A DNA stretch of 64,000 nucleotides. Origin: an uncultured delta proteobacterium (lineage in GTDB: Bacteria; Desulfobacterota; Binatia; UBA9968). The notes beneath the pieces were generated by a model. It was not told where the DNA came from, searched no databases, and saw only the letters and a program-made list of their open reading frames with translations. Each line of letters starts with the position of its first letter. Position 1 is the stretch's first letter. Positions 1 to 64,000 of the stretch are shown piece after piece. The stretch spans positions 128,001 through 192,000 of the forward strand of contig CAVSHR010000007.1 in NCBI GenBank assembly GCA_963727625.1, written 5' to 3'. The position numbers and the translations under genes were made by a program.

Positions 1-1
1 G

Positions 2-1816
2 ACAGGCGATCGGACGGAGTTTCTCGGTCGAAACGGCACTCTCGACCATCCGGCATCGCTCGTACGAGGGGACCGGCTCTCGGGAAAAGTGGGCGCCGCC
101 CTCGACCCGTGCGGTGCCTTGCAGACGACGTTGGAATTAGGTGCGGGGGAGCGTGTCGAGATCATCTTTTACCTCGGTGAAGCGGCGAGCACGGAAGAAG
201 CGCGAACGTTGATCGCGCTCTACCGCGGGGCTGACCTTGATGGGATCCTGCGCGCGGTCATGAAGCGTTGGGATGACGTTCTTGGCGCGGTTAAGGTGAC
301 AACTCCTGATCGTGCTATGAATGTCATGCTCAACCGCTGGCTGCTTTATCAGACGCTGGCCTGTCGTGTCTGGGCGCGAGCGGCGTTCTATCAAGCCGGC
401 GGCGCCTATGGCTTTCGCGATCAGCTCCAAGACGTGATGGCGCTCATGGTCGCGAATCGAGACGTCGCGCGCGCGCAGTTGCTGCGGGCCGCCGGTCGGC
501 AGTTCGTTGAGGGTGATGTTCAACACTGGTGGCATCCGCCGTCCGGCCGGGGCGTGCGGACCCGTATTTCCGATGATCTACTCTGGCTGCCGTACGCGGT
601 TTTCCACTACCTTGGAGTCACAGGCGATGTCGGTCTTCTCGACGAGGTCGTTCCCTTCCTCGACGGGCCGACTCTCCCAGTTGGGCAAGACGAGTCATAT
701 TTCGAGCCCCATGTGTCCGCGCAAAGCGCTACCCTGTTCGAGCATTGCGCGCGCGCGCTCGACCGTAGCCTGGCGGTTGGCAGCCATGGCCTGCCGCTGA
801 TCGGCACGGGAGACTGGAATGATGGGATGAACCGGGTGGGATCTGCGGGGAAAGGCGAGAGTGTCTGGCTCGGCTGGTTTCTCCACACCATCCTCTGGGA
901 GTTTGCGCGGCTGGCCGACGCCCGCGGCGAGCGCCGGCGCGCCGAAATGTGGCGACTCCATGTCAGCGCGCTCAAAGCCTCGCTCGAACGCGAGGCCTGG
1001 GATGGCGAGTGGTACCGGCGCGCCTACTTTGACGATGGGACGCCGCTCGGCTCTGCGACGAACACAGAATGCCGCATCGATTCGATCGCCCAGTCCTGGG
1101 GGGTTCTTTCCGGTGCCGCCGAGCCGGCTCGCGCTGCGCGCGCCATGGCGGCGGTCGAGAAATACCTCGTTGATCGCGACAACCGGCTGGTCCTCCTCTT
1201 CACCCCGCCTTTTGACCAAGCGAGCCCCGACCCCGGCTATATCAAAGGATACCTTCCGGGCGTGCGTGAAAACGGTGGCCAATATACTCATGCGGCGATC
1301 TGGTCCGTCCTGGCCTTCGCGGCGCTCGGCGATGGCGACAAGGCCGGCGAGCTTTTCTCGCTCTTGAACCCGATCAATCACGCGAGCAGCCGGGCCGGCG
1401 TTTACCGCTACAAGGTCGAGCCCTATGTCGTCGCCGCCGATATTTATGCCGAACCGCCGCATATCGGGCGCGGCGGCTGGACGTGGTATACCGGATCAGC
1501 GGGTTGGATGTATCGGGCTGGCATCGAGTGGATCTTGGGTTTCCGTCTGCGCGGCACAAGGCTTTTCCTCGACCCTTGTATCCCGCGCGCATGGCGTGGA
1601 TTTGAGATCACATTCCGCTATCGCTCTGCGCGCTACGAAGTCGTCGTCGAGAACCCACGGGGTGTTGCGCGAGGATTGTCGTCTCTTGAACTCGATGGCG
1701 CACCGCTCGCAAGTGACAGCATGTATATCCAGCTTGCCGATGACGGTGCGGCGCACCGTATACGCGTTGTCCTCGGGGAGAGCCCGCTTATGCTCAAAGC
1801 TAAAGTGTCCCTGTGA
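2..1816 (+). CDS. GH94 glycosyl phosphorylase domain, C-terminal part of an NdvB/cyclic beta-1,2-glucan synthase-like protein (5' partial)
   Basis: Frame is open from position 2 (TGDRTEFLGRNG). Motifs YQAGGAYGFRDQLQD, GDWNDGMN, RENGGQYTH and RGGWTWYTGSAGW are typical of GH94. Confidence 0.88.
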   Translation, partial: TGDRTEFLGRNGTLDHPASLVRGDRLSGKVGAALDPCGALQTTLELGAGERVEIIFYLGEAASTEEARTLIALYRGADLDGILRAVMKRWDDVLGAVKVTTPDRAMNVMLNRWLLYQTLACRVWARAAFYQAGGAYGFRDQLQDVMALMVANRDVARAQLLRAAGRQFVEGDVQHWWHPPSGRGVRTRISDDLLWLPYAVFHYLGVTGDVGLLDEVVPFLDGPTLPVGQDESYFEPHVSAQSATLFEHCARALDRSLAVGSHGLPLIGTGDWNDGMNRVGSAGKGESVWLGWFLHTILWEFARLADARGERRRAEMWRLHVSALKASLEREAWDGEWYRRAYFDDGTPLGSATNTECRIDSIAQSWGVLSGAAEPARAARAMAAVEKYLVDRDNRLVLLFTPPFDQASPDPGYIKGYLPGVRENGGQYTHAAIWSVLAFAALGDGDKAGELFSLLNPINHASSRAGVYRYKVEPYVVAADIYAEPPHIGRGGWTWYTGSAGWMYRAGIEWILGFRLRGTRLFLDPCIPRAWRGFEITFRYRSARYEVVVENPRGVARGLSSLELDGAPLASDSMYIQLADDGAAHRIRVVLGESPLMLKAKVSL

Positions 1817-2493
1817 CCCGGCCACCGAGCAGCTGGGAAGAGATCCGTGATTGACAGCGATAGGCTCTTTAGAGCCGTCCGCAATGCGCGTTGCATCGTC
1901 AGTGAAATGATTGGATGGCCCGGGCAATCCGGCAGGCGGTCGCGCTCACGAAGAAGCTCGTGGCCGCCAAGACCGATTCGCCGAACAACTCGCCGACCGC
2001 CATGCAGAGGGTTGGGGCGTCGTGGAGCACGATGGTCGACTTCGAGTCCATCGAGAAGGCGATGAACTGAGCGGAGCGCGTCGAGCCCCTCAGCGTTGTT
2101 GAGCAGGCCCTGGCGCGAGCCGATGGCGCCCGAACCCGCGCCGCAACGAGGCTCGGCCCGAGGGATTATCATGCCGAGAAGCGGACGATCGGCAACGACG
2201 ACCTGGGCCGCCGCATTGTTTCCAGCCATAGGATATCTGGGCTACAAAGGGTGAGTGGAGGGTTTGTGATCAACCTGCTAGTCTGGCTCTGGAGGGTGAT
2301 CCTCTTGGAAAATTGTTTGATGCTACCCTTGATGGAAAAGAGACCTGCGAGTTCACTCGTTTGGTGAGGATCGTTAAAGACGCGTCGCTGATGAGCAAGG
2401 TCGCTGACCGGCGCTCGACCCCATAAGCGCATGGATTTGCCTTGACGAACCGTCCAGCGAGCCGATTGACTGTCCCTAGGAGGAGGTGTACCG

Positions 2494-2730
2494 ATGGTTG
2501 ACATCAATGAAAACAGCGTGAGTGCCGTGCTGCTGAACGACGGCTGGCACCAACCGATTGCGGGGACCTTCAAGATTGACAACATTCGAATTCATGCCGA
2601 CGCGGCAGCCGGAGTTGACTACGGAAAATCGTGCGCGATGTGGGACGAAGAGGCCCGTCCGGCCGACGGCACGACGGTCACCGTCACCGCGCCGCTCGCG
2701 TCAATCCTGGCCTTCCAGCAAAAGAAATAA
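2494..2730 (+). CDS. small hypothetical protein (78 aa)
   Basis: Very strong RBS (AGGAGGAGGT) just before the ATG; protein-like composition. Confidence 0.65.
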   Translation: MVDINENSVSAVLLNDGWHQPIAGTFKIDNIRIHADAAAGVDYGKSCAMWDEEARPADGTTVTVTAPLASILAFQQKK

Positions 2731-2861
2731 GTTGCGGCCGTGAGGCTTGAGATCGGCGCGCCGATTTCGGCAGTTGTTGACAGGGTGTCTTAACCGGTGG
2801 AGTATGCCATCGCGCCGCCAGGGCGGCGCGATCCAGCCGAGAACCCGGCAAAGGAGAGCCC

Positions 2862-3605
2862 ATGTTTACTTTTGGATCTATTGCCACAGTTCTGATCATT
2901 GCCGTTTTGCTAGTCATCAGCGGCATCAAGATTTTAAAGGAATATGAGCGCGCGGTGATCTTCAGGCTTGGGCGTTTGGTCCGAGCGCGCGGCCCCGGGA
3001 TTATCTACGTCATTCCTTTCGTTGAGAAAATGCTGCGAGTGGGACTCCGCACGGTGACCATGGATGTCCCGCCGCAGGATGTGATCACCCGCGACAACGT
3101 CTCGATCAAGGTCAGCGCCGTTCTCTACTTCAGGGTCGTCGAGCCCAATCGGGCGATCACGGAAGTGCAAAATTATCTCTTTGCCACCTCTCAACTCGCC
3201 CAGGTCACGCTCAGGAGCACATGCGGGCAGGCCCTGATGGACGAGCTCTTGGCCGAGCGGGACAAGATCAACGCGCGAATTCAGGAGATTCTGGATTCCC
3301 AAACAGAGCCGTGGGGAATCAAAGTGGTGTTAGTCGAAATCAAGGACATCGATCTTCCGCTCGACATGCAGCGGGCCATGGCCAAGCAGGCCGAGGCGGA
3401 ACGAGAGCGGCGCGCAAAGATCATTCACGCCGAAGGGGAGTTTCAGGCCTCGCAGAAGTTGGCCGATGCAGCGGAGATCATTGCAAAACAGCCGGCAGCC
3501 ATGCATCTTCGATTCTTGCAGAGCCTAGTCGAGGTATCGGCGGACAATAATAACACCGTTGTCGTGCCGTTGCCCGTGGACTTGTTGCGGCGCTTTCTTG
3601 AATAG
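2862..3605 (+). CDS. SPFH/stomatin-like (slipin) membrane protein
   Basis: N-terminal TM helix; [20 protein letters not shown] and [15 protein letters not shown] motifs; RBS AAGGAG. Confidence 0.93.
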
Positions 3606-3832
3606 CGCGCGCCTCTTGCCGTGCGACGAAAACCAAAGCGATTCTTGGTAGAATCCCTACCTTTCCACGATAACGTCCTAACGTTCCATAGGACGAAACA
3701 ATTTTATTTCCCGGGGAGTTCTTGCCTCGTGATTTCTGTTTCCTCCTGGGCGGCATTGTGGCACAGTGCATTTGATCCCCGGACGATCTTATTGAAGGTT
3801 TCATCGGAGCGTTTGCAAAGGACGCGAATGTG

Positions 3833-6800
3833 ATGACTGCAAAGAAAAAACCCGCGAAATCTTCTCGGGCCAGAAGTTCTACTCCGGCCGTCACAAACAA
3901 ACAAAAAAATATTCTGATTGTTGGAGTCGGCGCTTCAGCGGGCGGATTGAAAGCGTTCGGCGATTTCTTTTCCCACATGACCCCTGACAGCGGCATGGCT
4001 TTCATTCTGATCCTTCATCTCGACCCGACCCATGTCAGCATGCTTCCTGAGCTTTTGAGAAAATATACGAAAATGGCCGTCCCTCAGGTCAAAGCTGGAA
4101 CGAAGGTTGAGCCCGACTCGATCTATATCATTCCGCCAAACAAAAAAATGACCACAAAGCATGGAAGGCTCATTTTAGCCGAGCCCTCGGAGCCGCGCGG
4201 TCTGCGGCTGCCGATCGATACCTTTTTCCGCTCATTGGCCCAAGACCAAGGAAGCCGCGCGATTGGCGTTATTCTTTCGGGAACCGGCACAGACGGGACC
4301 ATGGGAGCGAGAGCAATTAAGGAGGCAGGCGGGCTGGTCATCGCCCAAGACTTGGCATCAGCCGAATTCGACGGCATGCCAAGAAGCGCCATAGACGCCG
4401 GTGTGGTGGACTATGTGCTGGCGGCTGAAAAAATTGCCGAGCATCTTCTGATGCCCGCGATAAGTTCGCGTGTCCAGGGAAGCGCTGGCACCCCGGCCCT
4501 TTCAGGCATGCCCCCCGACACCCTGGAAAAGATTTTTCGTGTTTTGCGGTCGCAGAGCGGCCATGACTTCTCCGCTTATAAGAAGAACATGATCTGCCGG
4601 CGCATCGATCGGCGCATGAGCATCCAGGAAATTGAAAACCCTTCGGACTACCTGCAATTTTTGGAGCAAAACGCCAAGGAAACGGCAGCGCTTGCCAGGG
4701 ACCTGCTCATTGGCGTAACCAGCTTTTTTCGCGACCCGCAGGCATTCAAGGTGCTGAGTCGAGTCCTCAAAGGGATGCTCGCGAAGAAGCCGAAAGATGA
4801 TGCCGTGCGGGTCTGGGTTCCGGGCTGCGCCAGCGGCGAGGAGGCGTATTCCATCGCGATCATATTGCGGGAATGCATGAACGCGTTAAGGAAGCGCTTT
4901 AACGTGCAGATTTTCGCCACCGACATCGATAGCGACGCGATTGAGACGGCTCGCTCCGGAATCTATCGCGGCAATCTCGTAAAAGACGTCACGAGGGAGC
5001 GACTCAGGCGATTTTTTCTCGATCAAAGGGACGGTTATCAGGTCAAAAAAGAAATTCGGGGAATGGTGATTTTTTCTATCCAGGATCTTGTCATGGACCC
5101 CCCGTTTACCAAACTGGACTTGGTTAGTTGCAGGAATCTGTTGATCTATCTGGATGCCCCATTGCAGAGACGACTCTTGAGTCTGTTCCATTATGCGTTA
5201 CGGCCGGATGGAATTCTGTTTCTTGGCAGCGCCGAAACTGTCGGTGGCGACGTCGATCTTTTCGCTGAGCGAAACAGGAGATGGAAGATCTTCAAGCGCA
5301 GGCACTCGATGCATGCGGCCGAACTGAGTATGCCTTTTTTCTTTGACCGCTCTTACAAGGAGAGCGGTGAGATAGGTTCCCGGGCGATCAACACAGGGAG
5401 CGGCGACCCTGCGACCTCCGGGATCGCGGAAAAGCTGCTGTTGGACCACTACGCGCCGCCCTGCGTGCTGATCAACAAAGCCGGGAACATTCTTTACACC
5501 CACGGCCGGACCGGCAAGTATCTCGCGCTGCCTCAGGGCCAGGCAAGCTTGAACATTCTGGCCATGGCGCGCGGTCCTGTTAGGAACGCGCTCGCAACTC
5601 TGGTGCACACAGCAAGCGCGCGAAAACGACCGGCTTCCCTGCAAGGCATACGACTCGGAAGCGACGGTAAAGATCACCGGCTGAACCTCACGGCCACCCC
5701 CTATTCCAGCGGTCGTGGAGCCGGGGAACTGCTGCTGATCGCCTTCGAAGACGCCGGCCCCCGCAAAGTCAAGACGGGAAAAACCGGGCGGCCGGTGCAG
5801 CGCAATTCTGCGCTCGTGGCTCGATTAGAACAGGAGCTGTGGGACGCGCGTGAGCAAATTCAAACGGTAAGCGAGGAGAAGCAATCGCCCGAGGAAGAAC
5901 TTCGGTCGTATAACGAAGAATTGCAGTCAGCCAATGAAGAGCTTCAGAGTATGAATGAAGAGCTGGAGACTTCCAAAGAAGAGCTCCAGTCGCTCAATGA
6001 AGAGCTCGCGACCGTCAACGCGGAGCTGCAGGGAAAATCCGAAGAATTGTCCACCGCTAATGATGATATCAGAAATCTGTTCGACAGCACAAAAATAGCA
6101 ACGCTCTTCCTGGATACCCGGTTGTGCGTCAAGCGCTTCACCCCGGAAATGACCAAAATCATCGACCTGGTCCCCGAAGACATCGGCAGACCCCTGAGCC
6201 ACTTCAGAACCAGATTGGTGGACGAAAATCTGGTTCAAAATACCCAGGAAGTCCTGGACACCCTGATCCCGGAGCAAAATGAAATCAGGAGCATCGACGG
6301 TCGGTGGTACCTAATGCGCATGACGCCCTACCGAGCGGCCAGCAATGTCATCGCCGGTGTCGTGATTAGTTTCATCGATATCACCGAACGTAAGCAGTTC
6401 GAAGTGGCCGCCGAGAAAGCCCGGGAATTTGCCGAGGGTGTTGTGGAAACCGTGAGAGAGCCCTTGGTCGTGCTCGATAGGGATTTGACCGTTGTTTCAG
6501 CCAACCTATCCTTTTACCGGCGATTCAATTTAGCTCCTAAGCTGGCCCAACGGCGTTCTTTGTTCGAGCTCAATAAGCGGCAGTGGGATGTTCCCGAGCT
6601 GCGCGGGTTGCTGGAGAAAGTTATTCCCGAGGATCACGCGTTCGATGATTTTACGGTCGAACAGGACATACCCGGTCTCGGACGCACAATCCAATTGCTG
6701 AGCGGGCGCCGAATTCGTCGCGGCGCGATCGATACCGACCTCATCCTGCTGGCATTCGAAGACGTCACGGATCGTGAAAAAAGAAAAGAACTGAGCGCCC

Positions 6801-7433
6801 TCGCGGCTCGCCTCCATTCGGTGCGAGAAGAAGAGAGGGCGCGTCTCGCCCGCGAGCTTCACGATGAGCTCAGCGGGTCCCTGACCGCGCTAAAAATGGA
6901 GGTAGCCCTCCTGCCGGACCGGGCCGCTAAAAATCACAAATTGTTTTTGGAGAAATTAGGCTCCATGTCCGGGTTAATCGACCGCACTCTGGCGCGAGTC
7001 CGCACCATCGTTACGAAGCTGCGGCCGGTGGTCCTGGATTCACTGGGCTTGGTTGCGGCCTTGGAATGGCAAGCCCGGGAATTTCAGGAGCACTCGGGAA
7101 TCGTTTGCGAGATTCATTTGCCGGTCGAAGAGAGCTATTTGGACCGTGATCGAGCGACCGCGGTTTTCCGGATATTTCAGGAATCCCTGACCAATGTCGC
7201 GCGCCATGCCGACGCGCACAAAGTCACGGTGGATCTAAGAAGTGAAAGCGGGAAGCCTGATTCTAGAGGTGCGTGATGATGGCAAAGGTATCGACAAGAC
7301 CAAGATTTTCAAACGCGATTCCATGGGGCTACTGGGCATGCGGGAGCGGGCGATGGCTTTTGGCGGAACCACGGAAGTCACCGCGTTGCCGGAGCGAGGA
7401 ACCTGCGTGACGGTGCGGATCCCGACCATGTAG
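3833..7433 (+). CDS. CheB-CheR-PAS-HisKA_3/HATPase fusion sensor kinase, frameshifted near 7244-7254
   Basis: CheB triad (GASAGG, LHLDP, LSGTGTDG). CheR motifs (GVTSFFRD, WVPGCASGEEAYS, SCRNLLIY). Coiled coil NEELQS, PAS domains and H-box ARELHDE. The HATPase end (LEVRDDGKG, GLLGMRER) continues in the +1 frame to 7433. Confidence 0.88.
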
Positions 7434-7451
7434 CGCGAGAGGCCCTTGTCT

Positions 7452-8081
7452 ATGAGAATTCTCATCGCCGACGATCATCCAATTTTTCGCGCCGGGTTGA
7501 AGGAAATTCTCGGCAACCAGAAGGACGTGGAGTTGATCGGAGAAGCTGACACTGGGCTTAAAGCTCTGGAGCTTGGCCTCAAGCAGCGCTGGGATGTGGT
7601 GCTACTCGACCTCACCCTGCCCGGAAAAGATGGTCTTGAGGTCTTACAAGAAATGCGGCGCCAAAGACCCGATCTTCCCGTTCTCGTTTTGAGCGCTCAT
7701 CCCGAAGATCAGCTAGCTTTGAGATTGCTTAAATTAGGGGCCGCGGGATACCTAACCAAAGACAAAGCTCCCGAGGTTCTGTTTACCGCCGTCAGAAAAG
7801 TTTTGCGAGGTGAAAAATACTTAAGCGAGTCACTGGCGGAGACGGTTGCTTTGGATGTGGTATCCGGGGCAACCCGGTTGCTACACGAGGAGCTTTCTCA
7901 CCGAGAGTATCAGATCATGTGCATGATGGCCTCCGGAAAAGCGCTGAAGCAGATCGCCAAAGAACTTTTTCTCAGCGTGAGAACCGTCAGCACCTACCGC
8001 GCCCGCTTGCTTGAGAAGATGCACATGAAAACCAATGCGGAGCTTATCCGCTACGCTTTGCAGAACAAACTTGTCGACTAA
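7452..8081 (+). CDS. NarL/UvrY-family response regulator (REC + LuxR HTH)
   Basis: ILIADDH, LLDLTLP, and LSHREYQI...LSVRTVSTYRAR motifs. Confidence 0.93.
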   Translation: MRILIADDHPIFRAGLKEILGNQKDVELIGEADTGLKALELGLKQRWDVVLLDLTLPGKDGLEVLQEMRRQRPDLPVLVLSAHPEDQLALRLLKLGAAGYLTKDKAPEVLFTAVRKVLRGEKYLSESLAETVALDVVSGATRLLHEELSHREYQIMCMMASGKALKQIAKELFLSVRTVSTYRARLLEKMHMKTNAELIRYALQNKLVD

Positions 8082-8266
8082 CCGACTCCGTCCTTCTCCT
8101 ATCCCCTTCCCGCAGACAGCCTTTTGTAGTCCTAGAACGGACGCAATAATCGTTGTTTTGGAAGCTGTTAGCTACAGCGCGATCCTCTATAATTTGTTCA
8201 TATTTGTACGATGATTCTTGCGGCGCCTAAGTGGCGGCTAAAAGGACTCCTTCGAAGGGATTCATC

Positions 8267-9322
8267 ATGAACCTGAGACCAACCGACACACCCGGCTTCG
8301 CTGATCGCTGGGGAATTATTTTGTCGGGCGGGGACGGCACGCGACTGCGCGACTGGGTTTATCGCAGACGTGCCGACTATCTGCCCAAACAATACCTGAA
8401 CTTCATCGGCAAACGGTCTATGTTGGAGCACACCTGGCACCGCGCCCAGAAGCTGCTTCCGGCGCAGCAACTCCTCACCGTCGTCGCCAAGGAACACCTT
8501 CAGTTCGACGAGGCACGCCGCCAGATTGCTTCGAGACCAAGCCAGGGAGTGATACTCCAACCCGAGAATAAGGACACGACGCCCGGGCTTCTGCTGCCGT
8601 TGCTGCATCTTTATAAGCGTTGTCCCAAAGCGAAAGTCGCGGTCTTCCCTTCGGATCATTTCGTTCTTGAAGAAGGTCTGTTTATGCGCCATGTGGAGGA
8701 CGCCTTCCGGGTCGTCGAGTCGGATGCTTCTCGTATGGTCCTTTTGGGCCTGGAACCACATGGGCCGGACCCCGAATACGGTTATATTGTCCCGGGGGAG
8801 GGGGTCGAAGCCGCCCCGCCCAACTTGGCGAGACAGGTCGAGATGTTCGTGGAAAAGCCATGCACGGACGCAGCCAAGAAGATCATCGCAAGCGGCGCCT
8901 TATGGAACACGATGGTGATGGTGTTCGCTTGTAAGACTCTCTTGTCGGTAGTCCAGAGCGTGGCACGGGGGCTCTATCACTCTTTTGCGCCGATTCTCGA
9001 CGCCCTGGGCACAGCTGATGAACACGCGGCGGTTGAAAGGGTTTATCAGAACCTGCCCCCGCACAATTTTTCCAAAGGGGTGCTCGAAGTTCTTCCTTTT
9101 GAGCATCGACAAGCGCTTGTCGTTCTTCCCGTGCGGGGGGTCACCTGGAGCGATTGGGGAACGGCTGATCACCTGTCGGGCACCCTGCGACAGTTGGGCG
9201 CATCGGAGTCTGTGCAATCAACCGGCGTGCTTCGAGACACGCAGGAAGTCCGGCGTGCCGTGCGCAATGTCACCGGCCGCAACGCTCAACCGAATTGGCT
9301 TGCGGCGCTGAAAGGAAGTTGA
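8267..9322 (+). CDS. mannose-1-phosphate guanylyltransferase-like sugar-phosphate nucleotidyltransferase (no PMI domain)
   Basis: LSGGDGTRL, PKQY, QPENKDT, FPSDH, EYGYI, FVEKP and WSDWG motifs. Confidence 0.85.
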   Translation: MNLRPTDTPGFADRWGIILSGGDGTRLRDWVYRRRADYLPKQYLNFIGKRSMLEHTWHRAQKLLPAQQLLTVVAKEHLQFDEARRQIASRPSQGVILQPENKDTTPGLLLPLLHLYKRCPKAKVAVFPSDHFVLEEGLFMRHVEDAFRVVESDASRMVLLGLEPHGPDPEYGYIVPGEGVEAAPPNLARQVEMFVEKPCTDAAKKIIASGALWNTMVMVFACKTLLSVVQSVARGLYHSFAPILDALGTADEHAAVERVYQNLPPHNFSKGVLEVLPFEHRQALVVLPVRGVTWSDWGTADHLSGTLRQLGASESVQSTGVLRDTQEVRRAVRNVTGRNAQPNWLAALKGS

Positions 9323-9333
9323 GGAAAGACGGT

Positions 9334-10065
9334 ATGGGAGAGCGTGAACCGCTCCGCACTTCTTTGGCTTCACCCGGATTGTGCGATTACCTCGCGCATG
9401 AGTTGAGCAATCCTTTAAACGGCATGCGCTTGAGCGTTGAGGCCATCGAGAGATCTCTCGTGGGGAACCCGCGCGCCATGGACGAGATCGGTGATTTGCT
9501 GGTAATTTTATCCAAAGAAATTAAACGGCTTATTGGACTTCTCAAAGCGCTCCGTTGGTCCGGCGTGCCGGTCGATGTTGATCTGCGGCCAACATTCTTA
9601 GCCGCGGAAATTAGCGAGCTGCTGGGTTTGCAATCAGCCTATTATGAGCAGCGCGGAATCCGAATTAACCGGCATGTTCCGTTGGATTTGCCTTGCATCA
9701 TGGCTGACAGAGATAAGCTCAGGCAAGTTCTTCTAAATCTTAGCAAGAACGCGATTGAAGCCATGCCCAACGGCGGAACACTCACTCTTCGAGGTTACGC
9801 GAGCGAGCAATGGCTGTGCTTGGACATCGCCGACACCGGAGAGGGCATACCGGAGGCGATGCCGGTCTTTGAACCGGCGATCACAAACAAACCGCAGAGT
9901 CGCGGCCTTGGCCTGGCGATTGTGCGTGAGATTGTTAAACAGCACAGGGGAACGGTCTCGTACACAAGCCGGCTTGGAAAGGGAACCACGTTTCACCTCA
10001 AGTTTCCTATCCGAGCGGGACAAACAATCGAGCCTTTAGGACGTGCCGCGTCCTTGGCAAGATGA
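9334..10065 (+). CDS. cytoplasmic histidine kinase (HisKA + HATPase_c) without a sensor domain
   Basis: AHELSNPL H-box, NLSKNAIEAM N-box, DTGEGI, GLGLAIV. Confidence 0.82.
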   Translation: MGEREPLRTSLASPGLCDYLAHELSNPLNGMRLSVEAIERSLVGNPRAMDEIGDLLVILSKEIKRLIGLLKALRWSGVPVDVDLRPTFLAAEISELLGLQSAYYEQRGIRINRHVPLDLPCIMADRDKLRQVLLNLSKNAIEAMPNGGTLTLRGYASEQWLCLDIADTGEGIPEAMPVFEPAITNKPQSRGLGLAIVREIVKQHRGTVSYTSRLGKGTTFHLKFPIRAGQTIEPLGRAASLAR

Positions 10066-10096
10066 AAAGGTTATCGACATTGGCTACTAAGGATAC

Positions 10097-10867
10097 ATGC
10101 TGATGATTCAACGGACTCCTGGAGCCGATCCGTTCAAAGAGCAACTGCGTGAGTCCTTGCAGCGCGAGGCGGTAAATTCTCGCGCCGTCACGATTGCCCG
10201 GCACGCCAACGTCTACAGCTGCGGCGACCAAGACCAGACGGTCTATTTCATTGAGAGCGGCCAGATCAAACTGCTCATGCTCTCGCCTGAAGGCAAAGAA
10301 TGCCTGCTCGCGATCCACAGCGCGGGAGATATTTTCGGCGAGTTATGTCTATCCGGCTCGGGCTCGCGACCGGAAACCGCCACCGCGATGGAAGAAACGG
10401 TTTTAAAGAAAATGCCGTACCACCAGTTTCTCGAACGCTTGAGCCGGGACGGGCTGCTTGAGGGGTTTGTCAGATACCTGGCCCTGCGCATCGCCGAGCA
10501 GCAGCAGGTGATCGCCAATCTGGTGACGGTGGACAGCGAGCAGCGCTTGGGCAAGACGCTGTTGCAGTTGGCGCGCACGCTGGGCAAGAGAGACCAACGG
10601 AGCACGCGCATCGAGCTGAAGATATCCCATGATGAATTATCCGAGATGGTTGGCACGACGCGGCCTCGAATCAGCATCTTCATGCAGGGATTTCGCAAAC
10701 ACGGGTTGATTGAGACGAGCCCGGAACACTGTCTCGTCATCAAAGAAAAGGAGCTCACGGATTACCTGACGAGGAGAGCGTCTGAACATGTCTGCGTGCG
10801 GTACTATCATGCTCTCCGGAATCGTTCAGAATTGGACAGCGATCTCTTGCGGGTCAGCGTCAATTAA
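10097..10867 (+). CDS. Crp/Fnr family transcriptional regulator (paralog 1)
   Basis: cNMP-binding domain (YFIESGQIKL, GDIFGEL) plus HTH (SHDELSEMVGTTRPRIS). Confidence 0.9.
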   Translation: MLMIQRTPGADPFKEQLRESLQREAVNSRAVTIARHANVYSCGDQDQTVYFIESGQIKLLMLSPEGKECLLAIHSAGDIFGELCLSGSGSRPETATAMEETVLKKMPYHQFLERLSRDGLLEGFVRYLALRIAEQQQVIANLVTVDSEQRLGKTLLQLARTLGKRDQRSTRIELKISHDELSEMVGTTRPRISIFMQGFRKHGLIETSPEHCLVIKEKELTDYLTRRASEHVCVRYYHALRNRSELDSDLLRVSVN

Positions 10868-11150
10868 ATCAACTGAGGAGGTAACCTCCCGCGGGCCTGA
10901 TCGTTGCCCGCGACGAACTCGGTATCCTCGATACCCTGTCCCATAGCCTAGGAAGGATATCGGGAAAATTTTAGAGGGCGCAGGACAGTTTCACTTTTGC
11001 GAGCAGCGCAGCATTTTTTCAAAAATTGTTCACTATTAGACAGAACTCTTGCCCAGTGGAGGTATCATAAGAGAGTCGGAAAGTATGTCGGCACGTTGGT
11101 TTCAGCGCCTCAAGTTGAAGCAGCGTACCCACGAAGAAGGAGGTCCTCAA

Positions 11151-12641
11151 ATGGATGTAAAGACCGCCACCGCCGCTACCGCCACGCTAGAGCAGTTGCA
11201 GGCTTCCGAAAGTCGCTACCGGCGCCTGTTCGAGACGGCCAAGGACGGTATCGTTCTCCTCGATGCGAACACCGGACGGATCACCGACGTCAACCCCTAC
11301 ATGCTAGACATGTTGGGTTATTCTCATGCCGAATTGATGGGCAAAGCGCTCTGGGAGATCGGTGCGGTCAAAAACATTGCCGCGAGCCAGGGCTTCATGC
11401 ACGAGTTGCAGAAAAAGGAATACGTCCGTTACGAAGATCTGCCGTTGGAAACCAATTCCGGAGACCTCATCGAGGTGGAGTTCGTCAGCAATGTCTATCT
11501 GGTCGATGGCGTGAGGGTGATTCAATGCAACATCCGCGACATCACCGCCCGCAAACAGATCGAGGCGAGCGAACAGGCGGTCCGTGAGAAACTGACGGTT
11601 TCGGTGTCCGAGCTGCAACAGCGCGATGAAGGAATGAAGGCGCTCATCCGCCTAAACGATTTGCTTCAAACTTGCACAAGCCCGCCCGAGGCCTACCAGA
11701 TGGTTGGCATTGTGGCGAATGAATTATTTAAAGCGGACAGTGGCGGGTTAGCCATTTTTAACAGCCGAGGTCATCAGTTGGAGACGGTTGCGCGTTGGGG
11801 CGATAAGCCAATCCTAAAGTCCGGTTTTTCATCGGAGGATTGTTGGGCGTTACGGCGCGGAAAATTTCATGAAGTGAGCGATCCCGGGGTGGATTTGCTC
11901 TGTCATCACTTTATCGATCGACCCCAACGCGGCTATTTGTGCGTGCCTTTAATCGTCCATGCCGGAACAGTCGGACTGTTGAGTCTCAGCGGCCCAGTGA
12001 AAAACGATTCTGATGCGCAGGCGAGGCAACAAATGGCCACGGCGGTGGGCGAAGCGATCAAGTTGTCTTTGGCTAATTTGAAACTGAGAGAAGAACTGCG
12101 CGACCAGGCGATTCATGATCCGCTGACGGGACTGTGCAATCGGCGCTTTTTGGAAGAGAGTCTGGAGCGCGAGCTGCATCGTGCGCACCGTGAGAATTCT
12201 CCGCTCTGCATCGTGATGATCGACCTCGATAACTTCAAACCATTTAACGATATTTTGGGTCACGCTGCAGGCGACTCGATGTTACGCGATTTGGCCCAAG
12301 CGCTGCGCGAGACGCTGCGTAAGAGCGATATCGCGTGCCGCTATGGCGGAGATGAGTTTGTCCTCGTGCTGCCCGACTCCTCGCTGGCGAACACCCTGCT
12401 ACGGATGGAACAAATCCGGGAGCTGATTAAAGAAAGATTGAATCGGCACGGTGGTCAGGCGCTATCCCCGATCACCCTATCGGCCGGGGTTGCCGGTATG
12501 CCTGAACATGGTTCCACGCCTGCTGAATTGCTTTACGCGGCTGACATGGCCATGTACGCCGCCAAGCAGGCCGGGGGGAATCGCGCGGTTGCCTACCATG
12601 CGCAGAACCCTGATCGTTCGAAAACAGTAAGCGTAGGATAA
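11151..12641 (+). CDS. PAS-GAF-GGDEF diguanylate cyclase
   Basis: RBS AAGGAGGT; PAS (YRRLFETAKDG), GAF (CWALRRG), DPLTGLCNRR, RYGGDEF with an upstream RKSD I-site. Confidence 0.92.
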   Translation: MDVKTATAATATLEQLQASESRYRRLFETAKDGIVLLDANTGRITDVNPYMLDMLGYSHAELMGKALWEIGAVKNIAASQGFMHELQKKEYVRYEDLPLETNSGDLIEVEFVSNVYLVDGVRVIQCNIRDITARKQIEASEQAVREKLTVSVSELQQRDEGMKALIRLNDLLQTCTSPPEAYQMVGIVANELFKADSGGLAIFNSRGHQLETVARWGDKPILKSGFSSEDCWALRRGKFHEVSDPGVDLLCHHFIDRPQRGYLCVPLIVHAGTVGLLSLSGPVKNDSDAQARQQMATAVGEAIKLSLANLKLREELRDQAIHDPLTGLCNRRFLEESLERELHRAHRENSPLCIVMIDLDNFKPFNDILGHAAGDSMLRDLAQALRETLRKSDIACRYGGDEFVLVLPDSSLANTLLRMEQIRELIKERLNRHGGQALSPITLSAGVAGMPEHGSTPAELLYAADMAMYAAKQAGGNRAVAYHAQNPDRSKTVSVG

Positions 12642-12643
12642 AA

Positions 12644-13072
12644 ATGCGCACCACGCACCCACACGCTCACCGGAGCCGATCGCCGCGACCTGCTTCTGTA
12701 AACCGCGATGCCTGGTATGCCCGGCCGGCTCGTGACGAAACATCCCGAGAGACATTTTTCGGCTCCCGGCTGCCTCTCGCTACCGTCTCCCCGGAAACAG
12801 CCTTAATGTACGCGGTGCTTGAGGACGCCTTTCTGTGCTTGCAGAAGACCGGCGAGCTTTCGCAACTGGTTCGGTGCCGGGCGCGGCAGGCTGAGCAATG
12901 GTTTCTCAGCGACGATTCCCGGTGGATCTTTGCTTTTCTGCCGATTTGCGACGTACTCGGAATCGACCCGGAGTACCTGCGCAAGAAACTCAAGAATTGC
13001 CAGCCAATCGCCCCGGACATGACCCAGGCAAAGCGGTTGCACGCTCCGTCGGGAGATCAACCTTCAGGGTAG
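12644..13072 (+). CDS. conserved hypothetical protein (paralog of 26624..27064)
   Basis: Shares the pattern PE..L..A.L.DA..C ... AE.WF.S.D....F.....IC..L.I.P.Y.R..L with the 26624 ORF. Confidence 0.7.
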   Translation: MRTTHPHAHRSRSPRPASVNRDAWYARPARDETSRETFFGSRLPLATVSPETALMYAVLEDAFLCLQKTGELSQLVRCRARQAEQWFLSDDSRWIFAFLPICDVLGIDPEYLRKKLKNCQPIAPDMTQAKRLHAPSGDQPSG

Positions 13073-13155
13073 GTCGCCTGGGTAACCAGGACTTGCCAAG
13101 CCCCCTCGCACCTCGACTCGCGTTGCCATCGATGCGGGCCTCGAAAGGAGACGTG

Positions 13156-13839
13156 ATGGTGATTCAACAAACTCCTCAAGCCGACGAGTTTAAGCGACTG
13201 TTACGCGATTCCTTGCAGCGCGAGACAATCAGTAGCGGCGCGATCAAGATCGCCCGACATGTGAATGTGTACAAAAGCGGCGATCATGACGACATGGTCT
13301 ATTTCATCGAGAGCGGTCAGATCAAGCTGCTGATGCTCTCCTCGGAGGGAAGAGAATGCCTCCTGGCCATCCACGGTGGCGGAGACATTTTTGGCGAGTT
13401 GTCTTTATCCGGTTTAGGCGCGCGCTTGGAAACGGCGACGGCGATGAAAGCGACGACCCTAAAACAATTGCCCTGCGCGCAGTTTTTTGCGTGTCTAAGC
13501 CGCGACTCGCTGCTCGAGGGTTTTGTGCGCTACCTGACGGTGCGCATCGCCGACCAACAGCAGGTCATCGCCAACCTGGTGACCGTCGACAGCGAGCAGC
13601 GCTTGGGTCAGACGTTGTTACAGCTGGCCCGTACCATGGGAAAGAAAGATCCCCGCAGCATCCGCATCGAGCTCAGGATATCCCATGAAGAACTGTCCGA
13701 AATGGTGGGCACGACGCGGCCGCGGGTGAGTTTGTTCATGCAACGGTTTCATAATCTGGGTTTGATCGAGACCAATAGGGATCGGTTCTTCATCATCAAA
13801 GAAAAAAAGCTCACCGATTATCTCGCGCAGATCGCCTAG
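13156..13839 (+). CDS. Crp/Fnr family transcriptional regulator (paralog 2)
   Basis: RBS AAAGGAG; near-identical motifs to paralog 1 (QQQVIANLVTVDSEQRLG, SEMVGTTRPR). Confidence 0.9.
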   Translation: MVIQQTPQADEFKRLLRDSLQRETISSGAIKIARHVNVYKSGDHDDMVYFIESGQIKLLMLSSEGRECLLAIHGGGDIFGELSLSGLGARLETATAMKATTLKQLPCAQFFACLSRDSLLEGFVRYLTVRIADQQQVIANLVTVDSEQRLGQTLLQLARTMGKKDPRSIRIELRISHEELSEMVGTTRPRVSLFMQRFHNLGLIETNRDRFFIIKEKKLTDYLAQIA

Positions 13840-14077
13840 AACCGCGGCGGCGGACGCGTGAGCGGGGCTTGATTCTTGTCAAACTAGAAACGCCAACTTC
13901 TGCCGGCATGGAGTATCTTTCCGTGCGCAGTCTGCTATAGTATTGAGATGTAACCATTGGCATCCCAATGTCCAGTCAGCGCATGCTCGGTCCACTCTTG
14001 GCCGAGTTCTCAAGAGGCGGTTTCCAGTGGGGACCGCCTCTTTGCGATTCAACCGACCCTTATCTAAGGAGGAATTT

Positions 14078-14251
14078 ATGGAAACATTCAAAAAGAGGCA
14101 AAAGGCCTGGGCGCGGAAAGAGAAGCAGCAAAAAAAGGCCGCGCGCAAGATGGAGCGGCGCAACGACAAGACAAAGTCGCCGGATAACGCCGAGGAAACC
14201 AATTCCACGACTGCGGAAGCGAGCGAACGGCAGGGGCCGACAATTTTATAG
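14078..14251 (+). CDS. small basic protein (57 aa)
   Basis: RBS TAAGGAGG. METFKKRQKAWARKEKQQKKAARK resembles basic peptides seen next to, or fused to, cold-shock genes. Confidence 0.7.
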   Translation: METFKKRQKAWARKEKQQKKAARKMERRNDKTKSPDNAEETNSTTAEASERQGPTIL

Positions 14252-14344
14252 GACATCAGCGCGCGGCGGAATGAATCCACGGGGCGGTTCCAATGGGCTG
14301 TTCGTCGGCGATCTCACTCGATTCGCATGCGCGGGTAGGACTCA

Positions 14345-14572
14345 ATGAATCAAGACACGCTCTACAAAAATCATCTGATCCACGGCGAATCGTTTCAGCG
14401 CGAAAATAACGGCGCCTGGGTGCCGCAATACACCGTGACTCGCCAGGATGGCGCGACGGAGAAGGTCGATTTTCCCTCGCATCAATATCAATTCAATCAC
14501 GCTTATTCCACGGAAGTTGAGGCGGACGAATTCGCCGTGCATATGGCACAGGCGTGGATTGATAAAAGCTGA
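14345..14572 (+). CDS. small hypothetical protein (75 aa)
   Basis: RBS TAGGA. Y-K-x-H-x-I ... EADEFAVHMAQAWID pattern typical of a small alpha/beta family. Confidence 0.6.
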   Translation: MNQDTLYKNHLIHGESFQRENNGAWVPQYTVTRQDGATEKVDFPSHQYQFNHAYSTEVEADEFAVHMAQAWIDKS

Positions 14573-14635
14573 TGGCTAAATCCCGGCTGTTTTCCGCCTG
14601 GTGAAATTCAAATTGACTAGCACGCGCCTCTTCGA

Positions 14636-14866
14636 TTATCGGCCCGGTGTGCGCCCTCGCGCTCTCATGCAGGCGGAGAAAGCCGCGCCTTTGCTGCCGA
14701 TCGTGGCCACTGCGGCTTGTCGCTCGCAATCGATGACGTCGCTGTCGAAGCTGCCGCGCGCTCTGCTGTTGTTGCTCGAAGCCCCGCTCGGCGCGGATCG
14801 ATAAGGTGCGGACCCGGCGCAACCGAACGAAAACAGCATTACGGCGAATATTGCCAGCTTCATCAA
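14636..14866 (-). CDS. small putative lipoprotein
   Basis: Signal peptide with lipobox (FSFGC); two further Cys (DCERQA, ACMRARG). Confidence 0.65.
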   Translation of the reverse strand: MMKLAIFAVMLFSFGCAGSAPYRSAPSGASSNNSRARGSFDSDVIDCERQAAVATIGSKGAAFSACMRARGRTPGR

Positions 14867-15007
14867 TCATCCTTCCGCGGCGTTAAGCAGAGTCAAAAGA
14901 CCCGCACGGCGAATCAGTTCACCCTATTTTTAGCATTTCAAATTTGCGGCGCCACCCTTCCGGCTTGGAAATTCACTGGATGAGCGCAGCGGTGATTTTG
15001 CCGGATT

Positions 15008-15039
15008 CCGTGGGGGCGTATGGCGGTACGTCCCCACGG
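15008..15039. repeat. REP-like intergenic palindrome
   Basis: CCGTGGGGGCGTA..TACGTCCCCACGG hairpin downstream of the OMF gene. Confidence 0.55.
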
Positions 15040-15064
15040 GCAGGATTGAAATTGTCTCGCCGAG

Positions 15065-16411
15065 TTACCAGCCCAGCGCCTTGCGCAACTGCACGAAGGA
15101 TTGCAGCTGTCCCTGGTTGATGCTGACCTGGCTGTCCTGCGCCTGGTAGAGACTGCGCTGAGCGTCGAGCAGGTTGAGATAATCGATGGCGCCGGCGTCG
15201 AAGCGCGCCTTGGCGATGTCGTAGGCTTTCTGCGATTCGACCACCGAGTCGCGCGCGATCACGGCGCGGTCGTCGGCGCTCTTGAGCGCGGCGAGCGCGT
15301 CTTCGACTTCTCTGAAGGAAGTCAGCACGGTTTTTTGGTACTGCGCCGCCAGTTCTTTTTGGCGCGCCGTGACGTTTTCAAGATTACCGGTGAGCTTGCC
15401 GCCGGTGAAGATCGGCGCGAGCAAGCTTGAGGCGATCGATGTCGCAGCGGCGGCAGGGCCGCCGAAGCCGGCAGCGATCGCCGAATCGAGGCCGAGGGTC
15501 AGCGAAGGGAAGAAGGCCGCCCGCGCCGCGCCGATGTCGGCATTGGCGCCGCGCAGACCGGCTTCGGCGCTCTGGATGTCCGGCCGCGCCGTCAGCAGGG
15601 TTGCCGGCGGGGTGAGATTGACCGGCGGCATGGTCACCGAGGCCAGTGTGAAGTTTGGCGCCGGGAAGTTTTGCGGCGCTTGGCCGAGCAGGATGGCCAG
15701 GGCGTTGCCGGTGGTGGTCCGCTGCTCGATCAGCGACGCCAAGGCGCTGCGAAAGCCGTTGACTGCGACGCGCTGCTGGGAAACTTCCAGGCCGGAGACG
15801 CTGCCCTGGGCAAATCGCGCCTCGACGATGCGAAGGATCTCTTCGGCGTTCTTGAGATTGAACTCGGCGATGCTGATGCGGTCGTTGAGGCTCAAAATCT
15901 GCGTGTAAAAATTAGTCACATCGCCGGTGACCACCAGGCGCAGCGCCTCTCGGTCGTAGCGGCTCGCCTCGGTGCGGTCGTCGGCCGATTTCGCGGCGTT
16001 GCGGTTTTTGCCCCACAGATCCACTTCGTAGCTAATGCTGCCGCCGCCGCGCGCCGCGTTGGTGTCTTTCGGGTCTTGATAGGTGCGCGAGGCCGAGCCG
16101 CTGGCATTGATCGTCGGATAGAGCGGCGAGGCGGCGACCTTCGCCTGCGCACGCGCCTGTTCGATGCGCTGCAGCGCGGCTTCCAGATCGAGATTTTGCG
16201 CCAGGGCGATTTCCACCAGGCGATCGAGATCGGCGCTGCCGAGATCGCGCCAGAACGGCGCGCTGCCCGGTTGCGCGTTCATGCCGACTCCCGCAACGCT
16301 GCTCCAGCCGGCGGGAATGGCCATATCCGGACGCTGATAGCCGGGCGCCAGGCTGCAAGCCGACACAGCCAGCGAGAGGGCGATGGTACCGTTCAACAGT
16401 TGTTTACCCAT
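15065..16411 (-). CDS. outer membrane efflux lipoprotein (NodT/OprM/TolC family)
   Basis: Lipobox VSAC; SYEVDLWGK, RPDIQSAE, IGAARAAFFP, LRKALG. Confidence 0.92.
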   Translation of the reverse strand: MGKQLLNGTIALSLAVSACSLAPGYQRPDMAIPAGWSSVAGVGMNAQPGSAPFWRDLGSADLDRLVEIALAQNLDLEAALQRIEQARAQAKVAASPLYPTINASGSASRTYQDPKDTNAARGGGSISYEVDLWGKNRNAAKSADDRTEASRYDREALRLVVTGDVTNFYTQILSLNDRISIAEFNLKNAEEILRIVEARFAQGSVSGLEVSQQRVAVNGFRSALASLIEQRTTTGNALAILLGQAPQNFPAPNFTLASVTMPPVNLTPPATLLTARPDIQSAEAGLRGANADIGAARAAFFPSLTLGLDSAIAAGFGGPAAAATSIASSLLAPIFTGGKLTGNLENVTARQKELAAQYQKTVLTSFREVEDALAALKSADDRAVIARDSVVESQKAYDIAKARFDAGAIDYLNLLDAQRSLYQAQDSQVSINQGQLQSFVQLRKALGW

Positions 16412-16419
16412 GATGCACC

Positions 16420-18357
16420 TCATTCGGAAGCCAACGCGACCACCGGATCGAGCTGCGCCGCTTGGCGCGCCGGCAGGTAGCCGAAGATCAATCCGGTCGC
16501 CGAAGCGCAAACGAAGGCGAGCAGCGCCGGCGTGATCGAAAAAATTACCGCCATGCCGCTGGTGCGCAGCACCAGGCCGGCGCCGACGCCGACGAGAATT
16601 CCCAAAACGCCGCCGGCGGCGCAGACCACCGCGGCTTCGATGTTGAATTGCAGCAAAATGTCGAGCATGCGCGCACCGGTGGCCATGCGGATGCCGATCT
16701 CGCGGGTGCGCTCGACGACGCTCACCAGCATGATGTTCATCACGCCGATGCCGCCGACCAGCAGAGAAATTGCCGCCACCGTGCCCAACAGCAGCGTAAA
16801 GGTGTCTTGGGTTTCCATTGCCGCTTGGAGATAAGACGCCATGTTGCGCACGCTGAAGTCTTCGGTTCGATGGCGCGCTTTCAGCAAGGTTTCGACGCTC
16901 GCCTGGGTGCCCTGGATGTCGGTTGTGTCGGAGACCTTGATCGTGATGCTGCTCAGATAGTTTTTACCGAAGATGCGCACCAGGCCGGTGGTGATCGGCA
17001 CGAAGATCACGTCATCCTGATCGCTGCCAAAGGGCGACGCGCCTTTTTCGCTCATCACGCCGATCACCAGAAAAGGCACGTTCTTCATCAAAATATACTT
17101 CCCGATGGGGTCGCGGCCGTCTGGAAAAAGCGTCTTGGCGACGGTTTTCCCGAGCACGACGATCGCCGCGTAGTGCTTCACATCGTCAGTATTGAAGAAC
17201 ACCCCTTCGGCCACCGGCCAGTCGCGCGCCGAGGGAAATTCGGCGCCGGTGCCCTGGACGGAAGTCTGGTAGTCGATGTTGCCGAAGCGCACGGTGGCGC
17301 GGCCGTTGCGCTCGGGCAACGCGGTTTCGATATTCGGCAAGGCTTTGATCGCTTCGGCGTCATCCGGCACCAGGGTTGCGATGTCGCCGGAGTTACGCAT
17401 GCCCGCGGCGCCGGGCCGGATCAACATCAAGTTGGTGCCAAAGGAGCTGATGCGATCGAGAACTTTCTGGCGGCTGCCTTCGCCCACGGCAAGCATTGCC
17501 ACCACGGCGGCGACGCCGATGATGATGCCGAGCAGGGTCAGCGAGGTGCGAAACAGATTGACCCGGAGCGAGCGCCACGCCGTGGTCAGGGCCTCTTGCG
17601 CGCTGGCGGCGAGGCCGACACCGTCGCTCAGTTCGTGCCCAATTTCGTCGGTGGCAGCGTCAGCGCTTGCGCCTGCGCCGGTATCTTCGATGATTCGGCC
17701 GTCCTGCAGGCGCACGATCCGTTCAGCGTTTTGCGCGATGTTTTCCGCGTGGGTGATCAGGATGATCGTGCGCCCCTCGGCGTGCAGTTTGCCGAGCAGG
17801 GCCAGCACTTCGTCGCCACTCTTGCTGTCGAGCGCGCCGGTAGGCTCGTCGGCGAGGATCACCGGCGGATCGTTGACCAGCGCCCGGGCGATGGCGACGC
17901 GCTGCTGCTGGCCGCCGGAAAGTTCCGCCGGGCGATGATCGATGCGGTCGCCGAGGCCGAGCTGCTCAAGCAGCTCGATCGCGCGTTGGCTCCGTTTATG
18001 CTTCGGCAGACCCGCGTAAACCGAAGGAATCTCCACGTTCTCGCCCGCCGTGGCGGTTGCCAGGAGATTATACTTCTGAAACACAAAGCCGAAGGTCTCG
18101 CGGCGCAGGGCGGCGAGCTCGTCAGGCTCGAGGTGGGCGGCTTCTCTGCCCAACACCTTGTAGCTACCGGCGGTCGGCCGGTCGAGGCAACCGATGATGT
18201 TCATCAGCGTCGACTTGCCGGAGCCGCTTTGTCCCATGATCGCGACAAACTCGCCGCGGCGGATTTTTAGCGACACGCCGTCCAAGGCGCGCACCACGGT
18301 ATCACCGTTTTTATAGTGCTTATGCAGGTCGCTCAGTTCGAGAATCGTCGCGTTCAT
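16420..18357 (-). CDS. macB: MacB-family ABC efflux ATPase/permease
   Basis: GQSGSGKST, LSGGQQQR, ADEPTG; periplasmic domain and FtsX-like C-terminus (GGIGVMNIMLVSVVERTREIGIR). Confidence 0.93.
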   Translation of the reverse strand: MNATILELSDLHKHYKNGDTVVRALDGVSLKIRRGEFVAIMGQSGSGKSTLMNIIGCLDRPTAGSYKVLGREAAHLEPDELAALRRETFGFVFQKYNLLATATAGENVEIPSVYAGLPKHKRSQRAIELLEQLGLGDRIDHRPAELSGGQQQRVAIARALVNDPPVILADEPTGALDSKSGDEVLALLGKLHAEGRTIILITHAENIAQNAERIVRLQDGRIIEDTGAGASADAATDEIGHELSDGVGLAASAQEALTTAWRSLRVNLFRTSLTLLGIIIGVAAVVAMLAVGEGSRQKVLDRISSFGTNLMLIRPGAAGMRNSGDIATLVPDDAEAIKALPNIETALPERNGRATVRFGNIDYQTSVQGTGAEFPSARDWPVAEGVFFNTDDVKHYAAIVVLGKTVAKTLFPDGRDPIGKYILMKNVPFLVIGVMSEKGASPFGSDQDDVIFVPITTGLVRIFGKNYLSSITIKVSDTTDIQGTQASVETLLKARHRTEDFSVRNMASYLQAAMETQDTFTLLLGTVAAISLLVGGIGVMNIMLVSVVERTREIGIRMATGARMLDILLQFNIEAAVVCAAGGVLGILVGVGAGLVLRTSGMAVIFSITPALLAFVCASATGLIFGYLPARQAAQLDPVVALASE

Positions 18358-19556
18358 AGCCGTGGTCCTCGGTTAAAGCGCTGCGGATTGTTCCGCTGGC
18401 CGCTCGCCTGGTTGGCGCCGCCGGGGCGGCTGGTGGCGATCTGATCGCCCTCGTTCAAGCCGTCGGTGACTTCCGCCAGCGTGCGGGTGACCAGCCCGAC
18501 GTGGATCGTGCGCGGCTCGCGCCCGCTCGGAGTGACGACCGACACGCGATAAGCCTTGCCTTTGTCGTTATCCGCGTTCGGCGCGCGCCGGGTCAAAACT
18601 TCAGCCGGCACGATCAAGGCGTTGTCGGCCTTGCCGAGGATAAAAAATACCTGGGTCGTCATGCCGGTCATGAGCTTGCGCCCTTCGTTGTTGACGTCGA
18701 TCAAGACATCGTAGAGGACCACGTCGTTGACGATTTGCGGCGAGGGCTGAATCTGCCGAACTTTGCCTTGCCAGCGGTGCTCGCTGTCACCGAGCGTGGT
18801 GAAATAAGCCGGCATGTTTTCTTTGAGCCGGCTGACGTCCGCCTCGGCGACCTGGGCGCGCACGGTCATCACGTCCAGATTGGCTACCTGCATGACCGTG
18901 GGCGCGGTTTGATTGGCGTTCAATGTTTGGCCTTCCTTGGTTGGCAAGGTGGTAACCGTGCCCGACATGGGCGCGTAGATCTTGGTGAAACCCAAGTTGG
19001 CCCGGCTCGCCTTCAAGTTGGACTCGGTCTCTTGCATCTGCGCGAGGATCGAGTCGACTTGCGCCTTGGCGACCGCCGCCTGGGATTCGCTTTCCTGAAG
19101 GACCTGCTGGCTGACCGCGTTGACCGCGATCAAATTCTGATTCCGTTTCAAATTCTGCTGCGCCAAGGTGAGCTCGGCCTTCTGTTGATTCAACTGGGCT
19201 CGCAGACTATTCAAACGCGCTTCACCGGCCTCTACCTGGGCCTGGAAAACCCGCGGATCGATTTCAGCGAGCAACTGTCCCTGCTTGACGGTATCGCCGA
19301 TATCGACGTGAATGCGCTTGAGCTGTCCGGACACCTGAGTGCCGACGTCGACATATTGCCTTGACTCGAGCTTGCCTTGGGCGGTCACGACCTCTTCGAT
19401 GTTGCCGCGGGTGACGGTCACGGGCTTGCCGGTGGCTTGCGGTTTCTGCGACGCGCTGCTGTACCAGTACCAGCCGCCGGCGGCGACAACGGCAACTGCC
19501 AGGAGGCCGGTCAGTTTTTTTCGCTGCGGTTTTGTCAGGGTAAATTTCCAAGTCAT
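18354..19556 (-). CDS. macA: MacA-family periplasmic adaptor
   Basis: VDVGTQVSGQL, TKIYAPMSG, GQTLNANQTAP; overlaps the macB start. Confidence 0.92.
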   Translation of the reverse strand: MTWKFTLTKPQRKKLTGLLAVAVVAAGGWYWYSSASQKPQATGKPVTVTRGNIEEVVTAQGKLESRQYVDVGTQVSGQLKRIHVDIGDTVKQGQLLAEIDPRVFQAQVEAGEARLNSLRAQLNQQKAELTLAQQNLKRNQNLIAVNAVSQQVLQESESQAAVAKAQVDSILAQMQETESNLKASRANLGFTKIYAPMSGTVTTLPTKEGQTLNANQTAPTVMQVANLDVMTVRAQVAEADVSRLKENMPAYFTTLGDSEHRWQGKVRQIQPSPQIVNDVVLYDVLIDVNNEGRKLMTGMTTQVFFILGKADNALIVPAEVLTRRAPNADNDKGKAYRVSVVTPSGREPRTIHVGLVTRTLAEVTDGLNEGDQIATSRPGGANQASGQRNNPQRFNRGPRL

Positions 19557-19700
19557 AGATTTGCACGTCCCTTCACCGAGGTTGTCACCTCTTAATACGA
19601 ATCACCGGGCGCCATTCTTCGCCCCGCTAGTAAAAATAGCCCGGGTATTGCCGGCACTTGAAGAATCTGGAATTTCCCGGTTGAATTTGCGGCGCGCAGA

Positions 19701-20141
19701 TCAATCGGATTTGGGGGGTGGCGGCGGGCGGCGCAACAGGTCCGCGAAAGTCCGCCGTTCGTCGGGTGTCATCTCCTTGGTGATCAGCTTGATCGCCTGG
19801 CTCATGCGCTTGAACATCTCTTCGCGTAATGTCTCGTATTGATTCACCTGGCGGTCATAGGCGGCTTCGTCGAAGTTTTCGGCGCTCATGATGCGCAGGG
19901 CCTCGTTGCGCGCCGCATCCATTTGTTCGCGCAGCGGATCCCCGGCGGCGCGAATCTGGGCAAATTTTCTACGATAACGGTCTTGCTCCGCCGCGGGCAG
20001 TTTTTTGAGCGCCTCTTCCATACGCTGTTGTCGCGTCGGCCGGCCGTCGAAACCATAGGGCACGCGCCCCAAAATCACACCGACCAAAAGCAGATTCAGC
20101 ACCAGGGAAACCAGGAACACCAACTTAAGCGTCTTGCTCAT
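19701..20141 (-). CDS. periplasmic heavy-metal sensor / Spy-CpxP-like protein
   Basis: SLVLNLLLVG anchor, helical body, C-terminal MTPDER (LTxxQ-like). Confidence 0.75.
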   Translation of the reverse strand: MSKTLKLVFLVSLVLNLLLVGVILGRVPYGFDGRPTRQQRMEEALKKLPAAEQDRYRRKFAQIRAAGDPLREQMDAARNEALRIMSAENFDEAAYDRQVNQYETLREEMFKRMSQAIKLITKEMTPDERRTFADLLRRPPPPPKSD

Positions 20142-20458
20142 AAAAGAGCCTCATCCGAAGAGAAATAACCTGAAACGTTGGCAGTGCTGTCGTCGGCATT
20201 AGAATTACTTGCCGGCGGCAGGCTGAAGCCGATCACCGTGCCGAGGATCAACGCGCCGACAAGCACGTACGCCGGCTTCGGCAAATGAAACTCGGAGCAG
20301 ATCTGGCGCATCCACTGCCACAGCGAAACCGAGCGGTTCTGCGGCAGCTGGCGCGCCTTGAAAATAATCCGCTGCGCCAAATCTGGACTGGCCGGTTCGA
20401 CCCGGCGCGAGCGCAGCAGGTTGTCGAGTTTGTCGTCGCGGTTATCTTTCATAACCAC
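20138..20458 (-). CDS. putative membrane anti-sigma factor
   Basis: Small single-TM protein directly downstream of the ECF sigma gene. Confidence 0.65.
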   Translation of the reverse strand: MVMKDNRDDKLDNLLRSRRVEPASPDLAQRIIFKARQLPQNRSVSLWQWMRQICSEFHLPKPAYVLVGALILGTVIGFSLPPASNSNADDSTANVSGYFSSDEALL

Positions 20459-20459
20459 C

Positions 20460-21014
20460 TCACAGGTACGCTTTCATACGTTCTTTCAAAGTCGTCTTGG
20501 CGCGCATGATCAATGACTGCAACGCCTTCAGTTTGAGCCCCATGATCTCCGCCGCCTCCTGATTGCTGAGGTCCTCGGCAAAGCAGAGATTGAGCGCCTG
20601 GCGCTGGCGCTCGGGCAGGGCGGCGATCTCTTTTTCCAAAACTCTCTGCTCCTGGGCGCGTATCATCACCTCGTCCGCCGGCTCGCGATCGTCGATCACT
20701 GGCAGATCGTCGTCGAGAGCGGCCGGTTTTTTCTTCTTGCGCAAATCCAGGCATAAATTCACCACGACGCGATAGAACCAGGTGGTAAACTTGCTGTTGC
20801 GCTCGGGCTGCCAGAGCGCCGGGTTCTCCCACAGCTTGAGAAAGGCGTCTTGGACCATGTCCTCGGCGGCTTCCTTGCTTTGCAAATAGCGGTAGGCGAG
20901 CCGATAAAAGCGCGCGGTGTGGCGCTCGACCAGCAGGGCGAAGGCCTGGCTGTTGCCATCCTGGATGAGCGCGAGCAGTTCGTGGTCGTCTTGGTCTGGC
21001 CCAGCCGCCGCCAT
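20460..21014 (-). CDS. ECF RNA polymerase sigma-70 factor
   Basis: AEDMVQDAFLKLW, FTTWFYRVVVNLCLD, LPERQR, LSNQEAAEIMG. Confidence 0.92.
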   Translation of the reverse strand: MAAAGPDQDDHELLALIQDGNSQAFALLVERHTARFYRLAYRYLQSKEAAEDMVQDAFLKLWENPALWQPERNSKFTTWFYRVVVNLCLDLRKKKKPAALDDDLPVIDDREPADEVMIRAQEQRVLEKEIAALPERQRQALNLCFAEDLSNQEAAEIMGLKLKALQSLIMRAKTTLKERMKAYL

Positions 21015-21155
21015 GGTGTTGTAGATACTGAATGGAAACTACGACTTGCAAGCTTGATCATACAACCAAAGGGCTCCGAAGATAAGGCCAGAATAGATTG
21101 CCGTTCAATGGTTGATACGATTGTCCGCGCGAATGTCTTCGCGGCGTGACAAGTT

Positions 21156-21824
21156 TTATCTAATTGCTGCGTGCGGTTCGGACAGCCGTTGGTGGCCCAG
21201 GCGCTTGAATTGTTCCCGCCCGAAGTCGCTCGCGGCGTCAATCGCGCACCAAGGATAGGCCTCGGCGAAGAGCCTCACAGTAGGCTCAAAACCGTGCAGC
21301 GGCGGAACTAAATCGCGCAGGGTGTCATACCAGGCGCGGCGCTCATCGCGGTCGATGGGGGTATCATCTCGCGCGTCGATGCGAAGGCATAGCTCCTGCC
21401 AGTCAGGAACAGAAAAACCGCATCGCAAGTTTGCCGGATAGAGGGACAGTGCGCTCAGGCGCGGCCGGGTGAAGTGTTGGCTCTCGTCGAATTCTACGAT
21501 AAAAGGCGGAGCTGAAACAAAAAAATCGCAGAGCGGAACAACGGGGCTCTTGTTGAAGCCGCGCTGGCCGCGCAAGTCGCCCAGGGCGGCGCGGATTTGG
21601 TGCAAGAGTTCACCGAACGGTGTGTTCAAATAGTCATCCGGGAATGCCGACCAATCGAACGAATGATTGACCCGGCAGTCGCCGTAAATGGCTGTCAGAA
21701 GCTCGCGCACGCGAGCCTTGCAGGCGCGGCAATGGGCCGAATGTTCAGCGTTGAAGATTTCCAGGTTTGTCGACACAAGCAAAACCCTAGCACAACCAGA
21801 GCGAAGGAGAAGCAGCAATGGCAA
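21156..21824 (-). CDS. hypothetical protein, possible PD-(D/E)XK-like fold; start uncertain, possibly 5'-truncated
   Basis: Conserved-looking DFF...IVEFDESQHF and RDERRAWYDTLRD motifs. The annotated start collides with the divergent gene. Confidence 0.5.
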   Translation of the reverse strand: MPLLLLLRSGCARVLLVSTNLEIFNAEHSAHCRACKARVRELLTAIYGDCRVNHSFDWSAFPDDYLNTPFGELLHQIRAALGDLRGQRGFNKSPVVPLCDFFVSAPPFIVEFDESQHFTRPRLSALSLYPANLRCGFSVPDWQELCLRIDARDDTPIDRDERRAWYDTLRDLVPPLHGFEPTVRLFAEAYPWCAIDAASDFGREQFKRLGHQRLSEPHAAIR

Positions 21825-24076
21825 AACCCAATTCCATCATCGGCGCGCGCGTCCGGCGCGTCGAAGGCGCGGACAAGGTCAGCGGTCAAGCGGTCTACGG
21901 CGCCGATGTTCATTTTGCGGACGCTCTGTGGGGAAAGATTTTACGCAGCCCCTATCCCCACGCGCGGATTAAAAGCATCGATGTCTCGAAGGCGTGGAAG
22001 GTCGATGGCGTAAGGGCGATCGTCACGGGAAAGGATGAGCCTGAGCATTATCAGGGCAAGAGCATTCGCGACATTCCGGTTTTGTGTTGGGACAAGGTGC
22101 GCTTCACTGGCGACAAAGTCGCGGCGGTGGCCGCCGAGAGCCGCGACGCGGCGGAGGAGGCGATCAATTTGATCGAGGTCGAGTACGAAGAGCTTCCGGC
22201 CGTCTTTGACGCGCTCGAAGCGATGCAGCCGGGCGCGCCGATTCTGCACGACAACGCGCCGGCCTACGATGGCGCACCGGCGGATATCATGGCGCCGGCC
22301 GGCGGCAACCTGGTGAACAAACTCACCTGGGGCAAGGGCGATATCGAAAAAGGTTTCCGCGAGGCTGATTTGGTCCTGGAGCATACTTTTAAGATTCCGA
22401 TTCACCATCAGGGCTATTTGGAGCCGCAGTCGTTTCTCGTCAAGATCGACGACGACGGCAAGGTCGATGCCTGGTCGTCGACCAAGGGACCGTTCGGAAC
22501 GCGCGCGCAATTCGCCAAAGCAGTGGGCATTCCCGCCAGGCAGATTAGCATTCACGCAGTTCATGTCGGCGCCGACTTCGGCGGCAAGAGCGGCGCAGGT
22601 GAATTGCCGATTTGCTATTTCCTCGCCAAGCAAGCCAAGCGGCCGGTGAAAATCATCCTCAGCCACAGCGAAGAGCTGACGGTGATGAATCCCGATCATT
22701 ACACCGTGGTGAAAGTAAAGACCGGCGTCAAGCGCGACGGGCGGATGACCGCACGCTATTTGCAAGCGATCCATGGCACGGGAGCTTATGCCGGCATGAA
22801 GCCTGGGCGCGCCAGTATCGGCGGCGCCGGTTCGGCGACGCCGTACAAAATCGACAATACCTACATGGAAGCGCTGCAAGTCTACACCAACACGGTGCCC
22901 TGCGGCTTCTGGCGCGCGCCCGGCGCGATCCAAGCCGTGTTCGCATCCGAGTCGCACATGGATCTGATCGCCCGCGAGCTTAAGATGGACCCGGCGAAGT
23001 TTCGCATGATCAATCTGGTCGGCGAGGGCGAAGAAAACGGCCTCGGCAAATCCTGGAGCGGTGTCAAAGCCAAGGAGACGCTGCAGGCCGCGTTGGGCGC
23101 CGCCGGTTGGAAGAGCTCCAAGCGTCCCTACGTCGGCCGCGGTGTGGCGATGTACGAGCGCGGCACCGGCGCCGGCAAGGTATGGGTGAATTTAACCGCC
23201 GAAGCCGACGGCACTTTGACCGTGTTCACCGTTGCCGGGGATCAAGGAACGGGGCTACAGACGATTTTGTGCCAGACGGTGGCCGCCGAGATGCAGGTGC
23301 CCTACGAAAAAGTGCACTGTCGCATCGGCAATACTGCGGATGTTTCTTACAGCGTCGACGTCGGTTTCGGCGGCAGCCGCTCGACCAACATCAACAGCGC
23401 CGCGGCATTTCAAGCGAGCGGCGAGCTGCGCAAGAAGCTTATGGCCCAAGCGGCCAAACTTTTCGGCTGCGCCGAGGATCAACTGGTTTACAACAACGGC
23501 AAATTTTCCGTCAAAGGTGGAAAAAGCAAAGCGCTGTCTTTAAGCGACGTCGTCAAGGCGAGCGGCGGGCCGGTGACGGTGAGCGTCGAGACCGAAGTGC
23601 CGCGCAAGGGCTCGTCCACGTCGTTCATCGCTCAGGTTGCGGAGGTGGAGGTCGATCCGGAAACCGGCCGGGTCAAGCTGCGCAACTTCGTCAGCGCCCA
23701 CGACGTCGGCACGATCATCAATCCGATCGGCCATCAGGGGCAGATCGACGGCGAGGCGATCATGGCGATCGGCTCGGGCTTGATGGAAGAGTTGATCGAC
23801 GATCAGGGGAAAGTGATCACGACAAACCTGGGCGAATACAAAATTCCCAACATCGTCGATATCCCGCGCTTCAAAACGGTCTTGGTCAAAGGCAAGAACG
23901 GCCCCGGCCCCTACGAGGCCAAGGGCATCGGCGAACACGCCAACGTGAGCCCGCCGGCGGCCATCGCCAACGCCATTCACGACGCCTGCGGCGTGCGCTT
24001 GTTCGAAATACCCGCGACAGCCGAGCGGGTGTATCGGGAGTTAAAAAGGCAAGAGGCAATCGGCAATAGGCAATAG
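21818..24076 (+). CDS. xanthine dehydrogenase family molybdopterin-binding (large) subunit
   Basis: RSPYPHARI, GADFGGK, QIDG, AKGIGE; RBS AAGGAG. Confidence 0.92.
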   Translation: MAKPNSIIGARVRRVEGADKVSGQAVYGADVHFADALWGKILRSPYPHARIKSIDVSKAWKVDGVRAIVTGKDEPEHYQGKSIRDIPVLCWDKVRFTGDKVAAVAAESRDAAEEAINLIEVEYEELPAVFDALEAMQPGAPILHDNAPAYDGAPADIMAPAGGNLVNKLTWGKGDIEKGFREADLVLEHTFKIPIHHQGYLEPQSFLVKIDDDGKVDAWSSTKGPFGTRAQFAKAVGIPARQISIHAVHVGADFGGKSGAGELPICYFLAKQAKRPVKIILSHSEELTVMNPDHYTVVKVKTGVKRDGRMTARYLQAIHGTGAYAGMKPGRASIGGAGSATPYKIDNTYMEALQVYTNTVPCGFWRAPGAIQAVFASESHMDLIARELKMDPAKFRMINLVGEGEENGLGKSWSGVKAKETLQAALGAAGWKSSKRPYVGRGVAMYERGTGAGKVWVNLTAEADGTLTVFTVAGDQGTGLQTILCQTVAAEMQVPYEKVHCRIGNTADVSYSVDVGFGGSRSTNINSAAAFQASGELRKKLMAQAAKLFGCAEDQLVYNNGKFSVKGGKSKALSLSDVVKASGGPVTVSVETEVPRKGSSTSFIAQVAEVEVDPETGRVKLRNFVSAHDVGTIINPIGHQGQIDGEAIMAIGSGLMEELIDDQGKVITTNLGEYKIPNIVDIPRFKTVLVKGKNGPGPYEAKGIGEHANVSPPAAIANAIHDACGVRLFEIPATAERVYRELKRQEAIGNRQ

Positions 24077-24133
24077 TTGAAGAAGGCTTGAGGCGAGAGG
24101 CGTGAGGGAGAGTGTAAAAATGCAGGAGGGATT

Positions 24134-25144
24134 ATGGAGAATAACCGTTACGATTTGAGAATTATTTGGGGTTTCGTTTTGGTCATGCTGACTCTAATTT
24201 CAGCACGTGGTGCAGTGGCCCAGGACAAAATCAGGATTGCCTACAGCTCCACGGATACGCTCAATCAGCTCTGGACGATTCCCAAAGAGGTCGGTTTCTA
24301 CAAGAAATACGGTCTGGATGTCGATCTGGTTTACATCGGCAGCACCACCATCGGTATCGCCGCGATCATGGCGCAAGATGTGCCAATCGGTAACGCCGCC
24401 GGCAGCGGCGTCGCCAACGCCAACGTGCGCGGCGCCGACACCGTGAGCGTCGGTTGCATGATCAACGTTTTGGCCTATGAGCTGGTGGTTCTCGACAGCA
24501 TCAAGACGCCGGAGGATTTGAAAGGAAAATCCATCGGCATCAGCCGCTTCGGCAGCGTTTCTGACGTGGCCGCGCGCGAGCTGCTCAAGGGATTGGGTCT
24601 ACGGCCGCAGGAAGACGTAAAGATCTTGCAAGTAGGCGGCGCTTCGGATCGTGCCGCCGGATTCAGCCGGGGCGTCATCGCCGGATTTCCATCGCCGCCG
24701 GGGAACGTGAATTTGATTCCCGGCGGACTGCCGCACCGTATTCTGGCCGACATGGCCGATCAAAAAAAGCCCTATCCTTTGCCGTTTATCTGCGCGGTGA
24801 CGACCAAGAGTTATCTCGCCAAGAATCGCTCCATCGTCAAGCGGGTCATGATGGCACTGATCGAAGCGTCGCATTACTTCAAAACCAACAAAGAGGGCAC
24901 GCAGAAAGTCGTCGCCAAATACCTGCGCAACGCCAATAAAGCGTACCTCGAAGCGTCGTATGCCTCGACGGTAAAAATCCTCGAGCAGGTGCCGTACACG
25001 ACCCGCGCGGGCATGAAGATCCAGCTCGACGCGGCCCTCAAGCAAAGCCCCGACAGCAAGGTGACGGTCGACAGCCTGATCGACGACAGCATCGTGCGCG
25101 AACTCGAGAAGGAAGGGTTTATCGATCGGGTGTATTCAAGATAG
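24134..25144 (+). CDS. ABC transporter substrate-binding protein (NMT1/THI5/SsuA-like)
   Basis: Signal peptide; GFYKKYGLDVDL, DLKGKSIGISRFGS, IVRELEKEGFI. Confidence 0.88.
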   Translation: MENNRYDLRIIWGFVLVMLTLISARGAVAQDKIRIAYSSTDTLNQLWTIPKEVGFYKKYGLDVDLVYIGSTTIGIAAIMAQDVPIGNAAGSGVANANVRGADTVSVGCMINVLAYELVVLDSIKTPEDLKGKSIGISRFGSVSDVAARELLKGLGLRPQEDVKILQVGGASDRAAGFSRGVIAGFPSPPGNVNLIPGGLPHRILADMADQKKPYPLPFICAVTTKSYLAKNRSIVKRVMMALIEASHYFKTNKEGTQKVVAKYLRNANKAYLEASYASTVKILEQVPYTTRAGMKIQLDAALKQSPDSKVTVDSLIDDSIVRELEKEGFIDRVYSR

Positions 25145-25576
25145 GCAAAAGGCATTAGGCAGTAGTCTGAGAAGAGCGATGTCAGCACCGCTTACATGAT
25201 AAACAGTCACAAAGACTTGCTCATCTGGCAACGGTCTATGGAATTGGTTGAGTCGATTTATCGAATCACTCGGCAATTGCCGACGAGCGAGCAGTTCGGA
25301 CTAATCGCGCAAATGCGCCGAGCGGCGATCTCGGTGCCCTCGAATATCGCGGAGGGATATGGACGTCAAGCGACCGGTGAGTACAGACATCATCTGTCGT
25401 TTGGCCGAGGTTCCCTGCTAGAATTAGAAACACAATTGATGCTTTGCCAAAGACTTCAGTTTTTATCAGAAGGCGAGGCCGATGCTGTTCTCAAAGAAAT
25501 CGCTGAGATTAGCAAAATGTTTGGCGCATTGATTACTAAACTGTCCTAACTAGTTATTGCCTAATGCCTATTGCCT
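25143..25576. repeat. inverted heptamer-repeat arms flanking the four-helix-bundle gene
   Basis: 25143-25164 AGGCAAAAGGCATTAGGCAGTA versus 25555-25576 TATTGCCTAATGCCTATTGCCT; 20/22 positions complementary. Confidence 0.8.
25196..25549 (+). CDS. four helix bundle protein (23S rRNA IVS-protein / Avd-like family)
   Basis: KDLLIWQRSM, EQFGLIAQMRRAAISVPSNIAEG, GSLLELETQL. Confidence 0.92.
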   Translation: MINSHKDLLIWQRSMELVESIYRITRQLPTSEQFGLIAQMRRAAISVPSNIAEGYGRQATGEYRHHLSFGRGSLLELETQLMLCQRLQFLSEGEADAVLKEIAEISKMFGALITKLS

Positions 25577-25593
25577 GCTAAAGGAGTCCTCCC

Positions 25594-26297
25594 ATGATCG
25601 ATCTTTACTACTGGACCACGCCGAACGGGCATAAGATCACGATCTTCTTGGAAGAGACGGGTCTGCCTTACAATATTAAGCCTGTTAATATCGGGAAGGG
25701 CGAACAGTTCAAGCCGGAGTTTCTAAAAATCTCGCCGAATAATCGGATTCCGGCGATCGTCGATAACGACCCCGGCGACGGCGGCGGACCGCTAAGCGTT
25801 TTCGAATCCGGAGCGATTCTGGAATATCTCGCTTTGAAAACCGGCAAGTTCTTGCCGAGCGAACTGTGCGCGGGCGCGCGGAAGTCATGCAATGGCTGTT
25901 CTGGCAGATGGGCGGGCTCGGGCCGATGCTCGGGCAGAATCATCACTTCCGCGGTTATGCGGCGGAAAAAATAACTTACGCCATCGAACGCTACACCAAA
26001 GAGACCGAGCGGCTCTACGGCGTGCTCGACGAGCGTTTGGCCGATCGCGAGTTTGTCGCCGGCGCCTACTACACGATCGCCGACATGGCCTGCTACCCGT
26101 GGATCGTGCTGCACGAACGCCAGGGACAGGATTTGAACGACTTCCCCAACATCAAGCGCTGGTTCGAGACGATTCATCAGCGCCCCGCGGTGGAGCGCGC
26201 TTACGCGATCGCGCGCCGGGTCAATCCGGATAGCCGCGGCATGACCGAAGAGGCGAAGAAAATACTATTTGGACAGGGCCGACGAGCAAAGACTTAA
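25594..26297 (+). CDS. YfcG-type glutathione S-transferase / disulfide oxidoreductase, frameshifted at ~25866
   Basis: [22 protein letters not shown] in frame 1; [13 protein letters not shown] and YTIADMA in the next frame. An extra TG in CTGTGCGC explains the shift. Confidence 0.85.
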
Positions 26298-26623
26298 AGG
26301 CGTGAACAATGAATTTTTTCAAGCCGTTCAAGTCGTTCTATCTGCCCTTCCATCACGGGGTCACTTGTAGCCTTTAACCTGCGCTGTGCGGACATTTCCG
26401 ACACCTCAATAGGATTTCCCCTACTACGTTTTCCAGACGCGCCGGCTTTGCTTGAGCTTTTTCCAGAACTTCCGGCGAACGGAAAACTCCACCTCTTCGG
26501 TACGAGAGTTGCTATAGCATCTTGGCGCGGTGGCATTGCACTAAAACAATGGCTCGGTGGTAACGCGCCGCCAGCGCTTGTCGACCGACGGCTTGAAAAT
26601 GGCGGTGGCGGAGGAGGCGACTC

Positions 26624-27064
26624 ATGGCGGAGAAAAAACAGCCGGCCAATCGTGACTATAGGGTCGATCGTTTCTCGCCGGAAGAGACCCAACTATTTCG
26701 CCAGCCCGATGCTCTGTGCTGTGATGAATATCTGCACGTTTATCAGGCCAGACCGGTGGAGACTCCGGAAAGGCGCTTGCTAGCGGCGATCCTGCGCGAT
26801 GCGATCGATTGCTACCTGCGCGATTGTTGTACGGAAAACCGCCACAAAAAGAGCAGCTTCCGTGAAGCCGAGGAGTGGTTTTTCAGCACCGACGATTACG
26901 ACGTTTTCAGCGTCGAAAACATCTGCAGCGTTCTCAGCATCAACCCGGGCTATGTTCGAAGGAGCCTGTTGAGCTATCAACAGAAACACCGAATCCCCGC
27001 CGATTCCCAAGCGGAAAAAGCCCGCGAGGAGTCGGCCGCGGGCCATTTGCGGCTGGCCTCATGA
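26624..27064 (+). CDS. conserved hypothetical protein (paralog of 12644..13072)
   Basis: RBS GGAGG; PERRLLAAILRDAIDC...EAEEWFFS...ICSVLSINPGYVRRSL. Confidence 0.75.
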   Translation: MAEKKQPANRDYRVDRFSPEETQLFRQPDALCCDEYLHVYQARPVETPERRLLAAILRDAIDCYLRDCCTENRHKKSSFREAEEWFFSTDDYDVFSVENICSVLSINPGYVRRSLLSYQQKHRIPADSQAEKAREESAAGHLRLAS

Positions 27065-27390
27065 TGTAAGCTGCGCTCGACGCTTGTCTCTCAACGACGT
27101 CGGTCTAACGCGAAACGCTCCTTTCGGTCTGCTTAGCTGCCGGCCGGGTCGATCCCGATCGGTTTTCCCCTCCCTTGTCTGTCGCCGCGTCAAGTCCATT
27201 GGCCTGCGGTTTGTGATTTGAGTGAATGTCTAGGATATTCGTTCCAGCTCAGAACTGTTTTGCGATTTTTTTCCGTGTAAAAACGCAGCGAATGGTGGTT
27301 TCCCGGCTCTGTGTTCCTATAGATTGCAGTGCCTTTGACAAGCGACGCTGACCGATCGCAATATTCGGCGATGGATTTGAACTCCAACCA

Positions 27391-27504
27391 AGACGCTTCG
27401 ACGGCAGCTATCGCTGGTTTCTCTTTCGCGCCGTGCCGGCGCGGGACGGCGCAGGCAAGCTGATCCGTTGGTATGGAACCAACGCCGACATCGAAGACCT
27501 CAAA
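27391..27504 (+). pseudogene. PAS/PAC domain fragment
   Basis: Translates RRFDGSYRWFLFRAVPARDGAGKLIRWYGTNADIEDLK, a classic PAC motif, with no gene context. Confidence 0.75.
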
Positions 27505-27705
27505 TTCTTCCACGGTAATGCCTGCACCCTGGATCAGGGCACGGAGCGTTCCTCTGTCGCGCTCTCGATGATCGGGCACCGACAGATGACGGCGGTTTGG
27601 ATGGTACAGGATGATGTGGCTTCCCTTTTGCCGGTGGAAGATAAAACCGACTTTCCCAAAAACTTTGACCGCGTCGCGGCCGGAGATGACAGAGTAGCGT
27701 GGCCG
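27502..27705 (-). pseudogene. HicA-family toxin remnant (start codon lost, 3' end fused to the PAS fragment)
   Basis: PRYSVISGRDAVKVFGKVGFIFHRQKGSHIIL...SVPDHRERDRGTLRALIQGAGITVEEF with the GSH motif; directly after hicB. Confidence 0.8.
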
Positions 27706-27921
27706 TCAAGCGGCGACGCTGATCTCGACGATATCGGCGGACGGAATGGGTAGATTTTGCGCTCGACGTACTCCGATAATGCCTTCGATCGCTTCCCGGA
27801 TATTTTTAAGCGCCTTTTCCCGGGTCTTACCTTGAGAGACGCAGCCCGGAAGCGTAGGGCATTCGGCCACAATATAGCCGTCTTCCCCGGCGCTCAACGT
27901 AACGATATACGTCTTTTCCAT
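27706..27921 (-). CDS. HicB-family antitoxin (short form)
   Basis: EDGYIVAECPTLPGCVSQGKTREKALKNIREAI. Confidence 0.88.
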   Translation of the reverse strand: MEKTYIVTLSAGEDGYIVAECPTLPGCVSQGKTREKALKNIREAIEGIIGVRRAQNLPIPSADIVEISVAA

Positions 27922-27977
27922 AGCAGCAGGATCCTAACATTTTCCGTGTTTTAATGAGAATAGGTTCTTTCAAATCA

Positions 27978-28160
27978 CGGCATGACGCGCATCGCCACGG
28001 TTTAGCAACGCATGCCAGCTGACCTCGTGCGCAGGCAATCCGCTGAAGATTCTCAAACCGCCGGTCGAGATCCCGGGATTCACCATGCGCCAGGGCTGGC
28101 ATGAGATCCACCGCAACGATCCCGGTCACCGCTGGCTGCGCGGTGCGCTTATCAATGCCG
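27978..28160 (+). repeat. decayed LysR-regulator 3'-end repeat, copy 1
   Basis: Encodes ..PLKILKPPVEIPGFTMRQGWHEIHRNDPGHRWLR.. with a stop and a frameshift upstream. Confidence 0.8.
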
Positions 28161-28185
28161 TCGAAGCGCGGCGAAAGATCGGTGT

Positions 28186-28330
28186 TTGAGCCCGCCCCGA
28201 TTGCACCGACAGAAAGCTAAGCGACAGCCCTCGACCGTTCATAGTCGACTGGGGTGACTCGTACCGCGGGGCGACCGGAGACAAACTTCCTTCGTAGGAA
28301 TTGTTTGACGACAAGATCCGCCTATGCCCG
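28186..28330 (+). mobile_element. IS200-like left-end remnant plus flanking block repeated at 34256-34328
   Basis: CCCTCGACCGTTCATAGTCGACTGGGGTGAC matches the sequence just upstream of the tnpA relic at 34294. Confidence 0.6.
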
Positions 28331-28396
28331 ATTCTAGACCTAACCCGAGCCCTGTGCGCCAGGCAAATAGTGAATTAGCAAGCTGCCGTCGAGCGC

Positions 28397-29440
28397 TCAC
28401 AGCCCGTAAAGGGCCTGGGCGTTGTCGCCGAGGATCTTATCGATCGACGCGGCGGAGATTTTCCCGTCCGCTTTGAGCTTTCTCAGGGCGTTGATCTCGG
28501 AGGCGGTGTCGTCATGGCCGTAGTCGGTACCGATGATCAGATTGTCATCGCCCACGTGTTCCAGAATATAGGGTAGGTCATCGCTCGTCTGGCAGGCGAC
28601 GTAGATACGATTGTCCTTGAGCAGCTCTTTGTCCGACCAAGGCTTCCCGCGCCGCCGATAGCCGATCTCCACGTGGTTCATCACGTAGGGAAGCCACTCG
28701 GCGCTGAGCTCGACGAAAGCCCAGCGTAATTCCGGAAATTTTTGCGGCAGACGGCTGCCGATGACACTGGCGAAGAGATTGATCGGGCCGAACTTGAATT
28801 GGGCGAGGCTGGCGCCGCGTCCGAAGATGTCGAACATCTCCAAGTTGCCCTGCGAGGCATGCACGCAGAGGGGCATCCCCAGTCGGCTCGCCTCCTCGTA
28901 CACGGGGAAAAAATATGGGTCCGTCGGCAGCTTTTCCCCTTCGACGCCCCGGATAAAAACACCGCAGGCGCCGTTCTTTTTGCCGAAGTTCAACTCTTCG
29001 ATGGCCTTGTCGATGTAGTGCAGCGGTGGAATAACGACCCAGCGCAATCGACCCTTGCCGTCTTTCCAGATATCCGCGAGCCAGCGGTTGTAGCTCTTGC
29101 ATAGCGCCGCGTCCACGTGCGCCAGGGGCGTCAGAGTGCGAAGAAACAGACTTGGGTAAAGAACCTGACAGTCCACTCCGAGATCGTCCATGTGGGCAAG
29201 GCGGGCCTCCAGGTCCGCCGCCTCGCGCCGCTCTTTGGCGATGTCAAAACCGATGTTCCCATCCTTGGCGAAAACCCGACCGCCGATCATCCAGTATTCG
29301 CTTGCCCTCTGCTCGGAAGGCTTCTGTTCCGGGTCTTTGAACACCATGACGCAGGGCGCAAAGGATCTCTCGCCTGCATCCATGTAATCCCAGGTTCGCT
29401 CCCACTCGACGACATGCGCGTCGGCATCGATCACGGCCAT
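28397..29440 (-). CDS. amidohydrolase_2 family protein
   Basis: IDADAHV, QVLYPS, YNRWLAD, LCVH, IGTDYGH. Confidence 0.88.
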   Translation of the reverse strand: MAVIDADAHVVEWERTWDYMDAGERSFAPCVMVFKDPEQKPSEQRASEYWMIGGRVFAKDGNIGFDIAKERREAADLEARLAHMDDLGVDCQVLYPSLFLRTLTPLAHVDAALCKSYNRWLADIWKDGKGRLRWVVIPPLHYIDKAIEELNFGKKNGACGVFIRGVEGEKLPTDPYFFPVYEEASRLGMPLCVHASQGNLEMFDIFGRGASLAQFKFGPINLFASVIGSRLPQKFPELRWAFVELSAEWLPYVMNHVEIGYRRRGKPWSDKELLKDNRIYVACQTSDDLPYILEHVGDDNLIIGTDYGHDDTASEINALRKLKADGKISAASIDKILGDNAQALYGL

Positions 29441-29653
29441 CGGCTCAATCCTTCTTTCCGGTGAATTTAGCACTACTGTTAGGGCGGCGCGCCTCGCGCT
29501 GTCAAGAGGGAGTGCGCCTTGTGTGAATGAGTATCGCGGCGACTCCCGGCATCCAGGGACTGCTTGCCGACGCTCCCCAAGCTGGACAGATTGCACCCGA
29601 CGGCGCCGTTTTGCTAGGTTGGGGGCTCCCGTTGGTCCCGAGAAGAGCGCATC

Positions 29654-31669
29654 ATGCGGTCGCGGCGAAAATCAAAAGGTTCAAACCAAAGGGCGGCAAG
29701 AAAAACTTCCTTTCTCGTGGAAGAGGCGACGATTGCCGGAGTGCACCGGGCGTTTCGCGCAAAGAAGCTCACGGCGACGGAACTCGTGCAGCTCTATCTC
29801 CAACGCATCAGGGCCTATAGTGGCGTCTGCGTCCGCGGCGATGTCGATGCCGTCACCGGACTGCAGCTGGGAGACCTCACGCCGATCCCGAATGCCGGCC
29901 AGCTCAATGCCTTCATCACGCTCAATCTGAAGGACGACAAGCGTATCAAGCTCGGTTTCCCCGAAAAACTGAAACGGACTCACACCGGGCGCGACGACGC
30001 CAAATATCCCGACGCGCTGGATCGGGCGCGGGATCTCGATCGAAATTTCGCCCGCACCGGCAAGTTGGCCGGTCCGCTCCATGGCATCCCGATCGCGATC
30101 AAGGACAACTACGATACTTTCGACATGCGCACGACGGCGGCAGCGGCGGCCGAGTACGCCGACGACCGCCCGCCCGACGACGCCGCCATGGTCGCAAAGT
30201 TGCGCGCCGCCGGCGCGATCCTGCTCGGCAAGACCAACATGGACGAGTACGCTCCCGCGGGAATTGCCCGCAGCGCCTTCGGCGGCCAGACCTGCAATCC
30301 CTACGATACGACGAGGATTCCCGGGGGATCGAGCGGCGGCTCGGCCGCGGCGGTGGCGGCCAACCTCGCCCTGTGCGCGCTGGGCACCGACACCTCCGGC
30401 TCGGTGCGCTTCCCGTCATCCTGCTGCAGCCTGGTCGGCCTGGTCGCGACCCAAGGGCTGGTGAGCCGCGACGGCATCGTGCCGCTGTCGTTTACCCGGG
30501 ACCGCGGCGGGCCGATCTGCCGCACCGTCGCAGACACGGCGATCCTTCTCGCAGTGCTCGCCGGCTACGATCCCAAAGATCCGGTCACGGCGGCGTGCAA
30601 CCCACGGCCGAAGATTTCCTATGCGCGCCATGCCGGTGGAAAATCGCTGCGCGGAAAAAGGCTCGGCGTGCTGCGCGATCTTATGATCGAAGCGAGCCTG
30701 GCCGATCGGGAAAATATTCGCGTCGCCAACGAAGCGTTCGCCGCCATGAAAAAGGCCGGTGCGACGATCGTCGATCCGGTGAACGTCGATAAAACCATCG
30801 CCGATCTGATTCCCTGTCTCGAGCCCGGCTGGCTAAAGAGAAATTTTCCCGCGGCGTTTCCCGACTCCGCCAAGTCCATCGATCGAATCGTGTCGATGGC
30901 GTTCGACCACAGCCAGGTTCCCTCTGGCGCCCGCGGCGTGAACCTGCGCCTGCTCGCCGCCCAGCCGCGCGGCCACGAAGCACACTACGCGATCAACCGA
31001 TACCTGCGCGAGCGCGGCGACGCCAAGTTCAAAAACCTTGGAGACATGCTCGCCATGCCGATGTTTTCCGGCAATCTGGACAATCTCAAAAGAGCGTTCA
31101 GCGCCGACGCCGAGACTCTGGACACGCCGGCGCAGATCGATCACCTGATACGCATGCAGACCTTGCGGCGGATTATTCTCCAAGTGATGGCGGAGAATAA
31201 TCTCGACGCGCTGGTTTACGCCTATACGACGATCCCGCCGCACATCATCTTGACCAACCGCCTGGCGAAAACCGTGCAGACCCACACCGAGCCGAGAATT
31301 CTAAAAGCCGGAACCGTCATGTCCGATCCGACCCTGGTCCCCGGCGAGCCCGTGCTGAAATCCGACCTCGACACCTACCGAGGCTCGGGCTCGAGCTTCG
31401 CGGTCGGTCTCAGCCCCGAAACCGGCTTCCCCGCCATCGTCGTGCCGGCCGGATTCACCCGAGAAGTCTACGATCGCGTACCGGACGATAGCGATCCCAA
31501 CGGAAGCCGGTTGGAAGGGCCGAAAACAGTCGACCTGCCGGTCGCTTTGGAATTGCTCGCCCGTCCCTTCGAGGAAACCACACTCTTCGAAATCGCCTCT
31601 GCCTTCGAAAGCCTCACACGCCACCGCCGCCCACCGCCGGGATTCGGCGAGCTTGCCGGCGACCGGTGA
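29654..31669 (+). CDS. amidase signature family protein
   Basis: GPLHGIPIAIKDN, GKTNMDE, GGSSGGSAAAVAA, GTDTSGSVRFP (Ser-cisSer-Lys triad). Confidence 0.9.
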   Translation: MRSRRKSKGSNQRAARKTSFLVEEATIAGVHRAFRAKKLTATELVQLYLQRIRAYSGVCVRGDVDAVTGLQLGDLTPIPNAGQLNAFITLNLKDDKRIKLGFPEKLKRTHTGRDDAKYPDALDRARDLDRNFARTGKLAGPLHGIPIAIKDNYDTFDMRTTAAAAAEYADDRPPDDAAMVAKLRAAGAILLGKTNMDEYAPAGIARSAFGGQTCNPYDTTRIPGGSSGGSAAAVAANLALCALGTDTSGSVRFPSSCCSLVGLVATQGLVSRDGIVPLSFTRDRGGPICRTVADTAILLAVLAGYDPKDPVTAACNPRPKISYARHAGGKSLRGKRLGVLRDLMIEASLADRENIRVANEAFAAMKKAGATIVDPVNVDKTIADLIPCLEPGWLKRNFPAAFPDSAKSIDRIVSMAFDHSQVPSGARGVNLRLLAAQPRGHEAHYAINRYLRERGDAKFKNLGDMLAMPMFSGNLDNLKRAFSADAETLDTPAQIDHLIRMQTLRRIILQVMAENNLDALVYAYTTIPPHIILTNRLAKTVQTHTEPRILKAGTVMSDPTLVPGEPVLKSDLDTYRGSGSSFAVGLSPETGFPAIVVPAGFTREVYDRVPDDSDPNGSRLEGPKTVDLPVALELLARPFEETTLFEIASAFESLTRHRRPPPGFGELAGDR

Positions 31670-31794
31670 CGGTGAATGGGCGCCGTTGCCAGTCGCGGTA
31701 GACTCCCGCTGGCCACGCCGATGGGATTATCCTCAATGGCGCTTAGGTCGATATCGTTTGAATGACCGTCGCTAGATTGTTTAGATATCCAGAG

Positions 31795-32021
31795 TGGCAG
31801 CCGAGCTCGTGCGCATGCATCCGCTGAAGATTCTCAAACCGCCGGTCGAGATCGCGTCGCGGGCTTCACCATCTACCAGGGCTGGCACGAAATCCACCGT
31901 AATGACCCCCGTAACCGGTGGCTCCGCGATGCGCTTATCAATGCCGCTAAAGGATAGAAACTGAACGAAGTCCCGCTCGCAACTGGCGCAATGCCCAATC
32001 CGCATAGATAAAATTACTGAA
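31795..32021 (+). repeat. decayed LysR-regulator 3'-end repeat, copy 2
   Basis: GCCGAGCTCGTGCGCATGCATCCGCTGAAGATTCTCAAACCGCCGGTCGAGATC... Homologous to copies 1 and 3; shares the downstream tail to TTACTGAA with copy 3. Confidence 0.8.
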
Positions 32022-32208
32022 TTTTACGAGAGCTCGCTTGAAGATGCCGTGGAGAAATAAGTCAATTCTCAGGCACGACCAGACTTCCTTGTAGATATCC
32101 TTTCACGCCGGTCCTAAGGCCACCTGCTCCATTCTGTCGCAAATAACGTCCTTTCGTCCCTAAACTAAGATTTAATATTTTTATAAAACAGTATATATAT
32201 TAGTTTGT

Positions 32209-32268
32209 TATAATATGCTCCCTAATTTATTAAAAATACTTGACTACTATTAGGGAACATATTATATT
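32209..32268 (+). promoter_or_regulatory. sigma70 promoter of higBA with an 18-bp inverted-repeat operator
   Basis: TTGACT(32240)-17 nt-TATATT(32263). Arms 32209-32226 and 32249-32266 are 17/18 complementary. Confidence 0.75.
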
Positions 32269-32273
32269 AGGCA

Positions 32274-32567
32274 ATGCGGATCATCGCGAAGAGGACTCTG
32301 CGCGAATTTTGGGAGCGCTGTCCGGACGCTGAAGATCCGCTACTGGCGTGGTATCGCGAAGTCGAAAAGGAAGATTGGAGCAACCCGTCACAGGTAAAAG
32401 ACAAGTACAGAAACGCAAGTTTTGTAGGAGATCGCCGCGTTGTGTTCAATATCAAAGGAAATGATTACAGACTCGTTGTTCGGATCAACTATCCGTACCG
32501 GGTGGTTTACGTGCGTTTCGTCGGCACGCATAGAGAATACAATGAGATCGATGTCGAGGAGGTGTGA
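32274..32567 (+). CDS. higB: HigB-family type II toxin (RelE superfamily)
   Basis: MRIIAKRTLREFW, RVVFNIKGNDYRLVV, FVGTHREY. Confidence 0.9.
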   Translation: MRIIAKRTLREFWERCPDAEDPLLAWYREVEKEDWSNPSQVKDKYRNASFVGDRRVVFNIKGNDYRLVVRINYPYRVVYVRFVGTHREYNEIDVEEV

Positions 32568-32568
32568 G

Positions 32569-33798
32569 ATGAGCAATATTCGAGCGATTCGAGCCGAGGC
32601 AGATTACGAAGCCGCTCTCGCTCGTATTGATGCCCTTATGGACGCAGAGAGTGGTACCCCTGAGGGTGAAGAACTCGATGTGCTTACTGACCTTGTCGAA
32701 CTCTACGAGGCGAAGCATGTCCCCATGGGATTTCCGACTCCGTCTGGAGCAATCCGGTTTCGTATGGAGCAATCCGGGCTTTCACCGCGCGATCTTATCC
32801 CGTTCATGGGCAGCCGTGCAAAAGTATCCGAAGTGTTGTCCGGCAAGCGCCCACTCACGATGCAAATGGCGCGCGCGCTCCATGCCAATCTCGGTATTCC
32901 CGCTGACGTGTTGTTACAGCAACCAGGCGGGGAGTTGCATTCGGCGCTCGAAGATACCGAATGGCACCGGTTTCCGTTGGCAGAAATGGCAAAACGTGGG
33001 TGGATCGAGAAGCGACGCAATCTTGACTCCCATGCCGAAGAAATTATGCGTGATCTGATTGGTCGGGCCGGAGGCGAATATGTTTTGCCTGCAGCGTTCT
33101 TCCGGAAGAATGATCAGGCACGTGTCAACGCGAAAACCGATCCATACTCTCTCAAAGCTTGGTGCTGGGAAGTGCTAGCGCGAGCGAATGCGCATCGGCT
33201 GCCTGTCAGCTTTAAACCCGGCACGGTCGATCTCAATTTTCTGCGGAAAGTGGCAATGTTGAGCTGGTCGCAAGACGGTCCCCGACTCGCACAAGAATTC
33301 CTCGCTAATCACCGCATTCATCTCGTGTATCTCGAGCATTTACCACGTACCCACCTCGACGGCGCGGCCCTTCAACTCGCCGACGGTACACCCGTTATCG
33401 GACTGACCTTACGCTATGATCGGCTCGACAACTTCTGGTTCTGCTTGCTGCACGAGCTTGCTCATATCGGCCGCCACATGAATGGGACGAACAATGAAGC
33501 ATTCATCGATGATCTGAGTCTTCGTGACGTGCAAGGCGCGCGACGTGATCCGCGAGAAGCCGAAGCGGATGAATGGGCCGAGAATGGGCTCATTCCAGAA
33601 GACATTTGGAATACGAGCAAGGTAAAAGACAACCCAACGCCGCTGGCCGTCGTGGAGCTAGCGCAGCGCCTCGGCATTCATCCGGCCATCGTTGCCGGTC
33701 GCATCCGATACCAGACACGGAACTTTCGCCTGTTGTCCCACTTTGTCGGGACTGGCACGCTACGGAAGCAGTTTTTGGAGAAGAAAAGCGACGGCTAA
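32569..33798 (+). CDS. higA: HigA-type HTH antitoxin fused to an ImmA/IrrE-family metallopeptidase domain
   Basis: IRAEADYEAALARI, AIRFRMEQ, KVSEVLSGKRPLT; RYDRLDNFWFCLLHELAH (HEXXH), EAEAD. Confidence 0.88.
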   Translation: MSNIRAIRAEADYEAALARIDALMDAESGTPEGEELDVLTDLVELYEAKHVPMGFPTPSGAIRFRMEQSGLSPRDLIPFMGSRAKVSEVLSGKRPLTMQMARALHANLGIPADVLLQQPGGELHSALEDTEWHRFPLAEMAKRGWIEKRRNLDSHAEEIMRDLIGRAGGEYVLPAAFFRKNDQARVNAKTDPYSLKAWCWEVLARANAHRLPVSFKPGTVDLNFLRKVAMLSWSQDGPRLAQEFLANHRIHLVYLEHLPRTHLDGAALQLADGTPVIGLTLRYDRLDNFWFCLLHELAHIGRHMNGTNNEAFIDDLSLRDVQGARRDPREAEADEWAENGLIPEDIWNTSKVKDNPTPLAVVELAQRLGIHPAIVAGRIRYQTRNFRLLSHFVGTGTLRKQFLEKKSDG

Positions 33799-33801
33799 CC
33801 C

Positions 33802-34057
33802 GATGGTATAACGCATCGGGACGGTTCCGTAACGCATGGCGGCCGAGCTCGTGCGCATGCACCCGCTCAAGATTTTCAAACCGCCGGTCGAGATCCCGGG
33901 ATTCACCATGTGCCCCGGCTGGCACGAGATCCACCGGAAAGATCCCGGCCACCGCTGGCTGCGCGATGCGCTAGTCGCTGCCGCCAAAGGAAAGAAACTC
34001 AACTAAGTCTCACTCAAAGCTGGCGCCACGCTAAATTCGCTAGGCAAAGTTACTGAA
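33802..34057 (+). repeat. decayed LysR-regulator 3'-end repeat, copy 3
   Basis: IGTVP*RMAAELVRMHPLKIFKPPVEIPGFTMCPGWHEIHRKDPGHRWLRDALVAAAKGKKLN*; begins 3 nt after the higA stop. Confidence 0.82.
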
Positions 34058-34255
34058 AGGGCGCCCTGTGGAAAGCGAGATGGAGGGTCAGTTAGTAGAG
34101 TTAGGCAAGTCTGACACCGCTGATTGTGCCTGATATCCTCCGCGAGCTCGCGCGGCATTTCATATCGACCGAACTCAAGGTCTCCGACAGCATGTATTCG
34201 GGAGATTAAGCACATCTCGCAAACTGAAGCGTTCGCGTAGAGTCCAGGGGCCAGG

Positions 34256-34734
34256 TTGAGCTAGCCGCGATTTCACGGACAGGAAGTTAAAGAACCGCCC
34301 TCGACCGTTTATAGTCAACAGGGCTGACATTGGGACCGATCATGCGGGAGTTAGCACAGCAGAAAGAGGCCGTGGTGGAGGAGGGGCACTTGATGGCGGA
34401 TCATGTGCACATGTTGCTGTGGATACCGCCAAAATATTCAGTGTCTGGGGTGGTGGGGTTTATCAAGGGAAAGAGTGCGATAGCCATAGCTCGGAGATTT
34501 ATGGACCGGGCGAAGAATTTCATAGGGCAAAACTTTTGGGCGCGGGGGTATTACGTATCGACGGTGGGGCGGGACGAGGCCGAGATACGGCAGTACATCC
34601 GCGCGTAGGAGAAAGAGGATAAACGGCTCGACCAACTGAACATGTTCGAGTAAACAGAAGTGCCGGCGTAGCCGGCCAAACCGCTTTGAGCGGTTCACAA
34701 ACCAAGCCTTCGGCTCTGCCGGAGGTACATGACT
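34256..34734 (+). mobile_element. IS200-family element relic: 5'-deleted tnpA (34330-34653) with in-frame TAG, right-end hairpin
   Basis: DHVH (HUH), IPPKYSVS..GFIKGKS, FWARGYYVSTVG, QYIR; TAG at 34606. Subterminal hairpin CCTTCGGC-TCT-GCCGGAGG at 34707-34725. Confidence 0.88.
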
Positions 34735-34864
34735 CGGAAAAGCTGCGCGCCGCTTCCGTCGCTGAAATGACCCGGCTTCCTTTGACCGAATGCGCCGCAT
34801 AAGTTCGCGGCTCCGGCTTCGAGCGTTTTCGCCCGCGAGATTTTCCTTTTTTGCCAGGTTTCAT
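34735..34864 (-). pseudogene. Phd/YefM-type antitoxin 5' remnant cut by the IS200 end
   Basis: ...VISATEAARSFSE runs directly into IS200 sequence; upstream ATCTGATT direct repeat. Confidence 0.6.
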
Positions 34865-34919
34865 AATAATCTGATTATCTGATTTCTAATTAAATTGAGC
34901 AAGCGACGCCTAAGGTTTG

Positions 34920-36056
34920 CTACCGGCGCCGTCCCTGACCTCTCCCGCCGGTCTCGCCGCCGTTGTCGCCTGCGTCCTTATGCTTCCGGCCCACAACCTC
35001 GCCGGCGACTGGGCCAAGTTGGTCGCCCGCCGCCCATGGGGTGAGCACCCGAACGTCCGGGGGCTTCGGCGCCAGCTTCCACAGCCGTTCGGCGTTACCG
35101 TGCGCGATGGCATGAGCCACGCCTGGGGGAAGCCGACTGAGCGCACACCACCACAACTTCATCTGACCAAGATAACGGCGCGGCACCCAATTACCGGCGA
35201 ACACGTTGTCGAGTGCGAACAGAAACCGGTCGGGATGGGCGACGAACAGCGGTCGCCATTGCGGCGCGATCAGGCGCCCGGCAAAGAGGTTCTGCCAATG
35301 CTTGACCGTATCGATCCGGCTGAAGATGGGGTTGGAGTGCGAGCCGATGAAATACAGGTTGGGATGGGCATCGATCAGGCGTGCGACATCATCCGGCGGC
35401 AGCTGTCCCATGTGGATCATGGCGACGGGCAACTGAGGATGCTCGGAAATCAGCGCCTCTAGGTCGCGCATATAGCGATCGCGCGCCTCCCCTGCGAGCG
35501 AGCCGAACTCGATGTGAGCGATAAACGGCCAACCATGATCGCGCGCAATATCGAGCGCCGAGCGGACCCGTTCATCGTCGACCGTGAGCCGCACTTCCTT
35601 GATGCGGAGATCGGGCTCTCCCTGGTGCCAGATGAGCATCTCGGCGATGCCTCGATACGCACCGGAGGAAAGTTCGACGCTGCGCAAGCTTCGCCATCTC
35701 GAGGCCGCGTTCCTTCCCCGCTGGTTACCCTTGGTGCGTAGCATGAGAACGATCCGCGCTTGCGTGCGCTTTGCGAATTCCCAGATGCTCTCGGGCGGGC
35801 GCTCGAGATGGTTCGACAGCAGCGTCCGGTACACGCCGCCGTGGTCCATTAATGAGAGCACGCGCGCCTCGTCGACCCGTTGATCCATCTGACTGTGCGC
35901 ATCGACAAAATAGAGTCCGTCGAGCGTCGGACAGGCTTGGCTCGCGCTATCGTCTTGCGCGAACGCGATTGCGCACGCAACGAAGAGCCCCAGCGCAGTG
36001 CCGGCCAGCAGACGCGCGATCCGCGGCATCAAAGAATAAGATAGTTTTTTTGCCAT
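34920..36056 (-). CDS. secreted amidohydrolase (TIM-barrel) family protein
   Basis: Signal peptide; VDAHSQ, IAHIE, MIHMG, PDRFLFALD, AHGNAERLW. Confidence 0.78.
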   Translation of the reverse strand: MAKKLSYSLMPRIARLLAGTALGLFVACAIAFAQDDSASQACPTLDGLYFVDAHSQMDQRVDEARVLSLMDHGGVYRTLLSNHLERPPESIWEFAKRTQARIVLMLRTKGNQRGRNAASRWRSLRSVELSSGAYRGIAEMLIWHQGEPDLRIKEVRLTVDDERVRSALDIARDHGWPFIAHIEFGSLAGEARDRYMRDLEALISEHPQLPVAMIHMGQLPPDDVARLIDAHPNLYFIGSHSNPIFSRIDTVKHWQNLFAGRLIAPQWRPLFVAHPDRFLFALDNVFAGNWVPRRYLGQMKLWWCALSRLPPGVAHAIAHGNAERLWKLAPKPPDVRVLTPWAAGDQLGPVAGEVVGRKHKDAGDNGGETGGRGQGRRR

Positions 36057-36152
36057 AACCGCCGTGTCCCGGCCTCCAACCTAGAGAGTCGTATCAGAGT
36101 TGAGTTGCCTCAATTAAACTCTCTTCAGATACCGGCCGCCAATCCTGCTCGA

Positions 36153-36599
36153 CTAATCCGGGATCTCGGGGTCGACGAGCTGCGCGAGCAGGGTGAGCGA
36201 TTCCTGCCAGCCGAGATAGCAGGCCTCGGCGGGAATGACACCGGGCACTCCCTCCTGCACGACGTTCAACTCCGTTCCACAGGACACTGTCTTCAAGGTG
36301 ACGGTCGTCTGGATTTCTCCGGGCAGGTTCGGGTCGTCGAATCTGTCGGTGTAACGGATGCGCTCGTGCGGCGCCAATTCGAGATACTCCCCGCCGAAGG
36401 AGTGACTCTTGCCGCTGCTAAAGTTGGTGAACGACATCTTGAAGGTGCCGCCGACCTTGGCATCCATATGGTGAACCTTTCCGGTGAAGCCGTGGGGCGG
36501 AAGCCATTTGGCCATGGCGTCGCCGTCGAGAAACGCCCGATATACTCTTTCGGGCGTCGCACGGAGGACGCGGTGAAGCCGGATCGTGTTTGTTGGCAT
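36153..36599 (-). CDS. SRPBCC / AHSA1 family protein
   Basis: LHRVLRATPERVYRAF, WLPPHGF, CYLGWQESL. Confidence 0.92.
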   Translation of the reverse strand: MPTNTIRLHRVLRATPERVYRAFLDGDAMAKWLPPHGFTGKVHHMDAKVGGTFKMSFTNFSSGKSHSFGGEYLELAPHERIRYTDRFDDPNLPGEIQTTVTLKTVSCGTELNVVQEGVPGVIPAEACYLGWQESLTLLAQLVDPEIPD

Positions 36600-36867
36600 G
36601 GTTGCTTATCCTTTCGGTGCATTATGTGTTGCGCTTTCGTTTTCCATCTCTATGACGAGTCAAGTCGAATACCCAGGACAGCATCGGCGGGAATTCCCAT
36701 TGTTAAATCTCGGTTAAAAATTTTGTCGCCGTTAGCCTGGCTTCATCATCTCACCGGAAGCGGCGCGTGTAAAACAACCCCGTCGCTTACGTTCAGCCGT
36801 GCCGAGAAATCGGCAAATGCTGAGAAAAGAAAGAAAAGACTAAGAAAAGACTAAGGGAAAAGACTAA

Positions 36868-37874
36868 GGGTCAGACCTGAGTATTGACTTATTGGCGCAC
36901 CTTTGGATATGTTCACCGGCATGGCCAGGAAACCGCGGGTGGAATTTGAAGGGGCGTTTTGCCACGTCATCGTCCGTGGCAATCAGCGCCGGAAGATCTT
37001 TCGCGAGGATCGGGACCGGTTTTACTACCTGGAACGGGTCGAGCACTACCGGCAACGCTATCGATTTAGAATCTACGCCTACGTCCTGATGTCCAACCAC
37101 GTCCATTTCCTGATCCAAACAGGCAAGACACCACTATCGAAAATCCTCCAAGGAATTCAGTTTACATACACCCAATACTATAATCGCCGTTACCGAACAG
37201 TCGGCCATCTCTTCCAAGGTCGGTACAAAGCGATTCTTTGTGACCGGGATGCGTACCTTTTGGAGTTGGTCCGCTACATTCACCTCAACCCCGCTCGTCT
37301 GAAACACCCTGAAGAACTCGCCACCTTTCGGTGGAATAGTCACGGTACCTATTTAGGAAAGAAGGGGCCGGTCGCCGTCGATACCACACTGGTTTTGAAT
37401 CAATTGGGAAACTCGGCAAGCCAGGCTTATAAGGCATATCAACGATTTATCGAGGGCGGGCGGGGCCTGGGGCACGACGATCGTTACTACCAAGCGATCG
37501 ATCAGAGATTTCTGGGCGATGAGAAATTCATTGGGCACATGGCCAAGCGAGCGCCAAAGGCCGAGATCAGACCAGGCGGACGGAAGCTGCCATTTGAAAA
37601 GCTACTGCCCGCGGTGGCTCAGGTTCATGGATGCGGCGTCAAAGAACTCACGGCGGCTGGACGGCAGCGCGCGTGGGCCAAGCCGCGAGCGCAGCTTGCA
37701 TATTTGGCGCGCGAGTGGTGTGCCATGAAGGCAATTGAGGTTGCTCGTTGGCTGAACCGTGATGCATCCATGGTGAGCCGGCTCTGCGCGAATTATGAAG
37801 CAGCTCGAGATTCTAAGACGGAAAAGAAGATTGCTGAGTTGACCGACAAATAATTCATAACTCAGGCCTGACCC
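36868..37874 (+). mobile_element. RAYT-type element bounded by 23-bp terminal inverted repeats
   Basis: Left GGGTCAGACCTGAGTATTGACTT (36868-36890) versus right AATTCATAACTCAGGCCTGACCC (37852-37874); 19/23 complementary. Confidence 0.8.
36921..37853 (+). CDS. REP-associated tyrosine transposase (Y1 HUH) with C-terminal DnaA-like HTH
   Basis: MARKPR, HVIVRGN, YVLMSNHVH (HUH), GHLFQGRY, VRYIHLNP. Confidence 0.9.
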   Translation: MARKPRVEFEGAFCHVIVRGNQRRKIFREDRDRFYYLERVEHYRQRYRFRIYAYVLMSNHVHFLIQTGKTPLSKILQGIQFTYTQYYNRRYRTVGHLFQGRYKAILCDRDAYLLELVRYIHLNPARLKHPEELATFRWNSHGTYLGKKGPVAVDTTLVLNQLGNSASQAYKAYQRFIEGGRGLGHDDRYYQAIDQRFLGDEKFIGHMAKRAPKAEIRPGGRKLPFEKLLPAVAQVHGCGVKELTAAGRQRAWAKPRAQLAYLAREWCAMKAIEVARWLNRDASMVSRLCANYEAARDSKTEKKIAELTDK

Positions 37875-37896
37875 TCTCGCTTGTTCACCCTCTCGC

Positions 37897-38328
37897 TTGT
37901 TCAGTATGTCGACGCAAATCGGAATTGAGCGCGCGGCATACTACGACACACTCGAAATCACGCAAAAGGGCGACTTGGATATTTCGCCCTGGCTGCAGTG
38001 GTTTCTGAGTTGTCTCGACCGGGCCTTCGACGCCACGAAAAAAACCTTGAGCGGCGTTGTCCACAAAGCGGGTTTTTGGGAGAAACATAAAAATATAGCG
38101 TTCAATGAGCGCCAACGTAGGATGCTGAATATTCTGTTCGACGGGTTCGAAGGCAAACTGACGTCGTCCAAGTGGGCGAAGATCGCCAAGTGTTCGCAGG
38201 ATACGGCAGCGCGCGACATCAACTATCTCATTGAGCGAGGTATTCTTACCAAAGACCCCGGCGGCGGGCGCAGCACTAGCTATTCTTTGACCGAATCACC
38301 GCCCAACAGCGTTGCCCAAAAAATCTAA
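37897..38328 (+). pseudogene. C-terminal fragment of a Fic-family protein
   Basis: FSMSTQI..ER.AYY..LE..QKG.LDI..WL.WFL, NERQ, GFEGKLTSSKWAKIAKCSQDTAARDI, GGRSTSY. The Fic HPFxDGNGR core is missing. Confidence 0.82.
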
Positions 38329-38423
38329 TTGCCGACGCAGCAAGCTCCAAGAACCGCCGCCTACGGCAGCGCTCGGGGCTTGGGCTTAAGGTGATTAAGG
38401 GAAACCGGATCTCTATTCGTGCG

Positions 38424-40136
38424 CTACCGCGGATTGAGATCGCTCAACACGAGATCGATCACCGTCAGTTTGCCCTCCATCTCATGCTTGAGCGCCTGGG
38501 CGACGGCGGTTTTGATTTCGCCCGGGTTGGTGACCCGATAGCCGTAGCCGCCGTGCGCTTTGCCGTAATACTGGTAATCCGGCCTGGGCCCGATCTCGGC
38601 GCCGAAGTGGACGCCGGTTTTCTTCGCCGCGCCGTCGGGAAAATATTTGATCAAGCTCGTCTCCATCGACAGATAGCGGCCGTTGTTGAAAATCACCGGG
38701 TGAATCGGCAGACCGTATTCTTCCGCGACGCCCAGGCAGGACGGCACGGCGTTGTAGTGGAACGCGCCGTCGCCGATCAGCGCGAACACCGGGCGATCGG
38801 GCATGGCCAGCTTCACGCCCAGCGCATAGCTCAAGCCGACACCCAAGCCGCCGGTGATGCGGGCGAAGTAGGATTGGGTCCTGTTGCGCGGGATCATTTC
38901 CTGGATCAGTCCACGATAGACCGTGGTTTCTTCCGAGATCACCGCGTTTTCCGGGATCGCTTCGGCGAGCGCGCGGCAAGCCCAGCGCGGATCTATCGGC
39001 GTCTCGCCGGCGTGTTTTTGCGCCTCGTCTTTGAGTTTGCCGAAATAGCTGTCGTGTTGCTCCCGCGTGCGCGCTAAACGCTCTGTGTAGGCGGCGCGGT
39101 TAGCCGCGATCGGCTCAGAGGCCTTAGCTTTCTTGACCAGCTTCTCGAGCGTCGATGCCGGGGGCGCCACCAGCGCCAGATCGACGTTGTAACCCCAATA
39201 GGGCAGACGCGAGTTGGGAAATTCTTCGGCAATCGAAACGATCTTGGCGTTTTTCGGCGTCTTGCTCGCCGGGTACCACGGCGTCACGGCGTCCACCATG
39301 AGCACCAAATCGGCGCCGTCGACAACTTTCGCATCATGATGCAAATAAAGCGGATGGGTGCGCGGGAAATTCATGAACGCCGGCCGGTAGGTTTCCATCA
39401 CCGGTATTGCAAGTAACTCACAAAGCTCGACGAAGCGCTCCACGGCGCGCGGGTCGCCGCCGACATGCTCGGTCAACGCCACCGGATTTTTCGCCGCGGC
39501 GATCATATTCAACGCTTGATCGATGGCGGCGTCGCTGACTTCTTGAGCGCGCGCGACTTGGTTGGCTTTACCGTGGTCGACGAAATTGACCTCTTCCATC
39601 ATGCATTCGAACGGAATGCCAATGAGCACCGGGCCAGCCGGCGGCTCCACGGCGATACGCGCGGCGCGCTCGATGGTCGACGCCAGAACTTCGGCGGACA
39701 TGACACGATCGGCCCATTTGACGCAGCCGCGCAATAGATCCGGCGAGCCGCCGAGGTCGGTGAGGTCGTGCAGCCATTGGCCGCCGGGATCGGCGACCTT
39801 GGTGTTTTCGCCGTAGGCGGAGATCTCGCCGCTGATGATCACCATCGGCGTGCGCTCCTGCAGCGCGGCGCGCAAAGTCATCGCCGCGTTGAGCGGTCCG
39901 GCGGTGGCGTGGAGCATTACCGCCTGGGGTCGATTGGTGACTTTCGTATAGCCGGCCGCCATGGCGACGGCGACGGCCTCGTGCCGGCAATTGATGTATT
40001 TGGGATTCTTGGCGCCGCGCGCGGCGGCTTCGGCAAGGGCCTCCCAGATCGGCGGCCACTCCGACCCCGGCGAGGATAAAATATAGTCGATGCCGCTCCG
40101 TTCGATGGCTCTTAAAATCGCTTGTCCGCCGTTCAT
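38424..40136 (-). CDS. thiamine pyrophosphate-binding enzyme (ALS / benzoylformate decarboxylase superfamily)
   Basis: SPGSE, CRHE, GDGAFHY...FNNGRY TPP motif. Confidence 0.9.
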   Translation of the reverse strand: MNGGQAILRAIERSGIDYILSSPGSEWPPIWEALAEAAARGAKNPKYINCRHEAVAVAMAAGYTKVTNRPQAVMLHATAGPLNAAMTLRAALQERTPMVIISGEISAYGENTKVADPGGQWLHDLTDLGGSPDLLRGCVKWADRVMSAEVLASTIERAARIAVEPPAGPVLIGIPFECMMEEVNFVDHGKANQVARAQEVSDAAIDQALNMIAAAKNPVALTEHVGGDPRAVERFVELCELLAIPVMETYRPAFMNFPRTHPLYLHHDAKVVDGADLVLMVDAVTPWYPASKTPKNAKIVSIAEEFPNSRLPYWGYNVDLALVAPPASTLEKLVKKAKASEPIAANRAAYTERLARTREQHDSYFGKLKDEAQKHAGETPIDPRWACRALAEAIPENAVISEETTVYRGLIQEMIPRNRTQSYFARITGGLGVGLSYALGVKLAMPDRPVFALIGDGAFHYNAVPSCLGVAEEYGLPIHPVIFNNGRYLSMETSLIKYFPDGAAKKTGVHFGAEIGPRPDYQYYGKAHGGYGYRVTNPGEIKTAVAQALKHEMEGKLTVIDLVLSDLNPR

Positions 40137-40158
40137 GACGATTCTCCTTCAGTTTGAG

Positions 40159-41172
40159 TTAATGCGGAATTCTTTTTTTCATCTCAGCCATGAAGCCGCT
40201 GGCTTCAAGTTTTTCTACGATGCTGCTCGTGATGATTTGCTCTAAATCGGCGTCTTGAACCTTGGGATTGACCCGGGCGAGCAGACGCCGGACCGCTTTC
40301 CAGGCTTCGAGGTTGGGCGCGACATCGAGATTGGGCATCTGCAAGCGGGAGACTTTATAGGAGGCGTCGACATCTTCGTCTTTGCTGAGCCGAAGATGTT
40401 TTCTGAGCACGTCTGAAACGTCGCGCTTGTTCGCGGGATCGAGAATGAACGCGAGCGAATCCACAACCCCCTTGGTCAAGTTGATCATGATGTCGGTGTT
40501 TATCGCAGTCGAGTCTTTGGGAGCACAAAGGCTGGTTAATTGAAAAACCATATTCACCTTGCCGACATCGGCCAAAGAGCGGGCGCCGGCTCGCTTTGCC
40601 ATGTCGGCGTAGCTGTACGGCACCACCATGGCATCGACGTTGCCGGTGACGAGCGCTTGCGTCACGGTGCCGGTGTCGCCGAGCACGCGCATTTTGAAAT
40701 TGTATTTATCCGGATCGATGCCCAGGCCTTCCAGCGCGGCCATGGTCGACAGCCAGAAGCCGCCGCCGATGCTTTGGACGCCAAAGCTTTTGCCGCGGAG
40801 ATCATCCAACGATTCGATGCCCTTGCGCACGATGAGCTCGCGGGGAATGCGGTTGTTGCCGACGACAAAGCAACTAAGTTTCAATCCGCTCACCGATGTG
40901 TTGATCGCGCTGCCGGGCGCCGCCCAAACCAGCGGCACTTGGCCCGAAGCGAGTGTGGCCATCATCACCGGACCGCTGCGGGTTTGCAGCACGCGCGGAT
41001 CGACGCCGTATTTGCGGAAAATGCCTTTCTCGATACCCACCCATAGCGGAATCATTGTTTCATTATGCCCGCCGTACGCGATCAGCAAAGGTCCAGCGCC
41101 ATGAGCCGTCGCGGCGAGCGAAACGGCTGCGACTATGATAGTGGTAAGAAACCAACGCCCTAAAACCTGCAT
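40159..41172 (-). CDS. ABC transporter substrate-binding protein (NMT1/THI5-like)
   Basis: Signal peptide; GIFRKYGVD, DLRGKSFGV, VEKLEASGF. Confidence 0.85.
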   Translation of the reverse strand: MQVLGRWFLTTIIVAAVSLAATAHGAGPLLIAYGGHNETMIPLWVGIEKGIFRKYGVDPRVLQTRSGPVMMATLASGQVPLVWAAPGSAINTSVSGLKLSCFVVGNNRIPRELIVRKGIESLDDLRGKSFGVQSIGGGFWLSTMAALEGLGIDPDKYNFKMRVLGDTGTVTQALVTGNVDAMVVPYSYADMAKRAGARSLADVGKVNMVFQLTSLCAPKDSTAINTDIMINLTKGVVDSLAFILDPANKRDVSDVLRKHLRLSKDEDVDASYKVSRLQMPNLDVAPNLEAWKAVRRLLARVNPKVQDADLEQIITSSIVEKLEASGFMAEMKKRIPH

Positions 41173-41623
41173 GATGTGTGCCCCCTTGTTTGCGGGTTTG
41201 TCCTCGGCTGCTAGTACCATACCTAAATGCATTAGCACAACGCGTGTGGTTTTTTGCGTCATCAATGCTTCACGATGTCCTCTTTGAAGACGCGATTGAC
41301 AACGCCGCCGTGGCAGAGCAATGATGCGATCGCCGAGACTTGTTTCGAGCAATATCGGAGAAATTAGATGTTGCAGCGTTGCACCAAAATTCACCCTGTA
41401 GTTCTACTGCCGGTCGAGACTTCGCCGATGCATGCCGTTCGACGCATGCGCGAGGTTGCGGAGATTAAAGGCAGCGATATTCGATACGATATCGACAGCG
41501 GCGACGGCCGCTTCGATGTCCAGGCAGCAAAATTACCGCGCAAATTATGCCGAGAAGCGCACATTGTACCTAGTGGGAAGTCGGTCAAGAACGGCTACGC
41601 TCTAAACCAAGGAGGGTGCCAAG

Positions 41624-42487
41624 ATGCCTACCTTATATAACCCGAAAAACAAATTCCCTATCGAAGTTTCCGACGTCGAGTTTCGCCGCGCGCCGACGCG
41701 GACGTTGATGGCGCGGCTCTATCGGCCCCAGGGCGACGGGCCGTTTCCAGTGCTGCTGGATTTGCACGGCGGCGCTTGGAACAACCAGGACCGCGGCGCC
41801 AACGCGGCGATGGATCAGAACCTGGCATCGAGTGGAATTCTAGTTGTCGCCGTCGATTTGACCCGCGCGCCGGAGGCGCCCTATCCTGCCTCGGTACAGG
41901 ATGCCAACTACGGCGTGCGCTGGCTCAAGCACAAGGCGCGCGAGTGGAACGGCGACCCGGCGACCCTGGGCGCGCTGGGGAGCTCCAGCGGCGGCCATGT
42001 GGTCGAGCTTTGCGCGATGCGGCCCCATCATCCTTTATACAGCGTCCACAAGCTCGCCGAGGCGCCCGCGCTCGACGCGACGGTCAATTACGTGGCCACC
42101 CGGTCGCCGGTAAGCGATCCCTACGCGCGTTACTTGAACGCGGAAAAATTGGCCAGAGAAGAAATGATGCAGAACAGCAAGAACTATTTTAACCCCTGGG
42201 ATACCATTCATGAGGGAAACCCGCAGGAAATCCTCGACCACGGCGAGAAGGTCACTTTGCCGCCGCTCTTGATCATGCAGGGCGAGCTCGACGATAACGT
42301 GCGGCCGGCGGTGCAGCAGAAATTTGTCGATAGCTACCGCGCCGCCGGCGGCGAATGCCAATATGAGGTCTTTGCCGGCTGCGAACACCTGTGGATTCGC
42401 GAGCCGGGGCCGCAAACGGACCGCGCCTACGAAATCGTCAAAGCGTTTATCTTGAAGCAGTTGAAAGCCAAACGGCTGGCGGCGTAG
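41624..42487 (+). CDS. alpha/beta hydrolase (HSL-like esterase)
   Basis: HGGAW, GSSSGG nucleophile, QGELDD, GCEH; RBS AAGGAGG. Confidence 0.9.
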   Translation: MPTLYNPKNKFPIEVSDVEFRRAPTRTLMARLYRPQGDGPFPVLLDLHGGAWNNQDRGANAAMDQNLASSGILVVAVDLTRAPEAPYPASVQDANYGVRWLKHKAREWNGDPATLGALGSSSGGHVVELCAMRPHHPLYSVHKLAEAPALDATVNYVATRSPVSDPYARYLNAEKLAREEMMQNSKNYFNPWDTIHEGNPQEILDHGEKVTLPPLLIMQGELDDNVRPAVQQKFVDSYRAAGGECQYEVFAGCEHLWIREPGPQTDRAYEIVKAFILKQLKAKRLAA

Positions 42488-42511
42488 GGGCGACCGGCCG
42501 GTCGTCCCTAC
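42484..42511. repeat. GTAG-type REP palindrome
   Basis: GTAGGGGCGACCGGCCGGTCGTCCCTAC between convergent genes. Confidence 0.7.
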
Positions 42512-42515
42512 ACTG

Positions 42516-42962
42516 TTATCTTTTTCCGGCGAACCGCCGGTGATCGACCATCAGTCAACGGTCTTGCACGACTTTGATTCCCGCACGGGCGAAGTTTTCC
42601 GCGGCGCCGTCATTGCGGATGCCGGACTGAAACCAAACCGAATTCGGTTTTTTCTCCAGGATATCGTCGACATGTCGGGCGATATCCGGGGATCGGCGAA
42701 AAACGTCGACCATGTCGATTTCGCCGGGAATATCGATCAATTTGCGATAAACTTTCTGACCGAGAATCACCGTCGCGTCCGGATAGTAGACCGGCACGGG
42801 AATAATTTCGTAGCCGGCCTCTTGCATATAGAGCGGCACGTAAACCGACGGCTGATCGGCCTGCGCTTCGGTCTTGATGCCGAGCACGGCGATGCGCCTG
42901 GTGTGAAGGATCAAATCGCGAATCTGCTCGCTGCTCTGAAGCAGGTTGTCTTGCCAGTTCAT
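42516..42962 (-). CDS. YccU-family CoA-binding protein, putative selenoprotein (UGA at 42555-42557)
   Basis: IAVLG, YVPLYM, DMVDVFR, VWFQSGI, then VVQDR-UGA-LMVDHRRFAGKR-TAA. UGA aligns with the conserved DRC cysteine. Confidence 0.82.
42526..42540 (-). promoter_or_regulatory. bacterial SECIS-like hairpin of the CoA-binding gene
   Basis: mRNA CCGGCG-GUU-CGCCGG; loop G is 21 nt after UGA. Confidence 0.65.
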
Positions 42963-43126
42963 GGCGCCAGTCTAGCAAAAGAATGTGAGATCCCGAACCT
43001 TAAACTTGAGCCTTAGCCTTGACGCCCGGCGCTTTGGCGTATTAATAGCCGAACATTCAGGGCAGTCGGCGTGCATTGCGAACCAAAGCGACGTGGCCGT
43101 TTAACCAGTACAAAGGACAAAGCTCT

Positions 43127-45358
43127 ATGGCTGATTTTAAAGTAGTTGGAACTCCGGTGCCGCGCGGTGAAGGTAGCAAAAAAGTCAGGGGCCAAACGGT
43201 TTATGCCGCCGATGTAAAACTCCCCGGTTTGCTCTGGGCGAAAGTCCTGCGCAGCCCGCATCCCCATGCGCGGATTCGCAGCATCGATATATCCAGGGCG
43301 GGAAAAGTCCCCGGCGTGCGTGCGATCCTGACCGGCGAAGACGTCAAGGGCCGGTTCGTCGGCAAGCAGATCCGCGACATGCCGGTGCTCTGCTGGGACA
43401 AAGTTCGTTTCGTCGGCGACCGGGTCGCGGCGGTGGCGGCGGAAACCGTCGACGCGGCGGAAGAGGCGATCCATTTAATCGACGTCGATTACGAAATACT
43501 GCCGGCGGTTTTCGAACCGCTCGAAGCGACGGCGCCGAGCGCTCCGACGATTCATGAAAACGTCGCCGGCTACGCCGGCGGGCCGGAAAAAATTCTCGCC
43601 GCCGATTTGCATAACGGGCTGACGCGGCTCAAGTGGGAGAAGGGCGACGTGGAAGCCGGATTTCGCGACTCCGATCTGGTCATGGAACATACGTTCTATG
43701 TTCCGGCGCGCCATCAGGGCTATCTCGAACCGCACGCGGCGAGCATCGCCATCGAAACCGACGGGCGGATTCAAGTCTGGGCCTCGGTCAAAAATCCCTT
43801 CAACGTGCGCACCCAATTGGCCAACGGCATCGGGGTTGCCGAAGAGCGCATCCGCATGAATCCGGTGAATGTTGGCGGCGAGTTCGGCGGCAAGGGCGAC
43901 GGCGTCGAGCTGCCGGTGATTTATTTTCTCGCGCAAAAGGCGGGAAGCCCGGTGAAGCTCGTCATGAGCTACGCCGAGGAATTGTCGGCGAGCAATCCCG
44001 CCCATCCGACCGTCATCACGATCAAGAGCGGCGTAATGCGCGACGGGCGCCTGGTCGCGCGCAAGATGCGCGCGGCGCACGCCAGCGGCGGTTATGGCGC
44101 GCTCAAGTCGAATACCTCCTTGGCGACCTGGCACTACGCCGGCGGGCAATACCGGGTCGACAACGCCGACATCGAATATCTGCAAATTTACACCAACACG
44201 GTGCCCGGCGGTTATTACCGCAGCCCGGGCGCAGTGGCCACGGCATTTGCCGTCGACGGCCATACCGATATCCTCGCCAAGGAGCTCGGCATGGACCCGG
44301 CCGAGTTCCGTCTGAAAAATTTCTTGCGGGAAGGGGAGGCGGACGCGGTCGGCCACGAGCTGCACAACGTGCGCTTCCGCGAAGTGCTGCAGGGGGCGCT
44401 CGGCGCGGCCGGTTGGGAGAAAACCAAAAAGCGCAATCGCGGCCGCGGTATCGCGCTGTCCGGCCGGCATATCAGCGGCGGCGACACGGGGGTGATCCTG
44501 CGCGCCGATCCGGACGGCGGGTTTTCAATCATCAGCCCGAGCATCGATCAAGGCTCGGGGACGCACACGATCTTGCGCCAGCTGGTCGCGGACCAGATGA
44601 AAATGCCGATCGATCAGGTGCGCGTGGTCATCGGCGACACCGACAGCGCGCCGCGCGACAGCGGCATGCGCGCAAGCCGGATGACCTACGTGGCGGGCCA
44701 AGCGATGATGCAAGCCTGCGACAAGCTGCGCGAGCGTTTGCTCGACCGGGCGGGGCGGCTGTTGGAATGTTCGGCGGATGAAGTGGATTTCGCCGCCGGT
44801 CGATTTTCCCTGCGCCAGGACCCCGGGCAGCAGGTTTCGTTGCGCCGCGTGGTGGCCCAAGCCGCTGAACCCCTCGAAGCGATGGTTTACGAAGACTATC
44901 CTTACCCTGAAGACATTTCTTACCTTTGCGCCCAGGTGGCCGAGGTCGAAGTGGACCCCGACACCGGCGCCGTGAAGCTCTGTCGCTTCATCAGCGCCCA
45001 CGACGTCGGCACGGTGATCAATCCGGCGATGCACCAGGGTCAGATCGACGGCGCGACGATCATGGGCATCGGCCAGGGCATCATGGAAGAGCTGGTGATC
45101 GACGGCGGCAAAGTAACCAATAACAATTTAGGCGACTACAAGCTGCCCTCGATCAAAGACATTCCCGAGCTGAAAACCGTGCTGGTCAAATCCACCGGCG
45201 GCGTCGGCCCGCTGGATTCCAAACCGATCGGCGAGTTCGCCAACAACGCGCCGCCCGCCGCCATCGCCAACGCCATCGCCGACGCGGTGGGCGTGCGCTT
45301 GTTCGAGCTGCCGGTCAAGGCAGAGCAAATTTATCAGGCGTTGAAGGAGAGGCGCTGA
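43127..45358 (+). CDS. xanthine dehydrogenase family molybdopterin-binding (large) subunit, paralog 2
   Basis: RSPHPHARI, GGEFGGK, YYRSPG, QIDG, KPIGE; paralog of 21818..24076. Confidence 0.92.
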   Translation: MADFKVVGTPVPRGEGSKKVRGQTVYAADVKLPGLLWAKVLRSPHPHARIRSIDISRAGKVPGVRAILTGEDVKGRFVGKQIRDMPVLCWDKVRFVGDRVAAVAAETVDAAEEAIHLIDVDYEILPAVFEPLEATAPSAPTIHENVAGYAGGPEKILAADLHNGLTRLKWEKGDVEAGFRDSDLVMEHTFYVPARHQGYLEPHAASIAIETDGRIQVWASVKNPFNVRTQLANGIGVAEERIRMNPVNVGGEFGGKGDGVELPVIYFLAQKAGSPVKLVMSYAEELSASNPAHPTVITIKSGVMRDGRLVARKMRAAHASGGYGALKSNTSLATWHYAGGQYRVDNADIEYLQIYTNTVPGGYYRSPGAVATAFAVDGHTDILAKELGMDPAEFRLKNFLREGEADAVGHELHNVRFREVLQGALGAAGWEKTKKRNRGRGIALSGRHISGGDTGVILRADPDGGFSIISPSIDQGSGTHTILRQLVADQMKMPIDQVRVVIGDTDSAPRDSGMRASRMTYVAGQAMMQACDKLRERLLDRAGRLLECSADEVDFAAGRFSLRQDPGQQVSLRRVVAQAAEPLEAMVYEDYPYPEDISYLCAQVAEVEVDPDTGAVKLCRFISAHDVGTVINPAMHQGQIDGATIMGIGQGIMEELVIDGGKVTNNNLGDYKLPSIKDIPELKTVLVKSTGGVGPLDSKPIGEFANNAPPAAIANAIADAVGVRLFELPVKAEQIYQALKERR

Positions 45359-45522
45359 AGAAGAATTTTCGAAACCGGGTGATTGACCGCCAAGAGCACA
45401 AAGGGAACATGGAAAAGAATTAGGAATCGGATAGTTTAACTGCAAAAGAAACAGACAGCGCAAAAAGGAAATTGGCATTGAAGGGGACGCGATTTATTGC
45501 GTCCGTTTCGAGAGAGGTTGTG

Positions 45523-46353
45523 ATGTCGCAGACAATTGAAATGACTGCGGTGCAGTCGACGTTGAATTATATCATTCCAGATGGCGAGAAACCGGTGACG
45601 ATGTCTAACCTGCCTGGTGAAGTCAGGGTCACGAGCAATACGGGGAAATACCAGGCGCACGCGGTGACGATCCGCAATGGCCGGTTGGTGACTGGCTTTT
45701 CGTTGGAAAAGCAAGGTTTCATTTTCGTCAAGCATGAAACCAAGGTGAAAGATTTCTACGACGACGCGGAGGTCAAGCGCGTCTATTATCCAGAGATCGA
45801 GCAGCTGGTGCAGCAGGCCACCGGGGCGGCACGTGTGCTCGTTTTCGATCACACGCTACGGGCGGAGAACGACGAGGTGCGCGAAGAGAAATTCGCCAGC
45901 CGGCCGGTGCGTAGCGTGCACAATGATTACACCGAGTGGTCGGGGCCGCAGCGGGTGCGTGATCTATTGCCGAAGGAAGAAGCCGAAGCGCTGATCCGCA
46001 AGCGCTTCAGCGTGGTTCAGGTCTGGCGACCGGTGCGCAATCCAGTCGTCTCGGCGCCGCTGGCAATCGCTGATTCCGCGAGCATCGCCGAGAAGGATCT
46101 GGTCGGCACCGAGAGGCGCTACCCGGACCGCGTCGGAGAAATTTATCATCTGGCTTACAACCCAGAGCATCGCTGGTTTTATTTTCCCTACATGCAGACC
46201 GACGAAGCGATTGTCTTCAAATGCTACGATTCCATGAAAGACGGCCGCGCCCGCTGGTCCGCCCACGCCGCCTTCGACGATCCCAACAGCCCGCCCGACG
46301 CGCCGGCGCGCGAGAGCATCGAGATGCGCACGCTGGCGTTCTTCGACGATTAA
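45523..46353 (+). CDS. CmcJ/NvfI-like oxidoreductase (Fe/2OG-type)
   Basis: YYPEIE, VFDHTLR, VHNDY, QVWRP, PLAIAD, HAAF, RESIEMR. Confidence 0.8.
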   Translation: MSQTIEMTAVQSTLNYIIPDGEKPVTMSNLPGEVRVTSNTGKYQAHAVTIRNGRLVTGFSLEKQGFIFVKHETKVKDFYDDAEVKRVYYPEIEQLVQQATGAARVLVFDHTLRAENDEVREEKFASRPVRSVHNDYTEWSGPQRVRDLLPKEEAEALIRKRFSVVQVWRPVRNPVVSAPLAIADSASIAEKDLVGTERRYPDRVGEIYHLAYNPEHRWFYFPYMQTDEAIVFKCYDSMKDGRARWSAHAAFDDPNSPPDAPARESIEMRTLAFFDD

Positions 46354-46402
46354 CTCGTCAGGCGGCCTGCGGGCCGTTCCTTCCGGGCGTCTAAAATTAG
46401 CA

Positions 46403-47566
46403 TCACGCCGGCCTCAATTCCGGGTCCACCGGATATTGCGACAGAATTTCCGCGCCGTCGGCGGTGACGCGGAGCAGGTGCTCGAGCTTCACCGGATAGT
46501 GATTGACTTCCAGGGCGACGATCATATTTTCCTCCAGAGAGATCATGTACTTTTCCGGATCGCCGCCGCGCAGCCAGGGCGATTCGTAAACGCACAGGCC
46601 GACGCCGTGGTAGCCGTCGAAACCGGGCAAACGCATGCTTGCGCTGGCGCCCTTGCCGAAGCGTCGAAAGGCCTCCGTGCATGGGCCCGGCTTGACAAAC
46701 TTCAGCGCTTCATAGAGCGAGTGATACGCTTCTTTGTAACGCTGCTTGGTCGCCTCGCTGGGTTTGCCGTGGCTGAAGGTGCGGGCGAAGTCGCTGTAAT
46801 AGCCGCCCGGCCCGGCGACGGTGGCGTCGCAGATCACCAGGTCGCCTTCTTTGACGACCAGATCGTCGCCCATCGGCTCGTTATGCGAGCGGGTGTCGGC
46901 GGTCGAAGAATCGTAGATCGATATGAACTCACTGCCGGCTTCAAAGCCCTGATCCATTAAATAATCGAGCATGACCCGGCTGAGCTTTTCTTCCGGCGGA
47001 TCGGAGCGGCGCAATTCCTCGCGCACCAGGTCGTAGCCGCGCTCTTTGGTTTTGGTCGTCCAGCGGATCAACTGCACTTCGTCGACGGTCTTCACCGCGC
47101 GGGCCCGGTTGATCGCCGGCCAGCCGTCGACGAGCTCGAGGCCGGCGTCTTTCAAGCCGTCCACGGCGGCCAAATTCAAAACATCCACGCCGACCTTCTC
47201 GCCGGCGGCGCCGAGCTGTTTGAGGCCTGTGACTGCCTGATTGACGAAATCCTCGGTCGCGACCGGCGGGCGCATGGCGAACATATAGGCGTCGAAGCGC
47301 AGGTTTCGGTATTGGGTCCGGCGCGACAGCTCACGCTGGCAGATCAGCGGCTCGCCTTTGGCGGGCACCAGAACGAAGCGCTGAATTCCCGTGGCGCGCA
47401 ATCCGAGCATCATCACGGTATTGGTGGCGTAGCGAATATTCAAAAAATCGGTGAGCAATAGTGCGCCGAGCCCTTCGCTCTGTATGGCGGCCTGCAATCG
47501 CGCGAGGCGATCTTTGGTGAGCCGCTCCATGTCGACGCCGAAAGGGGTGAGATCTGCGTAGAACAT
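46403..47566 (-). CDS. M24 family (Xaa-Pro peptidase / creatinase-like) protein
   Basis: RAVKTVDE; metal ligands D, D (YSDFART), H (HGVG), E, E. Confidence 0.85.
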   Translation of the reverse strand: MFYADLTPFGVDMERLTKDRLARLQAAIQSEGLGALLLTDFLNIRYATNTVMMLGLRATGIQRFVLVPAKGEPLICQRELSRRTQYRNLRFDAYMFAMRPPVATEDFVNQAVTGLKQLGAAGEKVGVDVLNLAAVDGLKDAGLELVDGWPAINRARAVKTVDEVQLIRWTTKTKERGYDLVREELRRSDPPEEKLSRVMLDYLMDQGFEAGSEFISIYDSSTADTRSHNEPMGDDLVVKEGDLVICDATVAGPGGYYSDFARTFSHGKPSEATKQRYKEAYHSLYEALKFVKPGPCTEAFRRFGKGASASMRLPGFDGYHGVGLCVYESPWLRGGDPEKYMISLEENMIVALEVNHYPVKLEHLLRVTADGAEILSQYPVDPELRPA

Positions 47567-47634
47567 CTAGCCTCCTGATGAATTGAGTTAACATTCGCTA
47601 CTGCCAATCCGGGCGGGTGTCAAGGTTTTCCAAA

Positions 47635-47696
47635 GTTTCTAGTTGCCGGTTTCTTGTTTCCAGTTATCCAGAGACTCGGAACCTGAAACTAGAAAC
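47635..47696. repeat. inverted heptamer-repeat element without cargo gene
   Basis: GTTTCTA-GTTGCCG-GTTTCTT-GTTTCCA facing GAACCT-GAAACTA-GAAAC. Confidence 0.55.
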
Positions 47697-47753
47697 GACT
47701 CGAATCGCCCGCCTTGACTTTTCGCGGGGATCACGTTGGTAATGACTATCATC

Positions 47754-49376
47754 ATGGACAACACGCTACAGGACATTTTGACCCTGGTCGAAAAGGGAAC
47801 CGTCGAGCAACGCTGCGCCGCGCTGCTCGTGTTGGGCGCGCTCAAGGCCAACAGCGGGGCTGTGGTAAAGCTGGTCGGAACGCTGCTCGATCAGCCGAAT
47901 CCGGTGTTGAAAGACTATGCGTTGCGCTATTTCGAAGAAGTCCAGCCCAAGAGCAACATCGCCCAACTGCTCAAGATGCTCGACGACCCCGATAAAGAGA
48001 TGCAAGAACGGGCGGCGCGGTCATTGATCGCGACCGGCCAGACGGCGATCGCGCCGCTGGTCCATGGTTTGGCCGGCGCCAACCGCGTCTGGCAGCTCAA
48101 CGCGGCGCGGGTGTTGAGTCAGGTGCGCGGCAAGGCGGCGCTGAAAGCGCTGCTCCAGTTGCTGATTGACGGCACAGACGAGACGAACCGGGTGATCTGC
48201 GACCTTCTCACGCCGGTGCTGCGTGAAATGAGTGCCAAAGAATCGGGCGCGTTTTATGACGAAGTCGAGGCTTTCGCGGCAAAGCTCGATATCAAACAGC
48301 AACGGCCCGCGGTGGTTTCCGCGATACGTTTGCTTGGCCAACTGGGGCGGCCTCAGGCGCGGCGCTGGTTATTCAAGTTTATCGGCGCGGAGCAGCATCC
48401 CGCCGTCCGCACCCACGCTTTGATCGCGTTGCTGCGTTGCCTGCGCGACCAGGATTTGCGCAAGGACGAGTATGCCAAGCTGTTTCCGTTGCTCGAGGAA
48501 CCGGTTTACAACGAGGTGACCCGTCTGGCCATCGATTTGCTCGACGCCCACGAGCTGCCCGATGATTCCCGCGCGCTGTTCACCAAGCTGATGCAGAGCC
48601 CGCACTCCGACGTGCAAAAATTTGCGCTCCGAAAAATGGGCGACGTCGGCACCCCCGCCACCGTGCGCACCCTGGTCGAGCAACTGGGCGATGCGGATTA
48701 CCGCAAGCGCGACGTCGCCGCCAGCTCGCTGCGCAAGATTCCCGAAGCGCGCGCCGCCTTGATCAAGGAGCTGATCGCCTGCGAAGACGCCAGCAAAGCC
48801 TGGAGCATCGCCGAGCTCCTGGCGTCCTTCGAGGGCAAGTGGCGCCAGGATGTTTTGGATGCCTTGTGGAAAAGACTGCAAAGCGCCATCGATGCCGAGG
48901 ATCGCATTCAAACCGCATTTCTCCATGTGCTCAAACGGGCGGATAGCGAATTGGCTTATGAAAAACTCGTCGGACAGGGCACCAAGCTGGTCAAGGCGAA
49001 GAAGTATAAAGAAGCGCTGGGCTATTTGACGCCTCTAAAGGACTTTCCCGAATTCAAACCGGACAATAAATTTCAACTCGCCGCTTTGCAGCTCAAGCTG
49101 CACGCGCATACGGTGGCGAGCCACAAAAATCATCCGGCCGTCGAATTGATCACCGACCTATGCCGCAATACCGCCTTTCCGGTGTTCGAGGTGTTGCGAA
49201 AGGAAAAGAGCCTGGCGCCGGAGGATCTTTTTGCCCTGGGCTTCAGCATGGCAGAGCGCGCTGGGCAGGAGCGCGGCCTGGGCATCGATCTGCTGGAACA
49301 CATCGCGGAGAAATTTCCGCGCAACAAGATCGGCAAAAACGCCAAGAACAAACTGAAGCTGGTCGCCGGGATCTAG
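47754..49376 (+). CDS. HEAT-repeat protein of unknown function (start uncertain, 47742 or 47754)
   Basis: Recurrent LLxxLDDPDxxVxxxA-type helical repeats throughout. Confidence 0.8.
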   Translation: MDNTLQDILTLVEKGTVEQRCAALLVLGALKANSGAVVKLVGTLLDQPNPVLKDYALRYFEEVQPKSNIAQLLKMLDDPDKEMQERAARSLIATGQTAIAPLVHGLAGANRVWQLNAARVLSQVRGKAALKALLQLLIDGTDETNRVICDLLTPVLREMSAKESGAFYDEVEAFAAKLDIKQQRPAVVSAIRLLGQLGRPQARRWLFKFIGAEQHPAVRTHALIALLRCLRDQDLRKDEYAKLFPLLEEPVYNEVTRLAIDLLDAHELPDDSRALFTKLMQSPHSDVQKFALRKMGDVGTPATVRTLVEQLGDADYRKRDVAASSLRKIPEARAALIKELIACEDASKAWSIAELLASFEGKWRQDVLDALWKRLQSAIDAEDRIQTAFLHVLKRADSELAYEKLVGQGTKLVKAKKYKEALGYLTPLKDFPEFKPDNKFQLAALQLKLHAHTVASHKNHPAVELITDLCRNTAFPVFEVLRKEKSLAPEDLFALGFSMAERAGQERGLGIDLLEHIAEKFPRNKIGKNAKNKLKLVAGI

Positions 49377-49478
49377 GCTCCGGTCCTTGCGGCGTGTCGT
49401 TAGCGAATCATCGCTGGCGAAGGGTGTTTTTTTCTTTTCATCGCTATTTTTCAAAGCAACAGATGCTCGGCTAGAATC

Positions 49479-49793
49479 ATGAAAACAATCGCGCTTTATT
49501 CGCTCGCCGCGGCGATGTATGTCAGCGGCGGTATGTTCATGAAATTGTCCCAGGGTCTGGCCCGATTCTTACCCACCCTTGCGCTGGTCGTGTTCTTCGG
49601 CGCGGGCGCGTTGGTCCAAGCGTGGGCAATGCAGCGTGAGGCGCTCGGCCCGAGTTACGTTGTCGTGCTCGGCCTGGAGGCCCTGCTCGTAACCGCCGTC
49701 GGCAGCATGTTTTTTGCCGAGCCGGTGACCGGAAAATTAGTCTGCGGCGTTGCGCTGGTCGTCGCGGGAATGTTCGTCTTGCGGCTGACTTAA
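49479..49793 (+). CDS. SMR/DMT family small membrane transporter
   Basis: 104 aa, four TM helices, MKLSQG, FFAEPVT. Confidence 0.8.
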   Translation: MKTIALYSLAAAMYVSGGMFMKLSQGLARFLPTLALVVFFGAGALVQAWAMQREALGPSYVVVLGLEALLVTAVGSMFFAEPVTGKLVCGVALVVAGMFVLRLT

Positions 49794-49831
49794 CGGCTGC
49801 CGGGGATGAGCACCAGGGTCTTTGCTCCGCT

Positions 49832-50668
49832 TTATTTCCCGGCCGTGAGTTCCCACCAGTTCTTATCCAAATCACTGAAGATAAAATGTGCTCTGCCGTC
49901 GGCCTGCTCCAGCTCCCGGAGCTCGGTGATGCCGATGGTTTCGCCTGCGGCGGCAAATGCTCGGTGCGCTTGCTCGACATCTTCAGGCGTCGCCATGGCG
50001 AGCGCAAAACGATTGACCGGGGCCAGATATTGGCGCGGACTGCGCTTCAAGACCACGATGTACCAGGGCGCCGCGGCATGTTTGATATACTGGGCATTGT
50101 TGAATCCCGCCAAGATCTCCAGGCCCAAAACTTCCGTGTAGAAGCGGCGGCTGCGCTCGATGTCGTCGCACTGGAGCGTGCCGTGGGTAAACGCTTGAGG
50201 CAGATAGCCGCGGCCGGGAAAGTAGTCGTCGGATAGCGGTTTCTCCCAATGCCCCGCCGTATGTGCGCGGCCGTGCAACGCGCCGCCGGGATTGTAATAT
50301 TCGATTTCGAGGTGATTGCCGCCGGGCTCGCGAAAATAAATCGAGTAGGCAAAGTGGGCGCTCTGCGGCTTGGTAATTTTACTGATTCGATATTTTTCCT
50401 TGTGCGCTTCGATATATTTCCACGCCGCTTCGACTTCCTCGTGGGTGCCGACGCGAAAACCGTAGTGGTTATCGAAACCTTTTTCCCGCGCGCCGGGTCC
50501 GCCTTCATGGACGATCAACCGCCAGGCGGTGTTCGGATGCTCGAGCGTCGCTTCGCCCGGCTTCCGCTCGACGATCTCCATCGCCAAAAGATCGGTGAAG
50601 ACCGGCAAAGTTTCCGCGAGCGAGCGGCATTCGTAATGACCGGCAACCAGGCCGGTGGTTCTCAACAT
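49832..50668 (-). CDS. two-domain VOC / glyoxalase family protein
   Basis: GHYEC, NHYGF, YFREPGGNHLE; THGTL, RRFYTEVLGL, FSDLDKNWWE. Confidence 0.85.
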   Translation of the reverse strand: MLRTTGLVAGHYECRSLAETLPVFTDLLAMEIVERKPGEATLEHPNTAWRLIVHEGGPGAREKGFDNHYGFRVGTHEEVEAAWKYIEAHKEKYRISKITKPQSAHFAYSIYFREPGGNHLEIEYYNPGGALHGRAHTAGHWEKPLSDDYFPGRGYLPQAFTHGTLQCDDIERSRRFYTEVLGLEILAGFNNAQYIKHAAAPWYIVVLKRSPRQYLAPVNRFALAMATPEDVEQAHRAFAAAGETIGITELRELEQADGRAHFIFSDLDKNWWELTAGK

Positions 50669-50786
50669 GGCTCAGTTCCTTTTACAAGCGTTCCCGTAAG
50701 TGTCTAAAATTACTCTGGCGAATTTATAACGCAACGTCGATCCCGTTCGAGCCAACCCTCTCGAGAAAGCGCGCTCATATTCTTCT

Positions 50787-51812
50787 CTACAGTGCATAGA
50801 GCGCTTTGGCGTTGTCGTGGACGATTTTCTTTGCCAGGTCTGGCGTCAGGCGCGGATCGGCGCTCAAATTATGAATCGCCAGCAATTCGGTTGCGCTGTC
50901 GGCATGGGCATAGTCCGAGCCGATCACGATGTTGTCTTCCCCGAGCTTGCCGACGATGTAGGGAATATCGTCGGTGGTTTCACAGGCGACGTAGATGCGG
51001 TCCCGGCGCAGAAAATCCGGCTTGAGCTCCTTGCCTTTGATGCGAAAGCGTTTGGTTAGATCGGTGTAGGCGTAGGGCAGCCACTCGGCGCTGATCTCCA
51101 AGAAACCGATGCGCAATTTGGGGAAGCGCTCGGGAATCCGGTCCATCACCATCGAGTGAAACGCGCCGACGCAGTTGAGTTTGAATTTCGAAAAGCCGAC
51201 GGTTTCGTATTTGTAATAGTTGTAAAGCGTCGCGCTGCCATTGGCGGCGTGAATGCAAATCGCGAGATCCAAGCGGCCGGCTTCTTTGTAGAGCGGAAAA
51301 AAATACGGATCGCTCAACAACAAGTCGCCTTCGGTGCCGCGCATGAAAATGCCGCAGGCGCCGTGTTCCTTGGCGAAGCGCGCTTCGGCAAGCGCCTGCT
51401 CCATGGTCATCAACGGCATGACCGCGGCCCAGCGCAGCCGCTCTTTTTCCTGCCTCCAGATATCGGCGAGCCAGCGGTTGTAGCTGCGCGCGAGCGCGAG
51501 CTCGACCTCGGGTCGCGGCGTGAGCGGAATCAGAAACAGCGTGGGGTAAAGCACTTGAATGCTCACGCCGAGCTCGTCCATGTGCTTTAAACGCGTCGGC
51601 ACGTCGCGCATCTCGCGCGAGGCTTGCGGCGTGTTGCGGCCGACGTTGCCGGATTTCAAGCGTAGGGTGCCGTCGACCAGCCAGTATTCGTCCTTAGACT
51701 CGCCGCCGGTGGCGCCGACGATCCGCGGCCGGTGCTTGCGCTCGGCGCCGTCCATGGATTCCCAGGTTTGCTCGGTTTCCAAGACATGGGCGTCGGCATC
51801 GATAGTCAACAC
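50787..51812 (-). CDS. amidohydrolase_2 family protein
   Basis: GTG start with GAGGAG RBS; IDADAHV, QVLYPT, YNRWLAD, GSDYAH; close paralog of 28397..29440. Confidence 0.88.
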   Translation of the reverse strand: MLTIDADAHVLETEQTWESMDGAERKHRPRIVGATGGESKDEYWLVDGTLRLKSGNVGRNTPQASREMRDVPTRLKHMDELGVSIQVLYPTLFLIPLTPRPEVELALARSYNRWLADIWRQEKERLRWAAVMPLMTMEQALAEARFAKEHGACGIFMRGTEGDLLLSDPYFFPLYKEAGRLDLAICIHAANGSATLYNYYKYETVGFSKFKLNCVGAFHSMVMDRIPERFPKLRIGFLEISAEWLPYAYTDLTKRFRIKGKELKPDFLRRDRIYVACETTDDIPYIVGKLGEDNIVIGSDYAHADSATELLAIHNLSADPRLTPDLAKKIVHDNAKALYAL

Positions 51813-51985
51813 GGAGAACTCCTCGCTTTCGGAATTTAATCGCAAGCCATTAAAGGTCTAAACAGTTGGGTTCATAGCACCGCGATTTGGACTGCGTCAA
51901 ATGCGGCGGATCGATCTCGGCGCCGACGTTGACAACTTTTTTGTCTCGGTGTAAGCCGGGCCAACAGCCATCCACGCGAGGAATT

Positions 51986-53176
51986 ATGAAGTACAAATGC
52001 ATTTCCGCCGATTCTCATCTGGAGATTCGTCCCGATCGCTATACCCAACGGGTGCCGGAGAAATTCCGCGACCGCGCGCCGAAAGTGATTACGCTGGAAG
52101 ACGGCACGCTGGCCGTGCTCCAGGAAGGCCAACCGCTAGAGCGCTTGATCTCCAACATCTCCGCGGGCCTGCCCTATGAGGAGCGCCGGCCCTTCGATCC
52201 CCTGCCAGGCAACAACTATGAAAATTCTCCCGGCACGGGGTCCCCCGAGCAACGGCTTCGCGAGCAGGACAAGGACGGTGTCGACGCCGAAGTGTTGTTC
52301 GCCGGCAACGTCGGGCCGGGTTTCTGGCGCGGCATTCGCAACGACGACGCTTACAAAGCGGTGGTGCGCGCTTACAACGATTGGCTTGCGGAAGAATACT
52401 GTTCGTCTGCGCCGGAGCGGCTCATCGGCGTCGGCGTGATACCGATCACCAACATCGACGACGCGGTGGCGGAGTTGCGGCACTGCGCCAAGCTCGGCCT
52501 CAAGGCGGTCGCCATCGACAATTTTCCCGCCGGCAACCGATTTCCGACGCCGGCCGATGATCCGTTCTGGGCCGCTGTCGTCGACCTCGATATGGCGCTG
52601 ACGATCCACGTCGAGTTCGGGTTTCCCAGACGCGGGCGCGGCCAGCCCGCGGTCCCGGCACCGGCCTTTAAATACGCGCGCCAGACCGACCCCGAGCATC
52701 ACGTGCCGGACGTGGTCGAGCGCTTTAACAAATACGGTTTTCGCGGCAGCAAGCAGGTCGTGCAGATGATCTGGGGCGGCGCCTTCGAGCGTTTCCCGAA
52801 CCTGAATATTTACGTCGCCGAGGTGCAGATCGGTTGGGTTCCCAACTGGATGGATCAGATGGACAACGAATACGGCCGTCAGCAGTATTGGGCCGAGCGG
52901 GTTCTCGGATTGCCGCGACTCAAGCGCATGCCCAGCGAGATCGCGCGCGAGCATTGCCATTGGGGCTTCAATCGTAATCCGGTGGGCGTGCGCATCGCGC
53001 GCCAGGAAATGGACATCGACAAGCTCATGTGGGCGAGCGATTTTCCCCATCTCGAATCGGATTGGCCGAACTCGCGCAAGGTCATTGCGGAGAATTTCGC
53101 CGGATCCGCGGAAGATGAGATTTGGAAAATGACCGTGGGCAACGCCGTGAAATATTTTCATCTCGCCGATCAGTAG
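51986..53176 (+). CDS. amidohydrolase_2 family protein
   Basis: ISADSH, DGVDAEVLF, YNDWLAEEY, LMWASDFPH. Confidence 0.88.
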   Translation: MKYKCISADSHLEIRPDRYTQRVPEKFRDRAPKVITLEDGTLAVLQEGQPLERLISNISAGLPYEERRPFDPLPGNNYENSPGTGSPEQRLREQDKDGVDAEVLFAGNVGPGFWRGIRNDDAYKAVVRAYNDWLAEEYCSSAPERLIGVGVIPITNIDDAVAELRHCAKLGLKAVAIDNFPAGNRFPTPADDPFWAAVVDLDMALTIHVEFGFPRRGRGQPAVPAPAFKYARQTDPEHHVPDVVERFNKYGFRGSKQVVQMIWGGAFERFPNLNIYVAEVQIGWVPNWMDQMDNEYGRQQYWAERVLGLPRLKRMPSEIAREHCHWGFNRNPVGVRIARQEMDIDKLMWASDFPHLESDWPNSRKVIAENFAGSAEDEIWKMTVGNAVKYFHLADQ

Positions 53177-53178
53177 AC

Positions 53179-53206
53179 GTAGGGGCGGCCCGAAATCGGT
53201 CGCCCT
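53179..53206. repeat. GTAG-type REP palindrome (degenerate)
   Basis: GTAGGGGCGGCCCGAAATCGGTCGCCCT directly after a stop codon. Confidence 0.55.
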
Positions 53207-53244
53207 GATTAGGAATCATCGCCTTGGCTGAGAGGAGCGCGCCC

Positions 53245-54261
53245 GTGAGCAATGAAATGACCGACCTGAAATCGCTTGACGCTGAGTTGGCGAAAGAGTC
53301 CATGAAAGGGCTTTGGGCGCGCGAGGAGACCACACGCCGCGAGCCGGCGCCGTTCGGCAAACCGATCCTTTGGAAGTGGGAAAAGATCCGGGCCGGGCTC
53401 GAGGCGGCGGGCAAGTTGATCACGACCAATTACAAGGGCGCGCGTCGAGCCATCAGCCTGGTCCACCCCAACATGGGCGAGAGCACGAGCCACACTTTGA
53501 ACATGGCGGTGCAGCTGGTGAAAGCCGGCGAAGCGGTTTACTCGCACCGCCACACCAATGCCGCGATGCGCTTTGTCATCGACGGCGGCGCCGGGGTGTA
53601 CACGATCACCGACGGCGAGAAGTGCGTGATGGAAAAGGGCGACCTGGTGATCCAGCCGAGCTGGGGCTACCACAATCACATCAATGAGACCGAGCGCGAC
53701 GCGATCTGGATCGACTGTCTCGATTCGGGCTTGATGCGCATGCTGCGCACGATGTTTCAAGAACCCCATCCCGCCGAGGACGTGCGGCTTTACAACAGCC
53801 CGGTGGACACCGCCCTGCGCAATCCCGGCTTGCTCGCGCCGCCGGGGCGGCCGTTGAAGTCGTTGGTTTATAAATGGCGCGAAACACGCCGGGCGCTGGC
53901 GGAAGCGCTGCCGGAGAGCGAGAGCGCCTATGACGGCAAGTGTCTGGAATATCGCAACCCGGTCACCGGAGGTTCGACCTTTCCGACTTTTTCTTGCTGG
54001 GTTCAACTGCTAGACGGCGGGAAGAAAACCGCGGAGCACCGCCACACGTCGAATCAGATCTACTATGTGGTCGAGGGCAGGGGGGTTAGCGAAGTCGCCG
54101 GCGAAAAGCTAGCGTGGGAAGCCGGCGATTTTTTTGTCGTGCCCAACTGGAGTTGGCACCGCCACCAGAATTCTTCGGCGAGTGTTCCCGCCGTGCTTTT
54201 CTCGACCACCGACCGGCCGTTGCAAGAGGCCATCGGCGTGTATCGGGAGGAGACGCGGTAA
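53245..54261 (+). CDS. gentisate 1,2-dioxygenase-like bicupin
   Basis: HRHTNAAMRFV, PSWGYHNH, YRNPVTGG, HRHTSN, PNWSWHRH. Confidence 0.85.
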   Translation: MSNEMTDLKSLDAELAKESMKGLWAREETTRREPAPFGKPILWKWEKIRAGLEAAGKLITTNYKGARRAISLVHPNMGESTSHTLNMAVQLVKAGEAVYSHRHTNAAMRFVIDGGAGVYTITDGEKCVMEKGDLVIQPSWGYHNHINETERDAIWIDCLDSGLMRMLRTMFQEPHPAEDVRLYNSPVDTALRNPGLLAPPGRPLKSLVYKWRETRRALAEALPESESAYDGKCLEYRNPVTGGSTFPTFSCWVQLLDGGKKTAEHRHTSNQIYYVVEGRGVSEVAGEKLAWEAGDFFVVPNWSWHRHQNSSASVPAVLFSTTDRPLQEAIGVYREETR

Positions 54262-54303
54262 TGTCGTGGCCGAAATGTTAAATAAATTGTTTGGCTTTTA
54301 GCT

Positions 54304-54391
54304 GTCATACCGGCGAACGCCGGTATCCAGGTGTCTTTTAAATTTCTGGATTCCGGGTCCCGCCAGCTATCGCCGGCTTGCCCGGAATGAC
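54304..54391. repeat. REP-like double-hairpin element (GTCATxCC...GGAATGAC type)
   Basis: GTCATACCGGCGAACGCCGGTATCCAG ... CTGGATTCCGG ... CCGGAATGAC. Confidence 0.7.
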
Positions 54392-54458
54392 ACTCGATTT
54401 GCGTAACGAATTTCAGAAACAGCTCGCACGGTGGCTTTGAACCGTATTGGAATTCTCT

Positions 54459-55172
54459 ATGACCGATGAAGAACGCGCCTACAATTCGGCAGAATTCGCC
54501 GCGGCCCCGGCGCCGACCAATCCCGGCGAGACCATGCCGGCCAAGGTCGGTGTGGCCGCTCCCGATTTTGAGGCGACCACGTTGGACGGGGAGACCGTTC
54601 GTCTTCGTGATTTTCACGCCAAGCGCCATGTGGTGGTCATGACCGGCGCGGTGACCAGTCCGATGTGCGCCTTCGAAGCGCCGGCGTTTAATCAGTTGCA
54701 GAAGGAATTCGATAGCAAGGGAGTTTCGTTCTTTTTGCTTTACACGCGCGAGTCCCACCCGGCGGAAAACTACGGCGCGCATCGCTCGCTCGAACAGAAG
54801 CTTGACTATGCTCGCGACTTGCAGCGGCTCGAAGATATCCGTATGGCGATTCTCGTCGATCGTCTCGACGGTCGAATTCACCGCGCCTACGGGGTCTGGC
54901 CCAACGCGCTGTTCGTCATCCACAAAGACGGCCGGCTCATTTTTCGCAGCAACATGGCAAACCACCGCGAGTTGCGGCAATTCTTGGACGACTTGATAGC
55001 TGCCGAGACGGCGGCGGTAGCGGGCAAGGTGCTCCACTTGCAGTATTCCGAGCGGGTCATGCCTCATGAGGCCGATCAGGCGACGCACCGGCGCGTCTAC
55101 GAGCGCGCCGGTCCCAAAGCATTCGAAGATTACTGGACAAAACGGCCGCAGAATCGAAACCGCTGGCCGTAA
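54459..55172 (+). CDS. thioredoxin-fold deiodinase / peroxiredoxin-like protein
   Basis: APDFEATTLDG, TGAVTSPMC, YTRESHP, YGVWPN. Confidence 0.78.
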   Translation: MTDEERAYNSAEFAAAPAPTNPGETMPAKVGVAAPDFEATTLDGETVRLRDFHAKRHVVVMTGAVTSPMCAFEAPAFNQLQKEFDSKGVSFFLLYTRESHPAENYGAHRSLEQKLDYARDLQRLEDIRMAILVDRLDGRIHRAYGVWPNALFVIHKDGRLIFRSNMANHRELRQFLDDLIAAETAAVAGKVLHLQYSERVMPHEADQATHRRVYERAGPKAFEDYWTKRPQNRNRWP

Positions 55173-55205
55173 TCCAAATTTACAGAAGTAGAGGAAAAAT
55201 ATCCA

Positions 55206-56189
55206 ATGGGGAAATTCAAATTAGCAATCGTTCTCACAGTGGTGCTCGGTGCCTTCCTGTCCCTGACCGGGCGATCGGCGTATAGCGCCGGCCGGGAGTT
55301 GGAAAAAGTGCGCATCGGCTATTCCATCGGCGGACTGATTCCGTTTCCCATAATCGTCGCCAAGGAAAACCACTTTTTCGAGCAGGCCGGTTTGGCTGTC
55401 GAGCTGATCAATATCCGGCCGACGACCGCGGTCACCGCCCTGGTCTCCGGCGATATTCAGTACGTCGTCTTCGCCGGCACGACACTCAACGCGGCGGTGC
55501 GCGGCCTGCCGGTCAAGCTGGCCATGGTTTACAACGATCGGCCGCTGTTTTCCTTGATGGCGCGCCCCGGTATTCGCTCGATCAAGGATCTCAAAGGGAA
55601 AATCCTGGGTGTCGCCACGCTTACCTCCGGCGAATCTTTTCTGTCCAGGCGGCTGCTCAAAGAAGCCGGCATCGACGCCGATAAAGAAATGACGCTCCGC
55701 GTCATCGGCAACACGCCGGACCGGCTGCAAGCGCTCAAAGCCGGCCTCGTGGATGCGACGACGCTGACTCTGCCCGTCGATATTCTCGCCGAGCGGATGG
55801 GCTTGCGCCGATTGGCGTTCATGGGTGAAATGTTGGAAAGCGTCAACGGCGGTTACGGCGTGTCGGAGCGCTGGCTGCGGGAACGCCCCGATCAGATCAA
55901 AAAAATGATCGCCGCGGCCTTTCGCGGCATGGCGCATGCGCGCGCGCAGCGTCAGGATTCGGTCGCGCTGATTATGTCCAGGTGGAAGATCGAACGCGAC
56001 GTCGCCGAGAAGGCGTTTGATTTGATGATCAAAACCTGGACGGACAGCGGGGTGGCGTCGGATCGGGCGCTGCAAGAAGCCATCGACGAAAGCTTGAGAG
56101 TTACGAACACCAAAAAGTCGGTGCCGATCTCCCAAGTCGCGGATTTCACCCTGGCGCGCGAAGTCTATCGGGAGATGAAGTCAAAATAA
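55206..56189 (+). CDS. ABC transporter substrate-binding protein (NMT1/THI5-like)
   Basis: Signal peptide; FFEQAGLAVEL, DLKGKILGV, VADFTLAREV. Confidence 0.87.
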   Translation: MGKFKLAIVLTVVLGAFLSLTGRSAYSAGRELEKVRIGYSIGGLIPFPIIVAKENHFFEQAGLAVELINIRPTTAVTALVSGDIQYVVFAGTTLNAAVRGLPVKLAMVYNDRPLFSLMARPGIRSIKDLKGKILGVATLTSGESFLSRRLLKEAGIDADKEMTLRVIGNTPDRLQALKAGLVDATTLTLPVDILAERMGLRRLAFMGEMLESVNGGYGVSERWLRERPDQIKKMIAAAFRGMAHARAQRQDSVALIMSRWKIERDVAEKAFDLMIKTWTDSGVASDRALQEAIDESLRVTNTKKSVPISQVADFTLAREVYREMKSK

Positions 56190-56282
56190 TTTGCGGCGTC
56201 TCGGACATGCGCGCGATGTACAACGCACCGCGAAGGCGTGAGCGTAACATGGAGTTAAAGGCACTCGGAGTCGGAAATTGCT

Positions 56283-56388
56283 CTCGCCAAGGCGCAAAGT
56301 CGCCAAGTTTAGAGGGGAAAATGAGAACTCTTACGAATTACTTTCCTATTAGGTTCCGGTCTTTGCGGCCTTTGCGACTTTGCGTGAG
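56283..56388. repeat. intergenic inverted-repeat element with CGCAAAG-type units
   Basis: CTCGCCAAGGCGCAAAGTCGCCAAG ... CTTTGCGGCCTTTGCGACTTTGCGTGAG. Confidence 0.65.
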
Positions 56389-56462
56389 ACATTCCGGGTT
56401 TAGGTCGCAGCTCTGCTCAGAGGGCCTTTGTGGTGAAAAGTGAAGCGGGTCAAATTGAGAAC

Positions 56463-57446
56463 ATGAGCAACGACGAAATCACCCTGAAACCGACGCGCTT
56501 GCGCACGCATCCGCATACGACGCGCTCGCGTTTGATGCTCGAAGTTGCCTCGCGGCTGGTCAGCCGAAAGGACTTTCCTTATCTCCAGGCGCGCGTCAGC
56601 CTGCGCGAGCAGGGCTCGAACGAATGGCCGTTGATCTTGTTTGCCAGCGACAGTCCCGCGACCGTGGAGGAAGTCGCCGCCGGAACAGTCCAGTTCGCCA
56701 TCATCAATCCATCGATGATGCTCAAGCTCGCCGCTCTCGGCAGTGCGCCGTTCAAAGCGCCGATGCCGCTGCGGGTCATCGCCGTGCTGCCGTCCTTGGA
56801 CCATATGGCCTTCGCGGTGAAGCGCGAAACCGGTCTCACCACGTTCAGCGATATTCGCGATCGCAAGTTTCCCTTGAGAGTGTCGCTGCGCGGCCAGCCG
56901 GACCATTCGCTGCACGCGATCGTCGATCACGTGATGAAAGCCGCGGGGTTTTCTCTCGACGACATCGTCTCCTGGGGCGGAAAAGTTCGCTACGATGCCG
57001 GCATGGCCTACGGCCGGAACCGCATTGGCGCCATGCAGCGCGGCGAGATCGACGCGATCTTCGATGAAGGCGCCTTCGCTTGGAGCAACATGGCGCTGGA
57101 GTTGGGCATGACGTTTCTATCTTTGGACGAGATGATCCTGCGGCGGCTCGAAGCTGTCGGCTTGCGCCGCGGCTTGATGGAACGCAAATCTTTTCCCAAG
57201 CTCGCTGCCGACGTGCCCACACTCGACTTCAGCGGCTGGCCGATCTATACGCACAAGGACACGCCCGATTTCATGGTCACGGATTTCTGCGCCGCGCTGG
57301 AAGCGAGCAAAGCGCAAATTCCCTGGGCGCAAGACGCGCCTCTGCCTCTTGAACAAATGGTCCGCGATACGCCTGAAGGTCATCTCGAAGTGCCGCTCCA
57401 TCCCGCGGCGGAACGGTTTTGGCGACAGTGTGGCTATTTGCCGTAG
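56463..57446 (+). CDS. TAXI-like periplasmic-binding-fold protein (no clear signal peptide)
   Basis: PLRVIAVLP, GEIDAIFDE, C-terminal VPLHPAAERFW typical of TAXI proteins. Confidence 0.72.
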   Translation: MSNDEITLKPTRLRTHPHTTRSRLMLEVASRLVSRKDFPYLQARVSLREQGSNEWPLILFASDSPATVEEVAAGTVQFAIINPSMMLKLAALGSAPFKAPMPLRVIAVLPSLDHMAFAVKRETGLTTFSDIRDRKFPLRVSLRGQPDHSLHAIVDHVMKAAGFSLDDIVSWGGKVRYDAGMAYGRNRIGAMQRGEIDAIFDEGAFAWSNMALELGMTFLSLDEMILRRLEAVGLRRGLMERKSFPKLAADVPTLDFSGWPIYTHKDTPDFMVTDFCAALEASKAQIPWAQDAPLPLEQMVRDTPEGHLEVPLHPAAERFWRQCGYLP

Positions 57447-57691
57447 TTAGATTTTGCCTAGGCGTGGAATTCTTAGCCGCCTGAGTTTTACGACTAACGT
57501 CTGATCACTCATGAGGCTTTCTCGGCGCCAGCGAAGGTTATTAAAGCATTCCCTTTGGATTTGGCTTATGATAAATTTAGAAAGAATTTTTTGGGGTTTT
57601 GGAGTCACTCCGGGTGGAAGAGGCGTGAATGAGGAATTTGAATCGACGGTGTTGCCGCTTCCTAATTTCTTTGAATGACGAGACCACAAAT

Positions 57692-58354
57692 ATGAAGCTG
57701 AGAATAATTCTTGCATTTTTTTTGTTTATTGCTCTGCTCGCAGGATCTGTCTCCGCAGCGGAAAGCGCGGCTAACGATGCGGATAAGGGCCAGGCGGCAA
57801 CCCCCTGGGTTCGCAGGCTTTCATTCGGCGTCGTCTTGCATGATGTAGGGTTCATAAGCGATAAGAGGGAAAAAGGGGTTGACCCCAATTGGGAGGTGCA
57901 GTTCAACCGTCCCGAGTGGAGATGGTGGCGTTGGCTTGGCTCTCCCTACCCGATTATCGGCGCCACTCCGAATTTCGTTGGGGATACGAGCGCGTTTTAT
58001 TTCGGAATCTTCAATTATGAGTTTAGTTTGTCCAATCAGTTCCTGGACGGCCTCACCAATGATTTAACCAAGAATCTTTGGATTTCAGGTGGGTTGAGCA
58101 CGGCGGTTCACACCGGCCCGCTACGCAAGAACGAGACGAAATGCAGGGAAGACAGCGATTGTGGATTCGGGTCTCGAGTTCTGCCGCGGATATCGTTAGA
58201 AATCGGGTATACCTTCTGGAAAAACCACGCGATATCGCTTTTTTTTGATCACATGTCGCACGGGAGCGTGGGGTGTGCTTGCCTGCAGAACGAGGGAATC
58301 GATCACACGGGAATTCGCTATCATGTTACTTTTGATACGGGTAGTAAACCGTGA
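57692..58354 (+). CDS. acyloxyacyl hydrolase / PagL-like outer membrane beta-barrel
   Basis: Signal peptide; GVVLHD, FGSRVL, DHMSHG..NEGID catalytic-type motif. Confidence 0.72.
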   Translation: MKLRIILAFFLFIALLAGSVSAAESAANDADKGQAATPWVRRLSFGVVLHDVGFISDKREKGVDPNWEVQFNRPEWRWWRWLGSPYPIIGATPNFVGDTSAFYFGIFNYEFSLSNQFLDGLTNDLTKNLWISGGLSTAVHTGPLRKNETKCREDSDCGFGSRVLPRISLEIGYTFWKNHAISLFFDHMSHGSVGCACLQNEGIDHTGIRYHVTFDTGSKP

Positions 58355-59197
58355 TCAGAATCTTGCCGTTTCAACCCGAATAGGTTCTGATCCTTTTTTT
58401 TCTTCTTGAGATAGATCAGAATTGACACGCCTTCCCGAGACTCGGTCGTAGCAGTCCGCCGCTAATCTTTTTCGGCCCGCAGAGTTATCTTCATACCTGG
58501 AGCAGTCGATCTTCGGCTGAACCGTCACCGTAGCCTCGATCCTTCGAAGCGCCAGCAGGTGCCAAAAATGAGGCGCAAAAGCCATGTCGTCGTAGCAATA
58601 GACCAAATCGCGATTCGCCTTCGAAACCGCTTGATCGTCAATCGACCTGTAAACCAGAGTCACCGGTACGATGATCGAGCGATTGCGCAATGGCGCGGCT
58701 AACGGGACGGTCTGAAAGGGCAACGTCCGCTCGCCGTTGGTGGCGTGTCCTTCAGGAAACAGAAGGAGATTCGCTCCCTCTTTTAGTTTTCTGGTCATTT
58801 CCGCAACCATCAACCCTACCAGCTTCTTCCTCTGGCGGTCGATAAAAATTGTGCCGCCGAGGATCGTCCACAATCCGACCAGCGGCCATTTCTTAACCTC
58901 TCTTTTGGATACGAACACCACCGGGAAAATGCTGGCCAAAACAAAACCGTCGACATAGCTGAGGTGATTGCTGATAATCACCCGGCCGCCCCCCTCGAGT
59001 TGCCCCGCGTCGCCATTCACCATCACCTTTATATTCAGGATTCGTCTCAAAAGGAACGTCAGGCTACATGTCAAGCGGCTGATAATCACCCAACGATCAG
59101 GCATTCTCAATACGCTGATCCACAAATGCACGAGGACTATAAAGCCGAAAAAAACTGCCCACAGGGAAACAATCGCAGCTAACTTGACCCACCGCAT
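58355..59197 (-). CDS. lysophospholipid acyltransferase (PlsC family)
   Basis: NHLSYVD, FVSKREV, FIDR, FPEG. Confidence 0.88.
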   Translation of the reverse strand: MRWVKLAAIVSLWAVFFGFIVLVHLWISVLRMPDRWVIISRLTCSLTFLLRRILNIKVMVNGDAGQLEGGGRVIISNHLSYVDGFVLASIFPVVFVSKREVKKWPLVGLWTILGGTIFIDRQRKKLVGLMVAEMTRKLKEGANLLLFPEGHATNGERTLPFQTVPLAAPLRNRSIIVPVTLVYRSIDDQAVSKANRDLVYCYDDMAFAPHFWHLLALRRIEATVTVQPKIDCSRYEDNSAGRKRLAADCYDRVSGRRVNSDLSQEEKKGSEPIRVETARF

Positions 59198-59422
59198 GGA
59201 TTATCTTTACTTGTTGAGCGCCAAACGAGCAACATAAAATTGAGGTTGCTGCGTTCGTTTCGTTTAACGCACAATGTTCATTGGGTGCTTCCACAGGATG
59301 CTGAACGCCTGCTGTTATCAATACACAGAAATTCCCTTAGCCCAGTGTAATTTCGTTGTTTTGCCTCTTCATTGCAAACATTTATAAATTTCCGACGCGC
59401 GTTAACAATAGTAGAATAGTAG

Positions 59423-61113
59423 CTAAACGCTCCGTAACACTTTTCCAGGATATGTGCCGCTGTGTGCACCGTGTTTCATCAAAACTGAGCCGTTAACGAT
59501 CGTGTAGTGGATGCCCTTGGCGCCCTGGATGTAGCGCGGGGCGCCGGCGGGGAGGTCGGTGACTTTTTCGGGCGCGGCCGAGATCGATACTTTTCAGGAT
59601 CGAAGATAAAAAGGTCGGCCGCCATGCCGCGGCGCAACAGGCCGCGGTCGTGAATGCCGAAGATCGATGCCGGCAGGAAGGTCAGTTTTTTGATCGCCTC
59701 TTCTAACGTCATGATCTCGCGTTCACGCACCCAGTGGGCGAGCATGAGCGTCGAGTAGCCGAAACCCGGGTTGCCGCTGGCGACATGGGCGCCGGCGTCG
59801 GACTGGCCGAGCAGCACGTGCGGGCTATTGAAAATTTCTTTGACCGCTTGAATGTCTCCTTGAGTCGCGGAGTCTTCGAAGGTCGTTTCCAGATCTTCTG
59901 CGAGCGCGAGATCCAGAAATGCGTCGATGGATGGCTTGGACTGCAAGCGCGCCAGCTCGTCGATGGTTTTCCCTTCGAGATGCCGGTTCTCAGCGCGCGC
60001 GGTTTTTTTGATCGTGATGCAATCCCAGCGGCGGCAGAAATCGATCGGCTTGTTTTCGTTGAACGTTGCGGCGAGCTGGGTGCGGGTTTGCGCATCGCGC
60101 AGCTTTTCCTTGCGCAGTTCCACGGGCATGAACATGAGGTTTTTCCACTCGGGGATTTCGTCGAGGCGGTTGGAATCTTTTAAATTCCAGCGGCGCATCG
60201 CCGGGCGGGTGCTCGTCATCGCATAGGCGGCGAAGCCCTGCCGGCAGCGCTCTTCGACATCGCTCAATTGCTTGCGCCACAGCTCCGGTTCGCTCCAGCG
60301 GTGGCGGATGCTCTCGCCGATCAGCGGCCGGCGGGTTTCTTTGAGAATCATGTCGTACCACTGGCTGATATGCGCGACATGCTCGGGCGTCGCGAACGCG
60401 CCGTGGGTGAACTGGACCAATCCGCGCTGGCTCTCACCGACAACGCGACACAGGCGGGCGATTTCACCCAGACCGGCGCAGCGGCTTGCCACCGGCTTGC
60501 CGTCTTCGCGATAGTGGCTTTGGTTGGAATTTGTCGAGAAGCCGAAGGCGCCGTCGGCCATGCCCTGGCGCACCAGCTCTTCCATCTCTTCGATCTCGGC
60601 ATCGTTCGCTGCGCGCTCGACGCAGGCTTCGCCCATGGCGTACTGGCGCACGGCGCAATGGCCGACCAGTGTGGCGACGTTCAAGCCAAGCGGCTTTCGC
60701 CCGAGAGCGTCCAGATATTCGCCGTGGGTCGACCATTCCCATGGAATCCCGGCCTGCAAGCTCTCGCGCGGCATCGCCTCGACGCGCACGAAAGTTCCGA
60801 TCAACGCGTCGCGGCTCTCCGGCTTGCACGGCGCGAGGGTCAAGCCACAGTTGCCGGTAACCACGGTGGTCACGCCATGCTCGTTGGACGAGGTCGCCAG
60901 CGGGTCCCACCAGAGCTGCGCGTCGAAGTGGGTGTGAAAGTCGATAATGCCGGGCGCTACGGCGAGACCGCCGACGTCGAGCACCCGCTGGGCCGCGGCA
61001 TTGATCCGGCCGATATCTTCGATGCGCCCGTTCGAGATCGCCACGTCGCCGAGGAACGATGGCAACCCCGAGCCGTCATAAATACGCCCGCCTTTGAGAA
61101 TCAGATCATACAT
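59423..61113 (-). CDS. N-acyl-D-amino-acid deacylase family amidohydrolase, frameshifted near 59590
   Basis: PGIIDFHTHFD, GVTTVVTGNCG, SDAGAH. The conserved tail DLPAGAPRY..GIHYTIVNG..PGKVLRS lies in the -1 frame, ending at TAG 59423. Confidence 0.87.
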
Positions 61114-61281
61114 GTTGAAACCTCGATTCCCGCTTTGGCTGCGCCGGAATATACGGCGGCATTGTCAGAGCGCGCAAACGAAAAATCCGAAGCAAACAGC
61201 GGCCCGCAGATCACGCACCTGCTCTGACCCGACGGTTTGAACTACTTGAACGATCTGAACGGCCTGAACTTGGCCCGGAGT

Positions 61282-62571
61282 TCAGACTTCTTCTTGAAGC
61301 GTTTGCAGCGCGCGTAGGATCAATTCGCGCCGGAATTCTTTTTCTTTGTCCGGAGGCAAGTCAGGATTGCCGGTGGGACTGACGATGCCGCCGGAGGCAA
61401 TCGCCCGGAGCGAGCCAACTTCTTTGGCCACCGGGATCATCGTGCAGATCTGTGTCACGGGGATTTCCAGCTTTTCGATTTCCTTGCTGATCGCTGCGCC
61501 GCAGCGGGTGCTCGAACCTCAGGTCGAGGTCAGAATCACACCGGTGACGTTCGCGGCTTTCAGCTGATCGGCGATCTGCCGGCCGATCTGCGTGGCGTTT
61601 TCGACGGCGGCGTGGGCGCCGCCGGTGGAGCGGACAAATTCATGCAATTTTCCGATTATACCCTCGCGTTCCAGCTCGCGCATGGTGTCGAGCGGTACCA
61701 GCCGGTTCGGATCGCGGTTGGCGGCGGCGGTGTCATAGCCGGAGTGGACGGCGTCGAATTTATCGGCGTCGAGGGAATTGACGCCGGCGATCGGGATGGT
61801 CGTGAAGCGCGTCGGGCGGCCGGGCTCGATCTTGTCGGGGTTACCTTCGGGCACCAGGCCTCCGTCGGTGACCAGCGCGATCACCGCTGATTTTAAATCG
61901 CGCAGCGGCGCAGCGGGTTTGCCGCCAGCGAATTTTGGCGGTGCGATTTCCGATTCAAATTCCGCACCGCGTAATTTGGCCAGCAGCATGTCGACGGCGC
62001 GCTCGGCCGGCGGTTTGGCGGCAAACTCGTTGCGCTTGATGCCGCGCTGCAGATAACCTTCGCTTTCGGGTCTGCCGATGGCGTCGCGGCGCACCAGCTT
62101 CACGCCGAGGATAGCCATGCGCTGCAGTGTCGGCACCATACGCGCGATCGATGCACCGGAATTGACGATGAAGATATGCTTTCGATAGAGACCGGCGCCG
62201 ACGTTGTCTTCATCCATGCCCGCCACGGCGACGATGTTGAGACGCTGTTGCGCCGCCAGGCAAATTGCGCCGCAGGCGATGCCGTAGCGGCCGCTCTCGA
62301 ACGCAGGACCGGCGATCAGCAAGTGCGGTTTGTATTCGGCCATTTGTTGAATCAATTGATCGTTCGCCTGCTCTTGCTGCTCGGCAAAATAGTTATCTCC
62401 ACAAAAGATTGTCGCGACGATTTCGCCGTGCTCGCCCAGCGCCTGCTGCAGCGCGCGGCCTGGGCCGATCAGACCCGCTTTCACCTGCGGCCCGACGTCC
62501 GCTTTGTCTTCACCACCGATTTGGGCGAAGAATTGATTCAAGTAGTGCACGACACGAATCTTTGTGTTCAT
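61282..62571 (-). CDS. grdB: glycine/sarcosine/betaine/D-proline reductase family selenoprotein B (Sec at 61519-61521)
   Basis: VVHYLNQFF, CGDNYF, GPAF..GRYG, ALVTDGG.VP.GNPD, DPNRLVPLD, LTST-UGA-GSSTRCGA; reads through to LQTLQEEV*. Confidence 0.88.
61492..61506 (-). promoter_or_regulatory. bacterial SECIS-like hairpin of grdB
   Basis: mRNA CGCUGC-GGC-GCAGCG; loop G is 19 nt after UGA. Confidence 0.7.
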
Positions 62572-62621
62572 CTCTCCAGCTCCGAGCGTAATCATTTGTC
62601 TCAATTAGGGAAAGAAGATTC

Positions 62622-62692
62622 TCCCGCCAAAGCGCTAAGGCGCAAAGAAATTACTGTCTTCCAGAACTTGGCGTCCTTGCGCCTTTGCGGGA
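62622..62692. repeat. intergenic inverted-repeat element, same family as 56283..56388
   Basis: TCCCGCCAAAGCGCTAAGGCGCAAAG ... CTTGGCGTCCTTGCGCCTTTGCGGGA. Confidence 0.65.
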
Positions 62693-62710
62693 AAAAGTCC
62701 GAATCATCCT

Positions 62711-63985
62711 TCAGCTCATATAAGTCGTCAATCGCGAGGCGCCCACCTGGCTGATGGCGCCGACGATGTCGCCGATCCAGAGATTCAATTCTGCGCGCGC
62801 CGGCGTGGGCGTGAGGCCCGGGTTTTCGCTGTCCGGGTTGGCATTGTCCAGTGCGATTGTTTCACCGCCGATGACCCGTTCTACCGCGGGCAACGTGATC
62901 GCATCGCGCGTCAGACCGGGTGTGATGAGCGCGTTGACGTTGGACGGCACGAAGGTGATGCCGGTGTCGGGATAGCGCTCCATGATGATCAACGCCGCTT
63001 TCATGCCCATTTCTTCGCAGCGCGTATAGATCATCATCAAGTCGGTGTCGACGGCGCCGCCGCCGATCTTGGTCGCGATGATGCCGTCGGCGCCCAAGGT
63101 TTCTTTGGCCAAGCGCGCGCACAGAAAAGCATTGCGCTCTTTTTCGGAAACCGTGGCCGGCGCCACCGTCAGGACGATGCCGGCGAACCAAAGATCGCGA
63201 CCATGGCGGCGATAGAGCTCCTCGATCACCGGATGATTTTGGGCGAACCAGGTGAATGCCGAATAGGAAAACATCAGCGCGCCATCGAGAATCTCGTTGG
63301 GATGGACGATAGTCGGCATGAAGCCCTGGATGTTGCTGCCGTAGAAAACCGGTTCGTTTTGCTGGGTCGGATGCTGGTGCGAGTGCATCGGAAAAACGTA
63401 AGCGACGCGCGGCAGCTCCTTCGGCCCCTGATTGAAGGCCACCGGCGGAAGCTCGTAGACTCGGGTTTCATCCGGTGCGACATCTTTCGCCGCCCGTGCG
63501 AGATAAACGGCCGCTTTCAAGCCGGCTTTTTTTACCGCAATGCGATAGTCGTCCTTGTCGATGCCATGTTTCGGGTAAGGCAACAGGACGACGTTGTGCG
63601 TATTGGCGATGGGCGAATATTCCGTCGCCGGCCCGGTCATGTCGATGAGACTGCGCGAGCGCGGCGCAGTCTGATCGGTCTCGACCACCGCCACGTTCTT
63701 GAGCGCCCGGGTTTGTCCCTCGCCGACCAGTTCGTTGCCCTCGAGCGCGCCGGGGAAATTCGGCCCGTTCAATCGATAGCGCGGCTCGAGCACGTCGAGC
63801 ACGCGGATGATCCTGCACGACTCGCCCGGATGCGCCAGCTCGATCTCGACGCGCTCGAAGAGCGGCTCCTGCTCGAGCAGTGCAACTAATTCCTGTCGAT
63901 CGACCGAGAGAACTTGATTCTCGATCGCCGTCTTCGCGCCAAATCGGACATCTTTGATTTGAATGCTGCCAAGTTCCAATCGCAT
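62711..63985 (-). CDS. glycine/sarcosine/betaine reductase component B proprotein subunit (GrdE/GrdG/GrdI-like)
   Basis: MRLELGSIQIKDVRFG, PGESCRI, IDMTGP, AGLKAAVYL, PTIVHPNEILDGA, NHPVIEELYRRHG, LGADG. Confidence 0.87.
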   Translation of the reverse strand: MRLELGSIQIKDVRFGAKTAIENQVLSVDRQELVALLEQEPLFERVEIELAHPGESCRIIRVLDVLEPRYRLNGPNFPGALEGNELVGEGQTRALKNVAVVETDQTAPRSRSLIDMTGPATEYSPIANTHNVVLLPYPKHGIDKDDYRIAVKKAGLKAAVYLARAAKDVAPDETRVYELPPVAFNQGPKELPRVAYVFPMHSHQHPTQQNEPVFYGSNIQGFMPTIVHPNEILDGALMFSYSAFTWFAQNHPVIEELYRRHGRDLWFAGIVLTVAPATVSEKERNAFLCARLAKETLGADGIIATKIGGGAVDTDLMMIYTRCEEMGMKAALIIMERYPDTGITFVPSNVNALITPGLTRDAITLPAVERVIGGETIALDNANPDSENPGLTPTPARAELNLWIGDIVGAISQVGASRLTTYMS

Positions 63986-64000
63986 GGGCCGATCCTTATC

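Follow-up and report, generated by a model that had tools for sequence, protein, structure and literature searches.

A very probable selenocysteine form of the PF13380 family of CoA-binding proteins encoded by an uncultured member of the Binatia

The stretch of DNA analysed here (64,000 nt; hereinafter, the window) contains a gene for a putative CoA-binding protein of the YccU family that is called as ending at an in-frame TGA, which raises the question of whether this codon is a genuine stop or specifies selenocysteine (Sec) and, if the latter, what a selenium-containing residue might do in such a protein. The original prediction held that the open reading frame ends at VVQDR* and yet runs on in frame to a TAA, that the UGA occupies a conserved cysteine position, and that a hairpin, CCGGCG-GUU-CGCCGG, lies 15–29 nt past the UGA and shares its architecture with the hairpin that follows the UGA of a grdB gene in the window. 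The gene was found to lie on the minus strand, which had not been specified (Table 1), and each of these sequence claims was borne out, as detailed below.

Reading frame, protein fold and downstream hairpin

Translation of the end of the gene with table 11 yields ...AGIKVVQDR*LMVDHRRFAGKR*. In the Pfam search, the truncated 135-aa product covers positions 1–109 of the 116 positions of PF13380 (94.7 bits), and the 148-aa read-through product covers positions 1–115 (107.6 bits, with a cut-off of 22.8); the latter contains no cysteine besides the residue 136 site. An AlphaFold model of the read-through protein with Cys at that site predicts a Rossmann-like fold with a pLDDT of 97.4, a value that pertains to an alignment-based model, single-sequence folding having given 34.8. 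The solved single-domain members of PF13380 include TT1466 from T. thermophilus (1IUK/1IUL), PH1109 from P. horikoshii (2D59/2D5A, and engineered variants 3Q9N/3Q9U/3QA9) and the K. pneumoniae protein 2DUW, and the top fold matches of the model are 1IUL, 1IUK and 2D59; for these and 2D5A, TM is 0.83–0.85 (0.85 for 1IUL and 2D59) and rmsd is 1.4–1.8 Å. The protein shares with these relatives the fold, the length and the FR, WxQxG and (D/N)R-C motifs, but differs from them in having Sec in place of Cys, GIK and PVPV in place of GAS/GAH and PVNP, a putative in-frame SECIS, and an additional N-terminal segment with a tryptophan (W3) that is invariant among the rows compared.

The TGA occupies the "(D/N)x-C" position characteristic of the C-terminal part of the family, aligning with the cysteine of TT1466, PH1109 and 2DUW. 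In an alignment of 61 rows picked for length coverage, where the query row shows C by tool convention, this column is one of just two that are invariant, with Cys in all 60 other rows. In the model, residue 136 immediately precedes the final helix (residues 137–146), which is encoded wholly 3′ of the TGA, so that a real stop at this codon would entail the loss of both the invariant cysteine and the terminal helix.

Table 1. Positions of the gene, its signals and the neighbouring features in the window
Feature	Position	Strand	Basis
Convergent alpha/beta-hydrolase (BD-FAE/Abhydrolase_3), synteny only	41624..42487	+	Pfam search
12-bp palindrome between the CoA-binding gene and the convergent hydrolase gene; terminator-like or repeated element	42484..42511		sequence
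CDS of the 148-aa stand-alone CoA-binding protein (PF13380), read through probable Sec136	42516..42962	-	ORF translation, Pfam search, model
Predicted true stop, TAA, 13 codons past the TGA	42516..42518	-	translation
SECIS-like stem-loop, 6 G-C pairs and 3-nt loop GUU	42526..42540	-	fold, covariation, published criteria
In-frame TGA, probable Sec136, at the invariant DR-C cysteine, right before the last helix	42555..42557	-	sequence and alignment
Divergent xanthine-dehydrogenase-family molybdopterin subunit, synteny only	43076..45358	+	Pfam search
grdB-family TGA (61519-61521) and its G-loop hairpin (61492-61506), internal reference	61492..61521	-	sequence

The hairpin was located at +15 to +29 relative to the UGA, and its loop begins 20 nt after this codon. 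The folding energy of the 48-nt region is -16.0 kcal/mol (z -2.56), a stability reached by 3 of 200 shuffled sequences. According to the available text of the 2026 inventory of prokaryotic selenoproteins (PMC13188914), a bacterial SECIS has a loop of 3–9 nt with a G among its first two nucleotides, an upper stem of 4–16 bp, a spacing of 16–37 nt and a minimum free energy of at most -7.5 kcal/mol; with the GUU loop, 6 bp, 20 nt and -16.0 kcal/mol per 48-nt region, the hairpin conforms to every one of these published values. Searches of the locus gave no Rfam match of note and no match to a sigma-70 promoter.

Several observations bear on whether the hairpin is maintained. A strict G-loop hairpin is present at 80 of 85 TGA loci versus 3 of 101 Cys loci (duplicates and close kin counted), and one of the five TGA loci that do not have it is cut by the end of a contig. 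Among 17 same-genus rows, the third position of four-fold codons is invariant at 5 of the 6 such codons past the TGA, the exception being a Gly codon that ends just outside the stem, compared with 2 of 31 on the upstream side. The ten rows that have a 4-nt loop show alterations on both sides of two stem pairs, one synonymously and the other with a change of two amino acids; across these rows, 98.6% of the cells are paired and covariation reaches 0.257 versus at most 0.130 for slid partners, a value attained by none of 500 shuffles, the rows being related to one another. The count of double-changed stem pairs in the same ten rows is no higher than in shuffles (241 of 500). Judged from this conservation pattern, the hairpin is under selection. 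Some Sec-form genes (L202, L213, L193, L208 and L232) have atypical or weakened hairpins, with 5-bp stems or a mismatch beside the loop and the G still 20 nt past the TGA; these could be useful for defining a minimal SECIS.

Selenocysteine machinery and distribution of the Cys and Sec forms

The genes required for Sec insertion, for which a search elsewhere in the genome had been proposed, are all present: selA, selB and selD are adjacent and score above the profile cut-offs, and tRNA-Sec, the sole tRNA with a TCA anticodon among 49, is encoded 50 kb from them. The selD gene itself (L003, G000:C5:718540-719466) bears a TGA, in the context AG*AAK, and in the minimum-energy fold of the 55 nt that follow, a loop with a G lies at a greater downstream distance than it does in either grdB or the CoA-binding gene. 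In the window grdB, with which the hairpin had been compared, there is likewise a 6-bp stem with a G-first 3-nt loop, located 18 nt past the UGA versus 20 nt in the CoA-binding gene. This gene (61519–62604, minus) encodes a GrdB/GrdF-family selenoprotein B with a tail of the UxxxxC type (T*GSSTRC) rather than UxxC; two further GrdB-family copies in the genome read T*GTSTRSG, with no Cys past the Sec. There are four long matches to PF07355 in the genome, and a widened grdB motif matched 8 of 12 loci.

A search of 61 related genomes identified an orthologue covering the TGA site in 35. Within the same genus, TGA stands at the site in 19 of 20 orthologues, two of which contain frameshifts upstream, and TGC in the remaining one; the two other genera sampled from the family of the source genome have Cys. 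In a sister family, f3, the 13 orthologues divide into 4 with TGA and 9 with Cys. Thus, besides the source genome, TGA is found in 22 genomes, which are related and hence non-independent observations, and 21 of these encode selA, providing the Cys/UGA pairs at this column that had been proposed as a check. The only one of the 23 TGA genomes without a selA match, G009, is split into 670 contigs, one of which begins with a fragment of selD. Given that selA is also present in 11 of the 12 Cys genomes, the machinery permits the Cys-to-Sec change but does not force it. In every TGA orthologue, the tail retains, in frame, the residues of the Cys homologues; the identity and position of the terminal stop differ among orthologues, whereas the tail residues do not. 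Sampling the class and the phylum more widely, with 58 of 251 and 136 of 301 genomes matched, respectively, revealed no additional Sec lineage, and the 135 other matches in the phylum sample have no TGA inside the match. TGA flags in three genomes (G096, G178 and G264) were rejected as terminal stops, the site itself being Cys.

In metagenomes, a motif containing the TGA had at least 116 matches; among the 80 stretches retrieved, 55 are homologues (E<1e-5) with TGA, and 53 of these 55 have a G-loop hairpin under a relaxed rule, compared with one of the remaining 25, an apparently frameshifted homologue. A weak metagenome match, L230, has a TGA and no hairpin. A search of database contigs that was seeded with a Cys-form peptide, and hence biased towards Cys, returned 75 Cys and 5 TGA contigs among 80, the latter five being duplicates of the same-genus genomes.

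The same-genus genome with TGC, G027, keeps the stem of the hairpin, although the G of the loop is replaced by C, and its assembly (92% complete) gave no match to selA, selB, selD or tRNA-Sec. We rejected this genome as a case of reversion to Cys after loss of the Sec machinery because its two readable grdB genes (of three loci) keep both TGA and hairpin; its use as a control is further undone by the finding that the DNA upstream of selA could not be found either. Taken together, the retained grdB features and the missing DNA suggest an assembly gap, so that the state of G027 reflects either incomplete assembly or Sec use having been lost very recently.

Phylogenetic trees of the upstream part of the protein contain three supported Sec clades, namely, the source genus (100/97), an f3 subgroup lodged among Cys relatives (100/84) and a clade of metagenome sequences (99/99) that includes one member listed at NCBI as Candidatus Rokubacteria; a further Sec row, L202, stands apart from all three. 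The f3 subgroup has its own version of the hairpin, with a 7-bp stem and a GGC loop placed three bases further downstream, and its tail also is different. A single clade of all Sec rows plus the nested Cys row was rejected (p-AU 0.003; 67 rows, 130 columns, LG+G4), and the minimum number of Cys/Sec changes on the tree is five, a count that is blind to gain versus loss and comes from a short alignment of hand-picked rows. The simplest reading of these trees is several gains of Sec.

The competing explanation of the locus is that the UGA is a real stop, yielding a truncated protein or a pseudogene, or else a sequencing error, with the hairpin being a terminator or a chance structure. Database annotation is compatible with a stop, as 74 of the 120 best database matches are annotated as ending at DR, and so is the genomic background, in which some 2% of ordinary stops have such a hairpin after them: 97 of 4820 long ORFs ending in TGA (2.0%), 75 of 3794 ending in TAA and 53 of 3106 ending in TAG. 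However, truncation would discard the invariant Cys and the last helix, the tail is in frame with the residues of the Cys homologues in every TGA orthologue, and the hairpin tracks TGA rather than Cys and is not followed by a U-run. Furthermore, the TGA recurs in 23 genomes and in 55 metagenome contigs (among 80 of at least 116 matches), and its recurrence in 19 genomes of one genus already renders a sequencing error implausible. We therefore consider a stop or an error highly improbable. On this comparative evidence, in all likelihood bordering on certainty, the UGA is decoded as Sec by SelB and tRNA-Sec via the hairpin 15–29 nt downstream, so that a protein of 148 aa with a Rossmann fold and Sec136 is made, and the gene very probably is a real, selenocysteine-containing form of a known family with no characterised function. 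The central claim of the original prediction, that this YccU-family protein is a selenoprotein, is accordingly backed by the TGA in relatives, the conserved tail and the Sec machinery.

Genomic neighbourhood and domain fusions

The neighbourhood comparison revealed no operon and no conserved redox partner, pointing to lineage synteny only, with the flanking genes oppositely oriented. ORFs related to the convergent hydrolase are found in 35 loci, 33 of them Sec loci, and ORFs related to the divergent molybdopterin subunit in 26. Near-identical copies of the palindrome that separates the gene from the hydrolase occur 3′ of several orthologues, suggesting a genus-wide repeated element or a bidirectional terminator. 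A 96-nt tRNA-Met reported by ARAGORN within the molybdopterin-subunit gene (43496–43591, minus; G000:C7:171496-171591) is probably spurious. Downstream of the molybdo-enzyme gene lies a gene for a CmcJ/NvfI-family oxidoreductase (45472–46353, +; NF041278, 325.6 bits), and the ORF at 36903–37853 (+) encodes what we take, from its translation, to be a transposase-like protein of the REP-associated type.

Longer forms of PF13380 account for 17 of 234 candidates and are either sporadic fusions or gene calls extended too far; no redox partner recurs among the 17. The fused domains are YedF/TusA in P0160, ArsC/LMW-PTP in P0133, a methyltransferase in P0307/P0310 (clusters of 22 and 5 members) and glyoxalase in P0311. 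The source genome itself encodes seven long PF13380 paralogues above the Pfam cut-off.

Chemistry at residue 136 and relation to known proteins

The original prediction also proposed that the residue is reactive towards CoA, an idea that gains support from published work on the Cys form, as far as the available text of the sources goes. In the engineered PH1109 variant of PDB 3Q9N, a distance of 2.7 Å separates Cys129 of IIVANRCMMREHE from the CoA thiol, and Glu133 is nearby (PMC9312308, Table S3 for the distance); the position of this glutamate corresponds to Asp140 in the protein described here. By analogy, Sec136 would take the place of the single residue that is in contact with the bound CoA's thiol in the solved relative. 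In B. subtilis, Cys126 of YneT (TVIMDLC-IK) is disulfide-linked to CoA in spores and under diamide, YneT being one of four CoAlated proteins identified in dormant spores and having no function ascribed to it in the accessible part of that report (PMC8127865). YneT (Q45065) is a putative CoA-binding protein of 135 aa, the CoAlated VIMDLC peptide of which matches VVQDRU by eye, with Cys in YneT, unlike the Sec here. Given that CoAlation affects more than 2000 proteins (PMC10136147), the CoAlated state of YneT is no proof of catalysis. Cys-to-Sec changes, as described in the available part of PMC1794560, tend to fall on catalytic redox cysteines.

Both the Cys and the Sec members of the subfamily have GIK and PVPV where solved CoA binders have GAS/GAH and PVNP/PVSP, and retain FRR, WxQxG and the acidic residue four positions past the Cys. 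By our mapping of the numbering, the GIK and PVPV positions contact the 3′-phosphate and the adenine in 3Q9N, so the ligand could differ, and CoA binding is assumed in what follows.

We suggest, at about even confidence and largely by analogy with these relatives, that the protein is a one-Sec, CoA-coupled redox enzyme that cycles through Se-S-CoA. CoA would bind in the Rossmann groove with its thiol next to Sec136, and the selenolate, located where the last helix begins, would attack an oxidant, either a peroxide or a mixed disulfide of CoA or a protein. The oxidised selenium would then be captured by CoA as Se-S-CoA, and, because there is no resolving cysteine, the enzyme would be regenerated by a second CoA-SH or by thioredoxin. 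The selenolate is presumably stabilised by the helix start. In B. subtilis, TrxA and YtpP are reported, in the available text, to strip CoA from proteins (PMC10136147). The proposed action resembles that of monothiol glutaredoxins and 1-Cys peroxiredoxins with CoA in place of glutathione, but the analogy is functional only: in place of a thioredoxin fold with a CxxC-type motif, the protein described here has a Rossmann-like fold and a single Sec.

Other roles for an inserted Sec, the actual reaction of which we infer, are conceivable. A rather unlikely one is that of a sulfur or selenium carrier, with Sec136 exchanging sulfane sulfur with CoA persulfide or passing S/Se to cofactor pathways, similar to rhodanese, DsrE and TusA. 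The CoA-thiol geometry of 3Q9N would serve such a carrier equally, rhodanese and DsrE-like selenoproteins feature in the inventory (PMC13188914), P0160 joins the YedF/TusA selenium-metabolism domain to a partial PF13380, and in 26 loci the divergent neighbour encodes a molybdo-enzyme; however, the P0160 fusion is known from just one record, in which neither part is complete, and may be an assembly chimera, and the molybdo-enzyme gene is on the opposite strand and missing from the typical contexts of the other Sec clades. A role without catalysis, in which the protein stores CoA or senses redox state, protecting or releasing CoA through reversible Se-S-CoA, seems doubtful: the presence of YneT among the four CoAlated spore proteins and the want of a partner enzyme linked to the gene would fit, but repeated gain of a costly Sec codon together with a SECIS is more usual at catalytic residues. 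Still more doubtful is a nucleophile acting on acyl-CoA thioesters, as a thioesterase or in acyl transfer via a selenoester. The nucleophile is indeed located at the CoA sulfur in 3Q9N and the fold is common to the CoA-binding domains of acyl-CoA synthetases, yet the sole published modification found for the equivalent Cys is the CoA disulfide and nothing in the present analysis indicates an acyl pocket. The thiol-redox reading is better supported than the thioester one.

The CoA-coupled redox enzyme that we favour differs from proteins with comparable features. The Sec-containing CoA-disulfide reductase (TIGR03385, UGxP; PMC13188914) likewise forms a Cys/Sec pair, has a G-loop SECIS and carries a redox-type residue acting on CoA, but it is a large flavoprotein, whereas the protein described here, a Rossmann domain of 148 aa with a DRU motif, lacks both a flavin domain and a second Cys. 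The CoA-binding domains of the alpha subunits of succinyl-CoA and acetate-CoA ligases have a related fold (TM ~0.6) but are parts of frames of 325–900 aa, unlike the stand-alone protein here, which scores far below the ligase cut-offs.

The Sec form of PF13380 is not catalogued in the sources examined, although this type of recoding is itself familiar. The 2026 inventory (PMC13188914), which lists 119 families of prokaryotic selenoproteins in its Table 1, has no entry for PF13380, and no selenoprotein model of NCBIfam 20.0 matches the protein. No such family is named in the available text of deep-Sep, BSepDB, SelCysML, the Haft and Gwadz preprint or the Actinomarina preprint, nor did a literature search, with the BSepDB family table, RefSeq annotations, subscription journals and groundwater MAG candidates outside its scope, return a description of a PF13380 Sec form.

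The finding would thus add to the bacterial selenoproteome a family that gene callers truncate. Separate Sec clades, each with its own hairpin, would offer a clear example of how SECIS elements can arise in sequence that is constrained by coding. More tentatively, the whole YccU/YneT family might be a dedicated CoA-dependent monothiol redox enzyme with an enzyme-S/Se-S-CoA intermediate, in which Cys was converted to Sec repeatedly and independently under selection for rate, with a separate SECIS built by each lineage within the coding sequence of the last helix. PF13380 is present in 11 of 14 control genomes (stand-alone and fused domains pooled), and the Sec form would pinpoint the reactive residue in a family that is spread across bacteria and archaea and for which structures, but no function, have been determined. 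With Sec at the very residue in contact with the CoA sulfur, the designation 'putative CoA-binding protein' may give way to a concrete hypothesis, CoA redox catalysis, that is cheaply testable on the Cys forms of laboratory bacteria.
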